From: Candidatus Poribacteria bacterium
GTDB taxonomy: Bacteria; Poribacteria; WGA-4E; WGA-3G
Direction of reading: 5' to 3'
Assembly (NCBI GenBank): GCA_965205015.1
Contig: OZ242029.1
Location: 4,320,001-4,384,000 of the forward strand
DNA length: 64,000 nt
Shown here one piece after another: positions 1 to 64,000 of the stretch (within the stretch, counting starts at the first letter, position 1; every line of letters starts with the position of its first letter). Below the pieces are notes generated by a model that was not told the DNA's origin, did not search any database, and saw nothing but the letters and a program-made list of their open reading frames with translations. Position numbers and translations under genes: made by a program.

Positions 1-1186
1 CTTCATCGTCAATGAGGTTGTTCAACTGATACGGATCGTTGTCATTGTTGTAGAGGAGCCACCCCGTTCCGTCGTAATGACGGGCATAGGTGTAGCGATG
101 TGTGCGGATGCCACGCCACTCGCGAATGCCGAAGTTGAAACCTTCGCTGCCGTGCAAAGGGACTTCAAGCAGCACGGATTGTGGTTCGTCAATTGTATTA
201 CCGAGCATCGCTTCTGAGAGGTCGATACCCTCCACACCCTCTGGAATCGGCAAATCGCACAGCGACAACATCGAGGGCATAAAATCCACGAGGCTTAGCA
301 GCGTATCGCGAGTAACACCGGCTGGAATTCTACGGGGCCAACGGATCATAAAGGGGATCCGGGCGGATTCTTCCCATGGACGTTCTTTCCTAACGTGTCC
401 GTGGCTACCGAGCATATCGCCATGATCAGACGTATAGACAAGGATGGTATCGTCAGCGATACCGATGTCGTCGAGCGCAGCCATCAAACGTCCGAGATTT
501 TCATCAAGAGCCGTGATATGCGCGTAGTAGCCGGAAAGATCCTCCCGTGTCTCTGGTGTGTCCACGGCGTTCGGACGTAACTGAATCTGATCCGGTGGAT
601 ACATCTCCTTGTAACGTTCTGGCACGTGTGGGTATGGGTTGTGTGGCGGTCCCCAACTCATATAGAGGCAGAAGGGTTCATCGGCATGTTCTCGACAGTA
701 TTCAATCGCTTTATCGGTTTGGAACTCCGGTTCGTAACCCTCAATCTGAAACCGATTGCCGTCAGAATCATGGTAAGGGGCATTGAAATAGTCGTGGTGG
801 CAATTCCATCCGATCCAATAATCGAAACCGAAGCGCATCTCAGGTGTGATGAACTTGTCCCTCGGCATACCACCGAGGTGCCATTTCCCGATATAACCCG
901 TGGCATAATCCGCTTCTTTGAAGACTTCCGCAATGCCGGTTTCCGTCAAAGGAAGTGGCAGATCGTTAGAAACGGCTTTGTGGTTCAAAGGGTATTTTCC
1001 CGTCATGAGGCATCCGCGTGCTGGCACGCATATCGGGACGTTCGTGAAGGTATTGGGAAAAAACATTCCCTCCTGTGCGAGTTGATCCATCACAGGCGTT
1101 TGGACTTGCGGGTTGCCTGCGCATCCGACATCACATTGGCGATGTTGGTCGCCGAAGACGAAGATTAAATTGGGTTTACGTTCCAT
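1..1186 (-). CDS. Sulfatase (FGly-dependent), truncated by the left window edge; absent from the ORF track
   Basis: Manual minus-strand translation from ATG at 1186 gives MERKPNLIFVFGDQHR..., the sulfatase signature CVPARGCLMTG, plus GYIGKWHL and YTSDHG. The frame is open to position 1. Confidence 0.93.
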   Translation of the reverse strand, partial: MERKPNLIFVFGDQHRQCDVGCAGNPQVQTPVMDQLAQEGMFFPNTFTNVPICVPARGCLMTGKYPLNHKAVSNDLPLPLTETGIAEVFKEADYATGYIGKWHLGGMPRDKFITPEMRFGFDYWIGWNCHHDYFNAPYHDSDGNRFQIEGYEPEFQTDKAIEYCREHADEPFCLYMSWGPPHNPYPHVPERYKEMYPPDQIQLRPNAVDTPETREDLSGYYAHITALDENLGRLMAALDDIGIADDTILVYTSDHGDMLGSHGHVRKERPWEESARIPFMIRWPRRIPAGVTRDTLLSLVDFMPSMLSLCDLPIPEGVEGIDLSEAMLGNTIDEPQSVLLEVPLHGSEGFNFGIREWRGIRTHRYTYARHYDGTGWLLYNNDNDPYQLNNLIDDE

Positions 1187-1491
1187 TTTTTGTCCTGTTT
1201 GTATGATGTGGAGGCATTTCTTTACAGTTGAGGGGTTGGGTTTCACTCAGAAGGCGTATCGAGGTACGGTGTCCCCCGAAACTCTTGGAAAAATTCGGGG
1301 TGATACTCGACACGGTGATACAACTAATCGCCGCCGACATCAACGCATACGGCAACGGATACGTAACCGTTCGATATTTCCCACGATATTTCGTAGCAAG
1401 GAACACATACTCCGTGGTTTTGTTCAGCCCCACTTGAACAATGTGCCTTTTCGTTTCCATTATTTCCACTTGACTTGATAATCTCCCCATG

Positions 1492-3369
1492 TCATTGATT
1501 ACTAAAAGCGTTCGCAACCATCACAAGGTCCAAGATGTTCACAACGCCATCAGAATTGAGATCGGGTCCGGTGGAATCACTAAAAGCGTTCGCAACCATC
1601 ACAAGGTCCAAGATGTTCACAACACCATCAAAATTGAGATCCCCACGATAAGGGCTATTCACCATTTTTTGTAATTCTTCCCAGAATTCAGCATTTGAAT
1701 TGGTGCGATGCAGTATAGAAATCGCTTGTTGAACTTCAAAATGATTCTCATAATGATACCGGATGGTCGGAATCACGTCCACGTGCTTATACAGATCAAT
1801 ATGTACATTCATTATCTCATTTTCGAGTTCTACATATCGCGCTTCCGTCAAATACGTCAAGGGAGAGCCATAAGCACGCGACCCGTGAGAGAATAAGAAA
1901 TCCGTGATCGGGTGTGTATATCCCGAATCATCACCACGCGCGTAAAAAGCAACGTAAGACGCTGTGATTTCGTTAATCTTTTCGCCAGCAAATACAGTGC
2001 CCGGCATCGCTGCGATAAGTTCTTCATGTAAGAGCCTGTTCCCCTGAATTGGGGTTAATCCCTCAATCGGCTCAGCATTCGCGATGTAGTAGTTGACATC
2101 AAGATGAAAGGCATCAATGTTATATGTCGATTGCAGGTTTTTCAAGACGCGCACGTAGTGTTCTCTATAACTCGAACAGGCTGGATTGATATAGGCGGGG
2201 CCTCCGATATCCACTCCATATCCTGATATTCCGCCTCTTTGACCACGGTAGAGACAGGCGTTCCATTCGGCGTAACGCGGATGGGTTTGGGAAACAAACA
2301 GAAAACCTGTGTAGAGCATCACCCTAAACCCGCGTTGATGCGCAGCAGCTATAAACGTCGGCAAATCTTCTCTCACAGGATGGTCGGGCCACCCGCCGTC
2401 GAGCGTCTGACTAAAATTAGGCATCCAACCGCCCCGGCAGTAAAACAGGACATGTTTTGGGTCAATATGTTTCGCCACAAAGTCTAACATGGCAATGTAG
2501 TCCCTATGGAACGAACAATACATCACAACGAGTTGAATATCTTTCAGCCATGCGGGCCTGCGAGGTGCGCGCGTTTGGTTTCGCTTTATCAGGTCTTGGC
2601 GATATATCTCTGCAGGCACCCGCCAATCGCCCTGGTATGTATTCACTCGCCACGTTGTGGAAGTGACGTCTTGGTCAAAGGGAAAAAAGTTTTCTGTTAT
2701 AAACTCAAGTTCAAAGGCATCCGGGTGACGTGTGTAATTGAATCTGCTTAACCGATACTCCTCGTCCAGACTCATGATAGAACAACCGCCAGTATGCCCT
2801 TCAAGGATCGCGAGTCGCGCTTGCCACCCCAGACCTGGGCTATCGAAACTCCAATGTTGACGCGATTCAGCATTGATCCGTAGCCCCCCGTTCGCTGGCA
2901 CAATTACAGAGGCTTGACTATGATCTAAATTCCCAAAGCCCCAGCCGATAATCTCAATCCCCTTTGGATCAAAACCCTCCTGCTTGATGATGAGATCTTT
3001 CGTGAACTCGTCAATAGACACCCACAGGGTGAATGTCTTTGGACGACGTTCATCCCACTGTGCTGTAAGTTTCACTGTTAAGGGGGCACTCTTTTTAACT
3101 TCAAGGAAATCAGCATCTGCTATCCTTAAGTCATGATTGAGTCCGGCATAAGGTCTCTCTTCTGTGAGTGTTGTTCCTGGGCGTGTATAGGTTTCCTCGG
3201 TGAGTTTGTTGTGGCAGCGTGTGATGATACCGTTTTTTAGATGTATCTGATAGGTATCGGTCTCAGCGAAAATGTCGCCTTGTTCGCTCACCGTAAGCGA
3301 TGCGGGATAAGCAATGCTTAGCAAAACAAACAGCAATAGAAAGATAGACGTTATGAGTGTTTTCATCAA
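1492..3369 (-). CDS. Secreted putative glycoside-hydrolase-like protein with a C-terminal dockerin-like (double Ca-binding) repeat
   Basis: Signal peptide; TIM-barrel-like segment (AAAHQRGFRVMLY...IDAFHLDV); tail DLNFDGVVNILDLVMVANAF repeated as DLNSDGVVNILDLVMVANAF. Confidence 0.7.
   Translation of the reverse strand: MMKTLITSIFLLLFVLLSIAYPASLTVSEQGDIFAETDTYQIHLKNGIITRCHNKLTEETYTRPGTTLTEERPYAGLNHDLRIADADFLEVKKSAPLTVKLTAQWDERRPKTFTLWVSIDEFTKDLIIKQEGFDPKGIEIIGWGFGNLDHSQASVIVPANGGLRINAESRQHWSFDSPGLGWQARLAILEGHTGGCSIMSLDEEYRLSRFNYTRHPDAFELEFITENFFPFDQDVTSTTWRVNTYQGDWRVPAEIYRQDLIKRNQTRAPRRPAWLKDIQLVVMYCSFHRDYIAMLDFVAKHIDPKHVLFYCRGGWMPNFSQTLDGGWPDHPVREDLPTFIAAAHQRGFRVMLYTGFLFVSQTHPRYAEWNACLYRGQRGGISGYGVDIGGPAYINPACSSYREHYVRVLKNLQSTYNIDAFHLDVNYYIANAEPIEGLTPIQGNRLLHEELIAAMPGTVFAGEKINEITASYVAFYARGDDSGYTHPITDFLFSHGSRAYGSPLTYLTEARYVELENEIMNVHIDLYKHVDVIPTIRYHYENHFEVQQAISILHRTNSNAEFWEELQKMVNSPYRGDLNFDGVVNILDLVMVANAFSDSTGPDLNSDGVVNILDLVMVANAFSNQ
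1501..1623. repeat. 45-bp identical direct repeat, 78-nt period (the two dockerin halves)
   Basis: actaaaagcgttcgcaaccatcacaaggtccaagatgttcacaac at 1501 and 1579. Confidence 0.9.
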
Positions 3370-3481
3370 CTTTCCCCCATCTTTTTGTATAGATATTCAA
3401 GGTGTTCAGTAATTGAAGTTGCTCCCCAGTTCGGTAGCAGATCCGCTTGATGCGCGACAAGGACTTTTTTAATCGGACAAT

Positions 3482-4489
3482 CTACTGCATCCATGTATAA
3501 ATTTGGCGAAGGGCACCTTCACTCTTTGTCCACAACGTCCTTTTCAGTGGTGAAACGACCTTAGTGTAACTGGCGAAGTCTGTCCGGACGGCGCGATACT
3601 GTTCCTTATGCGCAATTAACCCTGTGTTTTCTGGTGGGGATGCCCCGAAATCCACCCATTCGTATTGGTCATGACACGCCCCTGTGATAATGTGGTGGAA
3701 AATCGCGTTGTTCGGACGGTATTTCAGGAACGCTGGCACAGAGGCTTCACACCACAACGTTACGGTCTTATTGAAGCGTAGGTAGAGCAGTCCTGCGATA
3801 ATCGTGTCGTGATATGTAGCGATAGCAAGGTTGGCGATTTTCCGTTTCAAGAGTGCCTGCATGAGTGCGCGCGGCTTCGGAGTGCCACCTAACCGTTTGA
3901 CTGTCATGAGATACATATCGTAAAAGGTGGATAAAGCCTCTTCACTATCTGTGTCCGTAACTGTCACACCCGATTTCTCTGCCTTTCTGACCGCGCCCCG
4001 CACCCGTTTGTTATAGGCGTGCCAGAGGGATTCAACATCTCCGTTCGTTTTCAAAAGATGTGTGAAGTGATCTGTCCGTGCGTAACCCATTTCGGCGAAG
4101 AGATCGCCGTCCGTCGCGGTGCGCTGCGGTGTCAGGGTCCAACGGATTTCACACCATCCCTTTGTCGCCGCTTCGGATTCGATGGATCTTATCAGTGTTT
4201 CGGGATTTATTTCCGCCCGTTCAATAAGGTGTATCCCCCCAAACAGATTCCACGGCATTGAATGCCAAAGACGGATGCCCGGTATCGGTTGAAAGACGAA
4301 TGCTGGCAGTCCTCCGATGACCGAATCCTGTTGCTTGATGAGCAGATAGACCGGCGTAAGTTGTTTGAATGCATCCGCTAATGTCTCTCGCCACGCGAGA
4401 CTTTGGAAAGCAGTCGTCTCTGGACATCGCCGAAGAACGGTATTCCACTTATCCTGATTTTGAGGGGTCAAGGGGTCTAAGGTGTACAC
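3482..4489 (-). CDS. GNAT / FemAB-related acyltransferase
   Basis: LWHAYNKRVRGAVRKAEKSGV, YRPNNAIFHHII and WVDFGAS motifs typical of FemAB-like GNAT proteins. Confidence 0.8.
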   Translation of the reverse strand: MYTLDPLTPQNQDKWNTVLRRCPETTAFQSLAWRETLADAFKQLTPVYLLIKQQDSVIGGLPAFVFQPIPGIRLWHSMPWNLFGGIHLIERAEINPETLIRSIESEAATKGWCEIRWTLTPQRTATDGDLFAEMGYARTDHFTHLLKTNGDVESLWHAYNKRVRGAVRKAEKSGVTVTDTDSEEALSTFYDMYLMTVKRLGGTPKPRALMQALLKRKIANLAIATYHDTIIAGLLYLRFNKTVTLWCEASVPAFLKYRPNNAIFHHIITGACHDQYEWVDFGASPPENTGLIAHKEQYRAVRTDFASYTKVVSPLKRTLWTKSEGALRQIYTWMQ

Positions 4490-4497
4490 ATGCCTAT

Positions 4498-4620
4498 TAG
4501 CCGTCAGCGGTCAGCCATCAGCGGTCAGTAAAGAAAAAACGTTCCTGAAACGCTTGTGTCTTTACTGATGGAAACTGAAAGGGTTGCCTGGCAACCCGAC
4601 CTGACGGAAACCGATAGCCA
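4498..4620. repeat. Heptamer-ended inverted-repeat element (dispersed family, copy A)
   Basis: 7-nt periodic left arm (TCAGCGG/TCAGCCA); perfect 10-bp inverted repeat TCAGTAAAGA (4525) / TCTTTACTGA (4559); nested hairpin GGGTTGCCTGGCAACCC. Confidence 0.7.
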
Positions 4621-4631
4621 TTCCTATAGTG

Positions 4632-5570
4632 TTATGCCGCCAATGCCGCGAACAGTGCCTTGATGTAACCGACGGAATAAGCTAACCCAACATCGCCTTC
4701 TAATTTCGGGATGTGATCGGCATTGATACATCCGTCAAATCCGACCTTTTGAAGTTCTCGGACGATTTTGAAGGCGTTCATATCACCATCGTCAAGTAGG
4801 ACTTCCTCAAACGCTCCGGCTGTTGCGAGGCTACCGCGGACGTTCCGTAGATGAACCATGAAGATACGTCCTTTACGTCCGTAGTTATTGATTTCGTCGA
4901 GGACAATTGCACTACCGCCGGCTTCCGCCCGCGTGCCACAACAGTAAAGATAGCCGACGTTTCTGCTCGGGAAGGTATCGGTGACACGATGGAAACCGAG
5001 ACCGCCAAGCGGTGTGTCCGGGTTTGGAACATCTGAGGGATGAATAGCGAGTTTTATGTCGTATTCATCGGCGATAGGAACGAGTGCGCCGTAGACTTCG
5101 GTAAAACGTTTCCACCATTCGTCGAGGGATTCCATCGTTGGGATAGCGGGCGGATCTTGGGTTGCGGCACGGCTTTCCCCACGAGAAGTATAACCGCCCC
5201 GATGGACGGATGAATAACGCGTCATGAGATAGTCGAAGGTATCTCCCCAGAACCGTTGACGGGCAATAGGCACACCTGCTTCCGCGAAGACCCGGAGAGC
5301 GTTGCACGTATTATCTAATTCCTTTTCACCGTCGGGTTGACCCTGCATAAACTTTTCTGTGATGTTCGGGAGCGTGACACGGTTGATATCAAGTCCCCAA
5401 GAACGGATCCGCTTCTTAATTTTCAGGACTTCGTCCAAGTCAGGGTAGCCCTGTTCTTCAACTCCCGGAAAGGCGGTACCGCCTCCAAAGTCGATGCAAT
5501 CTGCCCCGAGTTGTGTAACCTGTTTGAGATAGTTATCAGAAAGTCCACCATCCCAGACTGAAATTTTCAT
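4632..5570 (-). CDS. uxuA: Mannonate dehydratase family protein (UxuA-like)
   Basis: LVPIADEYDIKLAIHPSDVP, RIFMVHLRNVRG, FEEVLLDDGDMN, ADHIP and AYSVGYIKAL motifs. Confidence 0.75.
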   Translation of the reverse strand: MKISVWDGGLSDNYLKQVTQLGADCIDFGGGTAFPGVEEQGYPDLDEVLKIKKRIRSWGLDINRVTLPNITEKFMQGQPDGEKELDNTCNALRVFAEAGVPIARQRFWGDTFDYLMTRYSSVHRGGYTSRGESRAATQDPPAIPTMESLDEWWKRFTEVYGALVPIADEYDIKLAIHPSDVPNPDTPLGGLGFHRVTDTFPSRNVGYLYCCGTRAEAGGSAIVLDEINNYGRKGRIFMVHLRNVRGSLATAGAFEEVLLDDGDMNAFKIVRELQKVGFDGCINADHIPKLEGDVGLAYSVGYIKALFAALAA

Positions 5571-5643
5571 TTTTTTAATTTTCCTTTCCTAATACGACAA
5601 GGTCCGACTACCCCCCTTAAATTGATGTTATCTCCATTTGCGA

Positions 5644-6651
5644 TTAAAGGGGTAACGGGACGGGTTGTCCACTCTCAACAGATTGGTATGCGGCTAATGC
5701 GATTTCAGCTGCGGCGCGACCGTCTAATCCTGTAATGGGTGGCGGTGTACCGTTACGGATCGCGTCTACGAAGACGCGAATCTCTTCCTGAACCGGTGGT
5801 GGTACCTCGATATCTGCCACTTTAATCTCTCGTCCCTCACCTTCAAAAGGCTTAATCTGAATGGCTGCATCGCCGCCCCAGATCTGTGGAAAATAGATGG
5901 AACCGCCTTCACAATCGACGCGTCCGCCATACCCACCGACAGCAGAGACATGACTGGAGTGGAGCAATCCGACTGCTCCGTTCGCAAACTGCAAGGAGGC
6001 AAGCACTACATCGGGATAGTCGCTCTCGTCTGGTCCGTATTGTCCGCCAGCGGCATAGACAGCGGAGACATCCCCACAGGTCCACCGCATAAAGTCTATT
6101 TCATGGGCATTGATCTCCATAAGGGTCCCACCAGACTTCGCGCGCTCCAGTCGCCAGGGTGTGTGGCTGTACCCGCTACGCCAGGGGCCCCCGATACGAT
6201 GTACCATCATACAGACAGGTGCTCCAAGTTCGCCGCTCTGTACAATTTCTCGGACGGTGGAATGCGTTCCATAATAGCGACATACCAAACCGATCGTCAG
6301 TTTGACCCCGTTTTCCTCAGCGGCGGCAATCATCGCGTCGCAAGCCTCCAGCGTAGGTGCCATCGGTTTTTCGGAAAAGACGTGTTTGCCTGCGTTCGCG
6401 GCATCGACTGCCATCTGTGAGTGCATGAACGGCGGCGACGCGATCAGCACGGCACGAATCCGATCATCGCCGAGTAATTCGTGATAATCCAGTGTATAGG
6501 AGGTTCCGAGGTCTGTGGCAAGTTTTTCAGCCAGTGCTTCTTGAACATCACTAACGGAAATGACCTCTATTCCTTCAACGACGTGTGCGCTGGTGGCAAG
6601 GCTTCTGCCCATGCCACCGCATCCGATAACCCCAACTCCAATGATTTCCAT
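5644..6651 (-). CDS. Gfo/Idh/MocA family oxidoreductase
   Basis: VGVIGCGGMG Rossmann motif, GKHVFSEKPM, SGGTLMEINAHEID; start moved to ATG 6651 behind a GGAG RBS. Confidence 0.9.
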   Translation of the reverse strand: MEIIGVGVIGCGGMGRSLATSAHVVEGIEVISVSDVQEALAEKLATDLGTSYTLDYHELLGDDRIRAVLIASPPFMHSQMAVDAANAGKHVFSEKPMAPTLEACDAMIAAAEENGVKLTIGLVCRYYGTHSTVREIVQSGELGAPVCMMVHRIGGPWRSGYSHTPWRLERAKSGGTLMEINAHEIDFMRWTCGDVSAVYAAGGQYGPDESDYPDVVLASLQFANGAVGLLHSSHVSAVGGYGGRVDCEGGSIYFPQIWGGDAAIQIKPFEGEGREIKVADIEVPPPVQEEIRVFVDAIRNGTPPPITGLDGRAAAEIALAAYQSVESGQPVPLPL

Positions 6652-6693
6652 TGCTAACTCCACGTTGTTTAACCGCAAGGTAAATTAAGAAAA

Positions 6694-7593
6694 CTATCTG
6701 CGTCTTGCTTTGATATGCCCCCATGTAACGCTCAATTTGCTTGCAGAAGGGCTGACATCCAGTCCTGTGGCATTCATGTTGTTCTCAACTTCTGCTGCAC
6801 TCAAAACACGATCGTAGATGCGGAATTCGTCAATATATCCCTGAATTGTATCGCAATCGCATCCATCTGATCTATCCCCAATGCCGAGGAGGAGTCCTCC
6901 CTTTGAAATCTTACCGCCCTTCATGGCGTATTTTTTTTCCTGTTTTCCGTTCACATAGTAGTGAACCGTTGCGCCATCATAGGTGCCTACGAGGTGCAAC
7001 CACTCCTCAAGTGGAATGTCCTCCAATACATTGTCCTGTGCTGCCACCGTTGATTTGCCACCGGCTCTGACGAAAAAACCGTGTTGGTTATCGTCATCGT
7101 CGTAATAGAGGCTCGCGACTGCGGTGTTCGCTGGCATGTCGTCAAGTGAGATGATCCGGTTCCAACTGTCGTCTAAGGCGTTGATATAGACCCAACATTC
7201 CAGAGTGATTTCCTCCCAATCCCGGTCGATTTTCGGGGGGGTTGAATCTTCAACGAGGAAACGGTCAACACTGCCATCAAAAAGGACGCACTCGCCGATT
7301 TTGCAATCGGCGGCAGGGGCAAGTTCGGGGTCACCATGAACAGCGGCAGCGAGTCCTGACAAGATATCTACCGCCTCTTTTTTAATTTTTACTGTGTCTT
7401 TGTCGAAGGACCAATAAGCGATTAAACCATCTTCAACTGCACCGACGATTGCGTCGGTAGGTTGTGCGTTCCATGTGAGGAACGCGAGAAGGAGAAGGGT
7501 GAATGCGCTTTTGGCATTCGCAAAGACTGTAAAAAACCGTGAATTTTCCACAAAATGTCTGTTCTGAAAACAGGGACTGTTTTTTGGACGCAT
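6694..7593 (-). CDS. LamG/concanavalin-like domain secreted protein with a C-terminal KLSVTWGHIK motif
   Basis: GLIAYWSFD, ITLECWV, WLHLVGTYDG...YVNG, GYIDEFRIYDRVLS. Confidence 0.85.
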   Translation of the reverse strand: MRPKNSPCFQNRHFVENSRFFTVFANAKSAFTLLLLAFLTWNAQPTDAIVGAVEDGLIAYWSFDKDTVKIKKEAVDILSGLAAAVHGDPELAPAADCKIGECVLFDGSVDRFLVEDSTPPKIDRDWEEITLECWVYINALDDSWNRIISLDDMPANTAVASLYYDDDDNQHGFFVRAGGKSTVAAQDNVLEDIPLEEWLHLVGTYDGATVHYYVNGKQEKKYAMKGGKISKGGLLLGIGDRSDGCDCDTIQGYIDEFRIYDRVLSAAEVENNMNATGLDVSPSASKLSVTWGHIKARRR

Positions 7594-7613
7594 GATTCAT
7601 TCCCTCCCTATAT

Positions 7614-7706
7614 TGGTTATCGGTAGCTGGTAGATTATTGTAGTGGTTGCTATTGTTCATCTGCCACAAGTATCTCTGAAAGTTGATTGCTGACAGCTGA
7701 CGGCCA
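7614..7706. repeat. Heptamer-ended repeat element (copy B, degenerate)
   Basis: Left arm TGGTTATCGGTAGCTGG; right arm GCTGACAGCTGACGGCCA. Confidence 0.5.
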
Positions 7707-7707
7707 T

Positions 7708-9102
7708 TTAGAACACGTCACGCATGGCACGTTCGCGCCGGTCAGCGATTTGACGTTCACGTTCCTCGTCAGACATCTGACCGTGTTGTTCAGCGACGAT
7801 GGGACGATATTCGGCAACCTCGCTCCTTCGTTTGAACACGCGGAAGAAATCGAAACGGGTTAAGGTTGGCGGTATATTCCCAGGGCACAGCGCGTGTACC
7901 CCGACGTGTACCGAATTTCCCATGCCAACATTCGTTTGTCCGCAGCTCTTCCATTGAATGCCGTCGCTGCTGGCGAAAGCGGAGAATTGGTTTCCTCTGC
8001 GTTCCATCCGTAAGAAGAGTTCTCGGACATTTCTGAGCCCACTGCTACGTCCGCGTAAGTTAAACGAGCGTCCGACGTGGCGTTCAAATCGAACATCGCC
8101 TCTGAAGGCGTGCGGTCCCGAGGTTTTCTCAAGCCGAAGGAATCGGTTAGGATTTTTCCATACCAATAAGCCGCCGTGTTCTTTGAGTTGTGGCGAGATG
8201 CGCATGCGGGTTTCAATCGCGAAGTCTCCAGGGACTTCCATGAGGAGCCGGGGTGCGCTCATGTCGCCGCTTCTGCCATCTGGACCGTGCCAAAGGTCTT
8301 GTCCGGGTTCAGTCCGCATTTCTAAGTAGCCTTGGCGTTCTGCCCAGGAGCCGCCGCCTTTTGGATCGTCCCATCGCCATTCCGGACGCATACGGTTTCC
8401 GATGAACTCATCTTCAAATACCATTTCTGTGAACTCGCCGGAAGATGCCCATCCTTCAATTTTCACAGCAGAGATAGAGTCCCCGAAGTTTTGGGGGAGT
8501 AAATGGAGGTTTGGCAGCTCCTTTTTATATTCCGAAGGTTCCATACGGATGGGTAAGGGCATGCCTTCAAAGTCAGGGTGTTCGTAAAAGACGACCTCCG
8601 CACCGTGTGGTGGGAAGTCTGGTCCTTTGAAGATACGAATTGATGAAATTCGATCCTCAAACCAAGTTCTGCCTTGTGCGTCCCGTAGGTTGGCGATATC
8701 GCGCAGGATCGTAATCTTTCTGCCTCGAAATTCAACGTGCTCGTAGCAGTCCACAATCAGCGGAATCGTTCCCCATTCTGGCCCAACGACTTCCAGTGTG
8801 GAGCCGAAATTGATCGATGAGATTCTATCGGCAAAGTTGTAAGCGGTGTCGTGTAGGTTCGGGTAAAATCCGGGACCGAGTGCTAACTTTTTACCACGGA
8901 AGTTACGATGCTGGTAAAGGATAACCTTATAGTTTGGGTTCGACGAGAAGTTCGGACCCTTGTAGACGCGAACAGAAGATATATTATCTTGGAATCCGAT
9001 GTCTCGCGTAAAGGAAACAGGCTCTACAACATATCCCATTCTGCCCCGGAAGTTTGTATGTTGGAACACCTCAACAACGAGGCGCGGTATGACGACTGGC
9101 AT
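7708..9102 (-). CDS. Beta/gamma-crystallin (four Greek keys) plus DUF1349-like concanavalin beta-sandwich protein
   Basis: Repeated [FY][QE]Hx[NED]F[RE]G ... D[NRS]IS[SA] motifs; C-terminal GQDLW..., APRLL, GDFAIETRM, LRMERRGNQFSAFASSDGIQW. Confidence 0.8.
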   Translation of the reverse strand: MPVVIPRLVVEVFQHTNFRGRMGYVVEPVSFTRDIGFQDNISSVRVYKGPNFSSNPNYKVILYQHRNFRGKKLALGPGFYPNLHDTAYNFADRISSINFGSTLEVVGPEWGTIPLIVDCYEHVEFRGRKITILRDIANLRDAQGRTWFEDRISSIRIFKGPDFPPHGAEVVFYEHPDFEGMPLPIRMEPSEYKKELPNLHLLPQNFGDSISAVKIEGWASSGEFTEMVFEDEFIGNRMRPEWRWDDPKGGGSWAERQGYLEMRTEPGQDLWHGPDGRSGDMSAPRLLMEVPGDFAIETRMRISPQLKEHGGLLVWKNPNRFLRLEKTSGPHAFRGDVRFERHVGRSFNLRGRSSGLRNVRELFLRMERRGNQFSAFASSDGIQWKSCGQTNVGMGNSVHVGVHALCPGNIPPTLTRFDFFRVFKRRSEVAEYRPIVAEQHGQMSDEERERQIADRRERAMRDVF

Positions 9103-9120
9103 TATGTTCTCCTTTTTTAC

Positions 9121-9203
9121 TGGTTATCAGTTATCGGTTTTCAGTTTTCAGTAAAAGAGAGTTTTTGTTTCAAATTAGGTTTCTTTCTGATGATGAACTG
9201 ATA
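9121..9203. repeat. Heptamer-ended repeat element (copy C)
   Basis: TGGTTATCAGTTATCGGTTTTCAGTTTTCAGTAAAAGAG ... AACTGATA. Confidence 0.6.
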
Positions 9204-9232
9204 TATTTTGCGTATTTATTTTCTCTTTCTCT

Positions 9233-10330
9233 TTATCCGGCACCAAGAGTTGCCTCATAGATTTGGGCGTATCCACTCCGATCTGATGTGAATACAACGT
9301 GCTTACCATCTGGGCTGAAAGATGGGTGTGGATGTGTATGTTGTGGGGCGTAAACCTGGATAGGACCGGCGGCATACGGAAACGGTCCGTTCCAATGTTC
9401 ACCAATAGATGAGGCGTTAGGATGGCATAACGCCTGCGGTTTGCCGATACCGTCACGTGGATCAAAAATTTGGATACCGATATCGGGGAAATTAGTGTCT
9501 GCCACCATAAGCGTTCCGGTAGGATTGCTGATGGCATGCCATGCGTTGAATGTTGCCACTTGTCGCACTCTTCCGGTATCAGCATTGACACATCTCACGC
9601 CGCGGGGCCAGTCGACGAAGGCGAGTTCACGCGTCCCTGGAATCCATGTTTCATGTGTGATCCATTCATTTTTTTCGAGGTTCTGCGCGTAAAGGCGACG
9701 GTTCTCACTTCCGTCGCGATGGATGCCCCATACTCGATCGGTGAGGGGACCCGCATAATAGAGCAGGTTGGAATCATCCGGACAGAATTGAAGATGTCCG
9801 ATGCTGTCTCTCCGTAAGATGATTTCGTGCTCGCCGGTGTCTGTATCGATAATAGCGAGTGCAGCTTCTTTACCGATCTGGAATCTCACAGCCCACCATC
9901 GATTATCGTGACTCAAAGCGGTTGTGCCCATAGCAGCGGCGACCATGCCTGCATCTTGCATCGTCGTTGCGGCGAAATTGACGAGTTCGCGCTCTTCAAG
10001 TGTCTCTAAATCTATTTCCCATCCGCTTGTGCCTGCTGTGAAATAGACTGCTTTTCCATCGCGCGAGGGATGCACCGACCATTCCGAGATGTCGGGTCTA
10101 TCTGTTAATTGGCGAAGTTCACCCGTGCTCCGTTCTTCTGCGAATATCTGTGGGATCCCCGTTCGGTATGAGACGAATATGAGTCTTTGCATCGCGTCGT
10201 CATACGCGGGTATGATGAAGAATGGATGGTGGTGCAGCGCGGACGCAGTCGTCACCTGTCGAATCTGGGTTCCGGTGCGTTGATCGATAAAGGATCGGGA
10301 TTCGGGAGGATGAACTGTTCCTTTCGCCAT
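9233..10330 (-). CDS. Oligogalacturonate lyase (PL22/Ogl)-like beta-propeller protein
   Basis: MAKG start; DQRTGTQIRQVT, GHLQFCP, WITHETWIPG, HTHPHPSFSPDGKHVVFTSDRSG. Confidence 0.8.
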   Translation of the reverse strand: MAKGTVHPPESRSFIDQRTGTQIRQVTTASALHHHPFFIIPAYDDAMQRLIFVSYRTGIPQIFAEERSTGELRQLTDRPDISEWSVHPSRDGKAVYFTAGTSGWEIDLETLEERELVNFAATTMQDAGMVAAAMGTTALSHDNRWWAVRFQIGKEAALAIIDTDTGEHEIILRRDSIGHLQFCPDDSNLLYYAGPLTDRVWGIHRDGSENRRLYAQNLEKNEWITHETWIPGTRELAFVDWPRGVRCVNADTGRVRQVATFNAWHAISNPTGTLMVADTNFPDIGIQIFDPRDGIGKPQALCHPNASSIGEHWNGPFPYAAGPIQVYAPQHTHPHPSFSPDGKHVVFTSDRSGYAQIYEATLGAG

Positions 10331-10410
10331 TTTTTTAATTTTCCTTGCGGTTCGATTCGCGTGCTTGAGGCGGCTCACGTTCCTTTCCGTAGATCCGCCT
10401 TCCACTTCGT

Positions 10411-10525
10411 TAGTTATCGGTCATCGGTTAAGAGGTTTTCGTCTAACAGGGGAAATCCACAGAAATCCGCAGAAATACCCTATCAAAAACCCCCTCTTGT
10501 AACTGATAACCGACAACTGACTACC
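10411..10525. repeat. Heptamer-ended repeat element (copy D)
   Basis: TAGTTATCGGTCATCGGTTAAGAGG ... CCTCTTGTAACTGATAACCGACAACTGACTA (inverted arms). Confidence 0.7.
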
Positions 10526-10528
10526 AAT

Positions 10529-11527
10529 TTATTCCTCGAATGCCGCATCAAAGGCAACTGCAGAGGGTTCAAAATCATAGCCCTTGACGGCAGCACAAGA
10601 TTCACGGGCACCGTGTTCACGATCCATGCCGCTGTCTTCCCACTCAATGGAGAGCGGACCGTCGTATTCCATGACATTGAGCGCACGGATAATTTCTTCA
10701 AAGTTAACGTTACCACGACCGATAGAACGGAAGTCCCAATTTCTTCGAGCATCTCCGAAGTTCAGATGTCCACCGAATACACCGGATAAACGGGGTGTAT
10801 CAGCCCACCAGACATCCTTCATGTGGACGTGATAAATCCGGTTGCTCAACCGTTCAAGGAACGCTACATAGTCAACACCTTGATAGCCGAGGTGGCTGGG
10901 ATCATAATTGAATCCGAATGCCTCTCTGCCGTTGACTGCCTCGATTGCACGCTCTGCGGTGACGATGTCAAATGCAATTTCCGTGGGATGCACTTCAAGT
11001 CCGAATTTGACCCCGACTTCATCGAAAACATCGAAGATCGGGTTCCAGCGATTGGCGAAATCCTCAAAACCCGCATCAATTTGCGCTGGGTCATTCGGCG
11101 GGAAGGAGTAGAGAAGATGCCATATCGAACTACCGGTGAAACCGTTGACGACGCTGACGCCAAGTTTTGCGGCAGCACGCGCTGTGTTTTTCATCTCTTC
11201 GGCGGCGCGTTCCTGAACGCCTGCGGGATCCCCGTCGCCCCAGATCGCCTCTGATACGATGCCTTGATGTCGGCTGTCAATATTATCGCAGACTGCCTGT
11301 CCGACAAGGTGATTGCTGATTGACCAAACTTTGAGTCCGTATTTCGCGAGAAGATCGTGTCTGCCTTGGCAGTAGTTATCGTCTGCGAGTGCCTTGTCAA
11401 CTTCAAAGTGGTCGCCCCAACAGGCGAGTTCTAAGCCATCATAGCCCCATCCACTCGCTTTTTCTGCTAATTCCTCTAATGTCAAATCTGCCCATTGGCC
11501 TGTAAAGAGTGTTACAGGTCTTGCCAT
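10529..11527 (-). CDS. Sugar phosphate isomerase/epimerase (xylose-isomerase-like TIM barrel)
   Basis: [45 protein letters not shown] metal-ligand motifs. Confidence 0.9.
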
Positions 11528-11542
11528 AGTATGTCTCCTTTT

Positions 11543-11630
11543 GAGTTGTCAGTTACCCGCTTGTAAGAGGGCAAGCGTTTGCACCCGCCACACGATTAAC
11601 TGATCCCTGTTAACTGATAACCGATAACTA
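11543..11630. repeat. Heptamer-ended repeat element (copy E)
   Basis: GAGTTGTCAGTT ... TTAACTGATAACCGATAACTA. Confidence 0.6.
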
Positions 11631-12803
11631 TTATGCTGGCGGCGTATATCTCGCGTCGATCCAGGCGCGTTGTTTTCCGCTGTCTACGGCGGCGTTGATG
11701 AAATGTACCCCGCGCGCTCCGTCTTGAACGGTTGGGAAATCTGTGTCGAATTCAGTTGGGACTTCACCTGCGATTTTCGCTGCCATTGTCCGTGCGGCGT
11801 TTACATAAATATTTGCGAATGCCTCGATAAAAGCTTCAGGGTGTCCGAAGGGTATCCGCGAGTTGTGTTGGACGACCTCTGATAAGTAGTCGTTGCCGCG
11901 TTTGTAAACCTGTTCAGGACCATCGGGAAAGCGAACGTAGAGATAGTTTGGGTTCTCCTGATGCCATTCCAGCGATGCGTCGGTACCGTAAACACGGATA
12001 CGCAGGTTGTTCTCTTCACCTACCGAGATTTGTGAGGCGTAAAGCACGCCGCGGACTCCGTTTTCATAATGGACCAATAGATTTCCATCGTCTTCTAACA
12101 AGCGGCCTTCCACGAAAGTGGTCATATCCGCACAGATTTCTTCGATGTCGAGTCCTGTGATGTAGTGTGCTAAGTTCTCTGCGTGGGAGCCGATGTCTCC
12201 GATACATGAGGAGGCGCCCGCTTGACTGGGATCGGTGCGCCAGACGGCTTGTTTCGCGCCTTCGTTCTCTAAAAATGTGGCGAGCCAGCCTTGCGGGTAT
12301 TCGACGACGATTTTGCGGAGCGTTCCGAGTTTTCCTGCTTTCACGAGTTCACGTGCCTGCTTCACCATTGGATAACCGGTGTAATTGTGTGTGAGTGCGA
12401 AAACGACATCGTGTTCTTTGACGAGGGCGCATAACGTTTCAGCGTCGGCGACCGTTGTTGTCATCGGCTTATCGCAGACGACGTGGAACCCGGCTTCAAT
12501 AAAGGTTTTGGCGACGTCGAAATGGACATGGTTCGGTGTCACGATTGAGACGAAATCAATGCGTTCGCCTTCAGGCAGTTGGCTCTCTTTTTCTGCCATC
12601 TCGTGGTATGATCCGTAGACCCGATTCGCGTCGAGGAAAAGCTCTGCCCCTTGTTGACGGGATTTTTCGGGTGATGATGAGAACGCACCCGCAACGAGAT
12701 CGATTTCTCCATCGAGTGCCGCGGCTTTCCGATGGACAGCACCGATAAAGGCATCCGGTCCACCCCCGACCATGCCGTAACGTATTTTCCTGTTCAGTGG
12801 CAT
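11631..12803 (-). CDS. Gfo/Idh/MocA family oxidoreductase
   Basis: [53 protein letters not shown]. Confidence 0.9.
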
Positions 12804-13081
12804 CTTGCGTGTTTTCTCCTTTGAGAATAAGATATTTTGATTCCAAAATACATTATCTCATATTTGGGTGTTTTTTTCAAGATTTTTGTGGATGTGTGAA
12901 TATTTTGTTAAAATTTAGGTTGGAAGGGGAGTGGGATCGTTAGAATCAGGATTCCCGCGATAATAAGGACTGTAGGAGCTGGGAAGTGGAAATCACCACT
13001 GAGATTTTCTGTATACAACTTCTCAATTTGTGGTATACTGTTTGCAGAAATCGAAAGTGTTTGCTGTTTAAGGAGATTTGC

Positions 13082-14050
13082 ATGAGTACAGAAAGAAAAT
13101 GGGATGATTCAATTGTCCGCTACCCCGATCCGGCAATTGAGGCATTAGACCCCCGTTTCGGGGAATATACAATCGGTAATTCTGTCGTCGAACGGTTATG
13201 GACAGGCTCGCGCTGGGCAGAGGGACCCGCCTGGTTCGGTGATGGTGGTTATCTGCTCTGGAGCGATATTCCGAACAATCGGATTCTGAAATGGGAGGAA
13301 TCCACCGGCGATGTAAGCGTCTACCGTAAACCGTCCAACTATAGCAACGGGCACACCCGCGATCGTCAGGGAAGGCTCATCAGTTGTGAACACGGCGCAC
13401 GACGCGTCACGCGAACCGAATATGATGGAACAATTACGGTGCTGATGGACAGTTTTGATGACAAACCGCTCAACGCACCGAATGATGTTGCTGTCCATCC
13501 CGATGGACATGTCTGGTTTACGGATCCCGGATACGGGATTATGCTCAACTATGAAGGACACGTCGCCGAATTTGAATTGCCGACCTGTGTGTATCGTCTC
13601 AATCCGGATACGGGGGAAGCAACCGTTGTAACGGATGAACTTGAGAAACCGAACGGTATCTGTTTTTCACCCGATTATGAGAAACTCTATCTTGTGGATA
13701 CCGGTGTTACGCATAAAGAGGGAACACCGCGGCATCTCTTCGTGTACGATGTTATAGATGGCGAACGGTTGGGCACACAAGAGGTGTTCTGTGATACATC
13801 GCCCGGTATTGCTGACGGTATTCGGTGTGATGTCGATGGAAACCTGTGGGCGAGTGCGGGGTGGGTTGGCGATGGATACGATGGCGTGCATGTCTTCGCA
13901 CCGGACGGGACACGTATCGGACAGATTCATCTCCCAGAAATTTGTGCAAACCTCTGCTTCGGTGGTGTGAAAAGGAATCGACTGTTTATGATGGGTAGCC
14001 AGTCTCTCTACGCGGTTTATGTGGAAGCGCAGGGAGTTCCGTATTTTTAG
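13082..14050 (+). CDS. SMP-30/gluconolactonase family protein
   Basis: WAEGPAW, SDIPNNRI, LNAPND, KPNGICFSPD, ADGIRCDVDGNLW; ATG 13082 follows an AGGAG RBS. Confidence 0.9.
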   Translation: MSTERKWDDSIVRYPDPAIEALDPRFGEYTIGNSVVERLWTGSRWAEGPAWFGDGGYLLWSDIPNNRILKWEESTGDVSVYRKPSNYSNGHTRDRQGRLISCEHGARRVTRTEYDGTITVLMDSFDDKPLNAPNDVAVHPDGHVWFTDPGYGIMLNYEGHVAEFELPTCVYRLNPDTGEATVVTDELEKPNGICFSPDYEKLYLVDTGVTHKEGTPRHLFVYDVIDGERLGTQEVFCDTSPGIADGIRCDVDGNLWASAGWVGDGYDGVHVFAPDGTRIGQIHLPEICANLCFGGVKRNRLFMMGSQSLYAVYVEAQGVPYF

Positions 14051-14086
14051 TAGGGATGACAACTCGCTTTTACGCTGCTGCGGAGG

Positions 14087-14206
14087 CACAGGATCGCCAA
14101 CGGTTTCCTATGCTACAGGGCACAGGCTAACAGCCTATGCTACAAAGACGGGACACAGGCTAACGGTCGCCTATACTACGAGGCACAGGCTAACAGCCTA
14201 TGCTAC
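14087..14206. repeat. Cluster of four REP-like palindromic units
   Basis: CACAGGCTAACAGCCTATGCTAC exact at 14121 and 14184, degenerate at about 14087 and 14154; the reverse strand begins GTAG followed by a hairpin. Confidence 0.75.
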
Positions 14207-14212
14207 AAAAAA

Positions 14213-15031
14213 ATGAACGTAGACACCCTCGAACATATCAACTGCCCAATTTGTGAGCGGGATGAAACGGAGGAACTTTTCAGTAAGGACGCCTTATCGG
14301 TAGTCGTTTGCAAGCGGTGTTTGTTCCGGTATGTCAATCCGCGGATCAATCGTCAGATGCTTGAAAATGGGTATGTTGAGACCTACTATCCGCCGGATAA
14401 AGTAGAGCGCATCCATACGGATAACATGGAATGGTTGCAGATGGCAGAGCGTTTGACGGAATTAGAGAAACAGCATCAGCATAAAGGGAGACTCTTAGAT
14501 GTTGGGTGCGGTATTGGAACGTTTCTGCATCTCGCTCGCGAACAGGGGTGGGAATCCCACGGAGTTGACCCCTCCAAGAGTGGCAGTACTTTCGCACAGG
14601 AGATACATCAATTGGATGTGCAGTGTGGAGAGGTCTTTGATGCGAATTTTCCGACTGCGCATTTCGAGGCAATTACCCTCTACCATGTATTGGAGCATAT
14701 CCCGGAATTAAATCCATTCCTCAGCGAATTACGTCGCGTTCTCAAGCCTCAGACAGGGACCCTTGTCATTGAGGTACCGAACGGTGAGGGGTTGCAGAGC
14801 CGTCTCCAGAAAGCGGAGTGGCCCTATGTCCATCCGCACGATCATCTCTACTATTTTTCTGCGCGCTCCTTACCCAAATTACTTCGGAAACACGGTTTTC
14901 AAGACATTACATTGGGGAAACCGAGGCGCGTTAGCCCGACAGCAGGGATCGGTTTCGCACTTCGTCAAGCGGCGACTGCTGCCTTGGTTCGATTCCATTT
15001 AGGGACAGTGATTCGAGTATATGCGAGTTAG
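14213..15031 (+). CDS. Class I SAM-dependent methyltransferase with an N-terminal Zn-finger
   Basis: CPIC...CKRC; LLDVGCGIG; YHVLEHIP; IEVPN; HLYYFS. Confidence 0.85.
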   Translation: MNVDTLEHINCPICERDETEELFSKDALSVVVCKRCLFRYVNPRINRQMLENGYVETYYPPDKVERIHTDNMEWLQMAERLTELEKQHQHKGRLLDVGCGIGTFLHLAREQGWESHGVDPSKSGSTFAQEIHQLDVQCGEVFDANFPTAHFEAITLYHVLEHIPELNPFLSELRRVLKPQTGTLVIEVPNGEGLQSRLQKAEWPYVHPHDHLYYFSARSLPKLLRKHGFQDITLGKPRRVSPTAGIGFALRQAATAALVRFHLGTVIRVYAS

Positions 15032-15041
15032 GAGGGACGGT

Positions 15042-15509
15042 TCACGATCTTGGTGCTTTATAAGAGAATGTTTGAATGACCTCATTCATGAGTAACCGCT
15101 GCGCGATTGTCTCAAGCACTTCCGTATTCAGGGTCCCAGTGAACCAATATTTATGTCCCGTGCGAACGGTCGTGACGCCTGCGATGCCTAAATCGATAAT
15201 GCCTTTGACGGTGCTATCACCAACGGCATCCGTAACACCAGGCTTGAATTGGACTTCAAGGGTCCAATCTGTCTCCGTATTATTTTCGGTTCCAAAGGCG
15301 TAAGCTTGTGTAATGGGATCTGCGAGGAGTTCAGTGCCGATTCGGTCAATAGTTTCTGCGTCAAGGGTTCCTTCGATCCAATAAACCGTGGCTGTGCGGA
15401 CAGAATTGATGCCACTGATACCAAGATCGGTTATATCTTCGAGAATCCCTTGTCCAACGGTATCGGGGACTTCGGGTTTATAGTAGACTTCAACTTTCCA
15501 ATTGTTCAT
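15042..15509 (-). CDS. purS: Tandem PurS-PurS domain protein (FGAM synthase PurS subunit)
   Basis: Two similar halves: VEVYYKPEVPDTVG...LLADPITQAY and LEVQFKPGVTDAVG...LLMNEVIQTF. Confidence 0.75.
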   Translation of the reverse strand: MNNWKVEVYYKPEVPDTVGQGILEDITDLGISGINSVRTATVYWIEGTLDAETIDRIGTELLADPITQAYAFGTENNTETDWTLEVQFKPGVTDAVGDSTVKGIIDLGIAGVTTVRTGHKYWFTGTLNTEVLETIAQRLLMNEVIQTFSYKAPRS

Positions 15510-15574
15510 GGTTTTGTCGTTTCTATTTCCGTAAATGGAAATTCCTCTATATATTTTTTATGGGACGCTGAAAA

Positions 15575-16393
15575 ATGCCAACGTTAAATATTCTTGTTTT
15601 TGGGGCACATCCCGATGATTGTGATATTAAAGCAGGAGGCGTCGCTACCTTGTATGCCCAACAGGGACATCGCGTTAAATTTGTTTCTGTTACAAACGGC
15701 GATGCCGGACATCACGAAATGGGTGGCGGTCCTTTGGCGCAGCGGCGATATAAAGAGGCACAAGCCGCCGCCGAAATCATCGGCATTGAATATGAATTAT
15801 TCGACAATCACGATGGTGAACTGATGCCGACGTTAGAAAACCGGTATCAGGTTATTCGTGCAATTCGTGAATTCCAGCCAGATTTAATAATGACGCACCG
15901 ACCCAACGATTATCACCCTGACCACCGGTATACGTCAATTTTGGTTCAGGACGCGGCGTATATGGTTACGGTGCCGAATATCTGTGCCCTCACACCGCAT
16001 TTGGAGAAAAATCCCGTTATTGCTTATTTGAGCGATGGTTTCATGAAGCCCTATCCGTTCACACCGGATGTCGTTGTTGGCATTGATGCTATCGTTGAAC
16101 AGAAGATCGATATGCTTCACTGTCACGTATCACAGTTTTACGAGTGGCTTCCTTACAACAGTGGCTCGTTAGATGCTGTGCCCACAGGCGAATCGGCGCG
16201 GCGTGCTTGGCTCGCTGAACGGTTGTTAAATCGTTTCCGAGATGTTGCTGAAAAGCATCGAGATGTGCTAATTGCCCTCTATGGTGAAGAAGCCGGTGCA
16301 CAAACCAAGTATGCTGAGGCATTTGAGGGATGCGAGTACGGTTCCGCACTCACCGCAGAAAATATCCCCACCCTCTTTCCATTTTTCAAGTAA
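15575..16393 (+). CDS. PIG-L/LmbE family deacetylase
   Basis: GAHPDDCD, VTNGDAG and DYHPDHR motifs. Confidence 0.9.
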   Translation: MPTLNILVFGAHPDDCDIKAGGVATLYAQQGHRVKFVSVTNGDAGHHEMGGGPLAQRRYKEAQAAAEIIGIEYELFDNHDGELMPTLENRYQVIRAIREFQPDLIMTHRPNDYHPDHRYTSILVQDAAYMVTVPNICALTPHLEKNPVIAYLSDGFMKPYPFTPDVVVGIDAIVEQKIDMLHCHVSQFYEWLPYNSGSLDAVPTGESARRAWLAERLLNRFRDVAEKHRDVLIALYGEEAGAQTKYAEAFEGCEYGSALTAENIPTLFPFFK

Positions 16394-16412
16394 GGAGCCT
16401 TGTTTTAACGAT

Positions 16413-16679
16413 ATGCCAACGGAACAAGCCAGTCCCAGAACGCTTTTTGTTATTGTCAGCGTTATTGGTCTTATTTTTGCGATTGTTATGGTTATTCTTT
16501 TTTTTAATGCTGCACCGGCGCGTTCAAATATTGAGGTACATCGCGGTTCAGAGGAAGCGATTGAGTGTCTGAAATGTCACTTAAGAGGCGATGAAAAATC
16601 ACCAACGATGCCGCATCTGAATCTCGGTCGGTGCAACCTCTGCCACGGGTTATCCAAGGAAGAACCGCGGGATAATTAG
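16413..16679 (+). CDS. Small membrane-anchored diheme cytochrome c (88 aa)
   Basis: N-terminal TM helix, CLKCH and CNLCH heme motifs, extra His residues; start refined to ATG 16413. Confidence 0.7.
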   Translation: MPTEQASPRTLFVIVSVIGLIFAIVMVILFFNAAPARSNIEVHRGSEEAIECLKCHLRGDEKSPTMPHLNLGRCNLCHGLSKEEPRDN

Positions 16680-16701
16680 TAGGCGTGAGGTAACCTCGCC
16701 T

Positions 16702-17598
16702 CTACGACAGAGTGGCGAGACTCAGGATGGCTTTCATTCCTATCCACGTAACTTTATCTTCTATTTCGCTGATCACCTCGAGACATTGAAATTGATTTGC
16801 TTCTAAAACCGACTTAACTTGTGCAAGTTCAGTCTCCAAAATCCCAGAGAAAATGACGATCCCATCGGGATAGAGCCGCTGTGTACAGAACGGAATCATT
16901 GGAAGAATTGCTTTCGTTAAGATGTTTCCAACGATGAGATGGTATTTGTTTTCTATTCCTTTGAGTCCATCGCCTTGAGATAAACATACCTGCGGTGCTA
17001 CACCGTTTGACTGAAAATTAGCGGCTGCAATGGGGAGTGCTGTCGAGTCAATCTCAATCGCGTCAACGTGTTTCGCGCCTAATTTGATAGCGGCAATTGT
17101 TAAGATCCCGGAACCTGTTCCGATGTCAGCAACTTGATGGTGCGGTTCGACGGTGTGTTCCAATAATTCGAGGGAAAGTCGTGTGGTGGGATGATAACCC
17201 GTCCCGAACGCCATACCCGGATCGAGTTGAATCAAGATTTCCGCTTTGTTGTGGGGGGGATCGCGCCATGTTGGTGCGATAACAATCTTTTTGCCAATGC
17301 GTTGTGGGGGGAAGGCGGATTTCCAGGTTTCTTCCCACTTCTCGGATTTGATATGTTTTAGATCAATTGTTGCGGGGTGTGGTTGAATCCCCCATGTTGG
17401 AAGTTCGGTAAGGAAGTCGCGGAGTTTCTGCATCCGTGCGCCAACCCTATCATCTAAAGGGTAGTGGGCAATGAGGTCTACTGTGGATGCCTTGTTATCC
17501 TTGAGTTCAACGCCGGTTGCGTTTAATTCAAGAAGAAGATTTGCCACGGCTTCTGATGCCGCTTGAGAGGTCGTTACCGTGATTCTTGCCCAGTCCAT
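16702..17598 (-). CDS. prmA: Ribosomal protein L11 methyltransferase
   Basis: LDPGMAFGTGYHPTT, DIGTGSGIL; downstream of dnaJ; the track start lies inside a REP repeat, so it was moved to ATG 17598. Confidence 0.93.
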   Translation of the reverse strand: MDWARITVTTSQAASEAVANLLLELNATGVELKDNKASTVDLIAHYPLDDRVGARMQKLRDFLTELPTWGIQPHPATIDLKHIKSEKWEETWKSAFPPQRIGKKIVIAPTWRDPPHNKAEILIQLDPGMAFGTGYHPTTRLSLELLEHTVEPHHQVADIGTGSGILTIAAIKLGAKHVDAIEIDSTALPIAAANFQSNGVAPQVCLSQGDGLKGIENKYHLIVGNILTKAILPMIPFCTQRLYPDGIVIFSGILETELAQVKSVLEANQFQCLEVISEIEDKVTWIGMKAILSLATLS

Positions 17599-17631
17599 GT
17601 TTGCCACGTTTATGTATTTGCGTTTTCTGTA

Positions 17632-17714
17632 GGGCAGGTACAAGATTTGCCCCTACCGGTGGGCAAGTACAAGACCTGCCCCTACCGGTGGGCAAGTACA
17701 AGACCTGCCCCTAC
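17632..17714. repeat. Three tandem REP-like units, 29-nt period
   Basis: GGGCAAGTACAAGACCTGCCCCTAC(CGGT) at 17632, 17661 and 17690. Confidence 0.8.
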
Positions 17715-17720
17715 GTATTT

Positions 17721-18845
17721 CTATTCGGATTCTTCGTCGTCATGTCTACCGAGCAGTTTATCCCAGAATCCGCCGTGTTCGTTTTGATGGGTTTCGCCTC
17801 GCAGTTTCGCAAATTCTGCTAACGTTTTTCGTTCTTCTGCATTGAGGTTTTTGGGCGTTTCGATCTCTATCCTTACAACCAGATCCCCTGAATAGGATTG
17901 CCCATAATGCGGGACTCCTTTATTGGGTATACGTAGTTGTGCCCCGTACTGGGTGCCCGGTGGAATATCGAGTTCTTCCGGTCCATGAATACTATCAACT
18001 TTGATCTTCCCACCGAGTGTGGCTTGGACGAACGAGATTTTGGCTGATGTAATAAGGTCGTTTCGATCCCGTTGGAAATGTTCGTGTGGTTCGACATTAA
18101 TAACGACAAACAGGTCACCCGAAGGCGCGCCGTTTACACCTATTTCGCCTTTACCTTGTAGTTGGTACTGGAAACCTGTATCAACGCCTTTATCAATATT
18201 TATCGGAATGTCGCGTATGTTTCGAACAGCGCCCCTTCCGCGACAGGATTGACAGGGTTCCTGAATAGTCGCCCCTGCCCCACGACATTTTGGACAGGTT
18301 CGCGACATTGTGAAAAAACCGTGTGATTGGCTGATTTGCCCCCTGCCGTAACATTGCGAACACGGTACAGGACTCGTTCCCTTTTTGGCACCACTGCCTT
18401 CACATGTAGGACACAATTCAATCCGTGGCACTTGGATTGTGGTCTGTTTGCCGTGAATAACGTCTTCCAATGTTATGTCAAGGTGGTATTGTAAATTACG
18501 TCCGGGTTTGGGGGGACGCCGCGCCCCGCCCCTGAATCCACGAAAGAGGTTGCCAAAGACATCACCGAAAACTTCGTCAAAATTTATGGTTAAATCTTCG
18601 AAATTGATCCCCATACCTTCCAGTCCTGCGTGTCCGAACCTATCATAACGGTCCCGTTTTTCACGGTCTCGCAGTACTTCATAAGCCTCAGTGGCTTCTT
18701 TGAATTTGTCTTCAGCAACTGTGTCGCCCGGATTTTTATCCGGATGGAATTGTATGGCGAGTTTGCGGTAAGCCTTCTTTATTTCGTCTTCATCGGCATC
18801 ACGATTGACGTTCAGAATCTCATAATAGTCGCGTTTTTGCGTCAT
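17721..18845 (-). CDS. dnaJ: Chaperone DnaJ
   Basis: J domain with HPD, four CxxCxGxG repeats, C-terminal domain. Confidence 0.97.
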
Positions 18846-18863
18846 ATGCTGTCCTTCCTGTGG

Positions 18864-19724
18864 CTATTCAGTCGTGTTCGCAGTCGCATCCGTATCATCC
18901 GATACGTCGCCTGATGTTTCTTCTTCAGCTTCAGCGGGTCCCTGCGAAACGACAACTTGAGAGGCGCGTAGGACACGGGTGTGCAACATGTAGCCACGCC
19001 GAAATTCCTCAATAACTTTTCCCTCCGGCACATCGTCCGATACTGTGACCAAGAGTGCCTCGTGCTGGTTTGGATCGAACATTTCTCCAACCGCTTCAAT
19101 CGGTGTCAACCCGTGGATTTTGAGGGCATCTAAGAGTTGTTTATGGACGAGTTGCACGCCTTCGTTAAAGGTCATGAAAGCTGACGAAATATCGCTCGTC
19201 TCGTCCTGCTCTGCTGCGCTTCTGATCGCGGCTTCCAGACTGTCCAAGGCAGGGATCATCCCTTCTAAAATTCCCTCATTGGCGAATTTGAGTTGCCGTT
19301 GATAATCAGTTTGCAAGCGTTTTTTGGTATTCTCAGCTTCTGCTGCTGTACGCAGGAGACGATCGCGTTCTGCTTTGTATTCTTCATGGACCTGCTGCAC
19401 AGCAGTTTCTACCTCTTTTTCGATTTCCGTGTGCAATAAGTCTTCGCGTTCTGCTTCGTATTGCTCGCGCACTCTTTGCACAATCGTTTCGACTTCTTCT
19501 TTGACGTCGGAGGTGAGGTTGGCAGCGGTTTCTTCGACAGGCGCGATGCGTTCTTCTATCTCCTTTTTTACTTCTGATTTGACTGTATCAAGTGCCGTCT
19601 CCGCGATTTCTCGCATCCGTTCGACAAGTGTTTTTTCTTGACTGTCGGTAGAATCGTTATCGGTAGACGCTTCTTTTTCTGTTTCTTCTTCTGTTTCTAT
19701 GTGTATTTCTCTAACTTCAGCCAT
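18864..19724 (-). CDS. grpE: Nucleotide exchange factor GrpE (extended N-terminus)
   Basis: LRTAAEAENTKKR, FDPNQHEAL, GYMLHTRVLRASQVVVS. Confidence 0.93.
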   Translation of the reverse strand: MAEVREIHIETEEETEKEASTDNDSTDSQEKTLVERMREIAETALDTVKSEVKKEIEERIAPVEETAANLTSDVKEEVETIVQRVREQYEAEREDLLHTEIEKEVETAVQQVHEEYKAERDRLLRTAAEAENTKKRLQTDYQRQLKFANEGILEGMIPALDSLEAAIRSAAEQDETSDISSAFMTFNEGVQLVHKQLLDALKIHGLTPIEAVGEMFDPNQHEALLVTVSDDVPEGKVIEEFRRGYMLHTRVLRASQVVVSQGPAEAEEETSGDVSDDTDATANTTE

Positions 19725-19787
19725 AATGAAGCCCTTCTGTCTTTCTTGAGGTGTGCTTGGAAAGCACGCTTGTTTGAGTCGTCCATT

Positions 19788-20534
19788 TTAGCTATGAACG
19801 GCGTTAGCAAAGGCTCTCATCAGTTCGAGAGAGCCGTTTTCTTCGAGGATATTCCCTGTGACGATGAAGTCCGCCCCTGCTTCTACCTTTTTTGCGGCGA
19901 TTTCTGGTGTCCGGATGCCTCCACCGACGATGAGTGGGATGCTGATTTGATTTTTTACTGTTGTGATCATCTCTTCTGGAACAGAGTGGACAGCACCACT
20001 TCCTGCCTCCAGATATACCATTTGCATACCGAGATACTGGGCAGCTAATGCGTGTGGTCCCGCAATGTCGGGTTTATCACGCGGTATGGGAATTGTGCCA
20101 CTCATAAATTCAACGGCGGTTTTGTTGCCGCCTTCAATCAGCATATAGCCAGTTGGAATGGGTTTAAGCGCGTAACGTTGTATCCACGGTGCGGCTTTGA
20201 CCTGTTCGCCAATAAGATAGTTCGGGTTGCGTCCACTTATGAGACTGATATACAGAATGGCATCCGCATGGGGAGTGAGGTGCATCGAATCGCCTGGAAA
20301 TAACACCAGCGGGAGTTCTGTTTCCTGCTTAAGGGCTTTCGCGACGCGGTGTAAATCGTTCGTTAAAAAACTGCCACCGAGCAAAATTGCGTCTGCCCCT
20401 GCCTCTTCTATTTCGCTTGCAAGTTTAACGCATTTTTCAATGTCACACTGCTCCGGATCAATTAGAACGAAATAACCAGCATGGCGATTTTTCAATACCT
20501 CGTGAAAGTAGTTAAGAACCCAATTTGATCTCAA
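19788..20534 (-). CDS. Geranylgeranylglyceryl phosphate (GGGP) synthase, group II-like
   Basis: LIDPE, ILLGGS, LFPG, SLISGRNPNYLIGEQ, TGYMLIEGG, YLEAGSGA, IVGGGIR, GADFIVTGN. Confidence 0.92.
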   Translation of the reverse strand: MRSNWVLNYFHEVLKNRHAGYFVLIDPEQCDIEKCVKLASEIEEAGADAILLGGSFLTNDLHRVAKALKQETELPLVLFPGDSMHLTPHADAILYISLISGRNPNYLIGEQVKAAPWIQRYALKPIPTGYMLIEGGNKTAVEFMSGTIPIPRDKPDIAGPHALAAQYLGMQMVYLEAGSGAVHSVPEEMITTVKNQISIPLIVGGGIRTPEIAAKKVEAGADFIVTGNILEENGSLELMRAFANAVHS

Positions 20535-20627
20535 ATGCGATTTCCTTTTCTGACTATGCTAAATATAGGTTTGAATGCTATGCCATTTCTGATGTTACGG
20601 ACTTAGGGAGCACCAGTTACCTTAAAA

Positions 20628-20656
20628 ATTTTATCATATTTATGTCGATTTGTCAA
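20628..20656 (-). promoter_or_regulatory. Sigma70-type promoter upstream of GGGPS-grpE-dnaJ-prmA
   Basis: TTGACA (20656-20651), 17-nt spacer, extended -10 TGaTAAAAT (hexamer 20633-20628). Confidence 0.65.
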
Positions 20657-20752
20657 ATTCTGTGTTGTCGCGTGCGTTCATAAAGGAGGGTACCTGCGGC
20701 GACACCTACGTTGCGTAAGAAACCAGACCCCGATATTTATCCGTAAGGTAAA

Positions 20753-21601
20753 TTAAAAGAACGTTCCGAGATAGATTGCGCCGAGTCCGACGAATATATC
20801 CCATTTCATCCAACGTTGAATGGACGCGCAACTTTCTTTCGAAGCATCTTGACCCAGACGAATTGCCAAACCGATGAGCACCACATCAACACCGATAAGA
20901 ACAACAATCAAGTAGTGCCATGAATACCAACGAAATAGATATGGGATAGGACTAAAAAGAATAACAGATGCCATGAAGCCGATGGCTGTCCAGACTGCGA
21001 TGCCTGGATTGAGCGTAGCAAGCGTTTTCGCGTTATTTTTCAGGTCGCCTTCTGTATCCTCAAGGTCTTTGACGATTTCCCGCGCCGTTGTGAATAAAAA
21101 GGCGAAGAGTGCTGGAATGAGCGTACCTTGCACCGAATCTATTGCTACACCGCCAGCAATGAAGGTTAAACCCGTTAATCCGCTAACGACTAAATTGCCG
21201 ACAAAAGGGGTACGTTTCAACCAGAAAGCGTAACTTACAAGCGCAATCGACACGAGAATAGCAATGACTGTTGTATTTCTGTTGATAAGGGTTCCCAAGT
21301 AGATGCCGATGACGGTAAGTACTATTGCCAAAATTAGTGCATTGGGACGCCGAATGCGTCCAGAAGGGAGCGGTCGGCGCGGACGATTAATGCGGTCAAT
21401 ATCGTAATCACAGTAATCGTTGATGGCGTTTCCGGCAGAAATCACGATAAGCGCGGCGAGAGAAACCAACAGAAGTCGGATATCGGCGAGATTTTCCACG
21501 TTCCCTTGGCTAGCAAACATCCCACCGAGCCACGCAGAGATGAAGGCGATGATTCCGTTCAGGGGTCGCGCTAACTCAACGTACGCGATCAATGTCTTCA
21601 T
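20753..21601 (-). CDS. Digeranylgeranylglyceryl phosphate (DGGGP) synthase-like UbiA prenyltransferase
   Basis: ELARPLN, AGNAINDYCDYDIDRINRPRRPLPSGRI, LKRTPFVGNLVV, AREIVKDLEDTEGD; multiple TM helices. Confidence 0.82.
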   Translation of the reverse strand: MKTLIAYVELARPLNGIIAFISAWLGGMFASQGNVENLADIRLLLVSLAALIVISAGNAINDYCDYDIDRINRPRRPLPSGRIRRPNALILAIVLTVIGIYLGTLINRNTTVIAILVSIALVSYAFWLKRTPFVGNLVVSGLTGLTFIAGGVAIDSVQGTLIPALFAFLFTTAREIVKDLEDTEGDLKNNAKTLATLNPGIAVWTAIGFMASVILFSPIPYLFRWYSWHYLIVVLIGVDVVLIGLAIRLGQDASKESCASIQRWMKWDIFVGLGAIYLGTFF

Positions 21602-21928
21602 GTTTTGTGATCGTGAGCATTGAATGATAGTCTATTAGGGATAACGGATACCGAAATGCGTTCCATACTGTCAGCACACGGACTGTAGTATGACTTGAAC
21701 GAAAGGAGGTACAGTAGAAAAAGAATGCTTGCGCAGAAACCGAGAACTTTCCCTCACAAATCGAGAATGGGCTGCCCTTTAGACAAAAGGGGTACACGGA
21801 GCAGATAAATCCGAGTGTGACTGATAGTAAAATGAGGATCAGATGCGCGAGGTTTCCGCGAAAAACGAGTAGACTCGGCACAAGGGAGCGTGTAAAAAAA
21901 TTGAAACCTCTCGTTTCCGGTAATATGC

Positions 21929-22981
21929 CTACGATTCATCCTCCAGTTCTTGAATTTTCGCTTCCAGTTCTGCAACTCGTTTTTGGAGTTTAGTGAATTC
22001 GGGGAGCAGTTCTGGCAATTTCCGAGTCGCTGCGTGAATCCGTAATTCCTGTTTGTGGGGACGTGCGGGGAATCCGGACAGATGACTGCCGGCAGGCATA
22101 TCCTTTGTAACTGCGGATTTGGCGTAAACGACACTGTCTTCGCCGAGAGTCAGATGTCCTGCTGCACCTCCATGCCCCGCGATATTTACTCGGTCCCCGA
22201 GTGTCGTGCTGCCAGCGATACCGACTTGCGCGGCGAGGCAGCAATCTTCTCCGATAACAACGTTGTGTGCGATTTGGACGAGATTATCCAGTTTAGTACC
22301 GCGTTTGATCAACGTTTCAGAGAGTGTTGCTCTATCAATAGTCGTATTCGCTCCAATTTCAACATCGTCTTCAATGACCACGGTTCCGATTTGGGGGATT
22401 TTGTGGTGTCGGTTACTAACGGGGGCGAATCCGAACCCATCGCTGCCAATAACTGCGCCGCAGTGGATGATCACGCGGTTGCCGATGGTGATTCCTTCTC
22501 GAATACTGACATGTGGGTAGATAAGACCGTCGGAGCCGATCTTGGTTCCTTCGCCGATGTAGGCAAAGGGTTGAATGATGGTATCATCTCCAATTTCAAC
22601 GTTATCAGCGATATAGGCAAACGCTTGGATTGAGACGCGCTCACCGAGTGTGACGTTCTTTCCTAAAATTGCGGTCTCATGAACCCCGGGCAGTGCGCGA
22701 TCGTTTTTGTCCCACGCGAACATTTCGATAACTTTGACGAAAGCCCAGTAGGGATTCTCAACACAGATAGTGGGCTTACCGTTACCATTGACACCGCGGC
22801 CAATAATAATGGCGCCGGCTTGTGTTGTCGCTATAGCGGCGACGTACTTGGGATTAGCAACAAAAGTAATTTGGCTTGGGAGTGCCTCTTTGATTCCAGA
22901 AACTCCTGTAATTTCGATATCACCGTCCCCAGAAAGATCGCCATCCAAGCGTTCACAAATTTCCTTGAGTTTCATACGCAT
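21929..22981 (-). CDS. lpxD: UDP-3-O-acyl-glucosamine N-acyltransferase
   Basis: Hexapeptide repeats; IGSDGFGF, KIPQIGTV, GANTTIDRA, TKLDNLVQIAHNV. Confidence 0.96.
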   Translation of the reverse strand: MRMKLKEICERLDGDLSGDGDIEITGVSGIKEALPSQITFVANPKYVAAIATTQAGAIIIGRGVNGNGKPTICVENPYWAFVKVIEMFAWDKNDRALPGVHETAILGKNVTLGERVSIQAFAYIADNVEIGDDTIIQPFAYIGEGTKIGSDGLIYPHVSIREGITIGNRVIIHCGAVIGSDGFGFAPVSNRHHKIPQIGTVVIEDDVEIGANTTIDRATLSETLIKRGTKLDNLVQIAHNVVIGEDCCLAAQVGIAGSTTLGDRVNIAGHGGAAGHLTLGEDSVVYAKSAVTKDMPAGSHLSGFPARPHKQELRIHAATRKLPELLPEFTKLQKRVAELEAKIQELEDES

Positions 22982-23046
22982 CTAACCCTAATCCTTTCTC
23001 CGTAGATTTTAACCGTGTCACCTTACGAAGTTTAGGCGGTGCAACA

Positions 23047-23643
23047 TTATTCAGGATTTCCGTCATTCTTTTCGCCTTCGTTCATCAAGCCGATTAACTG
23101 TTGTGTCAAATCGTGTTCCTTTTTCACATAAAGTGTGATGAGTCGTTTTTCGAGGATGATGTCATAATTTTCGGACTCACCGACTTTGACAATGAGTTCT
23201 TGAAGGTTGTTGTAAATCGGTTCCATTAACTCTTGCTCTTTTTCAAGCAGTGCCTGCTGACCGATTTGGACCTCACGTTGATATTCCTGCTGTTTGAGGC
23301 GAATTTCGTTATCCAAATCCGCGGTTTGTGCTTTTTCCACGAAGAGTTCAGTTTTCGCTTTCTTTTCTTGTAGCGTTCTGATGTCGTCTTCTAACTGCTG
23401 CAATTTCGTTTTCAGGCGTTCGCTTGCGGCTTGGAGCAGCTCAGTTGCATCCGTCGCTTTTTTGGATCCTTCTAAAACCTCTTGTGTGTTGACGACACCG
23501 ATTTTGAAAGATTCTTGTCCGATACTTCCCGAACTAAAACAGAAAACTGTAAGACCGATAATTAAGAGTGTGAGACGTGCTTGGTAAGCACCCAACCGAA
23601 ATGGTTTCATCAAATTCTTCGGGGTGAAAACCTCTGAATTCAT
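23047..23643 (-). CDS. skp: OmpH/Skp periplasmic chaperone
   Basis: KIGVVNTQEVL, coiled coil, YDIILEK...DLT; lies between bamA and lpxD. Confidence 0.85.
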   Translation of the reverse strand: MNSEVFTPKNLMKPFRLGAYQARLTLLIIGLTVFCFSSGSIGQESFKIGVVNTQEVLEGSKKATDATELLQAASERLKTKLQQLEDDIRTLQEKKAKTELFVEKAQTADLDNEIRLKQQEYQREVQIGQQALLEKEQELMEPIYNNLQELIVKVGESENYDIILEKRLITLYVKKEHDLTQQLIGLMNEGEKNDGNPE

Positions 23644-23774
23644 TCAGTAGAGGGAACCCCGCTCCTGTATTTTGCTTGACAAAAAGTGTCAAAATGTTAG
23701 ACTTAAGTTTAGTAACTTGAAGACGTTTGTTCGCTCGAACAACATCCAATGTAGTATAGCGCGGCGGCAATCAT

Positions 23775-26234
23775 TTAAAACCCGGGACCGACCGTGAAAT
23801 GGAATTTGCCAGCGGGTTCGCCGCTCACGCGATCCAAGCCATATCCCCAACCTAATCGTACTAACATGCCGAGCATGGTAAACCGAGCCTCAAGCCCGAG
23901 ACCTCGCTTCAGGTTGATTTGGCTGAAGACGTTTGTAGTGCTTTCATCCCACACCTGTCCTACGTCAAAAAACAGTGCTGCTGTGAGCTGCTGAGAAATT
24001 GGGACACGATACTCAAAGTTTGCGAAGAATACCTTATCACCACCGTAGGGATTAATAAATCCCGATTCATCTGGATCCGGATAGATTTCCCAATCTTCAT
24101 AGCCACGAATGCTATCTACACCGCCGAGGAAGAATCTTTCATAGAATAGGAAATAAGCATCGGTGCTTTCACTTCGCATGAGTCCGGCGCGACCATGCAC
24201 AGCGATAACGTGGTTCCACCATCCACTGTAGAACCAACTGGCGTCCGCATAATATTTCTGGAATTTGTTGTCGGCGCCAAGAATACCACCGGAGTATTCA
24301 TAAGAGAGCGTATTAAATGAACCTGCTGTTGGGTCAAACAGGGAGGTGCGATAATCGCGGGTATCTCTGCCAACGGAAAACAGAATGCTCCGTGTGGAAC
24401 GATTGTATAACTCTCGGTCTGGGTTGTGTGATTCCACGTGTTCATTGCGAAAACGTACCGACAGATCAATGTCGTGTGCGATGGGTCTTCCGAGCGTTAG
24501 GGACGCCCCTCGCCTTGCCCAAATATAGCGGTCGTAGAGGCCGTATGGGGAGCTGCTTCCCAAGTGACGACGGTTATAGAGGGCACCGATCGTTCCGTAG
24601 TAGCGACGGAAGCGTCGATTGTCGTAGATTCGGGCGTTAAGCCGAGTGGGTGTCCCCAAAATCCAAGGGGTTCCAAAACTGAGTTCGGCGGTATGGTGAT
24701 CTCTTGTGCCTAACTCGCCTTTGAGATGCACCCGATAGGCTCGTCCGCGAAAGTTGTTTTGTCCGACCTCAGCTACACCGAAGATACCGCCTTCGCTGCC
24801 GTACCCGCCTCCGACACTTAACATTCCTGTTCGTGGCGTTTCGGCGATATTAACTCTTAACTCCTTTCGGTTGTCTTCAGAGGTGTCACTTGGGACAAAA
24901 TCAACGGCGCGAATGAAAGAACCCATCTGGAATAACCGTTGTCGTGCTTTGCGGAGTGCTTTGACATCTAATAATTCATCGGACTTGATGTCCAGAAAAT
25001 CTAACTCGCGTTTAACAACGTGTTCTTGTGTTTTTTCTAATCCAGTAATGATGACTTTGTCAATAATGATGACATCCCCTTCGTTGATTTTTAGGGTAAT
25101 GTCAACGACGCCCTCCACCTCATTGAAGACGGGGGTCGGTATGACCTCTGAAAGTAGGTAGCCTTTGTCGAGATAAGCCTGCTGTAATTTTGCAATTGAT
25201 TCGTCAAAGGTCGCGCGGTTAAAAACCTCGCCTTCCGCCGGGTCAACCATCCTGCGTATTTTCTTTTCAGAAAAGAGTTCCTTAGCTCCGGCTTCCACCT
25301 CAAGTGTGTATGTCCCGATAATAAATTCGGGACCTTCATCAACACTAATGTCAAGCATTAAGCCGGTTTTGTCTTCCGTGAACCGTTTTTCGTAGCCGAT
25401 GACCTTCACTTGTGCAAAGCCTCGGTCCTGATAGTAGTTTCGGAGATTCAGTCCTAAGTCTTCTTCTTCAAACAGCATCTGATCGAAGTGTTTACCGGTG
25501 CGGGTTTTGAGTTTTTTCCGGAGTGTATTCGCCGAGAGTTGTGTGTTTCCGATGAAGTTGATTTCCTCAATTCGCACTCTCGGTCCTTCGTTTATCTCAA
25601 ACGTGACTTGAACGGTATTCGCCTCTTCGTCTTTATCGCCAAGGTGGGTTTGGATGCCGACGAGATAGTATCCTTTTTCGTGGTAGAGTTTCTGTAGTGC
25701 TCGCTCACTTTCCCACCGTCGCCGATCACTATAAATTTCTGAGGGGCGGAGTATAATCTCATCTTTAAGTTTGCCGGTACTCAAATTTTCATTTCCAATA
25801 ATGTTAATTCCGGAAATTTTAGGACTTTCGACGACCTTGTAAATGACCTCTAACCCGCCCTCTTCCAGAGGTTCTACATTTACGGTGAGTTCAGAGAAGA
25901 AGCCTGTGTCTTTAAAGAGGCTTTTCAGGTCTTGCGTGAGGAGTTCTTCAGAGATTTCCTGTCCAATCTGTGTCTGAATAAGCGTGCGCAGCATATCTTC
26001 GGAGGTAGTTTTCACGCCTTCAAAGGAGACTTTTTTGACACGGAGCAGCGAATCGTCAGTTGGTTTGGTGGTATCTGTTGTCGCTTTATCGGGTTCGGTC
26101 TCCACCTGCTGTTCGGTGATAGTGGCTGCCTGAGGACCAAATACTGGTTTTTCCGTTTCTTCTGCAAAACTGGTGATTGCTGCAAGTCCAATGCATAGAC
26201 TTATCAGCATAAAAACGTTTTTTGGTGCATTCAT
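23775..26234 (-). CDS. bamA: Outer membrane protein assembly factor BamA
   Basis: POTRA repeats, ERFFLGGVDSIRGY, C-terminal FHFTVGPGF; start moved to MNAPK to avoid overlapping ilvE. Confidence 0.93.
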   Translation of the reverse strand: MNAPKNVFMLISLCIGLAAITSFAEETEKPVFGPQAATITEQQVETEPDKATTDTTKPTDDSLLRVKKVSFEGVKTTSEDMLRTLIQTQIGQEISEELLTQDLKSLFKDTGFFSELTVNVEPLEEGGLEVIYKVVESPKISGINIIGNENLSTGKLKDEIILRPSEIYSDRRRWESERALQKLYHEKGYYLVGIQTHLGDKDEEANTVQVTFEINEGPRVRIEEINFIGNTQLSANTLRKKLKTRTGKHFDQMLFEEEDLGLNLRNYYQDRGFAQVKVIGYEKRFTEDKTGLMLDISVDEGPEFIIGTYTLEVEAGAKELFSEKKIRRMVDPAEGEVFNRATFDESIAKLQQAYLDKGYLLSEVIPTPVFNEVEGVVDITLKINEGDVIIIDKVIITGLEKTQEHVVKRELDFLDIKSDELLDVKALRKARQRLFQMGSFIRAVDFVPSDTSEDNRKELRVNIAETPRTGMLSVGGGYGSEGGIFGVAEVGQNNFRGRAYRVHLKGELGTRDHHTAELSFGTPWILGTPTRLNARIYDNRRFRRYYGTIGALYNRRHLGSSSPYGLYDRYIWARRGASLTLGRPIAHDIDLSVRFRNEHVESHNPDRELYNRSTRSILFSVGRDTRDYRTSLFDPTAGSFNTLSYEYSGGILGADNKFQKYYADASWFYSGWWNHVIAVHGRAGLMRSESTDAYFLFYERFFLGGVDSIRGYEDWEIYPDPDESGFINPYGGDKVFFANFEYRVPISQQLTAALFFDVGQVWDESTTNVFSQINLKRGLGLEARFTMLGMLVRLGWGYGLDRVSGEPAGKFHFTVGPGF

Positions 26235-26298
26235 AATCAATATTCTCCCATGTGTTGTAGGCTTTTCCACAGGCGCGTAAGCACGATCTGTTCCACTG

Positions 26299-27180
26299 TT
26301 ATACGTCGGTGGTATAGATTGGGGTGCCGCAGCTATGTGCAAACTGCCGAAATGCTGCAATGAGTTTTTCTGTCACTTTTCCGGGCTGCCCGTCTCCGAT
26401 GGCGCGCCGGTCTATTTTCACAACAGGTATAACCTCGGCGGCTGTGCCGGTGAGAAAACATTCATCTGCAATGTAAAGATCGTGCCGTGTGAAAACGCGT
26501 TCTTCGACGCGCATGCCAGCACGGCGTGCCAGATCGATAACACTGTTCCGGGTTACACCTTCCAAAATTCCCATGTGGACCGGTGGTGTGACAAGGACTT
26601 CATCCTTGACCCAGAAGATATTATCGCCACTACATTCAACAACATACCCCTCTGCATTAAGCATCAATACCTCTTCTGCACCGGACTGTTTGCCCTCAAT
26701 TTTGGCTAAAATATTATTTAGATAATTCAGCGACTTAATGCGCGGGTTAATGGCTTCTGAATAATTCCTTCGGACAGAGACAGTTACGATTTCCAAACCT
26801 TCTTCATAGAATTTTTGTGGGTACAGGGTGATTTTATCTGCAATAATAATGATGCTCGGCTTTGGACATTTATCCGGGTCGAGCCCGAGATCGCCTACGC
26901 CGCGCGTTACAACCAATCGAATATAGGCTTCACTGAGATGGTTCCGACGGAGTGTTTCCAGAACCGTTTCCTTCATCGTTTCAATAGAGATAGGGATCTG
27001 CAACATGATTGATTTTGCAGAATCGTAAAGTCGCTCAAGGTGATCGTCGAGTTTAAAGACTCTACCATTGTAGGAACGGATACCTTCAAAAACGCCGTCG
27101 CCGTAGAGTAAACCGTGATCGAACACCGAAACCTTTGCTTCTGCTTTTGGTAAAAATTCTCCGTCGATATAAATCAACAT
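26299..27180 (-). CDS. ilvE: Branched-chain amino acid aminotransferase
   Basis: FDHGLLYGDGVFEGIR, KSLNYLNNILAK, ECFLTGTAAEVIPV. Confidence 0.95.
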   Translation of the reverse strand: MLIYIDGEFLPKAEAKVSVFDHGLLYGDGVFEGIRSYNGRVFKLDDHLERLYDSAKSIMLQIPISIETMKETVLETLRRNHLSEAYIRLVVTRGVGDLGLDPDKCPKPSIIIIADKITLYPQKFYEEGLEIVTVSVRRNYSEAINPRIKSLNYLNNILAKIEGKQSGAEEVLMLNAEGYVVECSGDNIFWVKDEVLVTPPVHMGILEGVTRNSVIDLARRAGMRVEERVFTRHDLYIADECFLTGTAAEVIPVVKIDRRAIGDGQPGKVTEKLIAAFRQFAHSCGTPIYTTDV

Positions 27181-27260
27181 TTTTTAATTATGGCCTCCTG
27201 AGTTTTTAACTATGGGGCTTTTTCGCCACCGCTCCATTACATTCGTCCAGGGTCCCAAAG

Positions 27261-27938
27261 TTAAAAGACCTTTCCGTCAACGAGTTGGATAACCCGATCT
27301 ACTTGTTCGGCGAGTTCTTGATTATGGGTTACGATAACAAAAGTCTGCCCAGCTTTGGAATTCAAATCCCAGAGCAGTTCTAAGACGGCTTCGCTGCTCC
27401 GCCGATCGAGGTTCCCCGTCGGTTCGTCAGCGAGTACAACCTTCGGTTGATTAATCAGTGAGCGTGCAATAGCGACGCGTTGCCGTTCACCGCCAGACAA
27501 TTGGCTCGGATAGTGCGAAAGCCTTTCGGATAGCCCAACATAATCGAGTAATGATTCTGCCTCTTTATAAACCGTTTTATTATTTGATGATGTGATTAAA
27601 GCCCCCATTGCGACGTTTTCAAGTGCTGTAAATTCCGGTAATAGGTGATGAAATTGAAACACAAAACCGATTTCTTTGTTCCGAAATCGAGCAAGTTCTG
27701 TATCGGATAGTGTGAATATGTCTTGTTCGTCGTATAAAACGTTTCCGGCTGTTGGTTTATCAAGCGTTCCAATAATATGCAGCAATGTGCTTTTCCCTAC
27801 ACCTGATGCGCCGACAATTGCGAGCAATTCTGACATGTATATTTCCAGGTTGATACCTTGGAGAACCGGCAGTTCTGACTCGCCATCATAGTAGGATTTG
27901 TGTAGATCTACGACGCGGATAAGTGTCTCTATGCCCAT
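27261..27938 (-). CDS. lolD: Lipoprotein-releasing ABC ATPase
   Basis: GASGVGKST, GFVFQFHHLL, LSGGERQR, LADEPTGNLD. Confidence 0.92.
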   Translation of the reverse strand: MGIETLIRVVDLHKSYYDGESELPVLQGINLEIYMSELLAIVGASGVGKSTLLHIIGTLDKPTAGNVLYDEQDIFTLSDTELARFRNKEIGFVFQFHHLLPEFTALENVAMGALITSSNNKTVYKEAESLLDYVGLSERLSHYPSQLSGGERQRVAIARSLINQPKVVLADEPTGNLDRRSSEAVLELLWDLNSKAGQTFVIVTHNQELAEQVDRVIQLVDGKVF

Positions 27939-27947
27939 AGTTAAAAA

Positions 27948-29408
27948 TTATTCGTGTTGTAAGGCTTCAACCGGTTTCATGTTTGCCGCTTGCCATGCCG
28001 GATATAACGTCGCGAGCCAACAGATTAAAAGTGAAAGTATATTGATGAAAACAACAAAGAACCAGTTCACCTGTATCGGCAATTGATTCATCTGATAGAC
28101 TTGGCTCAGCCCGAGCTCTTCGAGCGAAATTGGTGTAACGGCACAGTAGAGCGCGAATCCTATTGCGACGAGCCATAAAACACTAATTGAGAACATCCAT
28201 CCCTTACGGCGAGGTATCGCTCGCCTGAGGGCAATTAGCACTTGTAGGCAAATTGGCACAATGAGTACACCGGCATACCAATAAGAGGGACGCTCTGCAT
28301 TGTAACTCAGAAGCCAGCAGAGAACGAGCCCCAAGACTGTGCCTAATATCGTTCCAAGCACCCCAATGACACTCCCTTGAATCATGAAAAGTCTCATAAC
28401 GTTTCCGCGTGAAGCACCAAGGGTTCGCAGTGTCCCAACATCTTTTGTCTTTTCCATCACGGTCATAATCAGTGTGCTTGCGATGTTAAAGGACGCGACC
28501 AGGATGATGAGCGCTTCAATAATGACAGTTGCGATCTTTTCCAATCGAAGTGCTGAAAAGAGGGGTGCCTGCATTTCCATCCACGTTCTGGCATCCGGCA
28601 TTCCCTCTAAGACGGAAAACTGAACTGTATCCTCAATCCGTCTGGCGATCCGGGACGCTAATTCCGCGTCGGTTAATCGAACAAAGATCGTATTGACCTG
28701 ATTCTCTTTGTTATAGATTTTTTGAGCGGCGTTTAAATGAATAAACCCGAAATTGTTGTCATAAACCGCCAGCTCGGACTCATAGAACCCAATCACGACG
28801 AAGTTCGCCAAGTCCGGCACGAGCATTGACTCGTTTACGGGGTGTTTCACAAGATTCACGATGAGTCGCAGCACGTCGCCTTTAATGACCCCGAGGCGAG
28901 CCGCCAAACGCCCTCCGAGTACAATCCCTCCTGTGATCGTTTCATCTCTGATGAGTCGCGCGCCTTCGATATACTCGGAGTCTTGGAGTTCAGTGGATCC
29001 ATCAACAAATTTTGAGAAGCCAGTGACTTTGTCTTCCTGAGCCGGATCAATGCCCTTGATGTAAATCACGTCCTGAATGCTGTGGCTGCGTTCCCGAAAA
29101 ATAGCGCTTTGCGCCCAAACAACAGGTGATGTGGCGACGACTTCCTCAATTGACTCAATCTGTGAAGTTCTTTTCTCGTAACTTTCAAAGAAACTGTTAT
29201 CGTGCAGCCGGAGAACAACGTGCGCTTCATTTGCGAGGAATCGCTCTTTGAGTCCCTGTTCAACACCATCTAATACAGCGATTACGAGAATCACTGTTGC
29301 CACACCAAGCGCGACACCCCCGATAGAAATAATACTGATAATTGAAATGAAGGATTGTTTGCGCCGTGAGCGTAGATAGCGGGAAGCTACGAACCATTCA
29401 AATCTCAT
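27948..29408 (-). CDS. lolE: Lipoprotein-releasing ABC permease LolC/E
   Basis: FVASRYLRSRRKQSFIS, VASFNIASTLIMTVMEKTKDVGTL, YPAWQAANMKPVEAL. Confidence 0.9.
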   Translation of the reverse strand: MRFEWFVASRYLRSRRKQSFISIISIISIGGVALGVATVILVIAVLDGVEQGLKERFLANEAHVVLRLHDNSFFESYEKRTSQIESIEEVVATSPVVWAQSAIFRERSHSIQDVIYIKGIDPAQEDKVTGFSKFVDGSTELQDSEYIEGARLIRDETITGGIVLGGRLAARLGVIKGDVLRLIVNLVKHPVNESMLVPDLANFVVIGFYESELAVYDNNFGFIHLNAAQKIYNKENQVNTIFVRLTDAELASRIARRIEDTVQFSVLEGMPDARTWMEMQAPLFSALRLEKIATVIIEALIILVASFNIASTLIMTVMEKTKDVGTLRTLGASRGNVMRLFMIQGSVIGVLGTILGTVLGLVLCWLLSYNAERPSYWYAGVLIVPICLQVLIALRRAIPRRKGWMFSISVLWLVAIGFALYCAVTPISLEELGLSQVYQMNQLPIQVNWFFVVFINILSLLICWLATLYPAWQAANMKPVEALQHE

Positions 29409-29413
29409 ATATC

Positions 29414-29977
29414 TTAAGACGAGATAGGCGCTAATGCATCATAGTCCGTTTTTAGCATCCCGTATCCCATTAAATCCTCAAAGGTATCCCATTTTTTTAT
29501 ATGTTGTCGGAAGCATCCTTCATACTGCATCCCGATTTTTTCCAGTACCCGTCCGGAAGCGGTGTTTCGCTTGAAGTACTTCGCATGAATTCGGTTCAAC
29601 TTCAGGACTTCAAAACTGTGCACAACGACAACCTTTGCTGCCTCGGTGCAATAACCGCGGTTCCAATACGGTTTCCCAATCCAATAACCGAGTTCGGCAT
29701 TCTCGTTCTCTCGGTCGAGTCTAAGTCCTATTCCGCCAATTAAGTTTTTGTCTGCTCTGAGCGTGATTGCGAAGTTTAGTGCTTCGTCTTTTTCAAACTT
29801 TTCGTAACAAGAACGAATCCATTTTTCAGCCATACCATCTTGATAAGGATGCGGCATACGGGTCAGCGTTGCTGCTATATCGCGATCGCCAGCAAGGCGT
29901 TGCACATCCTGAGCGTCCTCAAGTTTGAATGAGCGGAGTGTCAACCTCTCTGTGTGGAGTATTGGTGCGGTCTTCAT
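29414..29977 (-). CDS. GNAT (RimJ/RimL) acetyltransferase, copy 2
   Basis: LHTERLTLR, AELGYWIGKPYWNRGY, NTASGRVLEKIGM. Confidence 0.9.
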   Translation of the reverse strand: MKTAPILHTERLTLRSFKLEDAQDVQRLAGDRDIAATLTRMPHPYQDGMAEKWIRSCYEKFEKDEALNFAITLRADKNLIGGIGLRLDRENENAELGYWIGKPYWNRGYCTEAAKVVVVHSFEVLKLNRIHAKYFKRNTASGRVLEKIGMQYEGCFRQHIKKWDTFEDLMGYGMLKTDYDALAPISS

Positions 29978-30524
29978 TTTTCTGAAATTGACTCTTTAGT
30001 ATGCTGTATCGGATGGTATCTTCAAAAAAATATCTTTTCGGGTCTTTCGGAATATATTCAGCGTAGTGCATCCCGATTTTTTCCAGTACCCGTCCGGAGG
30101 CGGGATTTCGTTTGAAATAGTAGGCATAAACAGACTCGATGTCGTGCTCACGAAACCCATAAGCGACGACGGCTTTCACGGTTTCGGTGCAATATCCACA
30201 ATTCCAGTAAGATTTCCCGATCCAATAGCCAAGTTCTGCATCTTTGTAAGGTAAGTGAATCCGGAATGTCAAACCAATTTTGCCAATCAATGTTCCATCT
30301 GTTCTAAGTGTAACCGCAAAGTTCACCCTTTCTGATTTTTCAAACTCTTCATGGCACCATTGAATCCATTCCTCTGCTGTTCCATCTTCATAAGGATATT
30401 CTATTTCATCTGTGGTCGATGCCATATCGGGATCGTTAGCAAGATGTTGGACATCGGCGGCATCTTTACGTATGAATGAACGGAGTATCAACCTTTCTGT
30501 ATGAAGTATCGGTGCGGTTTTCAT
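29919..30524 (-). CDS. GNAT (RimJ/RimL) acetyltransferase, copy 1
   Basis: Paralogue of the next gene (both start MKTAPILHTERL); AELGYWIGKSYWN, NPASGRVLEKIGM. Confidence 0.85.
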   Translation of the reverse strand: MKTAPILHTERLILRSFIRKDAADVQHLANDPDMASTTDEIEYPYEDGTAEEWIQWCHEEFEKSERVNFAVTLRTDGTLIGKIGLTFRIHLPYKDAELGYWIGKSYWNCGYCTETVKAVVAYGFREHDIESVYAYYFKRNPASGRVLEKIGMHYAEYIPKDPKRYFFEDTIRYSILKSQFQKNEDRTNTPHREVDTPLIQT

Positions 30525-30525
30525 C

Positions 30526-31998
30526 TTAACTTTCCGGACGCATCTGTGGAAACAGGATTACGTCTCGGATGGAGTATTGGTTCGTCAGCAACATCGTCAA
30601 TCGGTCGATACCGATGCCGAGTCCTCCCGTCGGGGGCATCCCGTATTCCAAGGCGCGTAAATAATCTTCGTCTACCATGAAGGCTTCGTCGTCACCAGCC
30701 TCCAAATTGTTCGCCTGCTCAAGAAAGCGTTGGCGTTGGTCGATCGGATCGTTGAGTTCACTAAAGGCGTTTCCGAATTCCATGCCGCAGATAAAAAACT
30801 CAAAGCGTTCGACGAACTCTGGAGTATCGGGCTTCTTTTTGGCAAACGGTGATACCTCGATGGGATAATCCGTTATAAATGTCGGCTGGATCAGTTTCGG
30901 TTCCACAAATTTGTCAAAGAGTTCGGCGATTATCTTCCCTTTTGTCTCGTCACCTGCCAAGTCAACGCCTGCGTCAATTGCTGCTTTGTAGAGTTCATCC
31001 GCTGAGAGTGGAGCGGGGTCTATACTGCTGTATTCCCGAATTGAATCCACCATGCTCAACCTGCGCCAAGGAGGCGTGAGATCGAGTTCATGCTCTTGAT
31101 AGTGAATCTTCGATGTCCCATGAATGATTTTTGCTGTGTCGGCGATGAGGGTTTCAGTGAGTTCCATTATCTGGATATAATCAGCGTAGGCTTGGTAGAG
31201 TTCAAGCATTGTAAATTCGGGGTTATGGTCCCTGTCCATTCCCTCGTTTCGGAAGTCGCGCGAGAACTCATAAACGCGATCGAACCCGCCTACGATGAGG
31301 CGCTTGAGATAAAGTTCATTTGCGATACGCAGATAGAGTGATTGTTCCAATGTATTGTGATACGTTGTGAAGGGACGCGCGTTTGCCCCCCCATAAATCG
31401 GTTGCAGGACGGGGGTTTCTACTTCAATAAAGTCCTGCTCGTTCAGCATGTCGCGAATCGCTTGAACGATTCGTGTCCTTTTAAGAAATACGTCCTTCAC
31501 CTCGGGATTCATGATGAGGTCTGCGTAACGTTGTCTATAGCGTGTCTGTTTATCTTGTAAACCGTGCCATTTTTCAGGAAGGGGTCGAATAGATTTTGAC
31601 AGAAGGTGTATGGTATCAACGAGGACAGTAAGTTCACCCGTACGCGTCCGAAAGATGGATCCCTCGGCACCGACGATATCGCCGGTATCAAAGCGTCGAT
31701 ATGTTTTGTACGGACCCGCACCTACATTGTCCCGGCGGACATAAATCTGGATTCTGCCTTCACTATCTTGTAGATGTGCGAAACTGCTTTTTCCGTGGTC
31801 GCGTTTCGTCATGATCCGACCCGCGATTCGGATTTTCTGAGTTTCGTCGGGTGTTTCTTGAATGTCAGCAAAGTCTCTATGGATGGCGGAGGAGGTGTGT
31901 GTCGGTTCATATTTATGCGGATAGGGTTCTACGCCAAATTCACGAATTTCATCCAACTTCTCGCGACGTTGCTGAATTATGTCCTTTGTTTCTTCCAC
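30526..31998 (-). CDS. lysS: Lysyl-tRNA synthetase (class II)
   Basis: RYRQRYADLI, GGANARPF, FRNEGMDRDHNPEFT, GLGIGIDRL; GTG 31998 follows AGGAG. Confidence 0.97.
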   Translation of the reverse strand: MEETKDIIQQRREKLDEIREFGVEPYPHKYEPTHTSSAIHRDFADIQETPDETQKIRIAGRIMTKRDHGKSSFAHLQDSEGRIQIYVRRDNVGAGPYKTYRRFDTGDIVGAEGSIFRTRTGELTVLVDTIHLLSKSIRPLPEKWHGLQDKQTRYRQRYADLIMNPEVKDVFLKRTRIVQAIRDMLNEQDFIEVETPVLQPIYGGANARPFTTYHNTLEQSLYLRIANELYLKRLIVGGFDRVYEFSRDFRNEGMDRDHNPEFTMLELYQAYADYIQIMELTETLIADTAKIIHGTSKIHYQEHELDLTPPWRRLSMVDSIREYSSIDPAPLSADELYKAAIDAGVDLAGDETKGKIIAELFDKFVEPKLIQPTFITDYPIEVSPFAKKKPDTPEFVERFEFFICGMEFGNAFSELNDPIDQRQRFLEQANNLEAGDDEAFMVDEDYLRALEYGMPPTGGLGIGIDRLTMLLTNQYSIRDVILFPQMRPES

Positions 31999-32105
31999 AG
32001 TGCTTCTCCTTCTTTTGCTTTTATTTTGATGATAGACCACTGCTATACTTTAGGAATATTTTAACAATTATACCTTAGTTTCGTCCATAAAGCAACCCAA
32101 AAAGC

Positions 32106-33452
32106 CAGGGGTATTTAGTTTTAAGTTTTGTCACTGTATGAGTTTAACTGCGAGTTTAGGTTTTGCAGCGAAAAATCGCAGTGTTTCCGCAATTTTTGTG
32201 TGTCCGTCAAAGCGTAAGAGAGCCAGGGCAGTGTTGCGTAGGGCAGCCATGACTTGTGGGAGTCTCCCTGTTCTTGCTTGTGAAGCGTCCTCCCCGAGGA
32301 CGACATCTCGCACCCAATGGACTTTGTTTTCTATCGTCCAGTGTTGGCGTCGGAGTTTGAGCAAAGTTTCTGCGGATGCGTCTTGTGGTGTAAGACTCGT
32401 GATGCCATACTGCGTCTGGTAGGTAGTCTCGCCTGTTTTGGTATTCTCCCGCTTGGATTGGTATTGATACACTTGTGCGAGTCCTGGCCAGTTGATATAA
32501 TCCGTCAAGAGTGTGCTTGCTGTTAGCGTGCGTGTGGTGATAAACCCGTGTGATGTTTCAACGTCTGTGTGGGTATCAAGGTGTGCGTCTGCCTCGGTGT
32601 GTAGGTTCTGAAACCGTCGTGCTTGGACGTGTGGTGTGTCTGTCTCCGAAAGCGGTTCAAAGAGTTCGCGAATGTCGTGATACATCTGTTTGTGATTCTC
32701 TTTGACGGGCATTGCATAGTTTGCGTGATATTTGAGAACCTCTTTACAAAAGGTTCTTTGGGTCAAAAGTGCATCTGTTGTTATGACTTTCCCGGTGACA
32801 TCAAAGGTTTTCAGAAGTTGCGTTGAGATGGGGATCTCATTTGTTTTTCCACTGACAGCCCGCTGTGTAAGGGTAATCCCTAACTCATGAGAGACAGCGG
32901 AGAGTAAATGTGTGCGGTATCGGGTTTCTGGGTCTTTGGAGCCACATAACTCTTTGCCATCTATCGCCACCCCTTGTAAATCCTGTGTTTTCAAAACTTG
33001 AAGACTTTCAAGTTTTGAAAACACCCATTTCGTGAGTAAGGCTTCGAGACTCACGACGTCAAGACGCTTCAAAAGATTATGAAGCGTTCCAGCACACGGG
33101 GTCTTCTCTGATTTGAAACCTAACGCTTTTGCCAGGGCCCCTTGATGCCGTGCCCAAGTCGCTATAGACGTATACCCTTTATGATTCGACATTACACCGA
33201 TGACGAGCAGCGCAAGGATAGACCCCAAGTTGTAGCGTTTCCCTTTTTTATGGCGTGGATCCGGAACTTCTGCTAATATGTCAAGTAAGTGGCAAGAGGA
33301 ACTTCTTGTCATGATTCACCTCAAAAAATGTGATGGTTTTTTACGGTGAAGTATAGCAGATACAGCGGGAAAAGTCACGCTGTATCTGTTTATTTTATAA
33401 TATTAACAGATGTGAAAAATATTACGAAAAAACCGAAAACTGAATACCCCTG
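32106..33452 (-). mobile_element. Complete ISAs1-family insertion sequence (1347 bp)
   Basis: TIRs CAGGGGTATTTAGTTTT (32106-32122) and AAAACTGAATACCCCTG (33436-33452), 16/17 match; 9-bp TSD CCAAAAAGC at 32097-32105 and 33453-33461. Confidence 0.93.
32131..33312 (-). CDS. ISAs1 family transposase
   Basis: VPDPR, VAIDGK, KTNEIP, ITTDALLTQ, RQHWTIENKVHWVRDV. Confidence 0.95.
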   Translation of the reverse strand: MTRSSSCHLLDILAEVPDPRHKKGKRYNLGSILALLVIGVMSNHKGYTSIATWARHQGALAKALGFKSEKTPCAGTLHNLLKRLDVVSLEALLTKWVFSKLESLQVLKTQDLQGVAIDGKELCGSKDPETRYRTHLLSAVSHELGITLTQRAVSGKTNEIPISTQLLKTFDVTGKVITTDALLTQRTFCKEVLKYHANYAMPVKENHKQMYHDIRELFEPLSETDTPHVQARRFQNLHTEADAHLDTHTDVETSHGFITTRTLTASTLLTDYINWPGLAQVYQYQSKRENTKTGETTYQTQYGITSLTPQDASAETLLKLRRQHWTIENKVHWVRDVVLGEDASQARTGRLPQVMAALRNTALALLRFDGHTKIAETLRFFAAKPKLAVKLIQ

Positions 33453-33465
33453 CCAAAAAGCGGTA

Positions 33466-34570
33466 TTATTTCCGCTGCGCCTTCATTTTCAGGTAGCTTT
33501 CGATGAAAGGGTCTAAAGCGCCGTCCAATACGGCATTGACATTACCTGTTTCGACGTTCGTGCGGACATCTTTGACGCGTTGATAGGGGTGCAGAACATA
33601 CGATCGGATCTGGCTCCCAAAGTCAATATCTAAGCGTTCGCTTCGCTGTTTTGAAAGTTCTGCCTCCTGTTCCGCACGATATTTCTCATGAAGACGGGAA
33701 CGGAGTAATTTCATAGCGATTTCTCGGTTCTTATGCTGCGAACGTTCATTCTGGCATTGCACGATGATTCCGGTGGGTTTGTGTGTAATTCGAACTGCTG
33801 AGTCCGTGACGTTGACGTGCTGTCCACCCGCACCGCTGGCGCGATAGAAGTCTATGCGTAAGTCTTCAGGTTGAATATCCACTTCCACGGTGTCGTCGAT
33901 TTCTGGGGTCACGTCAATAGCAGCGAAGGAGGTATGCCGCCGCTTGTTGAAATCGTAGGGGGATAACCGAACGAGCCTATGCACGCCCGCTTCAGCTTGC
34001 AAATAACCATAAGCCGATGCGCCTGTAACAAGGATCGTGGTTCCTTTGATGCCGGCTTCGTCTCCCGAAGTGAGGTCTACAATTTCGGTCTGATAGCGGC
34101 GTTGATCGCACCAACGGAGGTACATCCGCATCAACATCCCCGCCCAATCCTGCGCGTCAATCCCACCGGCACCGGCATGAATGCTGAGGATTGCGTTGTT
34201 CTCATCGAACTCGCCCGTTAGCATTAAGCGGAGTTCCATCTGTTCAAGATGTTGTGTAACGGTGTTCAATCCGTCGACAATCTCGGTTTGTAGACTCTCA
34301 TCGTTCTCTTCAGTCGCGAGTTCGATCAGGGTTTGGATATCTTCAATTTTGAGGACGAGGGCTTCGTACGCCTCAACCTCATCTCGGAGAGTGGCGATGC
34401 GTTGGTTAACCTTTTGAACGCGTTGCGTATTGCTCCAAAAATCAGGCGCAATTGTCGCCTCTTCAAGTGTTGTTAATTCTTTTCGCTTTTCAGCCAGGTC
34501 AAAGATAACCTCCGAGTTCTTGGAGGCGGACGTGCCTCTCTTCAACCTGGTTTTTTAAATCTACAAGCAT
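33466..34570 (-). CDS. prfB: Peptide chain release factor 2 (programmed +1 frameshift)
   Basis: ATG 34570 gives MLVDLKNQ...LGGYL, then CTT-TGA-C; the second frame carries SPY and GAGGQHVN motifs. Confidence 0.96.
34498..34513 (-). promoter_or_regulatory. RF2 autoregulatory frameshift site
   Basis: GGAGGT-TAT-CTT-TGA-C: internal SD 3 nt upstream of the canonical slippery site. Confidence 0.93.
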
Positions 34571-34588
34571 ATTATTCCTCGTGAATCC

Positions 34589-36229
34589 TTAAGAATGTCT
34601 ACGACGCTTTGATATTACGATGTGACTGCCGAACCCCCCAACGCAAATAAGTGCGCAAAGGATAGGGAACCAATCGCCGTAGCGGGTATAGAGTGTTTGT
34701 TTATGTTCCGTAGAAGAAAGAAGTGGAACGGTTGCGATGAGAATTTCCTGAGCGGTATTCGGTGTAATCAGTGGCGTCGTTATCCTACCGAATTTGTCTA
34801 CGACGCACGTAAATCCACCATTTGCGCATCGGAACACAGCAATGCGGTTCTCAATCGCGCGGAAAGGTGCCATCGATAGATGCAGTTCAGGGAAAGCAGT
34901 CCCTTTGAACCAGGCATCGTTCGTGAAGATTCCCATCACGCTGGCACCCATTTTTACGGGGCTGCGGAATTCATCTGGAAACACCGATTCAAAGCAAATC
35001 GAAGCACCGACCTCTATCTTCCGGGTGTTTGTCTTATTTTTAACGTCAAACACCGGTAAAAGGTTTACTGTTTTTCCGTGAGCGAAGGGTTCAAACTGGA
35101 TAAAATTGGGAATAAAATCCGGCAAGAGGTCCGCCAGAGGTACGTATTCCCCAAACGGAACAAGATGCATCTTCGCATAGTCCCCGTGTATCTTTCCATC
35201 TGGTGCTATCGACAGGACGCGGTTGTATATTTTCGTATCTCTTTTTTTCCCACTTTTGGAAAATTGACCGATCGCTGTATCCGTTTCTCCCGTGTTGGCT
35301 GTGCCGAGGAGTATTGGAATCCCTATATCCCGAAGCATCTGCGAGAATCTTCTGTAATAGGTGGGCCACTCGCCTGTCAACGCCCTGCTTCGTGTTGCAG
35401 TTTCGGGCCATACAATCAATGCAGGACCTGCTTCGCTGGCTTTATGCGTCAATTCGATATAGCGTTGCAAGATCTTTGGAAACTGACGGAGATCCCACTT
35501 CTGAAGTTGTGGAATGTTGCCGGGGATGAGCGCAACTTTTAAGGTCTCAGCGTTTGTTTGAGACGTTGCGTTTGTGCGTTTGTCTAAGGGGGTGGCATTC
35601 TGGAGTTGGAGAATACCGTAACCGAAACAGAAAAGCGTTAGGATGAGCGGCAAAACGACGGTGCGAATTTCCTGTCGCCAGTGGTGGCGGTTACACAGCA
35701 CGGTGGCAATGCTGGCATTGAAAAACACGATGACGAAACTGATACCGTGGACACCGACAAGCGAGGCTATCTGTATTCCAGGTAGGTTGTTCCATTGTGA
35801 ATAACCGATACTTCCCCACGGAAACCCTGTTATCAGCCAACTCCGGACCCACTCCAATGCTGTCCAGATACATGCGGCAGACAGAGAAAATAAAACGCTG
35901 GAACGCCTCGGTACAAAACGCATCAGCACTGCGAAAACAGCGAAATAGAGTGCCGTGTATCCCACTAATAGCAGGTACCCTACCAGTGTTGCAAAGATAT
36001 TCGCATACGGATAGAGCAGAAGAATGGCAGGGAGCAGTCCTGCGAAAAACAGAAAACCTGTTAGGTAGCCGATCCAAAAAGCAGATTTCCAGCCTGTTGC
36101 GCGCGTCAGGGCAATAAAAAATGGCACCATCGCGATCCAAGCAAGCGGAAAAAGATTTAAATTTGGGAAGCTGAGGAATAGCAACAGTGCTGAAAGTGCT
36201 GCAAGTATCCAATGTTGGTAGCGTTTCAA
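34589..36229 (-). CDS. lnt: Apolipoprotein N-acyltransferase
   Basis: TGFPWGSIGYSQ, VWPETA, KMHLVPFGEYVP, ICFESVF, TNDAWF, RAIENR. Confidence 0.95.
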   Translation of the reverse strand: MKRYQHWILAALSALLLFLSFPNLNLFPLAWIAMVPFFIALTRATGWKSAFWIGYLTGFLFFAGLLPAILLLYPYANIFATLVGYLLLVGYTALYFAVFAVLMRFVPRRSSVLFSLSAACIWTALEWVRSWLITGFPWGSIGYSQWNNLPGIQIASLVGVHGISFVIVFFNASIATVLCNRHHWRQEIRTVVLPLILTLFCFGYGILQLQNATPLDKRTNATSQTNAETLKVALIPGNIPQLQKWDLRQFPKILQRYIELTHKASEAGPALIVWPETATRSRALTGEWPTYYRRFSQMLRDIGIPILLGTANTGETDTAIGQFSKSGKKRDTKIYNRVLSIAPDGKIHGDYAKMHLVPFGEYVPLADLLPDFIPNFIQFEPFAHGKTVNLLPVFDVKNKTNTRKIEVGASICFESVFPDEFRSPVKMGASVMGIFTNDAWFKGTAFPELHLSMAPFRAIENRIAVFRCANGGFTCVVDKFGRITTPLITPNTAQEILIATVPLLSSTEHKQTLYTRYGDWFPILCALICVGGFGSHIVISKRRRHS

Positions 36230-36266
36230 ATTTTTAATTTTACCTTGTTTGTAGATAGCAGGAAAA

Positions 36267-38456
36267 CTAAAAGAGGTCTGTTTTCAACAGGTATGAGACT
36301 TTGATAAACACAATACGCTCAGTGTCTCCTTCGACGTTACGGTTGTCGTTGTAGACGATAAAAAGATTGCTTTCAGGGCGATATTCATAGGCAAATAGAG
36401 CGAAGACTCGCCGTTCTCTCTCGATGGTGAATTCTGCACTGGCTCTGGCATACATACGCTGCGCAAACTGATAGTTCACGACAAAGCGACGCGTCCATTC
36501 GGAGAGTTCCCATGCTGTGGCATCGGGTTGTTTTTCGTGGAGTCGCTGCAAAATGAACTCAAAACTGAGTTTGGCAGTTGGACGAATTGTGATTTCGGGG
36601 CGGATAAAGAAAATATTTTTGTCATTACGTAGACCGAAGTTCCCGGTGTTTCGGATTTGCACATATTTCGGTGGAAACCACCCGATGAAGAAACGAGCGG
36701 TTCTGTCCTCATATAATTGATCGTCGTCATCGTCAATGTGATTGTACCATTCAGGTCCGATGAGGAAAAAGAAGTCGTAAACCCCGAAGAGTCCACTAAA
36801 ACCCGCCCTGTGATTTGTGAGTTCACCTGCGTGGTTCGTGAGACGTTCATATTCGACTTCACCGCGAAGTCGTTCAATAGCCCCTTTATACTGTTTATTA
36901 TAGCGACTTCTGATCATCACTCCACGTCTATCCACGCGGGGGACGAATCCTGTTTCAGGGTTAAAGTACTCTCCGATATCAGCGTAGATCGCATCGACTG
37001 AGAATACATTTGTCCGACGGGCAAGTTGCACGAAAATCAGGTCATCTTCGGTACTCTCTGCCATATCCAGACCACCGGCTTTCCATTCTCTTGCATACTC
37101 CAAATTAAGACTCGTAGCGGCGGGCAATTGGATGCGGGCATCAAGTCCGCCAGCCCGATCGTACGTGGCACCGCGCTGTTTGTTAACGCCTAAAAATCCG
37201 ACGGATGACGTTTTACCGACTTCCCGTTGTAACCGAAAAACGGAGTAGTTATAGTTCGCGAGCGGCAATTCACCTGTCTTTATTTCTCTATCAGGATTCT
37301 CCGGTCCCGCGACGGCTCCCACGAAAGCGAGATTGTACTTACTGAATTTTCCGATGACTTTTCCACCCCCGAGCAGTGCTTCGGCTTTTCGGCTGTAGAA
37401 CAGGTCAAGCGGCATTTGAAAGAGTTCGTTGCCTTCAAGGAAAAACGGGCGTTTTTCAGGAAAACGGAGCGGAATGTCGGTGAGATTCACGAGGTCAGGA
37501 TCCGCCTCGATTTGTGCGAAATCTGGATTTAGTGTTAGATCAACAGTAAAGTCTCCAATTGGATACCGGAGGTCTAACCCAGCGTCCGGTTCCAGAGCCG
37601 TTGATGTTTCACCATCTGCCGGTTGCAGGAGTTGTGGTCTGAGTGTGGCATAGGGTTTGAACTTCGTAGGTCGTTTGGTGACCAATCCAGAAATCGGGAG
37701 GTCTGTGAGATGTCCAAATTCTGAGACGGCGTATTGACGGTCCCCCAAATCTGCCCAGGTCTGTTCTTCGGCGGGGGATTCGTCGTTTCGCCAAAAGTTG
37801 ATGCCCCAGGTCGCTATTTCCATTCCCTTTGAAAACCGGAGTTCGGCAAACGGAATGGCGAATTCTGCTGTCCAGCTGTCTGTGCCTATTGCGGCTTGCC
37901 CCTGCCAGTCGCAATCCCACGAGATGGCGGTGCCGATCCTGGATTGACCCGTCCGCCTGTTCGAGCCTTCATTAATTAAGCGCCGGTCGGTTTGTGTACC
38001 GAGTGGGTTTAGAGCGAAGGCATAACAGTTTCTGCCGTCAAGGAAAGTATCGATGAGAATTTCGACGTGATCGTCGGAGAAGAAAAAGGAGTCGCGCCGC
38101 GTCAGATTCGCAGCGAGATTGTCCATGTTGGTTTTAAAGCATTCAAATGCGACATAGAGATTATTGGCATCGTAGGCGAGGTAGATAGTGGTTCGCTGCG
38201 TTGCGGGTTCACCACGCTGCGGTTCAAATTGGATGAGTTCACCGGTTTTGGTGCTATTTTGCCAGCATATATCATCTAATGTTCCGTCAATTTTTGGAGG
38301 TGTTTCGGTGCGTACTGCTTTAATGACGCGATTCTTGAGAATTTCGGGTGGTGCCTCATTGGTGTCTGCAAGCAATACTTTAAAGCCGCACAAACAAAGG
38401 ATGAGGTAGACTGTTAGTATCAAATACGGGCTAAGCCGTGCCCTAATTGTTCGCAT
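36267..38456 (-). CDS. CBM9-like domain plus DUF5916-like outer-membrane beta-barrel protein
   Basis: PKIDGTLDD, WTAEFAIPFAELRF, LNPDFAQIEAD, PEKRPFFLEG, terminal FIKVSY strand. Confidence 0.8.
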   Translation of the reverse strand: MRTIRARLSPYLILTVYLILCLCGFKVLLADTNEAPPEILKNRVIKAVRTETPPKIDGTLDDICWQNSTKTGELIQFEPQRGEPATQRTTIYLAYDANNLYVAFECFKTNMDNLAANLTRRDSFFFSDDHVEILIDTFLDGRNCYAFALNPLGTQTDRRLINEGSNRRTGQSRIGTAISWDCDWQGQAAIGTDSWTAEFAIPFAELRFSKGMEIATWGINFWRNDESPAEEQTWADLGDRQYAVSEFGHLTDLPISGLVTKRPTKFKPYATLRPQLLQPADGETSTALEPDAGLDLRYPIGDFTVDLTLNPDFAQIEADPDLVNLTDIPLRFPEKRPFFLEGNELFQMPLDLFYSRKAEALLGGGKVIGKFSKYNLAFVGAVAGPENPDREIKTGELPLANYNYSVFRLQREVGKTSSVGFLGVNKQRGATYDRAGGLDARIQLPAATSLNLEYAREWKAGGLDMAESTEDDLIFVQLARRTNVFSVDAIYADIGEYFNPETGFVPRVDRRGVMIRSRYNKQYKGAIERLRGEVEYERLTNHAGELTNHRAGFSGLFGVYDFFFLIGPEWYNHIDDDDDQLYEDRTARFFIGWFPPKYVQIRNTGNFGLRNDKNIFFIRPEITIRPTAKLSFEFILQRLHEKQPDATAWELSEWTRRFVVNYQFAQRMYARASAEFTIERERRVFALFAYEYRPESNLFIVYNDNRNVEGDTERIVFIKVSYLLKTDLF

Positions 38457-38502
38457 TGGTTTATGTCTTCAGAGCCTCCTTTTGGTGTCAATCTATGTTA
38501 CG

Positions 38503-38531
38503 ATTTTAGCGTGCATCTATTTTTCTGTCAA
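38503..38531 (-). promoter_or_regulatory. Sigma70-type promoter for the DUF5916-lnt-prfB block
   Basis: TTGACA (38531-38526), 17-nt spacer, TAAAAT (38508-38503). Confidence 0.6.
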
Positions 38532-38662
38532 CATCAAAAAGGAGAAGCAATATTTTTTTGCCGCTGTAAATGTAAACCAAATTAAAGCGATTTGCGTTAT
38601 TGCTCATGTTGTTATATAATATTAGATAGCACTGCTTTTGAATCAATGAATGGAGGAATTAA

Positions 38663-39787
38663 GTGTACTTTCTTATCCGCAAAATCTTCAGACTGCTTTT
38701 ATGTCTTGTCATCCTTTTTCCAGTGATGGCTTTTGCAGGACCCGGTCGGACAGGCGCGCAAATCTTGAACCTCGGTGGCGGCGCGCGGGCGCGAGCACTC
38801 GGCGACGCGTTTTCTGCGATGTCGGGTGATGTAACCACGTCGCTTTGGAATCCAAGTGGATTGGCAGACATGCCCGACAGTAAATTTCGTTCGGGTAGAA
38901 AAGCATCACAAGCCTCAATGTTTTATACGGACTACAGCGCGCCTTTTGGAGAAGCAGGAGAAGGGTTGTACTATACTTTCATCTCTGGCGCGATGCCCCT
39001 CGGCGATGTCGGAACTATCGGTGCGACACTCCAGCTGCAGGGACAAGGCACAATCGCCGTAACAACCGATTCTCCCGATATCCTTCGCGAGGAAAGTCTC
39101 GGCACCAACTTTGCGTTGACATTCTCATACGCCGATCGCATTACTGAGTCCTTATCAGCAGGGATCAACGGTAAAATGATTCGGATGGTCCTTGGACGCG
39201 AGAGTGGAAGCTCGTATGCTGTTGATTTGGGGATGCAATATCTCCTGCCCTTCGATCCTATCCCGACGACACTCGGTGTTGCGATTCAGAACGTTGGACC
39301 CGGTATCTCTTTCATTGATGAAAACCAAGCAGATCCGTTACCGCGGTTCTTGCGAATTGGGACCTCTATGAGCCTTTACCGTGCGAAGTATCACCACATT
39401 CGCCTCGTGAGTGGTGTCACAGCCTATATCGATAAATTGGCGGAGGATGAAAACGAATTAGCTGTTGATTTGGACCGGCTTAACGCCGAAAGAGAGGAAA
39501 AACTGACCCGAGAGCAACTCCTTTCCGATCGAGGGGTCGGTATCCGAGCACTTGAGTGGCGACACCTTCAAAAGAATCTCGGTTTGGAGTACTGGCTCGG
39601 TGGTACGCTTGCATTTCGTGTTGGCTACAAGTCGGAACCCGGCGTTAACTTACCGGACTTGGCAGATTACATTACTGCCGGTGTAGGTGCCCGATGGTAT
39701 CTATTCAATATTGACTTTACAATTGGACCGAGCTTTGGTCCAAGCCGCTCGCGACTCTATGAAACCACTTTGATGTTCATCTTTTAG
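38663..39787 (+). CDS. PorV/PorQ-like outer-membrane beta-barrel protein
   Basis: GAQILNLGGGARARALGDAF, WNPSGLA, YAVDLG, QNVGPGISF...QADPLP, GLEYW. Confidence 0.8.
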   Translation: MYFLIRKIFRLLLCLVILFPVMAFAGPGRTGAQILNLGGGARARALGDAFSAMSGDVTTSLWNPSGLADMPDSKFRSGRKASQASMFYTDYSAPFGEAGEGLYYTFISGAMPLGDVGTIGATLQLQGQGTIAVTTDSPDILREESLGTNFALTFSYADRITESLSAGINGKMIRMVLGRESGSSYAVDLGMQYLLPFDPIPTTLGVAIQNVGPGISFIDENQADPLPRFLRIGTSMSLYRAKYHHIRLVSGVTAYIDKLAEDENELAVDLDRLNAEREEKLTREQLLSDRGVGIRALEWRHLQKNLGLEYWLGGTLAFRVGYKSEPGVNLPDLADYITAGVGARWYLFNIDFTIGPSFGPSRSRLYETTLMFIF

Positions 39788-39804
39788 AAGGGAAACAACA
39801 AAAA

Positions 39805-40623
39805 GTGAAATCTAAGACCCAAATTTTAATAATCGTGCTGATGTTATGTTTAGCGTCCGGTCTCTGTGTAGCATCCGAAGGTTCCCGCGCGCCACTATTC
39901 ACAACTTTTTATTTGGATTCTGCACTTGGAAGCCGGACGCTTGAGAATCAATCCACTGTCGTTATGGAGGCAACCCAAGAGTTCCAGCCCCAAAAATCTC
40001 CAAACGAGGCGTTCCTGTATTCACTGGTTATTCCGGGTATGGGACAACTCTACACAGGCGCAAAACGCGGTTATCTCTATGCCGCTGCAGACGTTGTTTT
40101 GCTGACAACCTATTTTGTTCTACGAAACAATGCTTCAAACACTCGGGAAGACTATCGCGATGTCGTCAGGCAACACGTTACTTTTATCGGTCCGGGGTCC
40201 TTTGAAGATTGGGATCCTATAGAGGATTTTGAACACGCCACACAATACGAAACATGGAATCATGTCTACGATTCCGACCAGACACGGGCGCGTACTGGTA
40301 AATGGTACTGGGAAGATCTCGATCCAAATTTAAAAAACGAACCAGACTTAAACATCGACTTCGACTCGCAATACCGCTTGGAAGCGTTTGACTTACGGCA
40401 GAAAGCAAACGACACTTTTCAACTCGCTCGCACAATGTTAGGCGTGGCGATTTTAAATCACGTTGTCAGCGCGGTGGAGGCGCGGATTTCGACGAAGCGT
40501 TTCAATACCCGTTTGCAAAGGACACTCACACAGGCACGCGTCAACGGTCTTGAAATAGATTTACAAACAGACATAGCGGCAGGTGCACCCGTAGGGGTAC
40601 TTGTCCTACGGAAAAGGTTTTAA
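39805..40623 (+). CDS. Hypothetical exported/membrane protein (DUF5683-like N-terminal motif)
   Basis: Signal peptide; KSPNEAFLYSLVIPGMGQLYTG; NHVVSAVEA. Confidence 0.6.
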   Translation: MKSKTQILIIVLMLCLASGLCVASEGSRAPLFTTFYLDSALGSRTLENQSTVVMEATQEFQPQKSPNEAFLYSLVIPGMGQLYTGAKRGYLYAAADVVLLTTYFVLRNNASNTREDYRDVVRQHVTFIGPGSFEDWDPIEDFEHATQYETWNHVYDSDQTRARTGKWYWEDLDPNLKNEPDLNIDFDSQYRLEAFDLRQKANDTFQLARTMLGVAILNHVVSAVEARISTKRFNTRLQRTLTQARVNGLEIDLQTDIAAGAPVGVLVLRKRF

Positions 40624-40733
40624 TTTTACCTTGCGGAGGCACAACGTGCGTTTCTCAAATCCGTCCTCCATTACATTACTACATTACGGATTACGGACTT
40701 TGAGATTATCTTAACAGAATAAGGGAGAACTCT

Positions 40734-41672
40734 ATGCCATTAGAACTATCAAATCTTTTGGAGGCACTCAATTCGGTTACTGCGATTCCGATTGTTCCTT
40801 TCGATGGAGACACAATTGATTACACCGGACACGCCAAAAACATTGACTATTTGATGCGCAACAACTATCTTGACGAAGGACGACAGCGTGTCATTGCCAT
40901 CGCTGGAACGAGTTTGATCCATCATATCAGTGAAACTGAGCAGCTTCGGCTCATCGACCAAACCGGACGACAAATAGGGGATACTGGCATCCTTATGTCG
41001 GGTATCGTCCCGAATCCTATCGGTCAAGCCGGTCAACTCATTGAAGCGCAGTCTGAACTTCATAAACCGCCAGATGTGTATCTGCTCATGCCATTAACGG
41101 GAATCTCCAGTCCAGAGGGTATCTACCAACAGTACATGGCATTCGGTGAGAAATATGGAACCGATTGTGGGGCGCGCTTTCTCTACTATTTCCGTCAGAA
41201 ACGCGATTTAGAAGCCGTCATTCGTCTCCTGAACGATTCACCTCATTTCGTGGGTGTGAAGGTCGGGACAGGTGAAGAGGACGTTGTACCGCTCGTCGAG
41301 GGGGTTGGGGATAGCGGGATTGTGATGTGGGGTATCGGGGATAGATGTACCCGTCCTGCCCAACTCGGTACGAAAGGACATACCTCTGGTATTGCGGTAG
41401 CCTTCGCGCGTGCCTCTGACGAGATTAACAATGCCCAACGCCGGGAGGATTACGAGACCTCTGCCCGCATTGAAGCCGACATTGCCCCGCTTGAGGAGAT
41501 TCGTTTCATGAACGAGCGCGTCTACAACTATTCTGCCGTTGTTGAAGCGATGATCTTAAGCGGTTTCGACGATATTGCCGCTGGAACGGGGGGTCCATTT
41601 AATCCACGTGTTCCCTCAGAAATTCAGGAACACCTTCGCACGGTGATGCACACGTTGAAGCGTTACCATTAA
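40734..41672 (+). CDS. Dihydrodipicolinate synthase-family lyase (possible keto-deoxy-aldarate dehydratase)
   Basis: AIPIVPF, FVGVKVG Schiff-base Lys, GHTSGIA. Confidence 0.7.
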   Translation: MPLELSNLLEALNSVTAIPIVPFDGDTIDYTGHAKNIDYLMRNNYLDEGRQRVIAIAGTSLIHHISETEQLRLIDQTGRQIGDTGILMSGIVPNPIGQAGQLIEAQSELHKPPDVYLLMPLTGISSPEGIYQQYMAFGEKYGTDCGARFLYYFRQKRDLEAVIRLLNDSPHFVGVKVGTGEEDVVPLVEGVGDSGIVMWGIGDRCTRPAQLGTKGHTSGIAVAFARASDEINNAQRREDYETSARIEADIAPLEEIRFMNERVYNYSAVVEAMILSGFDDIAAGTGGPFNPRVPSEIQEHLRTVMHTLKRYH

Positions 41673-41804
41673 AATGCTTTGACAAAAGCTATGATTTTAC
41701 GCTAAAATAACTTAAACTGCTATCGAAAAGGTCATAGACGTCTGAATACAAAGTCTTCTCAAGCGAAACATACATCACTCTTCAGTTTCGCACAGGACAT
41801 TGGA

Positions 41805-42188
41805 TTGACAAACGCAATCATCTTTATCGGGGTGGTTGTCAGTTATCTTTTCACCGCGCCACCTGTTTCGGTCAGCAGTTTCTCCGAGCGACTTCGGTTG
41901 ATAGTCGCTGATATAGGTGCCGTGATCCCGGCAGCATTTTTTGTGACATTTGCGATTGATGTAGGAGGATCGTCACTCATGTTATTCTGGAATTTGATGA
42001 AACGCGAGTTAAATAAATATGACGCTAAGCTTATAGAACAAGGAAGAACCGAGGGCATAGAACAAGGAAAGACCGAGGCCTACCAACAGATAGCCGAATG
42101 GAACGCTCGACGCCTTGAGGCGGCAGCAAAAGGTATCCCTTTCGATGAACCCCCACCGACACAAAACGGGGATCAACCGAACCCATAG
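41805..42188 (+). CDS. Hypothetical small membrane protein
   Basis: Two hydrophobic helices, EQGRTEGIEQGKTE repeat, WNARRLEAAAKGIPFDEPPP tail; TTGACA-18-TAAAAT upstream (41679-41708). Confidence 0.55.
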   Translation: MTNAIIFIGVVVSYLFTAPPVSVSSFSERLRLIVADIGAVIPAAFFVTFAIDVGGSSLMLFWNLMKRELNKYDAKLIEQGRTEGIEQGKTEAYQQIAEWNARRLEAAAKGIPFDEPPPTQNGDQPNP

Positions 42189-42218
42189 TTCCCTCAACTG
42201 TAACGAGAAGCACTGAAC

Positions 42219-43928
42219 ATGTCTTATGATAGTTTAGCACTTCGCTTGGTCGTGCAGGAATTGCGTGAAACCCTTTTAAGCGGCACAATTCGGCACATTG
42301 AACAGGCGAACCCTCACACGTTTTCATTTAAAATCGGTCGCGGTCCTCAGATGCGTTGGCTGACTCTGTCGGCACACTCGTTGCATGCCCGCGCGCATCT
42401 CATCCAGAAGCCGTCCCCCGGACAGAAACAATCCTATCTGGCGGATTTTCTCACAACACATCTCAGACGCGGCACGATTACGGCGATTGAACAACTCGGT
42501 TGGGATCGGATACTCAAAATAACCGTTCAACCCGTTTCCGATGAACCGATACAGCCGTCGCCTAAAGCCATTATCGCCGAATTTATGGGCAAACATAGCA
42601 ACATTATTCTCATCGACGCAACCGACGACAGGATTTTGGAAAGTCTCAAACGTATTGACGAGACAATGAGCCGACATCGAGAGATCTTGCCCGGTGAAAC
42701 TTATACGTTGCCACCGCAACAGGAGAAGTTGGATCCACTAACATTGGATGAAGCAGCGTTCACAGAACTCGTTGGTGGACAGGAGGAGGTGCGGTGGCGG
42801 TACCTCTTTAACAACATTGACGGTTTTAGTCCGGCACTCGCAAAAGAGGTTGTCGCTCGGGCAGCGGAAACGGGACTTTGGGAAGCGTATCAGCAGGTCA
42901 TCGACTGTTTCGACGCAGCGCACACTTCACCGCAACTGCTCATGGATGGAGATGAACCGATTGCGGCTTCGGCTATGGTGCTTCATCAGTTTCCGAATGC
43001 TGCCTCTCAAGCGTTTGACACAATGAGCGACGCGCTCACTGCATATTACGAAGCAGTCACTTTGAAGGAGAACCTCGCTGCGGAACGCCGGACGCTCACG
43101 CAAGCACTGACGAAACAGGAGAATTTGCTCCAGCGAAAAGCAGATGGGCTGCACGCCGATCTGGGACGGGCAGAAAAAGCAGAGGATTATCGGATTCAGG
43201 GTGAATTGCTTCTCGCGAACCTACACACTATCACCCGCGGACAGGAACGGGTAGAATTACAAAACTATTACAGTCCTGATCTCGAAATGTTGTCGATTCC
43301 GCTGAACCCGGAACAAAGTCCATCGGAAAACGCACAGGCCTATTTCAAGAAATACACGAAAGCGAAACGGGGGCACTCACGCATCCAACAACTCATTTCG
43401 GATATAGAGGCGGATCAGGAGACACTTCGACTCTATGCCTCCAAATTAGAAGCGGCTGATACTTTAGAGGCACTGCAACGACTCCGTGCGGAGTTCGTCG
43501 CGAACGGCTATCTCAAGGCACCGCGGCGCGGTAAACAGAAACAGGAGGTGGGTGCAGGTCCTTTCCGAAGGTATACCTCTGTCAACGGCTTCCAGATGTA
43601 TGTTGGACGGAACAGTCAGTCGAATGACTTGCTCTTGCGTCAGATTGCCAAGCCCCGCGATATGTGGCTGCATGCGAAGCAAATTCACGGATCGCACGTT
43701 ATCATCCGCAACCCAGAGAATCGCCAGGATATTCCGATGCCGACGTTGTTACAAGCGGCGCAACTCGCGGCGTACTATAGCAAGGCACATCATGCCAGCA
43801 ACGTGCCTGTCGATTATACATGGGCGCGATATGTCGTGAAGCGTAAGGGTAACGTCGCTGGGTATGTGCATTACACGCGTGAGAAGACGTTATTTGTTGA
43901 GCCTGCTGTGCCTAAGTCGAAAGAATGA
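42219..43928 (+). CDS. rqcH: Ribosome quality control factor RqcH / NFACT (FbpA) family
   Basis: DRIL, EFMGKHSNIIL, ENAQAYFKKYTKAK, VGRNSQSND, WLHAKQIHGSHVII, VPVDYT. Confidence 0.92.
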   Translation: MSYDSLALRLVVQELRETLLSGTIRHIEQANPHTFSFKIGRGPQMRWLTLSAHSLHARAHLIQKPSPGQKQSYLADFLTTHLRRGTITAIEQLGWDRILKITVQPVSDEPIQPSPKAIIAEFMGKHSNIILIDATDDRILESLKRIDETMSRHREILPGETYTLPPQQEKLDPLTLDEAAFTELVGGQEEVRWRYLFNNIDGFSPALAKEVVARAAETGLWEAYQQVIDCFDAAHTSPQLLMDGDEPIAASAMVLHQFPNAASQAFDTMSDALTAYYEAVTLKENLAAERRTLTQALTKQENLLQRKADGLHADLGRAEKAEDYRIQGELLLANLHTITRGQERVELQNYYSPDLEMLSIPLNPEQSPSENAQAYFKKYTKAKRGHSRIQQLISDIEADQETLRLYASKLEAADTLEALQRLRAEFVANGYLKAPRRGKQKQEVGAGPFRRYTSVNGFQMYVGRNSQSNDLLLRQIAKPRDMWLHAKQIHGSHVIIRNPENRQDIPMPTLLQAAQLAAYYSKAHHASNVPVDYTWARYVVKRKGNVAGYVHYTREKTLFVEPAVPKSKE

Positions 43929-43956
43929 AAATCTTGTTTTCTGTCAGAGTTGGGTT

Positions 43957-44190
43957 ATGATTGAATACAAAGGCTATATCGGTGCTGTCAATTTTGATCC
44001 AGAAATCGATCTTTTCCACGGAACGGTGATTAACACGAACGACGTAATCACGTTCTACGGGGCATCTGTAACCGAACTCCGCGAGGAGATGCAAAAGTCA
44101 ATTGAAGGTTATCTTGAATTCTGCACGGAGCAAGGGATAACACCAGAAAAGCCTTTCTCAGATAGATCCAACATAACATTGATTTCATAA
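43957..44190 (+). CDS. hicB: HicB-family antitoxin, C-terminally truncated, orphan
   Basis: MIEYKGYIGAVNFD...FHGTVIN..DVITF.G.SV.EL...PEKPFS; the usual RHH tail is absent. Confidence 0.8.
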   Translation: MIEYKGYIGAVNFDPEIDLFHGTVINTNDVITFYGASVTELREEMQKSIEGYLEFCTEQGITPEKPFSDRSNITLIS

Positions 44191-44208
44191 GAAATAGGAA
44201 AATTTTGC

Positions 44209-45336
44209 ATGAACGATTTGAGAAATACTATTTCGCATATTCTTGAACACGAACAACACTTAGCAGATGCCAATGAGGCAACCATTCAACAATATGCCGT
44301 TTTACCGATTCTACGGGCTTTAGGATGGGATGATACCAACTTGGCATCTATGGAAATTCTACCAGAATATAAGGTTGAAAGTCGAAGGGCTGATTATGCC
44401 TTACATATCCAAAGAGAACAAAATCCTGTAGTGCTGATTGAGTGCAAACGGTGGAATCAAGCGATCGGAAGGAACGAAGAGCAAATCTGCTTTTACGCCT
44501 ATAGCGGAAATATCCCACTGGCGATAATTACGAATGGCAAACTCTGGCGATTCTACCTGTCTCGGTGGGAAGCTTCAAGTTTGAGTGACAGGATTTTTTG
44601 CGAAGCCGATATTGAAAGTCGAGGGAATGCTATCTCCGATTTGGAGAAATATCTCTTAAAGGCAAATGTAATCTCAGGTGAAGCAGAACTGAACGCCGAA
44701 ATAGCGTTGGAAGAAAAAAGTAAAACGAGTAACTCTGAAATTAGTCCAATCATTCCAAATCCTAATCCTGTTGATGCTGGTGTCAATGATAAATCGGAAA
44801 AAAGACCAATTACGATTCTTCCTGAATCGGATATTGAGTGGACAATTGATATGGTTAGAAGTTCATTATCCCAAGAGCTTAGAATACACTATGAAAAAAC
44901 ATACTCTGAAAAGAGACTTGAGTCGTTTTACGGTGCAGTTGCGGGCGTACAGAATTTGATAAAAAAAGAGAAGTGGGGGCTAAATCCACCAAAATTTTCA
45001 AAAATGCTTTGTGGCTTTTGGCTAACAGGTAAGGGAGTTATAGGAAGAATAAGAAGAATATTTGGGATTCTGCCTGACGGTCGTTTTCCTGTAATGGAGA
45101 TTGTAGGTAGAGATGGTAAATTAATTAAGGCTTCTATTCCACCGAGGATCTTTGTCCGAATAACCAAGGAAGAAGCAGAACAATTGGAACGTCAAAACGT
45201 CGATTTGGATGGATGTAAGTTTTGTGGTGTCGGCAAGGATAAAACAGTAGATTTCGTCTATTACAATATTCCTAAAAACATGTCTGACCTTCTTCCTGCG
45301 TTTGAGTTTGCCTATAACAAGCATCGCGGAAGTTGA
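44209..45336 (+). CDS. HsdR-N-like PD-(D/E)XK nuclease domain protein
   Basis: NEATIQQYAVLPILRALGWD, PEY...RADYAL...LIECK, AIITNGKLWRFY; AT-rich relative to flanks. Confidence 0.75.
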   Translation: MNDLRNTISHILEHEQHLADANEATIQQYAVLPILRALGWDDTNLASMEILPEYKVESRRADYALHIQREQNPVVLIECKRWNQAIGRNEEQICFYAYSGNIPLAIITNGKLWRFYLSRWEASSLSDRIFCEADIESRGNAISDLEKYLLKANVISGEAELNAEIALEEKSKTSNSEISPIIPNPNPVDAGVNDKSEKRPITILPESDIEWTIDMVRSSLSQELRIHYEKTYSEKRLESFYGAVAGVQNLIKKEKWGLNPPKFSKMLCGFWLTGKGVIGRIRRIFGILPDGRFPVMEIVGRDGKLIKASIPPRIFVRITKEEAEQLERQNVDLDGCKFCGVGKDKTVDFVYYNIPKNMSDLLPAFEFAYNKHRGS

Positions 45337-45609
45337 TTCCAAAGAGCGAAGCATAGCGAAACCAACAATACAAATGTTATCGGTGTCAGAAGATGTCGGG
45401 TTTCACTCGTGTTGTGGTGATTTTATGCTGTTCGATGTCTTTGAAAGTCTATTTCCTTGATGACGCTTTGAGTCAGGTCCGTTCAACCCGACCTACGGGC
45501 TTACGTCGAGTTCGCGTTAAATACCTTCCATGCCAATCCACTGAAATTTGTAGACACTACTTTCAATTGTGCTATACTATCCCTCAAAATTAACATAGGA
45601 GAAATTTTT

Positions 45610-46338
45610 ATGAAACTGGTTAAGTGGTTCATACTGATTGCACTCCTTTGTGTTGTCAGTCTTTTTACGACAGGAATCGCAACAGCATTAGACGAATGGG
45701 TCCATGTTGACTTGGAATCCTTCGTTAACTCAAAACTCGTTAAACACGAGTGGTGGACGAAACAGCCTGGAGATAGCACGCTTTCCCGCTTGCCTATCGG
45801 TGAAGTTGGCGAATTTGAGGGACCCGACGGAAAGGTAGAGTTCCAAATCATAGACGGTGCGATTGTGCTCTTCGGCACCAATGCTGGGATATGGCCAAAA
45901 GCAGTTGAAGACATCGTCGTTGGCGGTAAGGCAAAATTCGTCTATTTCTTCCACGCGACCGGCTGGGAACAGAACGGCGTGCCAAGCTACAAGTTCGTGA
46001 TGAATTATCGGACCGGAAAGAAGGAAGAGCTTGAAATGATTTCAGGTTTTAACTCCGATGACTGGTGCCACGACGATGCCGCGCTCCAAGACGATAACTC
46101 TGTCTGGGGATGGGTGAAGAAGGAGGGCGGTCCTTGTGGGCACGCAGGATTGGTTACCACAAAGTGGGAAAACCCGAGACCCGATGATTGGATTGAGACG
46201 ATAGATGCTATTTCTTTAGAATTGGGTTCAGTGCCTGTCATTCCGGCGATAACTTTAGGTGAAGCGACACTTGCAGTCGATCCAATGGAGAAATTAGCTG
46301 TGACTTGGGGAGGTTTGAAAAATCCGAGTGGACGTTAG
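45610..46338 (+). CDS. Secreted hypothetical protein with a C-terminal KLAVTWGGLK motif
   Basis: Signal peptide; YFFHATGW, WENPRPDDWIETI (beta-sandwich-like); tail AVDPMEKLAVTWGGLK. Confidence 0.75.
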   Translation: MKLVKWFILIALLCVVSLFTTGIATALDEWVHVDLESFVNSKLVKHEWWTKQPGDSTLSRLPIGEVGEFEGPDGKVEFQIIDGAIVLFGTNAGIWPKAVEDIVVGGKAKFVYFFHATGWEQNGVPSYKFVMNYRTGKKEELEMISGFNSDDWCHDDAALQDDNSVWGWVKKEGGPCGHAGLVTTKWENPRPDDWIETIDAISLELGSVPVIPAITLGEATLAVDPMEKLAVTWGGLKNPSGR

Positions 46339-46351
46339 AATCCCTTTACGC

Positions 46352-46386
46352 ATAGGCGAGGTTTCTTAATCTCGCCTATTTTTTTT
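46352..46386 (+). terminator. Intrinsic terminator
   Basis: ATAGGCGAG / CTCGCCTAT stem followed by a T-tract. Confidence 0.75.
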
Positions 46387-46411
46387 CTCTTCACGTCTTA
46401 CGATAATAAAA

Positions 46412-46440
46412 TTGACTTTGTGTGTCGTGTATGCTATAAT
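46412..46440 (+). promoter_or_regulatory. Sigma70 promoter of groEL
   Basis: TTGACT, 17-nt spacer, TGcTATAAT (extended -10). Confidence 0.7.
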
Positions 46441-46501
46441 TATATCAGCGATTTGTAATCGCAACACTTTTGATTCTGTAATATTACAACACTAAAATTG
46501 A

Positions 46502-48160
<1,659 letters not shown>

Positions 48161-48183
48161 ACGTATTCATCGTTAGTAATGTA

Positions 48184-48265
48184 GGCAGGCACAAGACCTG
48201 ATGAATAATGTGGGCAGGCACAAGGCCTGATGAATAATGTGGGCAGGCACAAGGCCTGCCCCTAC
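48184..48265. repeat. Three tandem REP-like units, 29-nt period (same family as 17632)
   Basis: GGCAGGCACAAG(A/G)CCTG at 48184, 48213 and 48242; the last ends in CCCCTAC. Confidence 0.75.
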
Positions 48266-48272
48266 TTTGTAT

Positions 48273-48734
48273 TTAATACCTTGCTTCCATCCCGCTATCC
48301 CAATCACAATCGAGACAAAACATCACCTTCGGTCCTAAGTACTGGATGTTTTTGCCACTACACTCCGGGCACACTTTTATCGGCTTCTCGATTTCATCGG
48401 TCTCACCGTGTTGGAGAATGTTCAGATAATACACCTTTAGCACACCCGGATAACGGTGTCCCATCGGACAGCGGATCAGATCGGAACTATCATTCTCAAA
48501 ACGTTCTATTGTTTCGCGAAGGAATGTCAATCGGCGGTGGCAGATTGGACAAGGATTGGGGGTCAATTCCTTCAGGACGATCAAGTCGGTATTTTCTTGT
48601 TGGATGGAGACTGATAAGGCGAGATGATGGGCGAGTTGCAAATGCGATATGCCTTGAGACCCGAGTTTTTTGGCGAGTTCAGAAACGAGTTTCGCGTAAC
48701 TTTGTGGACTGAGGACCACTTCTGTCGGAATCAT
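48273..48734 (-). CDS. Hypothetical Zn-ribbon protein
   Basis: CPIC, CPMGH, CPEC and CLDC pairs. Confidence 0.6.
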   Translation of the reverse strand: MIPTEVVLSPQSYAKLVSELAKKLGSQGISHLQLAHHLALSVSIQQENTDLIVLKELTPNPCPICHRRLTFLRETIERFENDSSDLIRCPMGHRYPGVLKVYYLNILQHGETDEIEKPIKVCPECSGKNIQYLGPKVMFCLDCDWDSGMEARY

Positions 48735-48824
48735 CGTTCCGCCCTTTAAGCTGGAGAGAAGTTGATAGATGCGTTCTAAAATGGGCTGCCACCCCCTATA
48801 CCTTTCTAACAGAATAGAAAAGAA

Positions 48825-49205
48825 CTATACTGTCCTACCTTCGGTGGGTTCAGAAGCTAATGTCCGTTCATTACCGCGCGCGAGTGGTGAAGAGGATACC
48901 CCCCTTTGGGAACGGTAAGCATCCGCTGGCTGGTTCCGGATCAGAATTAGATCGTCCCCATCACGTTCAATAATATCGTCCTGCATTAATGTGATTTCAA
49001 ATTTTCGCATGCTGGTCATGAAGTTAATGGTGACGCGCGCCGCTGCTTCCAACTTAATCTGCCAACCGGTTGCCGTTTTCGTCCGAGTGAACCGATCACT
49101 AATATCAAGGGACTGCATCTGGGCAGCGTTGACGATCACACCGCTCGCTGCTTGTGTTCGTTCTTGGGCTTCGACAGCACTCTGATTATTGTTTTGTTCC
49201 GCCAT
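48825..49205 (-). CDS. Hypothetical protein
   Basis: MAEQNN start after a GAGGTG RBS; own promoter TTGACA-18-TAAAAT (49271-49242). Confidence 0.6.
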   Translation of the reverse strand: MAEQNNNQSAVEAQERTQAASGVIVNAAQMQSLDISDRFTRTKTATGWQIKLEAAARVTINFMTSMRKFEITLMQDDIIERDGDDLILIRNQPADAYRSQRGVSSSPLARGNERTLASEPTEGRTV

Positions 49206-49358
49206 GTTGCACTTCACCTCTACAAAATTCGAATTGAGCATATTTTAACAGAGGGCGTTCTCTGTTGTCAAACAATTTTTTCGAGGGTGTGCCTCATGTC
49301 CGAGATGCGGGCACTTAAAACAAAAAGTTAGGTGGCTCTGTGCCTGAGAAAAGCCCGC

Positions 49359-49387
49359 TTGACAATACGGCGAGGATATGTTAAAAT
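49359..49387 (+). promoter_or_regulatory. Sigma70 promoter of leuS-rnj
   Basis: TTGACA (49359), 17-nt spacer, TAAAAT (49382) with an upstream TG. Confidence 0.7.
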
Positions 49388-49438
49388 TGATACTCGTAAA
49401 GCCACTATGAACAGGATTACAAAGGAGACGAACGCGAA

Positions 49439-52021
49439 ATGGAGAACCATCCTTACACTCCCACAGAAATAGAGCCCTATTGGCAAGCGGCGTGGGAAGA
49501 AAAAGAAGCATTCAAAATTCCAAACGATATTGAAACCTTGGCAAAGAAACCGAAGTTCTACGTGCTCGGAATGTTCCCCTATACTTCAGGTGCCGGACTG
49601 CACGTCGGACACTCAAAAAACTACTTACCCACCGATGTGCTTGCGAACTTCCGGCGAATGCAGGGCTACCACGTGATGCACCCAATGGGATGGGATGCCT
49701 TTGGACTTCCGACCGAACGGACAGCCGTCCGTGAAAATGAACACCCGGCGCACATCACACAACGGAACACGACCACCTTTCGTCAGCAGATGCAAAGGTT
49801 CGGTTTCTCTTACGACTGGTCGCGCGAAATTGATACCTCCCTCCCTGAATATTACAGATGGACACAATGGATTTTTCTCCGCCTTTACGAAAAAGGCTTG
49901 GCATATCTCGCCGAGGTCCCTGTTAACTGGTGTCCGGCGTTAAGTACCGTCCTTGCAAACGAAGAGGTGAAGGATGGAAAATATGTCGAAACGGGGGATC
50001 CGGTTGAACGCCGCCTCATGCGCCAATGGATGCTCAAAATTACCGCTTATGCAGATCGACTTCTGGAGGACCTGGATCTCTTGGATTGGCCCGAGGGGCT
50101 CAAAGAGATGCAAAGGCATTGGATCGGTAAGTCGGAAGGGGCGGACATCACCTTCGATGTTAAGGACAGTGATCACACGTTCACTGTTTTCACGACGCGT
50201 CCCGATACACTCTTCGGTGCAACCTACTGTGTCCTTGCTCCCGAACATCCGCTCGTCTCCGAGATAACGCACTCCGATGCAGTCTCCACAGTTAACGCTT
50301 ACGTCAAAGAAGCCGTCAACAAATCCGACCTTCAACGGACAGATCTCGCCACAGAGAAGACGGGTGTTTTTACGGGTGCCTATGCGATCAACCCGTGCAA
50401 CAACGCCCCTATCCCGATCTGGGTTGCAGATTACGTTCTAATGACATACGGCACGGGTGCCATCATGGCGGTTCCGGGACACGATGAACGCGACCATGAA
50501 TTCGCCACAACTTTCGGTATTCCGATCGTCGAAGTCATCCGCCCCTTCCCCGGAACGGGTGTGGACCCCGGCGGCGAAAAACCGATCGAAGCGGCGGCTT
50601 TTGAAGGGGACGGTATTTGCGTCAACTCCGGTTTCCTCAACGATTTACACGTTGCTGAGGCGAAAGAGAAAATGATCGGATGGCTTGAAGTCGAGAAAAG
50701 GGGAACGCGCCGAGTTCAATATCGTTTACGAGACTGGCTCTTCTCCCGGCAACGTTATTGGGGCGAACCCTTCCCTCTGGTGCATCTTGACGATGGAACG
50801 ATCGTTCAACTGCCAGACGAGGCGTTGCCTTTAGAACTTCCGCCTATTGATGCATACAAGCCGACAGAGGATGGTAAACCACCGCTCGCCCGCGCCGATG
50901 CGGATTGGTTAAGAGTAACGCTACCCGATGGTCAAACAGCGACGCGAGAGACGAACATTATGCCGCAATGGGCGGGTTCCTGCTGGTATTATCTCCGCTT
51001 CCTTGACGCACAGAATGCTGATACCGCCTTTGAGTCGGCACTTGAACGCTATTGGATGCCTGTCGATCTTTATTTAGGTGGTGCCGAGCACGCTGTGTTA
51101 CATCTGCTCTACGCCCGGTTTTGGCATAAGGTGCTTTACGATTGCGGATTGGTCTCCACGAAAGAACCGTTCCAGGGTTTGGTGAACCAAGGGACAATCC
51201 TCGCGGAATCGTATCAGGATAATGCTGGGAAGTATTACTACCCACACGAAGTTGAACGGAACAACGGGAAAGCCGTAACCAAAACCTCTGGTATGTCGCT
51301 TCATGTACAAATGGAGAAGATGTCCAAATCGCGCTTCAACGTTATCAACTCGGATGATGTTATTGACCAATATGGCGCAGATGCAATTCGCCTCTATCTT
51401 CTGTTTATCGGACCCGTCACAGCCAGCACCCCGTGGCAAGATGCCGGTGTAGAAGGCGTCTACCGATTCCTCCAACGCGTCTGGAGGCTCGTTATTGATG
51501 AAGAGAGCGGTGAACTCAGCGAGAAGTTAACCGACATTGCTGGCACAACGGAACCTGAACTTTGGCGGGAACTCCATAAGACCATCAAGCAGGTAACCGA
51601 AGACACGGCGTCCATCGACAAGATGAATACAGCGATTAGCCAGATGATGATTTTCGTTAACGTCGCTACACAGGCGAAAACGCTACCGAAAGAGATCTTG
51701 AAGGTCTTCTTACATCTGCTCTCGCCTTATGCACCGCATATCGCACAGGAATTGTGGCACCGCTTGGGTGAAACAGGGTTTATCGCGCTTTCACAGTGGC
51801 CTACACACGACGAATCCGTACTTACCAGTGCTACCGTAACCATTGTTGCCCAAGTCAATGGAAAACTCCGCAGCCGGCTCCAACTTCCTGCCGATGTAAC
51901 CGACAAGGAGATCGAGGCAGCAGCACTCGCAGATGAACGGGTTCAGCGGTTCATCGAAGGGAAACCGATTCGGAAGGTCATCGTCGTCCCGAACCGTAAT
52001 CTTATTAACATCGTTGTTTAA
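49439..52021 (+). CDS. leuS: Leucyl-tRNA synthetase
   Basis: [24 protein letters not shown] editing domain, KMSKS. Confidence 0.97.
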
Positions 52022-52036
52022 AGGAATAATTAAAAA

Positions 52037-53845
52037 TTGGAATTTGAAGAAATTAAAGGAAACGTTTCGATTATCCCATTAGGAGGTTTAGGCGAATTTG
52101 GGCTTAACATGATGGTGTATGAGACCGAAGATGACATTATCGTCATTGATACCGGTTTCATGCTACCGAAATCAGACATGCCCGGGGTCGATCTGATATT
52201 ACCAGATATCCATTATCTTGTTGAACGACAGGAAAAGATTCGCGGGATCCTTCTAACTCACGGACATGAAGATCATATCGGTGCCTTATTCTACGTGCTA
52301 CGGCAGTTAGATGTGCCTGTCTATGGTACGCAGCTGACCCTGGCGATTGCCAGGGGGAGATTACGCGAATACGGTGTTCTCAGCAAGGCACAGCTCAATA
52401 CGATTGCACCCGGCGATACAGTGGAATTGGGTGATTTTTCAGCCGAATTCATCCATGTGACGCACAGTATTCCAGATACGGTAGCAATTGCGCTCCGCAC
52501 ACCCGTCGGTGTCATTGTCCATACAGGCGATTTCAAGTTCGACATGACCCCTATCGATGGAAAGTTGAGTGACATTCAGACGCTCGCGCGTTTGGGGGCA
52601 GAAGGTGTGCTTCTTCTCATCTCCGACAGTACAAATGCTGAGCGGCCCGGACAAACCCCTTCTGAGCGAAGTATTTATGGGACGATAGATAATATATTTC
52701 AGAAGACTGAGCAGAAGTTGTTCCTCAGCACTTTTTCTTCGAGTCTACACCGTATCCAACAATTCGTTGATTTGGCAAATATACACCGGAGGCTCGTTGC
52801 CGTCACTGGGCGTTCTCTGCTCAATAATATCCGCATCGCTTCTGAGCTCGGTTATCTCAACCTGAATCCGGCTTACCTCATCGATGCGCGCGATGCCTCC
52901 ATGTTCAAACCGAACGAGGTCATGATTTTAAGCACCGGCAGCCAAGGTGAACCCCGATCCGCATTGGCATTAATGGCGGTTGACAATCATCCGTTTTTAA
53001 AGGTAGAACCAGGGGATACTGTCGTCATCTCTGCCAGGATCATTCCGGGCAACGAAAAGGCTATCGGAAACGTCGTTAACCATCTGCTCAGACGCGGGGC
53101 AAAGATATATCATGAACGTAATGCAGACGTTCATGTATCAGGTCATGGGGCAAGCGAAGATCTGAAATTGATGCTCAATCTCTTGAAGCCTAAGTTTTTC
53201 ATACCGGTGCATGGTGAGTATCAAAACCTGATCCGGCATGCCGAACTTGCTGAGTCTGTGGGTATACCGAATGACAATATTAAAGTCGCTGAAGATGGCG
53301 AGCTCATTCGACTTACCTCGGAGACGTGTGAGATTTTTGGACGCGAAGGACGTTCCGGCCGCGTCCTTGTTGATGGCAAACCAGAATTTGAGCTTGAGGA
53401 TGTCGTCCTACGGGATCGTATCCAACTCGCCGAAGACGGTATTGTTATCCCTATTGTTGTCCTGTACAGTGATACGGGTGATGGCAGTCAGCCATCAGCC
53501 ATCAGCGATCAGGAAGAGGGCGGTCAGCAATCGGCGGTCAGCAGTGCGGAAGAGAATGTTTCTGCTGATAGCCAACTGCCGGTGGGTTCCGATGCCGATG
53601 CTAAAGCAGGACTCAACGCTGGACAGATAGAAATCATCTCGCGGGGATTTATCCAGATGGATAAATCGGAAGTACTGATAGAGGAAGCGAAAGAAATTAC
53701 CCTGAGCGTCCTTGAGAACCTGAGCGATGAACAGAAGCAGGAGACGGAGACAGTCCAAGACGAGATCCGAGGTGCGCTCCGCCGATTCTTCTCGAAACGG
53801 ATGCAACGGACACCGCTGGTCTTCCCAGTCGTCATGCGGGTTTGA
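52037..53845 (+). CDS. rnj: Ribonuclease J (with a C-terminal in-frame insertion)
   Basis: PLGGLGEFGLNM, THGHEDHIG, HTGDFK, TGSQGEP, HVSGH, PVHGE. Confidence 0.95.
   Translation: MEFEEIKGNVSIIPLGGLGEFGLNMMVYETEDDIIVIDTGFMLPKSDMPGVDLILPDIHYLVERQEKIRGILLTHGHEDHIGALFYVLRQLDVPVYGTQLTLAIARGRLREYGVLSKAQLNTIAPGDTVELGDFSAEFIHVTHSIPDTVAIALRTPVGVIVHTGDFKFDMTPIDGKLSDIQTLARLGAEGVLLLISDSTNAERPGQTPSERSIYGTIDNIFQKTEQKLFLSTFSSSLHRIQQFVDLANIHRRLVAVTGRSLLNNIRIASELGYLNLNPAYLIDARDASMFKPNEVMILSTGSQGEPRSALALMAVDNHPFLKVEPGDTVVISARIIPGNEKAIGNVVNHLLRRGAKIYHERNADVHVSGHGASEDLKLMLNLLKPKFFIPVHGEYQNLIRHAELAESVGIPNDNIKVAEDGELIRLTSETCEIFGREGRSGRVLVDGKPEFELEDVVLRDRIQLAEDGIVIPIVVLYSDTGDGSQPSAISDQEEGGQQSAVSSAEENVSADSQLPVGSDADAKAGLNAGQIEIISRGFIQMDKSEVLIEEAKEITLSVLENLSDEQKQETETVQDEIRGALRRFFSKRMQRTPLVFPVVMRV
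53482..53602. repeat. Heptamer-ended repeat element (copy F) inside the rnj CDS
   Basis: GCAGTCAGCCATCAGCCATCAGCGATCAGGAAGAGG...GCTGATAGCC resembles the intergenic copy at 4498. Confidence 0.65.
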
Positions 53846-53927
53846 TAATGGTTCCCAAACGCGCAGTGAGAGTAAAACAGAACTCTGATTTAACAGTCCT
53901 CCTCTTAACTGAAAACTGATAACTATA

Positions 53928-54054
53928 ATAGGACTTACGCAATGCGCAATGAATTGCGCTACTACAAACCACTACTCTTCGGAGAAATGCTTGTATTTAC
54001 AAGAGCCCCACGCTCGTAGTGAGGCGATTTATCGCCTCTTTGCGTAAGTCCTAT
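53928..54054. mobile_element. 127-bp MITE-like element
   Basis: Perfect 15-bp TIR ATAGGACTTACGCAA / TTGCGTAAGTCCTAT; no ORF; internal REP-like hairpins. Confidence 0.75.
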
Positions 54055-54074
54055 ATAAAAAGGACGGAATTAAA

Positions 54075-55229
54075 ATGAAAATATTTGCATTTATCGCGGC
54101 GATTGCTATCTTAATAGTCGGATTATCCGCCTGTGAGCGAGCGGCGCAGATTGTCCAACCTGCCACATCCGACGGAGTAGGAGCGAGTTCCACTGGCGAC
54201 CTCACCATCGGACTCGTTTTACCTTTGACGGGACACTTGGCTGCCACAGGTGAACTCATGAAACAAGGCTTTGACCTTGCCTTCGATGAAATTAACAACG
54301 CCCAGCTCGGTGGTACAAAATTCACATTCATCGTTGAGGATGACACCAGTACCCCTGAGGGGGCAGTGGACGCTTTCAACAAACTGATTCATCAAGACGG
54401 TCTGTCTGTTATTCTCGGTCCCGCGTCTTCAAGTGCGACTCGGGCAGCTTTTCCGGTCGCACAAGAGAATCAGGTCGTCGCTATGAGTGCCACAGCAGGT
54501 GCCCGTGGCCTCGGCGCAATCGGTGATTTTGTCTTTCGTGTGCCACTCGCGACAGATGTTTCGGCTCTTAAAGGTGTCGAGATAACACATGCAAAACTCG
54601 GGTATCAACGGGTCGCTACGCTCTATGACGACACCGATCTTTTCTCCACCGATCGAGACACAGCATTGCGGGAAGTTTTCGCTATGAAAGGTGTTGAGGT
54701 GCTCACCTCAGAAACTTTCCAGAGTGGCGATACCGACTTCTCGGCGCAGTTAACTCGGATAAAAGCGTTGAACCCGGAAGTTATCTTTGTCTCAGCGTTG
54801 CCCCCTGAAAAACCGGGGATCCTGATTCAAGCACGCCAACTCGGTATATCGGGCACCTTTATCGTTAGCTCCTTAACCGATCTTGAGGTCGAAGTCGCAG
54901 GGGCTGCCGCGGAAGGGGCAATTACTTTTATAGGGTGGCTCCCTACAGATGACACCCCCGGAAACCAAGCCTTTGTTCAGAAATATAGTGCCACTTACGG
55001 TATGGAACCAAACGCCTTCGCCACAGTATCGTATACCGCCGTCTATCTTTTAGCCGAGGCGATTAAGAATGCTGAGTCAACTGATGCCATCTCGATTCGA
55101 GATGCGTTGGCGAATATCACGGATTTTGACACGGTTTTAGGCAAGTTTTCTTTTGATGCCGACGGAGACGCTGTCTATGCCCCGAAGGCACTGATAGTAA
55201 AAGATGGGACATTGCAACCTTTTGAGTAA
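54075..55229 (+). CDS. Branched-chain amino acid-type ABC substrate-binding lipoprotein
   Basis: Lipobox LSAC; IGLVLPLTG, EDD, DFVFRV, DTDFSAQLTRIK. Confidence 0.88.
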   Translation: MKIFAFIAAIAILIVGLSACERAAQIVQPATSDGVGASSTGDLTIGLVLPLTGHLAATGELMKQGFDLAFDEINNAQLGGTKFTFIVEDDTSTPEGAVDAFNKLIHQDGLSVILGPASSSATRAAFPVAQENQVVAMSATAGARGLGAIGDFVFRVPLATDVSALKGVEITHAKLGYQRVATLYDDTDLFSTDRDTALREVFAMKGVEVLTSETFQSGDTDFSAQLTRIKALNPEVIFVSALPPEKPGILIQARQLGISGTFIVSSLTDLEVEVAGAAAEGAITFIGWLPTDDTPGNQAFVQKYSATYGMEPNAFATVSYTAVYLLAEAIKNAESTDAISIRDALANITDFDTVLGKFSFDADGDAVYAPKALIVKDGTLQPFE

Positions 55230-55556
55230 CCCATCAGACCTCGGTAGGTGGGGTTTCGTAACCGCCTCAGACGCCATGGGCCCGGTAGGGGCGGTTTCCT
55301 AACTGCACCGAATCGGCAAAAAAGACGCAAAATCGACAATTTATCCCTGGAGGGGCAGTCCTTGGTGGCTGCCCCATATCCATCATTTTAGGTTTGATAG
55401 AACAGCAATAGCAAACATCTCTAACCAACTGAAACACCGCTATGATAACGAAAGCCAATTTTAAAGATGTGCTCAAAACGCTTGGCTTCACTTGTGTCTA
55501 ATTAATTCCGTTTTTATTCTTAATAAGGACACATAAAGCACAGGAAAAAGAAAACT

Positions 55557-56960
55557 ATGAGAACACAAACGATGTATGAAAAAATATGGGAGGCGCATCT
55601 CGTTCGTGCCTCCGCAGACGAAGTGCCGATCCTCTATATTGACACGCACCTCGTTCACGAAGTCACATCCCCACAGGCGTTTGAGGGGTTAAGGCTCAAC
55701 AATCGGAAGGTCCGACGTCCGGATCTGACGTTCGCCACGATGGATCACAACGTCCCGACAACGGATAGGTCGCTGCCCGTCACTGATCTGATTGCGGCGA
55801 AGCAGATGAAAACGCTGGCGGAAAACTGCACTGAGTTTGACATCCCGCTCTACGATATCGATAGTCCTGAACAAGGCATCGTGCATGTCATCGGACCTGA
55901 ACTTGGCATTACACAGCCCGGCAAGACCATTGTCTGCGGGGATAGCCACACCTCAACGCACGGTGCACTCGGCGCACTCGCTTTCGGCATCGGCACGAGC
56001 GAGATTGAGCATGTCCTCGCCACGCAATGTCTCCTCCAACAGAAGTCGGAAACCTTTGAGATTCGGATTGATGGCACACTCCCCTACGGTGTGACGGCAA
56101 AAGACATCATTCTCTCTATCATCGGACATATCGGTATTGACGGTGGCAACGGTGCTGTCGTTGAATACACAGGCTCCGCTATCCGTGCCCTCAGCATCGA
56201 GGAACGGATGACGGTTTGCAATATGTCGATCGAGGCAGGGGCTCGCGCCGGTATGATTGCACCTGATGATACTACCTATGAATACATCGCTGGCAAACGT
56301 TTCGCACCGAAAGGTGAGGCGTTTGATGCGGCAGTCGAACACTGGAAGCAACTCCCGACTGACGAAGGTGCGACCTACGATCGCACTTTGCAACTCGATG
56401 CAGCAAAAATCGCACCGCAGGTGACGTGGGGCACCAACCCCGGTATGGTGACCGATGTGACAGGACATGTGCCAGACCCTGCAGACATGGCAACAGCCGA
56501 CGAAAAGACGGCTACCGAACACGCCTTAGCATATATGGATCTCAAACCCGGCACACCCCTCACAGATATTCCAGTGGATAGAGTGTTCATCGGCAGTTGT
56601 ACCAACTCCCGTATCAGTGATCTACGCGCTGCCGCGGAAGTCGCAAAGGGCAGGAAAGTCGCGGAGAACGTTAGTGCAATGGTCGTTCCTGGCTCACAGG
56701 CGGTTAAACGCCAAGCGGAAGCGGAAGGGCTCGACGAGGTTTTTCGAACCGCTGGTTTTGAGTGGCGAGAAGCCGGTTGTAGCATGTGTCTCGGTATGAA
56801 TCCTGATACCTTAATGCCGGGTCAACGCTGTGCCAGCACATCGAACCGGAATTTTGAGGGAAGACAGGGCAAAGGCGGACGCACGCACCTTGTCAGCCCG
56901 CAGATGGCGGCTGCGACTGCTGTCACAGGGCACTTTGTGGATATCCGAACGTTTGGGTAG
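55557..56960 (+). CDS. leuC: 3-isopropylmalate dehydratase large subunit
   Basis: [47 protein letters not shown]. Confidence 0.97.
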
Positions 56961-57017
56961 GAAGATTGGAAGGTGTTGTTTTCCTGCTATCTCCAACATA
57001 AGAAGGAAACAGAAAAG

Positions 57018-57599
57018 ATGGAAGCATTCAAAGAACACGTTGGACGTGTTGTCCCGCTTGACCGAATTAACGTTGATACCGACCAGATTATCCCGAAACA
57101 ATTCCTGAAACGGATTGAACGGACCGGTTTCGGTGAATTTCTCTTTAACGACTGGCGTTACCTTGAGAATGGGGATCCGAACCCAGAGTTCGTGCTAAAC
57201 CTCCCACGCTATGCCGGTGCCAGTATTCTCATTGCTGGTGCGAATTTCGGTTGTGGGAGCTCCCGCGAACACGCCCCGTGGGCACTCCAGCAGTACGGTT
57301 TCAAAGCGATTCTCGCGCCCTCATTTGCTGATATTTTTCGCAATAATTGCTACAAGAACGGTATTCTCCCGATAGCCTTGCCTGCGGATGTTATCACATC
57401 ACTCAGTCAAGAAGCACAGGACACCGAGGGCTATCAACTAATGATAGACTTGGAACAACAGTCGGTGATTTGCGCTGATGGCACCGCCCATAATTTTGAA
57501 ATCGGCGATTTTGAGAAGTACTGCCTGCTCAATGGGCTGGACGAAATCGGCTGGACCTTGCAGTATGAGGCGGATATTGCTGCTTATGAAAATCAATAG
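57018..57599 (+). CDS. leuD: 3-isopropylmalate dehydratase small subunit
   Basis: [29 protein letters not shown]; ATG at 57018. Confidence 0.96.
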
Positions 57600-57674
57600 A
57601 TTAGTTTCCATATTCGAGGTCTATGGTATCCGTTTTGATCACTAATTGCGGTAAAATTAAGGTGGAGATAAAGG

Positions 57675-57935
57675 ATGGCACATGCCAAAAAGATAAGAGC
57701 AACCTACAAAAACGGAGTGATTGCGCCGTTAGATAAAATTAATCTTCCCGAAGGACAAGCACTTGAGGTAGAAATAAAAGCTCTTCCCTCCATCACTTCC
57801 GAACTTTCTCTTGACCAAAAGAGAGAATTGATTCAGAAAACTCGCGGCTCAATGAAAGGCACATGGGGAAGTAATGTTGAAGAAATTAATGCATACATCC
57901 GGTCAGAAAGGAACTCATGGGATCGAGAGTTTTAG
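57675..57935 (+). CDS. AF2212/DUF104-like antitoxin
   Basis: IRATYKNGVIAPLDKINLPEGQALEVEI; tail EINAYIRSERNSWD. Confidence 0.8.
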   Translation: MAHAKKIRATYKNGVIAPLDKINLPEGQALEVEIKALPSITSELSLDQKRELIQKTRGSMKGTWGSNVEEINAYIRSERNSWDREF

Positions 57936-57994
57936 ATTTTCACTGAGTCTATCCTCAAACGGTATCAGTGTTTTTAGATGCCAATGACAGAGAC
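57917..57994 (+). pseudogene. Remnant of a PIN/VapC toxin gene
   Basis: ATG overlapping the antitoxin end reads MGSRVLDFH*VYPQTVSVFLDANDRD: a PIN N-terminal VFLDAN motif fused to an NDRD C-terminal-like motif. Confidence 0.5.
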
Positions 57995-58004
57995 TCGAAG
58001 AAAT

Positions 58005-58042
58005 CAGGCACTTGTGGGTTAACCATAACAGTGCCTGTTTTT
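58005..58042 (+). terminator. Intrinsic terminator
   Basis: CAGGCACT / AGTGCCTG stem followed by TTTTT. Confidence 0.65.
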
Positions 58043-58117
58043 ATTTATTTGGCGAAATTTGGTGTGTCTATGGTTTTATAGGATCGCTTTTTTGCTTTTT
58101 GACAGGAGGACTGAACA

Positions 58118-59617
58118 ATGGCTCATTTTTTTTCTGAAGCAAGCCGGACTTTCAGTGAGTACTTGCTTTTACCTAACTTAACAACGAAGGATTGTATCCC
58201 GGAAAATGTTGTCCTGAGAACCCCTCTGGTGAAGTTTGAAGTCGGGCAACACCCTTCCCTGGAGGTGAATATTCCGTTGGCTTCTGCCATCATGCAAGCC
58301 GTTTCGGATCACAATTTGGCGATTGCACTGGCGAGACAGGGCGGGATATCCTTTATTTATGGGTCTCAAAGTATTGAAGAGCAGGTAGCAATGGTCCGAG
58401 CCGTTAAAAACCACAAAGCGGGTTTTGTCGTCAGCGACTCAAATTTAAAGTGTGATAACACAATATCAGATGTCGTGAAACTCACCCAAGAAACAGGGCA
58501 CTCGACGATCGCTGTAACCGAAGATGGCTCCCCGTCAGGTGAGCTGCTCGGACTGATAACGGATAAGGACTATCGATTGAGTCGCGTGGATTTAAATACG
58601 AAAGTCAGCGAATTGATGACACCGTTTTCTCAGTTGATCGTTGGTCGAAAGGGAATTACGATTGAAGGTGCCAACGACCTCATTTGGGAACACAAGATAA
58701 ATTGTCTACCGATTGTTGATGAAAATCGTAAACTGGTCCACTTGGTCTTTAGAAAGGATTACGATGACCATAAGAAGAATCCTCTTGAATCCATAGATTC
58801 CCAGAAAAGACTTATCGTCGGTGCCGGTGTGAATACAAGAGATTATAAGGAAAGAGTTCCAGCACTGGTAGAGTCAGGCGTTGATATTATTTGTGTTGAT
58901 TCGTCTGAGGGGTATACAGAATGGCAATCAGACACCATAAAATTCATTAAAAATACGTACGATGGGACTGTGAAAGTGGGCGGCGGGAATGTCGTTCACG
59001 GAGATGCCTTTATGTATCTGGTCGAAGCCGGTGCTGACTTTATAAAAGTGGGTATCGGTGGCGGTGCTATCTGTATAACAAGGGAACAGAAAGGTATTGG
59101 TCGTGGGCAAGCGACTGCCGTCATTGAAGTCGCTCGGCAAAGGGACCTGTATTTGAAGGAAACCGGGGTTTACGTGCCCATTTGCTCAGATGGGGGTATA
59201 TTCCAAGATTATCATATCGGTTTGGCGCTTGCCATGGGTGCTGATTTTGTGATGATGGGCAGATATTTTGCGAGATTTGATGAAAGTCCAAGTAAGATCA
59301 GAAAACTGGGTATGAATACAGTGAAAGAATATTGGGGAGAAGGCACAAAACGAGCCGCCAATTGGCAGCGTTACCACGAGGGCGGCGGTCCAGAATTGTT
59401 GTTCGAGGAGGGTGCTGATGCCTATGTCCCTTATGCAGGAAAGATGAACGATAGTTTGAAAACGACCCTCGCAAAAATCCGATCGCTCATGTGCAATTGT
59501 GGGGCGATATCCCTACCGGAATTCCGTCAAAAAGCGAGATTCGTGTTAGTCTCTTCAGCAAGTATTCGTGAAGGCGGGGTCCACGATATTATCCCAAGAA
59601 CGACGCAGGATGGATAA
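58118..59617 (+). CDS. guaB: IMP dehydrogenase (CBS subdomain)
   Basis: [28 protein letters not shown] catalytic Cys loop, SDGGI, KEYWGEG. Confidence 0.93.
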
Positions 59618-59620
59618 AAA

Positions 59621-61153
59621 ATGAAAACTCTCAACAACGAAATCGCGCTTAATCTTGACGGTGATGCAGAGGTGTCTGTCAAAGGTTTCATCGCGCCGAT
59701 TGAGTCCATGGACCCCAATTTCCATGAAGAATGGGATGCGCTGGCAAATTTGCGCGTTGCTGAACCGGAAAAGGCGTACTTTACTTCGGTTTTCCAAGCG
59801 TTCCTTCCAGATAAGCCTGTCTCCGTTGGGGATTACTGGCAGATTGACGACCAAGGCGCGCTTGCCTTGCTGAGGCAATTTCAACCCAATCCGAATCTGG
59901 ATATGCACATTAACGTCGGAGATTCCCGTGGTTTATGGGCATGCCTACGCGCGTACAACGCTGAATTCGCTGATATTGTGTTCCGCATCCATGCGGAATT
60001 TGCGTTAGAGGACGGTTGGTTCACGCCTTCTCAGTTTGCTGGACATCTGGTTATTGACCGTATGAAGAAGCGTGTCGTGTTTTTCCAGATGCGTGTTCCT
60101 GAAGATACATCGTTTGATGTCAACTGGAGGAAACACAAAGATCACTCTGGTTTTATTACCGGTGGTGGCGTTTGTCCGCACATTGAGCTTCTTACGAAAA
60201 TGCCAGATGTTACTCAGGAAACCGAGTTCACAACATCAATCGCGCGAGAAGAGGCTGAACGCATACTGATACAACGCTTCTATAAATCACAGCAAATTAA
60301 CTGGGTGCCATTTGAAGAGGCATCAGAAATATCACAAGCACAACAGAAACCGATCCATACCATTTCAGTCGATGGACCGCTCGCGGACGAGGCATGCTGA
60401 GGGAGCGGCAAAAACTTGAGGGCAGTTGTCCTCTCCGACGAACGAATCATTGAATTTCTGAACGAAAATTTTATCAATACGTGGGTGCGTAATGCCGAGC
60501 TTAGACGCATGCGTGATTCCCAAGGATTTGAGGAAATGCCTCCCTTGGCACGCACAATCATTACTAACAAATGGCGAAGAGGTCCAGTAGATACGTGGGT
60601 TATATCTCCCGAACTTGAAGCGATAGGACACGTAGCGGTCAATGATTACCTTGACAACAACCGCTGCAAGGATGGGACTTTGGAGAGTGAGAATTACCTC
60701 CTATTTCTCACGAATTCCTTAGAGGCAAAACTCCCCGGATTCGGGAACACTGTTCTCACACCCGAGCAACCCTCCCAACGAATATTGGACGTTGTTCGCA
60801 CCCCAGAATATGGACATCAAGACTACACGGTTGTCGTGATTGACACCACTGCATTTGAAAGAGGCGGTGCACTCATCATCGATATTGAAGTAGGTGGTGA
60901 AAAGGCGTATGGATCATTTCATCTTCTGGATGCCGATCACAAACTTACCTTTGATCCTTATTACAAACGTCCCGAAGGAATCCTTCTTGAGGAATCGCAC
61001 GACACAGGTTGGTTGAGTCCCAATGAAACGGGACAAATGACACATCGTTTTGAGTGTGGACAGATCTTCAAATTGGTCGCTCTGGGCTGGGCATCTAACG
61101 AGAAAGGAAGCATCAACGCTTTTCACGCAAGAATTTCTGTAGAGGAAAAGTAA
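59621..61153 (+). CDS. Selenoprotein N (SELENON)-like protein, copy 1, 510 aa with Sec at TGA 60398-60400
   Basis: ORFs 59621-60400 and 60416-61153 are in frame and separated only by TGA + GSGKN. The junction reads DGPLADEAC-U-GSGKNLRAVVLSDERIIEFLNENFINTW; FRIHAEF and WFTPSQFAGH motifs match SELENON as recalled. Confidence 0.88.
60418..60433 (+). promoter_or_regulatory. Putative bacterial SECIS hairpin, copy 1
   Basis: GAGGGC-AGTT-GTCCTC starting 17 nt after the in-frame TGA. Confidence 0.65.
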
Positions 61154-61154
61154 A

Positions 61155-63152
61155 ATGGAAACTTCACCGAACAAAATCCCTCTCACACTCGGCAGGGATG
61201 CAGCAGTGTCCGTCAAAGGTTTCATCGCACCGATTGAATATACACAGTACAACTTCCACGTGAAATGGGATGAACTGGCGAACTTTCGCGTCGCTGAACC
61301 AGAGAAGCAGTACCCAACATCCATTTTTCAAGCGTTTCTTCCCTCGGAACCGGTTTCGGTCGGTGAATGTTGGGAGATTCAAGAAGAAGGCGCGCTAACG
61401 CTGTTGCGTCAACTTCACCCGAACCCACGACTGGACTTACACTTGGATTCTGGGGATTCTCACGGTTTGTGGGCATGTCTGCGCGCTTACAATAGTGAAT
61501 GTGCTGAAATTCTGTTCCGCATCCACGCCGAATTTGTTATGGAAAATGGTTGCTTTACACCTTCACAATTTGCTGGACGTCTCGTTATTGACCGGGTCCA
61601 CGGAACGATTGTCTCCTTCATGATGCACGTGCCGGCTGCCACACTGAACTTTGATGCAGGCTGGAGGGCCCCGGCGCATCCGGGGGGTGCCGCGGAAATC
61701 GGCTTTTGTCCGAAAATAGAACTCCGTACCGATATTTCAAGTGCTGTGCAGGACACCGAATTCACAGTATCTATTACCGAAGAGGCAGCGAAACGCGCGC
61801 TCATCTTGCGCTTCTATAAGTCACAGCAAATTAACTGGGTATCCTTGGCAGAAGCGTTGGAAATAGCACCCGCACAGCAAAAACCGATTCATGCGATTTC
61901 TGTAGATGGTCCCCTTGTAGATGAAGCCTGCTGAGGGACCGGCAAAGCTTTGAGGACAGGTGTCCTCTCCGACGAACGAATCATCAAATTTCTGAACGAT
62001 AATTTCATCAATACATGGGTTTCCAATTCTGAATTAGGACGCATTCCGAGTTTACGAGCTCCGATCGCCAAAAGACGCGAACGCGAGGGCAAGACCTTTG
62101 ATATGAACCATACTTTGGCACAAGCGATTATAAGAGGGTGGAGCAAATATTCACCGGTGGATTGTATGGTGATCACACATCAATTTGAATTGCTGGGGGG
62201 TATCGACTATAATGTGTTCCTCAGCAACTTGGGAGGTCTGCGCCACACAGAGGCTTACTTACTCTTTCTCAAGGGATCCTTGGACGGAAAACGCCCTGGA
62301 TTGGGAGACGTTATCCTTACTGCTCAACAGCCTTCACAGGAGGTAGTGGACACTTTTCGTATGGTCACGCCTGGGGAGTACACCGTCTTTGCCCTTGATG
62401 CTACAGCGTTTGAAGAGGGTGGCACGCTCAATATTGATATCCAAATCGGTAGAGACACGGCGGACGGTATGTTCTATCTGTTTCACGATGACAGCAAATC
62501 GCCAAAAAGAAAAAAGGTGCTTGATAGGGGAAAAAGCGATGTAGCGGTCTCTGACGCGCTTGCGAAAGTGCTGTGCTTATATGCCGGTGAAACGAAGCAA
62601 ATCAGACACCCTTTTGACCACGGTCAACGTTTTAAATTGTGTGCTATCGGTGATGAGGATGGGTGGTGCGGGGAAGGGGGCGTAAACGCTTTTCATGCAA
62701 AAATTTCTGTAGACGAACATTCCCCGAAGTCTCAGGTTGAATCCTTCACTGCCTCAACCCCTTTGAGCGTTATCCTCGACGGGACACAACCCTCGCAGGA
62801 GATATTGGATATTTTTCGCGCACCGGGAAACGGTTATCAAGATTACACTGTTGTCAATATCGATACAACAGCATTTGAAGACGGTGGCACGCTCAACATT
62901 GATATCCGGGTAGGGAGTGAAGAGGCGGCCGGTTCGTTTGATCTCTTTGATAGTGACACCGAACTCCCGACAGAGGGGATACCTGAAGCGCTCGTCTCGG
63001 CGTGGGTCATTAAATCCGGTAAATCGGGAACAATTAGCCATCGTTTTGAACGAGGTGAAATTTTTAGACTTGGGGCTACTGGAGACTGGTCCAGCGAGAA
63101 AGGGAGGATAAACGCCTTCTCTGCAAAAATTTCCGTGGAAACGGTAGACTAA
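61155..63152 (+). CDS. Selenoprotein N (SELENON)-like protein, copy 2, 665 aa with Sec at TGA 61932-61934
   Basis: ORFs 61155-61934 and 61950-63152 are in frame. The junction reads DGPLVDEAC-U-GTGKALRTGVLSDERIIKFLNDNFINTW; paralogue of copy 1 with the TGA at the same codon (260). Confidence 0.88.
61952..61967 (+). promoter_or_regulatory. Putative bacterial SECIS hairpin, copy 2
   Basis: GAGGAC-AGGT-GTCCTC perfect stem, 17 nt after TGA, G-containing loop. Confidence 0.7.
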
Positions 63153-63856
63153 TCATTGATTACTCTCACTGCGAGGCAATCCGACAATCTCACAAACCGA
63201 TATCCATCCCGTTTAAGTGCCGTGATGATTCGATCTGTCGCTTCGATTGTCCCTAAACGGTTTGCCTGCTTATTCTCTGCTTTTCCATCGTGCAGGACGA
63301 TAATCGAACCGGGGCGTGTCTTTTTCAATACCGTTTTAGTGATACGGTCAGGATTCTGTGTCGTCCAATCCCAACTCCAGACGTTGCAGCTGATGTGCAC
63401 GCGGTTACCCTTCGCAAGTACCCACGCGACAGGTAGGAACCTTGTTAAGACCGGTGCCCGAAATACAATCTCTCCGATAATACGCTGTTGCCGAAGCAGC
63501 ACATCTGTTCGTTCAATCTCCCTTCGGACATAGAATGGCGGCAGAAAACCCAGCAAGGGATGGTTATAGGTGTGATTGCCGATCTGGTGTCCCTCAGCAA
63601 TAACCCGATTTACCGTTTCCGGATGCGTTTCGATCCGATTTCCTATCATGAAAAAGGTGGCTTTGACGTTGTGCTTGGCGAGGACATTAAGTAACCGCTC
63701 GGTGTAAGGCGGATTCGGTCCATCGTCGTAGGTGAGCGCGACAATCCGCTGGTCTGTGTTCAGACGAACGATATTCTTTCCGAACGGCGGTCTAAAGAAC
63801 AACCACAGCAGCATCACCATTACAAATGTTCCAACCACTGGGATGATGGGGTTCAT
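63149..63856 (-). CDS. Polysaccharide deacetylase (NodB/CE4), membrane-anchored
   Basis: ALTYDDGP, KATFF, GNHTYNH, FRAP, DW and IIVLHD motifs. Confidence 0.92.
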   Translation of the reverse strand: MNPIIPVVGTFVMVMLLWLFFRPPFGKNIVRLNTDQRIVALTYDDGPNPPYTERLLNVLAKHNVKATFFMIGNRIETHPETVNRVIAEGHQIGNHTYNHPLLGFLPPFYVRREIERTDVLLRQQRIIGEIVFRAPVLTRFLPVAWVLAKGNRVHISCNVWSWDWTTQNPDRITKTVLKKTRPGSIIVLHDGKAENKQANRLGTIEATDRIITALKRDGYRFVRLSDCLAVRVIND

Positions 63857-63999
63857 TGGGGGCGCGTCCTCATTTTACGTGTGACTGGCAAATGCCACCA
63901 CGGAACGTATGGATACTCGTGGTGTTCCCAATGATACCCAAAGTGATAACAGGTGATAAACGACCAGAATGTTGAATACGCGTTGCTCTGCGCACGGTG
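63853..63999 (-). CDS. crtW: C-terminal fragment of a beta-carotene ketolase CrtW-like desaturase-family protein (cut by the right edge; not in the ORF track)
   Basis: Manual translation HRAQSNAYSTFWSFITCYHFGYHWEHHEYPYVPWWHLP...*; third His box; its stop overlaps the deacetylase ATG (ATGA). Confidence 0.75.
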   Translation of the reverse strand, partial: HRAQSNAYSTFWSFITCYHFGYHWEHHEYPYVPWWHLPVTRKMRTRPQ

Positions 64000-64000
64000 G

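Follow-up and report, generated by a model that had tools for sequence, protein, structure and literature searches.

In a 64,000-nucleotide stretch of DNA from Candidatus Poribacteria (the window), two neighbouring genes probably encode the pair of prenyltransferases that form both ether bonds in an archaeal-type lipid pathway, long resident in this phylum. The pair probably serves the synthesis of an isoprenoid glycerol diether, a putative product that would probably be unsaturated in the window's own lineage. The strongest contextual evidence, missed in the initial annotation, comes from other Poribacteria, in many of which a geranylgeranyl reductase (GGR) gene lies between the two.

Layout of the locus

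The organism, a sponge symbiont, is placed by the NCBI taxonomy outside the FCB group, among candidate phyla; the initial annotation had named FCB-group bacteria such as Cloacimonetes as known carriers of such pairs. Both open reading frames are confirmed as real, and both lie on the minus strand. The upstream one encodes a 282-aa UbiA-superfamily prenyltransferase of the DGGGP-synthase (DGGGPS) clade (20753..21601), and the downstream one, which has a TTG start, a 248-aa group II geranylgeranylglyceryl phosphate synthase (GGGPS; 19788..20534). They are spaced by 218 nt, and their family matches are far beyond chance (UbiA 6e-43, PcrB 2e-49). The same-strand neighbours are lolD, ilvE, bamA, skp and lpxD upstream, and grpE, dnaJ and prmA downstream; the earlier description of an envelope block in an LPS-bearing, outer-membrane setting agrees with the lolD, bamA, skp and lpxD found there. 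The ilvE gene of this block was absent from the earlier list. Among related loci with room for the neighbour, lpxD (21929..22981, minus strand; TIGR01853 372.9 bits, cut-off 242.5) is found within 2.5 kb upstream of UbiA, in the same orientation, in 71 of 75, and grpE (18864..19724, minus strand; Pfam GrpE 5.4e-42), followed by dnaJ and prmA, lies within 1.5 kb downstream of GGGPS in 61 of 62. An Rfam scan of 18700-23100 returned two chance-level matches only (E 0.76 and 0.98).

GGGPS had been described as lying directly downstream of UbiA. This adjacency is real in the window, but it is a secondary, lineage-specific outcome of a 1,164-bp deletion. At the junction (20713..20756, minus strand; blastn against the related loci L001 and L003), 44 bp replace the 1,164 bp at L001 10846-12009, and the homology blocks on either side (blastn, window 21700-19700) pair 21699-20757 with L001 9903-10845, and 20712-19700 with L001 12010-13023. 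The missing segment contains, in close relatives, the body of an rlmB-like gene, the intact form of which carries PF00588 and matches RlmB TIGR00186. A remnant of this SpoU methyltransferase gene, its last 19 codons, persists at 20656..20712 on the minus strand (tblastn; L001 SpoU residues 422-440 match 20712-20656 at 84% identity). The junction is bridged by record 19 of the X8 contigs (0 differences) and by record 4 of the RNA-library contigs X1. One 873-nt Logan contig from run X8, with 0 differences, bridges GGGPS, the spacer and the 3' end of UbiA, and the adjacency is therefore not a one-off assembly artefact; run X8 comes from a second sample in the same study as the probable source run, and its independence is incomplete.

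The rlmB-like gene lies between UbiA and GGGPS in 63 of 80 related loci, and GGGPS is absent within 10 kb in 11 of the 80, a pattern that does not fit a fixed operon; all 5 of 5 genomes with unlinked genes keep GGGPS at another place. In the window GGGPS appears to have a promoter of its own, and the pair is thus probably not a single operon there. The predicted promoter, assigned by consensus match only, is a sigma-70-like site (20628..20656, minus strand; TTGACA-17-TAAAAT, TG extended) with 11 of 12 consensus matches. It lies in a 37-nt segment (20661-20625) that is 89% identical in the distant locus L043, where coding sequence is about 75% identical. Heat-shock control of GGGPS through HrcA/CIRCE was considered and rejected, as a search of the window that allowed up to 3 mismatches gave no CIRCE-like site.

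The two prenyltransferases

The UbiA protein is a clear member of Pfam UbiA (PF01040, 5.6e-43, 147.5 bits, cut-off 34.2). It scores below all three DGGGPS cut-offs, namely NF009523 (228.7 bits, cut-off 269), NF009521 (209.4, cut-off 296) and NF009522 (169.3, cut-off 353), and we accordingly class it as DGGGPS-clade or DGGGPS-like and do not call it a proven DGGGPS. The non-DGGGPS models score 85.7 bits (EboC, the next family), 79 (ChlG), 57 (heme O) and 48 (UbiA), and the best PDB match is the DGGGPS of M. jannaschii (6m31; 6.4e-38, 134 bits), followed by a chlorophyll synthase (5.5e-10, 42 bits). These matches, with the two highest DGGGPS models at 209-229 bits, bear out the earlier view of a DGGGPS-type protein that is neither a quinone nor a heme enzyme. 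The phylogeny that had been proposed as a check agrees: in a tree of 149 rows, none of them experimentally characterised (quick method, LG+G4), the window UbiA falls within a 146-row clade apart from the quinone, heme and UbiA2 paralogues of the closed poribacterial genome G001 (SH-aLRT 98). All 142 of its nearest representatives match DGGGPS-type models at E<=1e-30. Named members of the clade include Nezhaarchaeota, Odinarchaeota and Euryarchaeota (a source name was available for any member in 10 of the 30 clusters queried), and the nearest ESM Atlas clusters are a mixture of bacterial and archaeal ones. G001, the UbiA of which is 92% identical to the window's, encodes a separate quinone-type prenyltransferase (TIGR01475 314 bits, cut-off 180.8) and a separate heme-O prenyltransferase (TIGR01473 263.5 bits, cut-off 210.3), and those roles are thus already filled.

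The UbiA motifs quoted in the initial annotation are present in the translation (NDYCDYDIDRINRPRRPLPSG, residues 61-81; AREIVKDLEDTEGD, residues 173-186). The protein carries both Asp-rich motifs (D65-x3-D69; D179, D182, D186) and the Y-x5-K motif (Y124, K129), and 80 of 81 aligned sequences, the other being a gap row, keep N61, D62, D65, D69, Y124, K129, R174, E175, D179, D182 and D186. As a review recounts, mutations that lower the activity of the M. jannaschii enzyme lie at D66, D70, D180, D183 and D187, together with N62, Y125 and K130 (PMC9385802). In a full-length alignment, D65, D69, D179, D182, D186, N61, Y124 and K129 of the window protein align with these residues, so that every mutationally tested Asp is kept, and N62, Y125 and K130 as well. 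Asp-rich and Y-x5-K motifs are common to the whole UbiA superfamily. Sequence does not reveal which acceptor a UbiA enzyme uses; for GGGP as the putative prenyl acceptor the support is of a contextual kind, namely the clustering of UbiA with GGGPS and GGR.

GGGPS scores above the cut-offs of Pfam PcrB (PF01884, 2.1e-49, 168.5 bits, cut-off 23.9), of NCBIfam NF003198 (292.5 bits, cut-off 247) and of the GGGP equivalog TIGR01769 (228 bits, cut-off 161.55). It aligns over its full length with the archaeal/bacterial group II structures 4mm1 (2e-57, 197.6 bits) and 4jej (1.2e-51, 178.7 bits); the matches to the group I structure 2f6u (1.6e-7, 34.2 bits) and to HepGPS/PcrB structures (about 1e-6, about 31 bits) are far weaker, the group labels being those given in the same review (PMC9385802). 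These comparisons place the window enzyme with group II and not with group I or PcrB, and the earlier group II assignment stands.

Invariant in all 65 orthologues compared are Y130, Y174, E176, S179, G180, G204-206, T226 and G227. Among them are the Tyr/Tyr/Glu triad (Y130, Y174 and E176, which correspond in the alignment to Y and Y-x-E in MtGGGPS) and residues of the standard phosphate-binding loops (S179, G180; G204-206; T226, G227). The last residue of the phosphate loop is N228, as in group I (Asn in 62 and Thr in 3 of the 65 poribacterial sequences), whereas Thr at this position is described as typical of group II (PMC9385802). At the proposed chain-length limiter the protein has Leu86, where MtGGGPS has Val86 and the Fj enzyme Ile90; this residue is compatible with a short prenyl chain and fits a putative C20 (GGPP) donor, though it is indecisive. 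An aromatic residue, F143, occupies the hexamer-anchor position W141. Compared with archaeal DGGGPS and archaeal/bacterial group II GGGPS, the window's pair differs in its bacterial host, in a UbiA below the equivalog cut-offs, in Asn228 for Thr and in Leu86 for Val86.

Distribution and accompanying genes in Poribacteria

Among 175 Poribacteria species genomes, GGGPS is found in 143 and UbiA in 144; cross-tabulated by hand, 141 have both, 29 neither and 5 only one. Most of the genomes with neither form one block (G047-G066 except G053) and the genes are usually neighbours, so this table reflects few independent events. Measured against 13 relatives, dN/dS is 0.07-0.12 for UbiA, 0.02-0.09 for GGGPS and 0.03-0.06 for lpxD; the pair (0.02-0.12) is under purifying selection similar to that on its housekeeping neighbours. 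The poribacterial sequences form one clade. Together with the neighbour-like dN/dS and the conserved flanks (lpxD and grpE), this favours long residence over recent transfer, as had been suggested from the placement among core envelope genes. Contigs of relatives, 90-99% alike, span both genes in sponge metatranscriptome libraries from two studies, but RNA-library contigs are no proof of transcription, since DNA carry-over is possible; the RNA runs held 5-6% of sampled words, with parts of the stretch uncovered. Broken copies occur in other genomes: G034 has a split UbiA match, and in G036 extra stops interrupt the one to GGR.

The GGR gene, present in 56 of the 175 genomes, is identified by its match to a digeranylgeranylglycerophospholipid reductase (PDB 3oz2, 1.4e-81) and to TIGR02032 (226 bits, cut-off 158.8). 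Many other Poribacteria have the gene order UbiA-[rlmB]-GGR-GGGPS. By hand comparison, GGR stands in a single cluster with both genes in 31 of the 56 and adjoins one of them in 7 more, and the UbiA-GGR-GGGPS cluster was confirmed, co-oriented, in 8 of 8 loci inspected. GGR often has TGA at the position of a Cys in relatives, which makes it a candidate selenoprotein. It was not found in the closest relatives of the window, G001-G003, and is probably missing in the window's own lineage. The genome search for a reductase that had been proposed as a check finds the gene in part of the phylum but not in these close relatives.

Statements on the rest of the pathway rest on relatives, with closed Poribacteria chromosomes as stand-ins for the window's genome. 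CarS and canonical G1PDH, which had not been seen in the window, were not found in five relatives' closed genomes either. PF01864 matches in 4 of the 5 reach 24-26 bits only, and the one in G001 sits in an ordinary CdsA (PF01148 208 bits) within a frr-cdsA-dxr cluster. The relatives do encode a divergent, G1PDH-like Fe-ADH_2 protein (NF002022 114-134 bits in G001-G004 and 72 in G005, cut-off 413; GldA model 73 bits; PDB 3ce9 2e-19, G1PDH 9h4x 5e-18). PF13685 was too general as a G1PDH probe, its control matching 13 of 14 genomes. The G1PDH-like protein does not co-vary with the pair and was rejected as an obligate partner: it occurs in 76 of the 175 genomes, is absent from many two-gene genomes and is present in G140, G141 and G175, which have neither gene. 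NCBI and JGI name it differently, and its gene neighbours encode a PD40 protein and an M19 dipeptidase.

The search for a GGPP synthase was positive, as G001 encodes a short-chain GGPPS-like synthase (IdsA 228, GGPP_syn 211, octaprenyl 110 bits); the same genome also encodes dxr, of the MEP pathway, and CdsA. PlsC-type acyltransferases are present in 6 of 6 genomes, while PlsY was not found in 5 of 5 stand-in genomes and PlsX not in 5 of 6. Replacement of the missing first G3P acyltransferase by GGGPS was rejected, because the 175 genomes show no complementary pattern: the 9 with PlsX are also the 9 with PlsY, and the clade that has neither GGGPS nor UbiA lacks both acyltransferase genes as well. 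Homologues of Tes, the GDGT synthase, are reported from 10 of 29 Poribacteria MAGs (PMC11868695).

Proposed pathway, rival explanations and significance

In the proposed pathway, GGGPS would use GGPP to put a C20 geranylgeranyl chain on glycerol phosphate (G1P or G3P). The second chain would come from the membrane-bound, DGGGPS-like UbiA, and the predicted product is a DGGGP-type diether analogue of phosphatidic acid. The bacterial CdsA may then activate this product and bacterial enzymes may add head groups, as the literature describes for E. coli. The isoprenoid diethers would thus coexist, at some share of the membrane, with ordinary ester lipids and LPS, so that we infer a mixed membrane in Poribacteria; lipid data for the phylum were not found in the literature searched. 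Given the probable loss of GGR, the chains would stay unsaturated in the window's lineage unless another reductase acts. A fuller history is more tentative and, in our estimation, rather doubtful: that in Poribacteria, which are dominant among marine-sponge symbionts, an ancestral co-oriented DGGGPS-GGR-GGGPS cluster, its reductase a selenoprotein in most lineages having it, makes saturated archaeol-type diethers beside ester lipids and LPS, and that the window's lineage, having lost this reductase, produces the unsaturated form.

An unlikely alternative is that the enzymes are uncoupled, GGGPS making a monoether (GGGP) for a minor lipid, as Bacillus PcrB does, and UbiA prenylating another acceptor. 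The unrelated gene between the two in most loci, the loci without a nearby GGGPS, the promoter-like site of GGGPS and the UbiA scores under the equivalog cut-offs would all suit this reading, as would the caution of Coleman et al. that bacterial DGGGPS homologues may differ in function (PMC6431249). However, 141 genomes hold both genes against 5 discordant ones, the tight co-oriented cluster with GGR recurs in deep and shallow lineages, the best match of GGR (3oz2) is a reductase acting on the diether lipid, and quinone and heme prenyltransferases are separately encoded.

It is much less probable still that the pair salvages or remodels lipids of co-resident sponge archaea instead of making diethers de novo. 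Sponges host abundant archaea, and canonical G1PDH was not found in the relatives; but prenyl transfer, in which pyrophosphate is released, should not be reversible, and a GGPPS-like synthase and dxr are present. A reverse or catabolic role has been proposed for bacteria without G1PDH (Coleman et al., PMC6431249), whereas the Cloacimonetes enzymes are reported to synthesise without a G1PDH of their own (PMC7852524). Least probable of all is decay in the window's lineage, with GGR, rlmB and hrcA gone from the locus and only functionless relics left in the two genes that remain. The deletion adjoining both genes, the missing GGR and the damaged copies in G034 and G036 would fit such a course, but both open reading frames are intact, dN/dS is like that of housekeeping neighbours, all key residues are kept and the promoter segment is conserved. 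Diether synthesis by the pair is thus the reading that we prefer.

The closest known system is that of Cloacimonetes and other FCB-group bacteria, in which, as the published accounts describe it (PMC7852524, PMC6431249), an outer membrane and a bacterial lipid pathway likewise accompany a group II GGGPS and a DGGGPS-clade UbiA, CarS and canonical G1PDH are likewise missing with CdsA as stand-in activator, and the lineage has GGR-like and polyprenyl synthase genes. The Cloacimonetes GGGPS and DGGGPS are reported to yield archaeal-type lipids in E. coli (PMC7852524). Poribacteria differ in lying outside the FCB group. Co-localisation within bacteria, according to Villanueva et al. 2020, seems restricted to Cloacimonetes (PMC7852524); in Poribacteria, by contrast, it is phylum-wide and often includes GGR. 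The name Poribacteria was not found in the main text of PMC7852524 or PMC6431249, the supplements of which list "related candidate phyla". The PcrB/AraM heptaprenylglyceryl phosphate system of Bacillus is also a bacterial isoprenoid glycerol ether made by the GGGPS family, but its PcrB is a C35-specific group I enzyme, weakly matched by the window GGGPS (about 1e-6), and it has a true G1PDH (AraM) and no DGGGPS partner.

As judged from genomes, Poribacteria would thus add a new bacterial phylum to a known phenomenon, a solid genomic extension rather than a new mechanism. Whether mixed membranes exist and are stable is a question central to the "lipid divide" and to models of early cell and eukaryote evolution, and nature tests it mainly in bacteria that carry the archaeal enzymes for ether lipids. 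Until now the case has come largely from the FCB group, Cloacimonetes above all. With Poribacteria it would gain an independent, abundant phylum reachable through sponge tissue and cell sorting, with lineages that have all three genes, two or none as natural contrasts for lipidomics. If their membrane is indeed mixed, it would be a natural exception to the lipid divide outside the FCB group, and some "archaeal" isoprenoid ether biomarkers in sponges would be bacterial, archaea not being their sole source.

Identity of the two enzymes

The initial annotation placed a group II-like geranylgeranylglyceryl phosphate synthase (GGGPS) beside a UbiA-family prenyltransferase with motifs of the DGGGP synthase (DGGGPS) type. 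Both open reading frames are found on the minus strand, at 19788-20534 (PcrB/GGGPS family, 248 aa, TTG start) and 20753-21601 (UbiA family, 282 aa), and the quoted motifs occur in the UbiA translation. The group II assignment of the former holds: the protein exceeds curated NCBIfam cut-offs (NF003198, 292.5 vs 247; equivalog TIGR01769, 228 vs 161.55) and, with group labels as given in passages of a review (PMC9385802), matches group II structures (4mm1, 2e-57; 4jej, 1.2e-51) far better than group I (2f6u, 1.6e-7) or PcrB (about 1e-6). The Tyr/Tyr/Glu triad and phosphate loops are unchanged in all 65 sequences of the poribacterial alignment. The residue at the proposed chain-limiter position is Leu86, the hexamer-anchor position is occupied by Phe143, and residue 228 is Asn where group II enzymes typically have Thr.

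The best models for the UbiA protein are of the DGGGPS type (228.7, 209.4 and 169.3 bits, all three under their equivalog cut-offs), followed at a distance by EboC (86), ChlG (79), heme O synthase (57) and UbiA (48). Its closest PDB entry is the M. jannaschii DGGGP synthase 6m31 (6.4e-38, residues 2-278), with chlorophyll synthase second (5.5e-10). Residues whose mutation lowers activity of the M. jannaschii enzyme, together with N62, Y125 and K130, as listed in that review's text on the enzyme (PMC9385802), align with N61, D65, D69, Y124, K129, D179, D182 and D186. All of these are conserved in 80 of the 81 poribacterial sequences in the alignment, the remaining row being a gap.

A role in quinone or heme biosynthesis was an alternative for this protein, and phylogeny was the check proposed. 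The tree (quick IQ-TREE, LG+G4) held 149 rows, namely the window protein, two poribacterial orthologues, four paralogues and 142 representatives, each 255-335 aa long, among the best 150 of a 1.84-billion-protein search; most rows are unnamed and characterised enzymes are absent from the set. The window protein falls inside a 146-row DGGGPS-type clade, with Nezhaarchaeota, Odinarchaeota and Euryarchaeota among the named members, split from the quinone, heme and UbiA2 paralogues with an SH-aLRT of 98, and within it in a nine-row subclade (99) containing every row known as poribacterial. DGGGPS-type models are matched at E<=1e-30 by all 142 sequences of the aligned set (window protein plus 141 representatives), and the ChlG model by only three. 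The closed chromosome of the relative G001, whose UbiA is 92% identical to that of the window, carries four UbiA-family genes: a quinone-type UbiA/MqnP (TIGR01475, 314 vs a cut-off of 180.8), a heme O synthase (263.5 vs 210.3), the orthologue of the window gene, and a second, divergent DGGGPS-like paralogue. The tree split, the model scores and these separate quinone and heme genes rule out the alternative.

Among UbiA-like paralogues of relatives, one, at 1333-2256 (-) of L113 in G001, encodes 307 aa, scores weakly with DGGGPS-type models (132 bits) and lies outside the DGGGPS clade; the other, at 9840-10976 (-) of L126 in G005, is a weak match of 378 aa whose branch in the tree is very long, and it sits immediately upstream of the DGGGPS-like gene.

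Arrangement of the locus

The reported envelope setting was borne out: lolD, ilvE, bamA, skp and lpxD lie upstream on the same strand, and grpE, dnaJ and prmA follow downstream. We looked for a break in base composition across the pair in the window, and none was seen. Against 13 relatives, dN/dS is 0.07-0.12 (UbiA) and 0.02-0.09 (GGGPS), with neighbours at 0.03-0.06 (lpxD), 0.03-0.08 (ilvE), 0.03-0.13 (grpE) and 0.09-0.21 (dnaJ). In sponge metatranscriptome libraries of two studies, contigs 90-99% alike span GGGPS (X6) or both genes and their junction (X1), which is weak evidence of expression since DNA carry-over is possible.

The placement of GGGPS directly downstream of UbiA is true in the window, where 218 nt separate them, but it is not ancestral. 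Among the best 80 loci in named genomes (Candidatus Poribacteria or uncultured-bacterium MAGs; UbiA identity 56-92%), an rlmB-like SpoU methyltransferase gene lies between the two in 59 and, with a larger gap, in four more; two have a gap without a SpoU match, one (L043) has the genes directly adjacent, 11 show no GGGPS within 10 kb, and three end too early to be classified. On the flanks, 71 of 75 loci have lpxD upstream, and grpE follows GGGPS in 61 of 62. At 20713-20756 (-), 44 bp replace 1,164 bp of the relative locus L001 (10846-12009), and what survives of the methyltransferase gene, its final 19 codons at 20712-20656 (-), matches the rlmB-like gene of relatives; the direct adjacency is therefore the result of a recent deletion. 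The junction is backed by a contig of run X8, a second sample from the study of the probable source run, that matches without a single difference, and by a relative's contig from an RNA library. No other rlmB-like copy was found in the 64-kb window. A putative near-consensus promoter (20656-20628, -; 11 of 12 consensus matches) lies inside a part of the spacer, 37 nt long (20661-20625), that is conserved in L043; the remaining matches of L043 fall over the two coding regions. Where the genes are unlinked, GGGPS is kept elsewhere in all five genomes, at distances between 12 kb and several Mb.

Downstream, GGGPS abuts grpE in the window (19724-19788, 63 nt) in a block lacking hrcA and dnaK, and no CIRCE-like site occurs in the window; hrcA sits between GGGPS and grpE in G005, G053 and G026 (loci L126, L131, L134), and dnaK follows grpE in G005.

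Distribution in the phylum and a third gene

GGGPS was found in 143 and UbiA in 144 of 175 Poribacteria species genomes. Cross-tabulated by hand, both genes occur in 141 and neither in 29, with GGGPS alone in G046 and G104 and UbiA alone in G017, G019 and G088; these counts reflect few independent events, given that the genes mostly sit close together and that the absences are grouped (19 of the 29 fall in a single series of handles, G047-G066 apart from G053). Two of the genomes with neither, G056 and G060, have lpxD and no cluster gene within 13 kb downstream of it. The UbiA match of G034 (C1:1447473-1448305) is in two pieces, a sign of local decay.

In G005 the rlmB-like gene and GGGPS flank a geranylgeranyl-reductase-family (GGR) gene. 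Its product exceeds the TIGR02032 cut-off (226 vs 158.8) and is closest, over its full length, to the T. acidophilum digeranylgeranylglycerophospholipid reductase 3oz2 (1.4e-81). GGR occurs in 56 of the 175 genomes and in none lacking both UbiA and GGGPS. By hand comparison of coordinates, it is clustered with both genes in 31 of the 56, beside one in seven, and on another contig or far away in 18; all eight fetched loci read UbiA-(rlmB)-GGR-GGGPS in one orientation, six without rlmB, with smallest gaps of about 28 nt. There is no GGR in the 64-kb window or in its closest relatives G001-G003, where only a 420-aa flavoprotein under the cut-off was seen. Of the contextual evidence, this cluster argues most strongly that the pair would act on isoprenoid glycerol ethers, and we consider synthesis of DGGGP-type isoprenoid diethers the most likely function of the pair, with somewhat better than even confidence.

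The GGR is also a candidate selenoprotein in L126 (G005; 6613-7806, -), L120, L131, L132, L133 and L135. A single in-frame TGA at residue 46 (PVR-U-AEG) corresponds to Cys in all three stop-free orthologues (L129, L130, L134), and both GGRs of solved structure (3oz2; 3atq/4opg family) likewise have Cys there. Some 16 nt further downstream, all six TGA forms have a hairpin that shows compensatory changes, and SelB is over cut-off in five of five genomes tested vs two of 14 controls. Across the census, GGR has one in-frame TGA in 39 of 56 genomes and none in 13 rows covering residue 46; extra stops are signs of local decay in G036 (C2:1265194-1266383; 2 TGA and 1 TAG, first 117 residues) and G139 (C136; one TAG). 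Judged by titles, no paper on such a selenoprotein was found.

The remaining pathway and relation to known systems

Closed chromosomes of relatives stand in here for the window's own genome. G001 has two polyprenyl synthases, one short-chain and GGPPS-like, as well as dxr and CdsA. PlsC-type acyltransferases occur in all six genomes tested; PlsX (PF02504) and PlsY (PF02660) are present in the same nine of 175 genomes (G011-G018, G027) and were not found in the other 166. The lack of a canonical G1P dehydrogenase and of a CDP-archaeol synthase (CarS), first noted for the window, extends to the relatives searched, in which CarS candidates correspond to CdsA. The only G1P dehydrogenase-like protein, a divergent Fe-ADH_2 member (L098 of G001, 1315-2376, +; 353 aa), has that enzyme as top model at 119 bits, far under the cut-off of 413, and its alignment to G1P dehydrogenase and GldA structures starts only at residue 74. 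It occurs in 76 of 175 genomes, mostly of the window's clade, and does not co-vary with the pair; its relatives are named G1P dehydrogenase by JGI and iron-containing alcohol dehydrogenase by NCBI.

Cloacimonetes are reported to have the same gap, yet according to Villanueva et al. (PMC7852524) their enzymes yielded archaeal-type lipids in E. coli; co-localisation within bacteria is said there to seem restricted to that group. Coleman et al. surveyed 12 FCB phyla and found GGGPS and DGGGPS in every one (PMC6431249); NCBI taxonomy lists Poribacteria under candidate phyla, outside the FCB group, and the runs containing the window stretch are labelled sponge metagenome. Our full-text search found no paper linking Poribacteria to these enzymes or lipids; supplements might list them among "related candidate phyla". 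The orthologues are already named in public annotation (DGGGP synthase or UbiA prenyltransferase, Candidatus Poribacteria).

Overall, the observation is confirmed and its first interpretation, a membrane that may also hold isoprenoid diethers, is partly supported. What is added here is the phylum-wide census, the three-gene cluster and natural contrasts of presence and absence. A Black Sea study (PMC11868695) reports that, of 29 Poribacteria MAGs, 10 have homologues of the tetraether synthase Tes and 14 have homologues of Mss; together with the genes described here, these raise the question of membrane-spanning lipids in Poribacteria.

Follow-up and report, generated by a model that had tools for sequence, protein, structure and literature searches.

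Two tandem SELENON-family genes in the 64,000-nt window (the whole stretch of DNA analysed) each contain an in-frame UGA codon with a small coding-region hairpin downstream. We identify each hairpin, with a probability of roughly 0.88, as a bacterial selenocysteine insertion sequence (bSECIS), which would bind SelB and direct actual insertion of selenocysteine (Sec). The element is thus read as an ordinary bSECIS, in a gene family for which no printed description was found within the literature searched. The features are listed in Table 1.

Table 1. Positions of the two genes, their UGA codons and the hairpins, numbered along the window
Feature	Position	Strand	Remarks
Gene 1, SELENON-family selenoprotein, 510 residues	59621..61153	+	Predicted Sec = residue 260, motif DEAC-U-GSGK
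Sec-UGA, gene 1	60398-60400	+	In frame
Probable bSECIS hairpin 1	60418..60433	+	GAGGGC 60418-60423, loop AGTT 60424-60427, GTCCTC 60428-60433
Gene 2, tandem paralogue, 665 residues	61155..63152	+	Predicted Sec = residue 260; translation with TGA = U
Sec-UGA, gene 2	61932-61934	+	In frame, translation with TGA = U
Probable bSECIS hairpin 2	61952..61967	+	GAGGAC 61952-61957, loop AGGT 61958-61961, GTCCTC 61962-61967

When TGA is translated as U, the frame of gene 1 is uninterrupted from ATG to TAA. Gene 2 shares 59% identity with gene 1 (alignment A1), and the C-terminal domain occurs twice in its product. In both copies 17 nt separate the TGA from the 5' arm, and the sole difference between the stems is found at the fifth pair (G-U in hairpin 1 versus A-U in hairpin 2); taken alone, the hairpins have energies of -8.9 and -9.5 kcal/mol, respectively. 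A preliminary description had placed a hairpin exactly 17 nt past each TGA, which can be read directly from the sequence, and had pointed out that the stem change preserves pairing despite the change in residues (RAVVL versus RTGVL), which was confirmed.

Judged by sequence similarity, both window genes are true SELENON-family homologues, because a Poribacteria profile that includes gene 1 matches the cnidarian SELENON proteins of Sanderia and Nematostella (E = 4.6e-31 and 2.4e-33, respectively), which in turn match vertebrate 'Selenoprotein N' at approximately 1e-97. The motif around the UGA is ..DEAC-U-GSGK.LR in the window versus ..DDQSC-U-GSGRTLR in animals. The animal architecture, with an N-terminal membrane anchor and an EF-hand, was not seen in the window proteins, which start directly with the conserved domain; a weak EF-hand was detected in the cnidarian protein P0264 only. 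Pfam and NCBIfam searches with both window proteins yielded nothing useful (neither P0001 nor P0002 has a Pfam domain). The PDB contained 0 sequence matches at E up to 1, which gives no support to a solved bacterial SelN structure, and a single type of match, a Poribacteria cluster labelled 'hypothetical protein', came from the ESM Atlas. Likewise, the literature and terms searched yielded no printed description of bacterial SELENON homologues. A profile of the family matches 803 representative clusters at 50% identity, and most of the 74 inspected clusters covering the pre-Sec domain end in ..SC just before the Sec codon. In public protein sets the TGA either splits or truncates these genes or is read as Gly or Trp. 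A regex scan of the window and 77 Poribacteria loci gave 157 matches, one of them spurious, and each family copy found there has TGA as the homologous codon; Cys-form homologues (SCCGSGK) are present among other metagenome proteins. Recognition of the SECIS would therefore restore a family of bacterial selenoproteins that is very large and is related to SELENON, a human muscle-disease gene.

We assessed the hairpin in 143 distinct Poribacteria copies; these comprise both orthologues and paralogues of a single phylum, and the alignment cells are therefore not independent events. With the T of TGA numbered as nt 1, 95.6% of the 858 stem cells were paired, and double-sided changes were present in 15 cells, located in two of the six pairs; G-C, G-U and A-U are exchanged at pairs 4 and 5. 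The observed pairing, the number of double-change cells and the covariation score were reached by none of 500 shuffles, slid controls of the hairpin gave 44-81% pairing, and RNAalifold independently predicted the same 6-bp hairpin. All six pairs formed in 118 of the 143 copies in the main register and in a further 19 with the 3' arm 2 nt further (137 in either of the two registers), and the other six copies retained five of six pairs. Stem variants include GAGGGC/GTCCTC, GAGGAC/GTCCTC, GAGGAC/GTTCTC, GAGAAC/GTTCTC and GAGAGC/GCTCTC, the loops are AGGT (90 copies), AGTT (48), ACGT (4) and CGTT (1), and the energies of the 118 perfect hairpins range from -6.6 to -11.6 kcal/mol (mean, -8.9 kcal/mol). 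A divergent paralogue class (residues LRAGPLSS) carries a 7-bp hairpin at this position (nt 21-27 paired to nt 32-38; loop GGTC), which is perfect in 15 of 17 copies. The 3' arm is able to slip by 2 nt along a CTCTC run; the +2 register was rejected as the general structure, since it showed 81.5% pairing but without covariation, and only the Glu and Pro variants use it.

Folded singly (43-63 nt past the UGA), the window copies gave z values of +0.09 to +1.10 relative to dinucleotide shuffles. The preliminary description had proposed folding as a check, and the outcome was divided: hairpin 2 is both the minimum free energy (MFE) structure and the centroid of the 43-nt fold, but the MFE structure of gene 1 is a different fold, and neither copy beats its shuffles. 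Among the 143 copies, the hairpin core lies within the MFE structure of the 48 nt past the UGA in 49 copies, and in 12 more in the +2 register; in many copies a competing fold equals or exceeds the 6-bp hairpin in stability. The two window copies are thus unconvincing by themselves, and it is the comparative data, a covariation check across homologues that had been proposed alongside folding, that settle the reality of the hairpin.

From codon +19 to codon +36, the Poribacteria copies show almost no synonymous variation (157 rows, one spurious; +n denotes the nucleotide position of the first base of the codon). The Leu+19 codon is TTG or CTG in 150 of 151 copies, Arg+22 is encoded by AGG (130) or AGA (26) and never by CGN, and single codons predominate at Ala+25 (GCA, 141/142), Gly+28 (GGT, 100/100), Val+31 (GTC, 90/102) and Leu+34 (CTC, 150/156). 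Codon entropy over the hairpin is 0.0-1.0 bit, compared with mostly 1.3-2.0 bit where these amino acids occur at other sites of the 180-nt span. Together with the covariation, these frozen sites support the selection on RNA structure that had been suspected from the two window copies.

We compared the hairpin with the four properties of the bSECIS consensus (bSECISearch; Zhang and Gladyshev 2005), in the form given by the relevant passage of PMC13188914. The consensus has an upper stem of 4-16 bp capped by an apical loop of 3-9 nt, and both window copies have a 4-nt loop on a 6-bp stem. It also has a G in loop position 1 or 2, mostly with G or U as the next base; in 138 of 143 copies the second loop base is G and the third is G or U. 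The consensus distance of 16-37 nt from UGA to loop compares with 23 nt in both window copies (17-nt spacer plus 6-nt arm), and an MFE of -7.5 kcal/mol or lower was found for the 48-nt fold in 142 of 143 copies. All four properties of the consensus, as given in that passage, therefore agree with the bacterial SECIS first suggested in the preliminary description. An Rfam search of window positions 59000-64000 returned no SECIS family up to E = 10 and two chance-level matches only; as a positive control, the SECIS family RF00031 was recovered at 40.6 bits in the eukaryotic contig L086.

The Sec machinery was established in relatives of the window genome, the nearest of which shows 89% protein identity with gene 1: selB, tRNA-Sec, selA and selD are present in 5/5 related chromosome-level Poribacteria genomes, each over its curated cut-off, and tRNA-Sec adjoins selB. 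The selD gene of these five genomes carries its own in-frame TGA, and the MFE folds of the selD hairpin differ among the five. A tRNA search of the 64-kb window found none. In four metatranscriptome runs from one study, contigs of 90-95% similarity cover gene 1 across the UGA, a weak hint of gene 1 expression obtained via a relative; these runs contain only 8% of the sampled words, so that the lack of coverage of gene 2 is uninformative on its expression.

If the hairpin acts as a bSECIS, translation could proceed as follows. With the UGA in the A site, the first dozen or so downstream nucleotides would lie inside the mRNA channel, and the 6-bp hairpin, since it begins 18 nt past the UGA, would be free to fold just outside the ribosome. 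SelB, together with GTP and Sec-tRNA(Sec), would bind the small apical loop (A-G-G/U-U) and tether the tRNA to the ribosome, so that the UGA would be read as selenocysteine and not as a stop. The products would be full-length SELENON-family redox proteins with a Cys-Sec pair.

SELENON is the gene in which the redefinition element (SRE) was defined, the first such element ever; the animal SELENON/SEPN1 SRE was reportedly characterized by Howard et al. in 2005 and 2007 and by Maiti et al. in 2009. We derived the eukaryotic SRE afresh from 19 eukaryotic SELENON sequences recovered from metagenome contigs, and found in 19/19 a 14-bp covarying stem (nt 10-23 with nt 35-48) that begins 6 nt past the UGA, with 92.1% pairing and double changes in 6 of 14 pairs; a 3'-UTR SECIS (RF00031) was detected in 1 of 10 eukaryotic contigs scanned. 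The SRE of SELENON/SEPN1 is treated in sections of PMC8704476, PMC3541580 and PMC4561486, and in the last of these sections the SRE and the bSECIS are both said to disfavour termination at UGA.

These data bear on whether the bacterial hairpin and the SRE are homologous, that is, whether one hairpin at Sec+8/+9 was kept across domains and then remodelled. Such homology concerns the history of the hairpin and is compatible with a present bSECIS function; we consider it unlikely. The positional match suggested in the preliminary description is real: the protein alignment between bacteria and animals is gapless from Sec to F-x-x-x-W, and the helix midpoints are 28.5 (29.5 in the divergent class) in bacteria versus 29.0 in the SRE, so that the main centres lie within 0.5 nt of each other. 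The three central pairs 23:34, 24:33 and 25:32 are also able to form in 16-19 of the 19 eukaryotic rows, and bacteria and eukaryotes alike use TGC, in every copy, for the Cys that precedes the UGA. According to the part of PMC3541580 that deals with the SRE, the disease mutations G463V, R466Q and R469W/Q (Sec = 462) span the equivalent codons, Sec+1 to Sec+7.

The co-location, however, does not extend to structure. In Poribacteria, 28.1% of 2007 cells show SRE-type pairing, a level that 448 of 500 shuffles reach and that lies below most slid controls, and the SRE helix is hence absent there. Conversely, the eukaryotic rows show the bacterial pairs in 59.6% of cells, no better than versions slid by +1 and +2 (66.7% and 67.5%); pair 22:35 forms in two of the 19 rows and pair 26:31 in one. 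The registers differ (i+j = 57, or 59 in the divergent class, versus 58), bacteria have the purine-rich arm on the 5' side and eukaryotes have it on the 3' side, and conserved Arg and Leu codons largely determine the central G-C pairs common to both. Chance co-location would not be improbable, given a bSECIS loop range of 16-37 nt, and a hairpin of roughly 39 nt that begins 6 nt past the UGA would always have its apex near +26. In a FastTree phylogeny built on 94 pre-Sec domains, a single clade (100) holds the eukaryotes and groups with metagenome proteins of the 'DDQSC' type, and the Poribacteria sit apart from them across starred branches; therefore, the sampled bacterial hairpins do not come from the closest bacterial relatives of animals. 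For a Poribacteria genome that has a DDQSC-type protein, we searched 400 relatives and obtained matches in 130 genomes, and all loci inspected among these were Poribacteria-type copies with the same hairpin.

Hence, of the nucleotide comparison and of the homology or interconversion proposed in the preliminary description, the shared position stands and the shared helix does not (pairs, register and arm polarity all differ). Were the two hairpins homologous, the inherited hairpin would have been remodelled, either by lengthening into the SRE or by shortening into a bSECIS. It is similarly improbable that the SELENON SRE descends from the bSECIS of the same gene, with the hairpin in place since before the interdomain move. 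In that event, the hairpin would have lost its SelB partner after the move, would have been kept and lengthened as a SECIS-independent anti-termination element, and would have allowed the UGA gene to survive until a 3'-UTR SECIS took over. The idea of descent from bSECIS to SRE is not new: in the passage on SPS genes, Mariotti et al. 2015 (PMC4561486) put forward the hypothesis that SRE and HRE stem-loops derive from bSECIS, at least in those genes, which lends the homology some precedent. Because co-location was found without shared structure, the link is not yet to be claimed.

Whatever the history of the bSECIS, a longer fold that begins immediately past the UGA (nt 4-8 paired to nt 34-38, nt 10-14 paired to nt 29-33, and a large loop) could in principle be the functional SECIS, and it is the MFE structure of gene 1 (-10.6 kcal/mol), with 84.6% pairing over the 143 copies versus 46-67% in slid controls. 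Its shuffles, however, pair at 84.3%, it contains three double-change cells, and 31 of 500 shuffles reach its covariation score, so that covariation is essentially lacking. Nucleotides just past the A-site codon lie inside the ribosome, where the 5' arm of this fold would be held during UGA decoding. The fold was not predicted by RNAalifold, leaves the frozen loop codons GCA and GGT/GTT unexplained and has a 14-nt loop, larger than the 3-9 nt of the consensus model in the passage of PMC13188914; we therefore give it little credence. Barely credible is a true stop at the UGA with re-initiation at the TTG/CTG of nt 19-21 behind the Shine-Dalgarno-like GGGAG of nt 4-8, in which nucleotide conservation would reflect a translational-coupling signal: GGGAG does lie 10 nt upstream of a TTG called as a start in the ORF listing, Gly+4 is GGG in 122/149 copies and Ser+7 is always AGY, but no family copy has its downstream frame out of phase with the UGA, the GSGK- residues between UGA and TTG are conserved as protein and homologous to animal GSGRT and to the bacterial Cys forms (SCCGSGK), whose frame runs straight on, CTG, a poor start codon, replaces TTG in 68/151 copies, compensatory stem changes downstream of the supposed start are unexplained, and related genomes contain the full Sec machinery.

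The prototype bSECIS is that of E. coli fdhF. Like known bSECIS elements, the Poribacteria hairpin is a coding-region stem-loop just 3' of the Sec-UGA, with a small apical loop in which an early G is followed by G or U, and a SelB-type factor is encoded in the related Poribacteria genomes. Unlike the bSECIS model, it is short (6-7 bp), and no lower stem was found by RNAalifold; unlike known bSECIS hosts, the gene family is absent from the bacterial selenoprotein families named in the review excerpts searched. With the animal SELENON SRE it shares its nature as a coding-region hairpin past the Sec-UGA of a homologous gene, overlapping the same codons. The SRE, however, has a stem of at least 14 bp, starts 6 nt past the UGA, has an MFE of -24 to -39 kcal/mol and acts alongside a 3'-UTR SECIS without SelB, whereas the bacterial hairpin has 6-7 bp, starts 17 nt past the UGA and has an energy of about -9 kcal/mol. 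SELENON is a different gene family from SelD/SPS, and the pair-level comparison made here yielded no shared pairs; nevertheless, like SelD/SPS as described in the SPS passage of PMC4561486, it is a single family that has Sec forms in bacteria and in eukaryotes, each with a hairpin past the UGA. SELENON thus joins SPS, which makes the connection between the bacterial and eukaryotic Sec systems testable, and, if descent were true, it would be the second case for the hypothesis of Mariotti et al. and the most directly testable one.

Two tandem genes in the window are each interrupted by one in-frame TGA, and each frame is open once the TGA is translated as selenocysteine (Sec, U). Their products share the motif ..VDGPL.DEAC-U-G(S/T)GK.LR..VLSDERII.FLN.NFINTW, and both open straight with the conserved domain (starts 59621 and 61155), without a hydrophobic leader, unlike many paralogues with a signal-peptide-like N-terminus (P0003, P0019 and others). 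A C-terminal domain of ~130 residues (..QPSQE..DYTV..ID..AFE.GG.L.ID...NAF.AKISV..) occurs twice in tandem in gene 2 (62330-63152) and once in gene 1. An upstream ORF of 499 residues (58118-59617) has its stop 4 nt before the start of gene 1. In one study, four metatranscriptome runs gave contigs, 90-95% alike, that span all of gene 1, including the UGA (59621-61140); gene 2 is uncovered in the same runs except by short paralogous pieces.

Selenoprotein genes and hairpins in the window
Feature	Position	Strand	Description
Gene 1	59621-61153	+	In-frame TGA at 60398; 510 residues with TGA as U
Hairpin 1	60418-60433	+	GAGGGC-AGTT-GTCCTC, 17 nt after first TGA
Gene 2	61155-63152	+	Tandem paralogue of gene 1; in-frame TGA at 61932; 665 residues with TGA as U
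Hairpin 2	61952-61967	+	GAGGAC-AGGT-GTCCTC, 17 nt after second TGA

Pfam, NCBIfam and PDB sequence searches returned nothing for the two proteins. A profile of nine Poribacteria proteins, compared with 1.84 billion representatives (E up to 0.001), matched 803 proteins, including cnidarian ones from Sanderia (E 4.6e-31) and Nematostella (E 2.4e-33); the Sanderia protein in turn matched vertebrate proteins named Selenoprotein N at ~1e-97. From these profile matches, we conclude that the window genes belong to the SELENON family as bacterial members; the literature searched contained no description of bacterial homologues of this kind. Among the 74 best matches inspected that covered the pre-Sec domain, most stop at ..D(D/E)(E/Q)SC, which is the Sec codon, and a few are Cys forms (SCCGSGK). 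Some public gene calls give Gly or Trp at the family TGA (ACGGSGK, SCWGSGR; P0003, P0006, P0009, P0277), which probably stems from genetic codes 25 or 4; most others end there, and every DNA copy examined has TGA. Some bacterial members (P0200 and P0130; locus L117, with an open frame of 581 aa, and locus L118, with one of 588 aa) carry a fused ECF sigma-factor domain (Sigma70_r2/r4), and P0225 contains leucine-rich repeats.

The spacing and sequences of both hairpins, read directly in the window, are those of the preliminary description, and the sole stem difference, a G-U pair that becomes A-U, preserves pairing as it stated. When the RNA downstream of each TGA was folded, a check it had proposed, the two window copies alone did not exceed chance: their stability was no greater than that of dinucleotide shuffles, with z-scores of +0.09 to +1.10, and for gene 1 the minimum free energy (MFE) structure is another fold. 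The comparative evidence is strong. A search of one genome per prokaryotic species gave 218 relatives, of which 77 loci were kept, all from Candidatus Poribacteria MAGs. Searching these loci together with the window by regular expression gave 157 matches, every one with TGA at the homologous codon; one (L017:6705) was spurious, and 143 distinct genuine copies were aligned. Across the six stem pairs, 95.6% of 858 cells are paired, compared with 44-81% for slid partners. Pairs 4 and 5 swap among G-C, G-U and A-U, with 15 double-change cells, and none of 500 column shuffles equalled the real alignment in pairing, in double-change cells or in covariation score; a cruder measure, the number of pairs with any double change, was attained by 64/500. 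RNAalifold independently predicted the same hairpin. It is perfect (6 bp) in 118 of the 143 copies; 19 further copies, mostly Glu-encoding, are perfect with the 3' arm 2 nt further along a CTCTC run, and the last six retain 5/6 pairs. Divergent paralogues encoding LRAGPLSS rather than LRAVVLS have a 7-bp hairpin (nt 21-27 with nt 32-38, counting the T of TGA as nt 1; loop GGTC), perfect in 15/17 copies.

Synonymous sites are nearly frozen over codons +19 to +36 and variable elsewhere. Here one Leu is TTG or CTG only, Arg is AGG (130) or AGA (26) and never CGN, Ala is GCA in 141/142, Gly is GGT in 100/100, Val is GTC in 90/102 and another Leu is CTC in 150/156, whereas the codon entropy of the same amino acids elsewhere in the 180-nt span is mostly 1.3-2.0 bits. 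These results support selection on RNA structure, as had been suggested from the two window copies, with compensatory changes across homologues. Because of a competing fold beginning directly 3' of the UGA, the single-sequence MFE includes the hairpin in only 49 (+12) of the 143 copies. However, the pairs of this fold hold in 84.6% of cells and in 84.3% after shuffling, and it therefore displays no covariation; moreover, its 5' arm would sit within the ribosome during decoding.

The published bacterial SECIS (bSECIS) model, as outlined in PMC13188914, has a loop of 3-9 nt, a stem of 4-16 bp, a G at loop position 1 or 2, in most cases with G or U next to it on the 3' side, 16-37 nt from UGA to loop and an MFE of at most -7.5 kcal/mol. 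The hairpin lies within all four of these constraints, in line with its earlier description as SECIS-like: it has a 4-nt loop (AGGT in 90/143 copies, AGTT in 48/143), a 6-bp stem and a UGA-to-loop distance of 23 nt, the energies of hairpins 1 and 2 are -8.9 and -9.5 kcal/mol, and the 48-nt MFE is ≤ -7.5 in 142/143 copies. All five related chromosome-level Poribacteria genomes (G001-G005) contain selB above the curated cut-off, tRNA-Sec beside it (40-180 nt away), selA, and a selD with one in-frame TGA of its own (..TVKCAG-U-ASKLAPGE..; L137-L141). Given the agreement with the model and this Sec machinery, we consider that the hairpins function as bSECIS elements, with a probability of roughly 0.88. 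The ribosome would pause at the UGA, to which the hairpin would recruit SelB and Sec-tRNA; the data establish the structure of the hairpin and its genomic context, and from them we infer SelB binding and Sec insertion at these UGAs.

The selenocysteine redefinition element (SRE) of animal SELENON is a hairpin adjoining the UGA whose stem, loop and spacer all matter, according to PMC8704476, and the disease mutations G463V, R466Q and R469W/Q fall inside it (Sec is residue 462; PMC3541580). An alignment of SELENON proteins from eukaryotes, used to scan metagenome contigs, recovered 21 loci with ..DDQSC-TGA-GS(G/A)RTLR..; a 3'-UTR SECIS exceeded the Rfam threshold in 1 of 10 eukaryotic contigs scanned. 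All 17 folded sequences formed a long hairpin from 6 nt after the UGA (MFE -24 to -39 kcal/mol). Its 14 pairs join nt 10-23 to nt 35-48, and over 19 distinct rows 92.1% of their cells are paired, a level attained by 0/500 shuffles. Six pairs have double changes, some of them complete swaps of GGG/CCC to CCC/GGG by which the protein is altered; this stem is clearly the SRE. In two eukaryotic genomic contigs (L096 ~2872, L099 ~3577), the frame is lost one codon past the Sec TGA (after C-U-G), at a putative intron, so that the SRE would join the UGA only in spliced mRNA; L083 (1608), with identical upstream residues, continues past the TGA as the spliced form should. The Cys codon preceding the UGA is TGC, never TGT, in 156/156 Poribacteria copies (window 60395-60397 and 61929-61931) and likewise in all 19 eukaryotic rows; these invariant columns are a nucleotide-level constraint shared by both groups.

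The preliminary description further proposed that the bSECIS and the SRE are homologous or interconverted. The positional part of this proposal held: the protein alignment from Sec to the F-x-x-x-W motif is gapless between bacteria and eukaryotes, nucleotide positions are therefore directly comparable, and the SRE midpoint (nt 29.0) is within 0.5 nt of those of the bacterial hairpins (28.5 and 29.5). However, base pairs are not shared. In Poribacteria, SRE-type pairs form in 28.1% of cells, which is not above the level in shuffles. In eukaryotes, bacterial pairs form in 59.6% of cells, which is not above the level for versions slid by +1 or +2, and the outer-but-one and innermost pairs almost never form. 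The registers are one nucleotide apart, bacteria have the purine-rich arm on the 5' side and eukaryotes on the 3' side, and the three central pairs possible in both domains are owed largely to conserved Arg (xGx) and Leu (CUx) codons. Chance co-location would not be very improbable, as a bSECIS loop may lie anywhere 16-37 nt after the UGA and any ~39-nt stem-loop starting 6 nt after it would have its apex near +26. Homology of the two hairpins thus appears unlikely and is unsupported at the base-pair level. In a FastTree of 94 pre-Sec domains, the 8 eukaryotes formed a single clade with support of 100, which grouped with ..LWGALDDQSC-type metagenome proteins. Poribacteria lay elsewhere, across branches whose support was at least 95; some metagenome rows carry ECF sigma-factor domains and are therefore bacterial. 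This placement argues against a recent sponge-to-symbiont transfer. Because Poribacteria lie apart from eukaryotes in the tree, the most relevant hairpins for the animal gene would be those of the clade nearest animals, and not those compared here.

The hairpin itself belongs to a known kind and is ordinary for it; what makes it interesting is the host family, together with the bSECIS-SRE question, which is now testable. Mariotti et al. (2015; PMC4561486) proposed that SRE/HRE stem-loops derive from bSECIS elements, at least in SPS genes, and the homology proposal therefore repeats a printed hypothesis. What is new relative to that work is the gene: unlike the SPS case, it is SELENON, in which the SRE was defined.
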